From Takakia lepidozioides (lineage: Eukaryota > Plantae > Bryophyta), in NCBI GenBank assembly GCA_030704615.1, contig JAKLZA010000028.1:1-7197 (forward strand): a DNA stretch of 7,197 bases, read 5' to 3'. Shown in pieces: positions 1 through 7,197 of the stretch. Position numbers and translations under genes: made by a program. Every line of letters starts with the position of its first letter. The stretch's first letter is position 1. The notes below the pieces were generated by a model that was not told the DNA's origin, did no database searches, and saw only the letters and a list, made by a program, of their open reading frames with translations.

Positions 1-414
1 GTAAAAACACCAGAAGAGACTCCTCGGCGCCCACGCGTCTGTGAGGAAGTACGTATGGCGGCTTCGTCTTCTGTCGTCGGTCGTGTCACACCCTTCGTCG
101 TGGCCGGTTTTCGTTGACCTCGCTGAAGGGTTTCGGCCTCCCGTTCCGTACCAGAACCGGTTGTGGCGGGTTCGGGCCTGACTGTTGTGAAAGAGGTAGG
201 TGACGCAGCAGAACGGGTGGAGGGACCGGATACCTTCTGCTGCTTGCCGTTCCCGACTTTCCGCCAGGATTCGCCTTAGGCTTATAGCCGGTTTGGCCCA
301 AGCTTCTGGGCCTTAGGTTTCACCTGGAGGAATTCACCACCTTCTTCACCTCCTTGAGTACTTCCTTGAACCACCTAGCGTTTCACGAGGGTAGCAATGG
401 ACGGTTTCCACAAG
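1..414 (-). mobile_element. Same element, 5' part (ORF1 and frameshift region) of unit C, with noisy sequence
   Basis: Matches 3545-3946 with many small indels. Confidence 0.88.
194..254 (-). promoter_or_regulatory. Second, noisy copy of the frameshift signal
   Basis: Same stems are present. The heptamer reads GGGAAC (one A short) in a region full of indels. Confidence 0.6.
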
Positions 415-454
415 TTTAGGTATTTAGGGGTTTAAGGTTTAGGTTTAGGGTTTA
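415..454 (+). repeat. Telomeric tract (TTTAGGG) x ~5.5, degenerate
   Basis: tttaggtatttaggggtttaaggtttaggtttagggttta. Confidence 0.9.
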
Positions 455-532
455 CATAAAGCGTCCAAAACAAGTGTAGCAGTACAACGCGGATGCACGG
501 GTGGCAAGATAAAACACGATCCGGGCAAACAG

Positions 533-554
533 TTTAGGTTTAGGGTTTAGGGTT
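533..554 (+). repeat. Telomeric tract (TTTAGGG) x ~3
   Basis: tttaggtttagggtttagggtt. Confidence 0.9.
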
Positions 555-1234
555 GTTAGCAAAGGCTTGCAAAGGTAACAAAAGTAGAAAAATACTGGAA
601 AAAGACCAGTAAAAATTAAGGGGGGCCGGTCGGACCCAAATACAAATGCAATGGGAACCAAGACAAATGCATACAAAGTGCGCCTATCGTGCCTAAAGGG
701 ATGAAAATAAGACTATTATGTCTTATGCAAGGACTCCGCCCTCACGAGATAAGGTTCTCTAATTGAAGAATGAGGCACTTTCGTTTCAACCGTAAGCTTT
801 TTTATGTTTGCTTCTCCTTGTTTAGCGACAAAAAATCTTGCTCACTATGGGCAAGCATGCGCTCAAGGCACTCACAAACATAGGGTCAAGTCTCAACCCC
901 TAGTTGGAAAACTTATATGCCCCACCTTCAAAAAGAGGTTCGTACCTCTAAGGAAGAATGGGAGGGATTACCGCATAAGGTCATCGACGAGAAGGTTAGG
1001 TCGGCAGAGGCTTGCGCATGCCCATAGTCCTCTGATCGCTCGAGATGAACTCGAGGGAGGATCAACCAAATCCCTTCTCTCCGACCATCGGGCGTACGAC
1101 AGGGGGAACCGTGTGTAGTCGGGGCTAAATTAGCTTGCCCGACACGATTACCATATACCCCCAGCCGCCTTCCCCATTGTAAGCGGTGGCTAAGATGGCG
1201 TCAAACGGAAGGCTCTATACGCCCCGTGCTTTGG

Positions 1235-1244
1235 AAAGAAAAAA
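1235..1244 (-). terminator. Possible Pol III terminator (TTTTTTCTTT); unit B copy at 4768-4777
   Basis: First T6 run downstream of the USE/TATA. A weaker T4/T5 run lies at 1355-1358 and 4891-4895. Relevant only if the promoter is Pol III. Confidence 0.3.
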
Positions 1245-1365
1245 GGCCTCGGAAGTATCCAAGGGTTGGATTCCCCTCGGAGCGAGCACCCTTCGATCCA
1301 AGTTGCCCGGGCGGGCAAGGACTAGACTCTCGACTTCTCTAAATGTGGAGACACAAAAGAGTTAA

Positions 1366-1420
1366 GGTGTTTTATTCCAAACAAGTTTCGCTTGATTGTC
1401 AAGCTCATCAGTGGAACACC
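1366..1420 (-). ncRNA. Minimal type I hammerhead ribozyme
   Basis: Minus strand reads GGTG TTCCA CTGATGA GCTTGA-CAA-TCAAGC GAAAC TT GTT^ TGGAA TAAAA CACC. It has an intact CUGAUGA/GAAA core, a 6-bp stem II, a bulged stem I, and predicted cleavage after GUU between 1380 and 1379. Confidence 0.92.
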
Positions 1421-1452
1421 AAGAGATGAAGTCCTAAGAGCCAAGCCTATCC

Positions 1453-1498
1453 TTATATACTAGAAAAGCACCCTCACTATGTGCAAACGATATGGGAT
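1453..1498 (-). promoter_or_regulatory. Plant snRNA-type (type 3) promoter: USE plus TATA
   Basis: ATCCCATATCG (1498-1488) has 1 mismatch to the plant USE consensus RTCCCACATCG. It is followed by 28 nt and then TATATAA (1459-1453). The expected start is ~1427-1434, just before the hammerhead. Confidence 0.7.
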
Positions 1499-1672
1499 AA
1501 TTCCCAAGGCAATAATAATGCCACTAAAGCACTAATTTAGGCCTCCAAGTCAAGACTGCATTAATTAGTCAATGGTCCAAATTAAATTGTTGGAACCCTT
1601 TGACTTTAACATCAACACTAGGGCTATCAAAGAGGCAAAATTAATAATGCTAGGGACATTTGCACTACAAAA

Positions 1673-3790
1673 TCATCCTATCATTCTAGATTAACTAGGA
1701 ATGAACTCAGCTTTCGCGGATTCCTCCAACAAATCATCGCTCGAGGGAAGAAACCGAAGCTCCGGGACTTGCTGAAGCAACTCGTGGAGTCTAGGGTTTA
1801 GGGTGGCCCCCAAGTTCAAGGCTCGAGTGTACGAAGAGTAGTCGAGCTTAAGAACAAGGGGGGCCCGTTTACCCTCAACTGCGCGTTGCGTCTGTTGGTC
1901 GAGTAGTAGAGCGGATCTGAGGTCGTAGGAGATCTTGGTGAAGCAACTCCGGATGAACGCCGCCGGATAACCTCGGGCTCGAAGACGTTTGTAAAACAAA
2001 AGTCGCAAATGGTTGAACCCTTGGATGGTGCTTTCTCGTATTACGTACCGTTGGAGCTCGCCGATGACGAAAGCTTTCTTTTGGTGATGTGGATGCCACG
2101 AGGACCAAGGCAAGTATTGATACTTGTTCTGGGCTTTTGATGACATCTCGTAGAGAGCCGTCGAGTTTGGATGAAGTCGTCTCCTTTGAGGAAGGTGATA
2201 TCCAAGATGTCGGCGGACGTCGGGCTTATGGCGGTCGTGATTTTGATGCCATCGAACATGGAACCGTAGTTCCGTAACCAGGACCGGAGGCTCTTTTCGG
2301 AGCCTACCCAGATGCCAAAGCCGTCGTCGATATAGCGCTTAAGATAAAGCAGCTCTTGCTCCGATGGGCACACGTACTCCATGTACATCTCCAACCGACA
2401 GAGGAACAAACAAGCGTAAACAACTGCAAAGTTGCTCCCCATGGCCGTCCCGCGAATTTGGTGCCAAAAACTACCATTGAACTCAAGGTAATGGTGTTTC
2501 AAGACTAATCCAGCGAGGGTCATGATCAGGTCTTTTTTGTGTTTGGTGAAATTACCTCCAATAGCACATTCGAGCTCATACAAGCCGAGCTCGGTGATGA
2601 TGCTGGGATATAGAGATTCCACGTCAAACGTAAAAAGAAGAGCATGCGAGGGGACCTCGAGTTGGGAAACCTCTCGAAGAAGCGTGAGAGAATCAACCAA
2701 ATGAGTGGGTTCCTTGAGAAGTACCGGAAGGAGTTGGTGATGGAGCCAAATTGAAGCATGCTCGAAGATGTAGTTCTTGTAGGAACAAATGGGTCTTCCA
2801 ACAAGCACGGGTTTGTGCACCTTCGGAATGAAGTACAAAGCACAAGCTCGAAAGTCCGTGGACGACCGAGGGCGTTGGCGGATGTAATTCCATTCTTTGG
2901 TGGTGGAGATCGCAAACCTGTAGATTGGATGGCAAGCTAGCACCTCCAACCTCGACCAAAGTTCTTCCCACGGTACGGAATCCACGGGACGATAAACTTC
3001 GGTGTCTGAGAGTTGCCGCATCGCCTCTTGCATGTACCAAGACTTGTCCATAAGCACAAGACCAAGATTTTTGTCGGCCGGCTTGATGACAAGGTCCGGA
3101 TCCGACCTCAATCTTTTGAGAGCAAGTCTCAAGTGTCTCGGCAGACAAGGTCGTGCATTGCGGGGCGATTCGATCCAAACGGCTAGACAAAAGATCATTA
3201 CCTTCTCGAATGATGGCCTCGAGCGGTTGAGATTCCACTGGCGGATTGAATGATGGATTCGGAACGCGCCAAAGAGGAACCTCGTCGTTGTCTTTGCCGG
3301 AGAAGGACGTTCGCAACCTCAAGCTTCGAGCAAAATTGTTGAATTCGGTGATGATTGAAGATCGGGAAGGGGGAAGAGGACGAGGAATGTAATTGAGACC
3401 AAGGCCCAGGAGTTGTCGCTCCGCAAAGGAGAGAACCCTCTTGCTATAGTTGTGGATAGCAGTGTTGGTGACCCTGCATTCCACTTGGGAGGGAGTCTTC
3501 CTAGCAAAGAGCAACAAAGCGTAAGCCTTCGGGTCTACGAGCGGGTACCAAAAGAGACTCCTCGTGCGCCCCCGCGTCTGTGAGGAGGTACGTATGGCGG
3601 CTTCGTCTTCGTCGTCGTCGTCGTCACACCCTTCGTCGTGGCCGGTTTTCCGTTGACCCTCGCTGAAGGTTTTCGGCCTCCCGTACCAGAACCGGTTGTG
3701 CGGTTCGGGCCTGACCTCTTGTTGAAAGAGGTAGGTGACGCAGCAGAACGGGTGGAGACCCGGATACCTTTCTGCTGCTTGCCGTTTCCC
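1673..3790 (-). CDS. Penelope-like reverse transcriptase without endonuclease, ~700 codons, probably made as an ORF1-RT -1 frameshift fusion; split by apparent sequencing indels
   Basis: Joined from ORFs 2693..3517, 2041..3198 and 1691..2146. Motifs: IHNYSKRVLSFAERQLLGLGLNYIP (PLE N-terminus), KPADKNLG, LYFIPKVHK..GRPI, FTFDVESLYPSI (A), QIRGTAMGSNFA (B), RYIDDGF (C, YIDD at 2323-2334), ILDITF (E), YLPWSSWHPHHQK (thumb). The C-terminus read from unit B is ..FLPRAMxCWRNPRKLSSFLVKSRMIG*. The stop lies at 1673-1675 or 1681-1683 depending on a 1-nt indel. Confidence 0.93.
1792..1804 (+). repeat. 13-nt perfect telomeric match inside the 3' end of the RT coding sequence
   Basis: TAGGGTTTAGGGT, encoding TLNPR on the minus strand. 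Unit B (5329-5340) lacks one T. Confidence 0.65.
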
Positions 3791-3946
3791 GACTTTCCGC
3801 CAGGATTCGCCTTAGGCTTACTAGCCGGTTTGGTCCCAAGCTTCTGGGCCTTAGGTCACCTGGATGGAATTCACCACCTTCTTCACCTCCTTGAGTACTT
3901 CCTTGACCACTCGCGTTTCACGAGGGTAGCAATGGCGGTTCCCAAG
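3535..3946 (-). CDS. ORF1 (C-terminal ~135 aa, no start codon): amphipathic helix followed by a basic low-complexity tail; putative nucleic-acid-binding protein
   Basis: Absent from the ORF track because it has no start. Manual translation with two indel corrections near the 5' end gives GTAIATLVKRx-VVKEVLKEVKKVVNSIQV-PKAQKLGTKPASKPKANPGGKSGNGKQQKGIRVSTRSAASPTSFNKRSGPNRTTGSGTGGRKPSARVNGKPATTKGVTTTTTKTKPPYVPPHRRGGARGVSFGTRS*. The TAG is at 3537-3535. EN-minus PLEs typically carry a coiled-coil or basic ORF1 upstream of RT. Confidence 0.75.
3610..3625. repeat. (CGT)5 microsatellite in the ORF1/RT overlap; also at ~7137-7152
   Basis: Reads poly-Thr (ACG) in ORF1 and poly-Asp (GAC) in the RT frame. 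Confidence 0.8.
3729..3790 (-). promoter_or_regulatory. Programmed -1 ribosomal frameshift signal (G_GGA_AAC plus stem/pseudoknot)
   Basis: The heptamer GGGAAAC at 3790-3784 is in the X_XXY_YYZ phase of ORF1. After a 5-nt spacer there is a perfect 9-bp stem GCAGCAGAA/TTCTGCTGC (3778-3770/3748-3740). The -1 frame is the RT frame. Confidence 0.85.
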
Positions 3947-3994
3947 TTTTTTTTTAGGGTTTAGGGGTTTAAGAGTTTAGGGGTTTAGGGTTTA
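3947..3994 (+). repeat. Telomeric tract (TTTAGGG) x ~6, degenerate
   Basis: tttttttttagggtttaggggtttaagagtttaggggtttagggttta. Confidence 0.9.
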
Positions 3995-4070
3995 CATAAA
4001 CGCGTCAAACAAGTGTAGCGTACAACGCGGATGCACCGGGTGCAAGATAAACACGATCCGGGCAAACAAG

Positions 4071-4095
4071 TTTAGGGTTTGGGTTTAGGGTTTAG
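4071..4095 (+). repeat. Telomeric tract (TTTAGGG) x ~3.5
   Basis: tttagggtttgggtttagggtttag. Confidence 0.9.
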
Positions 4096-4902
4096 CAAGG
4101 CTTGCCAAGGTAACAAAAAGTAGAAAATACTGGAAAAAGACACAGTAAAAATTAAAGGGGGGAGGTTCGGACCCAAATACAAATGCAATGGAAACCAAGA
4201 CAAATGCATACAAAGTGCGCCTATCGTGCCTAAAGGGATGCAATAAGACTATTATGTCTTATGCAAGGACTCCCGCCCTCACGAGATAAGGTTCTCTAAT
4301 TGAAGAATGAGGCACTTTCGTTCCAACCGTAAGCTTTTTTATGTTTGCTTCTCCTTGTTTAGCGACAAAAATCTTGCTCACTATGGGCAAGCATGCGCTC
4401 AAGGCACTCACAAACATAGGGTCAAGTCTCAACCCCTAGTTGGAAAACTTATATGCCCCACCTTCAAAAAGAGGTTCGTACCTCTAAGGAAGAATGGGAG
4501 GGATTACCGCATAAGGTCATCGACGAGAAGGTTAGGTCGGCAGAGGCTTGCGCATGCCCATAGTCCTCTGATCGCTCGAGATGAACTCGAGGGAGGATCA
4601 ACCAAATCCCTTCTCTCCGACCATCGGGCGTACGACAGGGGGAACCGTGTAGTCGGGGCTAAATTAGCTTGCCCGACACGATTACCATATACCCCCAGCC
4701 GCCTTCCCCATTGTAAGCGGTGGCTAAGATGGCGTCAAACGGAAGGCTCTATACGCCCGTGCTTCGGAAAGAAAAAAGGCCTCGGAAGTATCCAAGGGTT
4801 GGGATTCCCCTCGGAGCCGAGCACCCCTTCGATCCAAGTTGCCCGGGCGGGCAAGGACTAGACTCTCGACTTCTCTAAATGTGGAGACACAAAAAGAGTT
4901 AA

Positions 4903-4958
4903 GGTGTTTTATTCCAAACAAGTTTCGCTTGATTGCTCAAGCTCATCAGTGGAACACC
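4903..4958 (-). ncRNA. Minimal type I hammerhead ribozyme, unit B
   Basis: Identical except that loop II is a GCAA (GNRA) tetraloop. Predicted cleavage is between 4917 and 4916. Confidence 0.93.
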
Positions 4959-4990
4959 AAGAGATGAAGTCCTAAGAGCCAAGCCTATCC

Positions 4991-5036
4991 TTATATACTA
5001 GAAAAGCACCCTCACTATGTGCAAACGATATGGGAT
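4991..5036 (-). promoter_or_regulatory. USE plus TATA promoter, unit B
   Basis: USE at 5036-5026 and TATATAA at 4997-4991, with the same 28-nt spacing. Confidence 0.7.
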
Positions 5037-5209
5037 AATTCCCAAGGCAATAATAATGCCACTAAAGCACTAATTTAGCCTCCAAGTCAAGACTGCATTA
5101 ATTAGTCAATGGTCCAAATTAATTGTTGGAACCCTTTGACTTTAACATCAACACTAGGGCTATCAAAGAGGCAAAATTAATAATGCTAGGGACATTTGCA
5201 CTACAAGAA

Positions 5210-7197
5210 TCATCCTATCATTCTAGATTTAACTAGGAATGAACTCAGCTTTCGCGGATTCCTCCAACAACTCATCGCTCGAGGAAGAAACCGAAGCTCC
5301 GGGACTTGCTGAAGCAACTCGTGGAGTCTAGGGTTAGGGTGGCCCCAAGTTCAAGGCTCGAGTGTACGAAGAGTAGTCGAGCTTAAGAACAAGGGGGCCC
5401 GTTTACCCTCAACTGCGCGTTGCGTCTGTTGGTCGAGTAGAGCGGATCTGAGGTCGTAGGAGATCTTGGTGAAGCAACTCCGGATGAACGCCGCCGGATA
5501 ACCTCGGGCTCGAAGACGTTTGTAAAACAAAAGTCGCAAATGTTTGAACCCTTGGATGGTGCTTTCTCGTATTACGTACCGTTGGAGCTCGCCGATGACG
5601 AAAGCTTTCTTTTGGTGATGTGGATGCCACGAGGACCAAGGCAAGTATTGATACTTGTTCTGGGCCTTTTGATGACATCTAGTAGAGAGCCGTCGAGTTT
5701 GGATGAAGTCGTCTTCTTTGAGGAAGGTGATATCCAAGATGTCGGCGGACGTCGGGCTTATGGCGGTCGTGATTTTGATGCCATCGAACATGGAACCGTA
5801 GTTCCGTAACCAGGACCGGAGGCTCTTTTCGGAGCCTACCCAGATGCCAAAGCCGTCGTCGATATAGCGCTTAAGATAAAGCAGCTCTTGCTCCGATGGG
5901 CACACGTACTCCATGTACAATCTCCAACCGACAGAGGAACAAACAAGCGTAAACAACTGCAAAGTTGCTCCCCATGGCCGTCCCGCGAATTTGGTGCCAA
6001 AAACTACCATTGAACTCAAGGTAATGGTGTTTCAAGACTAATCCAGCGAGGGTCATGATCAGGTCTTTTTTGTGTTTGGTGAATTACCTCCAATAGCACA
6101 TTCGAGCTCATACAAGCCGAGCTCGGTGATGATGCTGGGATATAGAGATTCCACGTCAAACGTAAAAAGAAGAGCATGCGAGGGGACCTCGAGTTGGGAA
6201 ACCTCTCGAAGAAGCGTGAGAGAATCAACCAAATGAGTGGGTTCCTTGAGAAGTACCGGAAGGAGTTGGTGATGGAGCCAAATTGAAGCATGCTCGAAGA
6301 TGTAGTTCTTGTAGGAACAAATGGGTCTTCCAACAAGCACGGGTTTGTGCACCTTCGGAATGAAGTACAAAGCACAAGCTCGAAAGTCCGTGGACGACGA
6401 GGGCGTTGGCGGATGTAATTCCATTCTTTGGTGGAGATCGCAAACCTGTAGATTGGATGGCAAGCCAGCACCTCCAACCTCGACCAAAGTTCTTCCCACG
6501 GTACGGAATCCACGGGACGATAAACTTCGGTGTCTGAGAGTTGCCGCATCGCCTCTTGCATGTACCAAGACTTGTCCATAAGCACAAGACCAAGATTTTT
6601 GTCGGCCGGCTTGATGACAAGGTCCGGATCCGACCTCAATCTTTTGAGAGCAAGTCTCAAGTGTCTCGGCAGACAAGGTCGTGCATTGCGGGCGATTCGA
6701 TCCAAACGGCTAGACAAAAGATCATTACCTTCTCGAATGATGGCCTCGAGCGGTTGAGATTCCACTGGCGGATTGAATGATGGATTCGGAACGCGCCAAA
6801 GAGGAACCTCGTCGTTGTCTTTGCCGGAGAAGTACGTTCGCAACCTCAAGCTTCGAGCAAAATTGTTGAATTCGGTGATGATTGAAGATCGGGAAGGGGG
6901 AAGAGGACGAGGAATGTAATTGAGACCAAGGCCCAGGAGTGTCGCTCCGCAAAGGAGAGAACCCTCTTGCTATAGTTGTGGATAGCAGTGTTGGTGACCC
7001 TGCATTCCACTTGGGAGGGAGTCTTCCTAGCAAAGAGCAACAAAGCGTAAGCCTTCGGGTCTACGAGCGGGTACCAAAAGAGACTCCTCGTGCGCCCCCG
7101 CGTCTGTGAGGAGGTACGTATGGCCGCTTCGTCTTTGTCGTCGTCGTCGTCGCACCCTTCGTCGTGGCCGGTTTTCCGTTGACCCTCGCTGAAGGTT
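5210..7197 (-). CDS. Penelope-like reverse transcriptase, unit B copy (5' end outside the window; split by different indels)
   Basis: Joined from ORFs 6846..7043, 6016..6849, 6059..6676, 5871..6056 and 5351..6019. YIDD at 5855-5866 and TGA stop at 5210-5212. Confidence 0.92.
7061..7197 (-). CDS. ORF1 C-terminal tail, unit B (partial)
   Basis: Matches 3535-3670, with the TAG at 7063-7061. Confidence 0.7.
   Translation of the reverse strand, partial: PSARVNGKPATTKGATTTTTKTKRPYVPPHRRGGARGVSFGTRS

Follow-up and report, generated by a model that had tools for sequence, protein, structure and literature searches.

Why Penelope-like elements (PLEs) keep hammerhead ribozymes, and how telomeric PLEs without an endonuclease are transcribed, are open questions, and both are touched by the 7.2-kb stretch of moss DNA analysed here (the window). 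On its minus strand an 11-mer resembling the plant USE, a promoter element of U-snRNA and telomerase RNA genes, stands before a TATA box that points into a hammerhead ribozyme, downstream of an RT gene. An earlier note on this DNA proposed that a telomeric PLE had co-opted the SNAPc-dependent promoter class for this unit. The locus thus raises the question of whether the arrangement is a promoter, to which class it belongs and which RNA it would produce.

Organisation of the window

The window consists of two head-to-tail units of ~3.53 kb each; being ~99% identical, with differences that are mainly single-base indels, the two copies were counted as one event. On the minus strand each unit runs from a short C-terminal remnant of ORF1 through a Penelope-like RT, a spacer of ~190 nt, the USE-like 11-mer, the TATA box and the hammerhead to a 0.8-kb non-coding tail and degenerate CCCTAAA tracts. 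The features are collected in Table 1. Degenerate TTTAGGG tracts are found also at 3939-4094. Telomeric repeats in reverse complement are thus found on the 3' side of the element, and the same order was seen in two of the related loci described below (L003 and L021).

Table 1. Features of the two units, with positions counted from the first letter of the window
Feature	Position	Strand	Remarks
USE-like element ATCCCATATCG, unit 1	1488..1498	-	10/11 against plant consensus RTCCCACATCG (C7 to T); the host's own USE may differ
TATA box TATATAA, unit 1	1453..1459	-	First T 48 nt 5' of the hammerhead core
Initiator-like TTCATC	1425..1430	-	Predicted start A1427, 32 nt past the first T of TATA; block common to L005, L009 and L015-17
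Type-I minimal hammerhead, unit 1	1366..1420	-	Predicted cut 1380|1379; helix III ACTTGT, non-palindromic
T4 run after the ribozyme, unit 1	1355..1358	-	Possible Pol III stop; T5 in unit 2 and X1 contigs; position not conserved in relatives
Non-coding tail, 0.8 kb, from ribozyme to telomere-like tract	556..1365	-	Unlike ORF1 of relatives
Two short degenerate TTTAGGG tracts (414-455, 533-555)	414..555	+	CCCTAAA on the element's sense strand
Penelope-like RT reading frame, unit 1	1691..3517	-	Three overlapping pieces with two frame changes; no endonuclease domain; assigned from homologues
USE-like element, unit 2	5026..5036	-	
TATA box, unit 2	4991..4997	-	
Hammerhead, unit 2	4903..4958	-	One extra G in loop 2; predicted cut 4917|4916
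T5 run after the ribozyme, unit 2	4891..4895	-	

The RT had 208 homologues, and the best of these carried PF28514 and PF26215 and lacked PF01541 (GIY-YIG). The best named homologues came from Cryptomeria japonica, Selaginella moellendorffii and Ginkgo (46-53% identity); the RT of the window was 50-53% identical to the Cryptomeria copies and 52% identical to a Selaginella copy. The plant-type clade was supported at 100/99 on the RT tree. A Pfam scan of eight ORFs of the window, which hold the RT in broken pieces, returned no domain match. Because its RT homologues carry PLE-type domains and lack GIY-YIG, we regard the element as a plant endonuclease-less (EN-less) PLE; that it is a PLE had been assumed in the earlier note.

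The tail at 556-1365 was considered as a possible ORF1 and rejected. Searches by tblastn with the ORF1 proteins of five relatives gave nothing significant in the tail, and their only match was a faint one (E 0.5-3) to the ORF1 C-terminal remnant adjoining the RT. The two RT frame changes of unit 1 fall at ~2133 and ~3162. Contigs assembled from an independent run of the same organism (X1) vary in length by one base at exactly these points, so the frame may be uninterrupted in other copies or in the true sequence, and the indels of the window may be assembly errors. Antisense to the tail, open frames of 184 aa (4307-4861, plus strand) and, in unit 1, 104 aa (804-1118, plus strand) had no Pfam match and are probably spurious. 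The window copy may itself be decaying: its units are 5'-truncated and the helix III palindrome of its ribozyme is broken.

Within the module, the coordinates and spacings reported earlier proved right in both units: ATCCCATATCG on the minus strand, 28 nt, TATATAA, 32 nt and the hammerhead 5' arm. The two gaps of unit 1 run from 1487 to 1460 and from 1452 to 1421. Unit 2 showed the same arrangement, with the extra G in loop 2 and the T5 in place of a T4 run as the only differences, and an X1 contig spanning 1344-1672 showed zero base differences. A USE match with at most one mismatch was not rare when sought anywhere in the window (mean 0.32 per shuffle). It is the position of the match that makes it non-trivial, on the right strand and 28 nt before a TATA box facing the ribozyme; we estimate the chance of such a placement at ~1e-3. 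A Pol III-type start would be predicted at ~1430-1432, and an initiator-based start at A1427 would precede the ribozyme's first paired base by 7 nt. No listed run on record as RNA was found to contain the element, and two runs guessed to be RNA gave no contig on the stretch.

The hammerhead of unit 1 has its 5' arm (GGTGTT) from 1420 and its core (CTGATGAG) from 1411, and the motif ends at 1366. Helix II is formed by GCTTGA/TCAAGC (6 bp) and followed by GAAAC, and helix I has 3-7 contiguous pairs together with a distal GGTGTT/AACACC. The core CUGANGA ... GAAA ... UH was present with both helices, and the thermodynamic centroid fold contains helices I and II. Rfam gave only a weak hammerhead match when 121 nt were scanned (HH9, 16.9 bits, E 0.056), which did not reach the gathering threshold of 52, and no match over the whole window at E up to 1. 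A Selaginella copy scored above the gathering score of Hammerhead_1 (40.5 vs 34). Despite the weak Rfam score, the core, the two helices and the predicted fold of the window motif fit a type-I hammerhead.

Helices I and II covaried across 20 families. Helix III was a 6-nt palindrome in 19 of the 20 listed motifs of relatives, in one of four different forms (ACTAGT, ATGCAT, ACATGT or ACCGGT); the one remaining, L093, was parsed wrongly. The covariation in helices I and II and the four alternative palindromes in helix III argue that the ribozyme is under selection. A palindromic helix III is the mark of dimer-forming PLE hammerheads (PMC4209133). In the window, helix III reads ACTTGT at 1381-1386 and at 4918-4923 (minus strand), so the palindrome is broken in both units, and this copy of the ribozyme may be poor at cleavage.

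The TATA-ribozyme layout in related elements

To place the module in a family context, ~95 loci of relatives (L numbers in the text) were collected through the RT and lined up on the hammerhead core. A TATA box was found in 19 of the 20 promoter families of the plant-type clade, mostly as CCTATATAAA or CCCTATAAAA. Among ~20 diverged plant-type relatives (RT identity 41-66%) the first T of TATA lay 37-58 nt before the hammerhead core. The distance was 37-39 nt in the CT-rich clade, L012 and L028, and 45-58 nt in the remaining listed families, including the window (48 nt). Flanking sequence around TATA was unalignable between families. Non-plant relatives (31-39% RT identity) had hammerheads and no such TATA box.

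Downstream of TATA, the block TTCATC was found 29-33 nt past the first T in the window, L005, L009 and L015-17. The equivalent arithmetic for the CT-rich clade puts the predicted start at the first bases of helix I. The layout of TATA box and ribozyme was kept throughout the plant-type clade, in line with the earlier proposal of a promoter-like module facing the hammerhead, and this comparative evidence supports the promoter reading well.

Members of the CT-rich clade (L018-L046; for example L026 at 4088-4126) had (CT)n or C-rich tracts before TATA, instead of a USE. With TATA only 37-39 nt from the core, the predicted start in this clade falls at or inside the 5' arm of helix I, and transcripts from such a start may be without a complete ribozyme.

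Many relatives were tandem or circularly permuted, with contig end overlaps of 29-55 nt and periods of ~3.9, 4.08, 5.14 and 5.27 kb, and in these the module lay 0.2-1.3 kb 5' of the next unit's ORF1. Given this position shortly before the next ORF1, the module is most simply read as the element's own promoter. Driving the next tandem copy was one of two options offered in the earlier note, and the tandem and circular relatives fit it. Identical contig ends of 29-55 nt (assembler k-1) were seen in L006, L007, L009, L011, L014 and L096; these contigs are circular permutations of one 3.9-5.3 kb unit and represent head-to-tail arrays or circular molecules. In L007, one AAACCCTAAACC at 20-31 lies between the tail and ORF1 of the tandem unit, the position taken by the longer telomere-like tracts in the window.

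The reading we prefer, with a probability of about one half, is that 1453-1498 and 4991-5036 are the promoter of a terminal-repeat (pLTR-like) module of the element, made up of a TATA box with initiator and a USE-type element, and that this promoter drives the next unit.

The USE-like motif and the polymerase

The plant consensus USE, RTCCCACATCG, and its spacing rule have been described (PMC8287931, PMC9845283). In Arabidopsis, a USE-TATA gap of 23-24 bp corresponds to Pol III and one of 32-34 bp to Pol II (PMC8287931). Moss U6 promoters have a 25-bp gap, and in a published citrus U6 promoter we counted ATCCCACATCG, 26 nt and TATATATA, followed by ~28 nt to +1. The USE of the fern Ceratopteris is AAACCCACATGTG, and comparison with the angiosperm USE indicates CCCACAT as the deep core, with a 3' end that varies between lineages. 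The background given in the earlier note on the USE, its spacing and the kinship of PLE RTs with TERT agrees with the literature. Within the core common to angiosperm and fern USEs, the window variant, TCCCATATCG, shows a C-to-T departure.

In relatives, the motif read TCCCACAT followed by AC, TG or AT. TCCCAYAT was located 28 nt before TATA in the window and 21-22 nt before TATA in L005/L010, where the motif is present twice, and in four diverged sublineages of L009-L017, in which the flanks had changed and the 8-mer and the gap had not. A weaker GTCCCATAATC was located 29 nt before TATA in L006-8. Outside promoters, TCCCAYAT occurred 12 times on the sense strand per 111.7 kb. Some 0.03 families would be expected to carry it in a 21-nt interval before TATA, and it was observed in three deep lineages. 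On the RT tree the USE-bearing lineages were separated by path lengths of at least ~1.3 changes per column, and their patchy distribution requires at least 3 changes.

The USE was absent from L093/L094, the nearest relatives of the window with flanks (58-63% RT identity), although TATA and ribozyme were present; both share with the window an AGTGAGG..TTCTAG block adjoining TATA. It was absent also from L002/L011, L012, the CT-rich clade, L028/L096 and the Cryptomeria and Selaginella copies. Closer relatives were unusable for the flank, L001 having no 3' flank and L089-L092 no ribozyme in the contig. Conservation of USE and TATA in diverged members, a point raised in the earlier note, was seen almost throughout for TATA (19 of 20 families) and in part for the USE, whose core recurs in three deep lineages and is not family-wide. 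This pattern indicates that some families maintain the USE-like motif by selection, as a genuine cis-element, and that others can do without it.

An alternative identity for the motif, a class-I TCP site (GGNCCCAC), was rejected because it fits less well than the USE. We know of no other plant element that matches TCCCACAT equally well. In L005, ATCCCACATTG occurs twice at 3506-3534, the copies being 7 nt apart, and only the upstream copy gives the 22-nt gap to the TATA-like CATAAAAG.

The USE-TATA gaps were 28 nt in the window, 29 nt in L006 and 21-22 nt in L005 and L009-17. These values straddle the Pol III value (~23-26 nt) and fall well away from the Pol II class, by 5-13 nt. The gap of the window lies near the Pol III class and exactly inside neither class (28 nt vs ~23-26 and ~32-36), in agreement with its earlier description as intermediate but nearer Pol III. 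If the Arabidopsis spacing rule applies, SNAPc at 21-29 nt would predict Pol III, which is at odds with a Pol II reading.

One alternative is a Pol III type-3 mini-gene, which we consider unlikely. In such a gene the USE and TATA would recruit SNAPc, TFIIIB and Pol III, transcription would start at ~1427-1432 and stop at the T4/T5 run (1358-1355), and the product would be a 70-80 nt RNA of roughly the hammerhead alone, which would cut itself or serve in trans as dimer partner of the hammerheads in long transcripts. The gaps on both sides of the Pol III value are consistent with this, as are the T4/T5 run 27 nt past GAAA in the window, with T5 in unit 2 and X1, and a Cryptomeria family whose corresponding spacer holds a 5S-rRNA-like segment, 5S genes being a further Pol III type. 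The palindromic helix III of the relatives also fits, as hammerheads of this kind work as dimers (PMC4209133).

Several results argue against the mini-gene. T-runs followed the ribozyme by 4-122 nt in all families, with or without a USE; their position was unconserved and at chance level for T-rich sequence, and as a Pol III terminator signal they were set aside as uninformative. USE-less families kept the TATA-ribozyme geometry (L002 53 nt, L093 45, L004 45, L003 58), which suggests that SNAPc is not needed for the module to work. A TCA-type initiator such as the one conserved at +29 to +33 is typical of Pol II, and ORF1-RT has no other evident promoter. As to the full-length coding RNA, T5 runs 27-141 nt after the ribozyme would leave Pol III unable to make it. 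For this reason, and given the USE-less families with the same geometry, Pol II is favoured for the family-wide role. A search with Rfam over 131 kb of relatives' loci found no snRNA gene.

To the same degree, we doubt that the module is a plain TATA/initiator Pol II promoter, in which the USE-like 11-mer would be a chance match or the site of another factor and the snRNA resemblance superficial. This explanation would account for the absence of the motif from L093/L094, which are the nearest relatives with the AGTGAGG..TTCTAG block, for the one-base departure within the conserved core and for a USE-TATA gap outside both classes. It also draws on the frequency of USE matches at up to one mismatch per window, on the 12 sense matches of TCCCAYAT elsewhere in the loci and on the difference between fern and angiosperm USEs, which means that the host's USE may not match. 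It is difficult to reconcile with an exact 8-mer whose position with respect to TATA is constant between L005 and four diverged L009-17 members with changed flanks, or with a count of three deep lineages where ~0.03 families were expected.

The proposed co-option of the SNAPc promoter class is supported in one respect, the recurrence of the USE core at a short fixed distance from TATA in three deep lineages; against it stand a motif that is not family-wide, the C-to-T change in the core and a 28-nt gap outside both classes. An snRNA-type (SNAPc) promoter is a plausible reading of these sequences. The Pol III and telomerase-RNA angle is speculative, the link to telomerase RNA being the shared promoter class and nothing further. 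In its fullest form, which we find distinctly unlikely, a TERT-related, telomere-associated element would have taken over the type-3 SNAPc-dependent promoter class of telomerase RNA and U6; a hammerhead RNA of ~75-120 nt, made abundantly by Pol III, would be the trans dimer partner that licenses cleavage of long transcripts, and the Cryptomeria family would reach Pol III via its 5S-like insert.

Very improbable is a module that is no promoter at all, in which the TATAAA-like block would be a near-upstream poly(A) element ending the RT mRNA at a conserved CA ~30 nt further on, or the blocks would be RNA-level 3' UTR signals: the block does lie 190-250 nt past the RT stop codon with a YA dinucleotide 23-27 nt further, the usual range for plant poly(A) sites, but in every family the block reads TATA(A/T)A, with the C-flanked surroundings of a textbook TATA box, rather than as varied AAUAAA-like hexamers, the sequence before it is rich in C or CT instead of U or UG, its spacing from the ribozyme hardly varies (37-39 nt for eight diverged CT-rich families and 45-53 nt for others), a constancy that a poly(A) site has no reason to show, and in tandem units the block is directly 5' of ORF1.

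Proposed transcription and comparison with known systems

If the module is a promoter that serves the next unit, as we prefer, its TATA box and initiator-like TTCATC would direct a minus-strand start near A1427, 7 nt ahead of the hammerhead. Ribozyme cleavage at 1380|1379 would then remove the 5' leader and leave a 5'-OH RNA. In head-to-tail units, the module behind one RT gene is positioned 5' of the next unit and would drive it; here that unit would comprise the 0.8-kb tail, the C-strand telomeric tract, the truncated ORF1 and the RT. The ATCCCATATCG 28 nt 5' of TATA would act as a USE-type proximal element, probably bound by SNAPc. Some families of the clade would have kept this element, and others would have replaced it with CT-rich tracts. 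Pol II would make the family-wide 4-5 kb coding RNA, and USE-bearing copies could make added or alternative use of Pol III. Self-cleavage can promote cap-independent translation in plants (PMC13725137), which removes the objection that a cut RNA cannot express ORF1.

With a conserved TATA box that sets the start where the first ribozyme nucleotides lie, a testable model is at hand: the ribozyme would be transcribed first and would then strip off its own leader. It would be unusual for a retroelement to contain an external snRNA-type promoter, and an upstream USE and TATA would be heritable only through the tandem/pLTR layout. To our knowledge, the small-RNA promoters found in mobile elements (tRNA, 5S, 7SL) are internal, and copying of the RNA therefore includes them. 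Should SNAPc prove to be involved, plant telomerase RNA would have its promoter class in common with a retroelement related to TERT.

No description of a TATA or USE promoter 5' of the ribozyme in plant PLEs was found in the searchable literature, and the earlier suggestion that the arrangement is undescribed for a PLE holds to that extent. The only PLE promoter to have been dissected, as far as we know, is the internal, TATA-less one of Drosophila Penelope.

Compared with the type-3 promoters of plant U-snRNA and telomerase RNA genes, the module has 10 of 11 bases of the 11-mer, the same strand and order relative to TATA, a TATA box ~30 nt before the predicted start, a 28-nt gap close to that of U6 (~23-26 nt) and a short T-run downstream. 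It differs in its setting within a retroelement and in pointing at a ribozyme rather than an snRNA. It further differs in the C-to-T change in the core, in a gap that falls in neither polymerase class exactly and in a motif that is dispensable in sister families.

HeT-A is a non-LTR element of Drosophila telomeres. A promoter in its 3' part reportedly drives the downstream head-to-tail neighbour ('promoting in tandem'; Danilevskaya et al. 1997). As in the preferred reading of our module, a promoter late in one telomeric element would serve the next in the array; unlike the element of the window, HeT-A is of the non-LTR type, has an animal host and carries no ribozyme.

In the retrozymes of Nicotiana benthamiana, transcription from the LTR promoter begins 5' of the hammerhead, and cleavage yields an RNA that is uncapped and, with two repeats, unit-length (PMC9695139). 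Retrozymes thus share with the window a terminal repeat of a plant retroelement in which the promoter start, predicted in our case, lies just 5' of a hammerhead. They are, however, non-coding LTR-type elements with type-III hammerheads, whereas the element of the window is an autonomous EN-less PLE with a type-I minimal hammerhead. No mention of TATA was found in the retrozyme paper (PMC9695139).

Penelope of Drosophila virilis belongs to the same retroelement class, starts transcription in its pLTR and is supplied with an upstream copy by its tandem organisation (PMC2377424). In contrast to the upstream TATA box and possible USE of the window, its promoter is internal and TATA-less (Inr + DPE). 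The Athena/Terminon and Selaginella EN-less PLEs (PMC8557442, PMC4209133, PMC12477314) resemble the element of the window in their EN-less PLE RT, in telomeric repeats that run in reverse complement and in a hammerhead close to the 3' end. As described, their C-rich repeats adjoin the ribozyme directly, whereas 0.8 kb separates the two in the window. Term searches of PMC8557442 and PMC4209133 turned up neither mention of a TATA box nor a promoter 5' of the ribozyme.

A small-RNA-class promoter in the terminal repeat of a plant retroelement has a counterpart in the Cassandra TRIMs, whose LTRs contain 5S rRNA genes (PMC7215508; 10.1101/2023.07.14.548913). Being internal, the 5S promoter is copied automatically, whereas the USE and TATA are external and would be kept only via the tandem/pLTR layout. 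The Cryptomeria japonica relative L004 recalls Cassandra: a 5S-rRNA-like segment was detected in both of its tandem units, at 3767-3865 and 8106-8204 (Rfam 32.9 and 38.0 bits; gathering 38). The segment lies 65-75 nt past the RT stop and ~260 nt before the hammerhead, with T-runs between it and the ribozyme.
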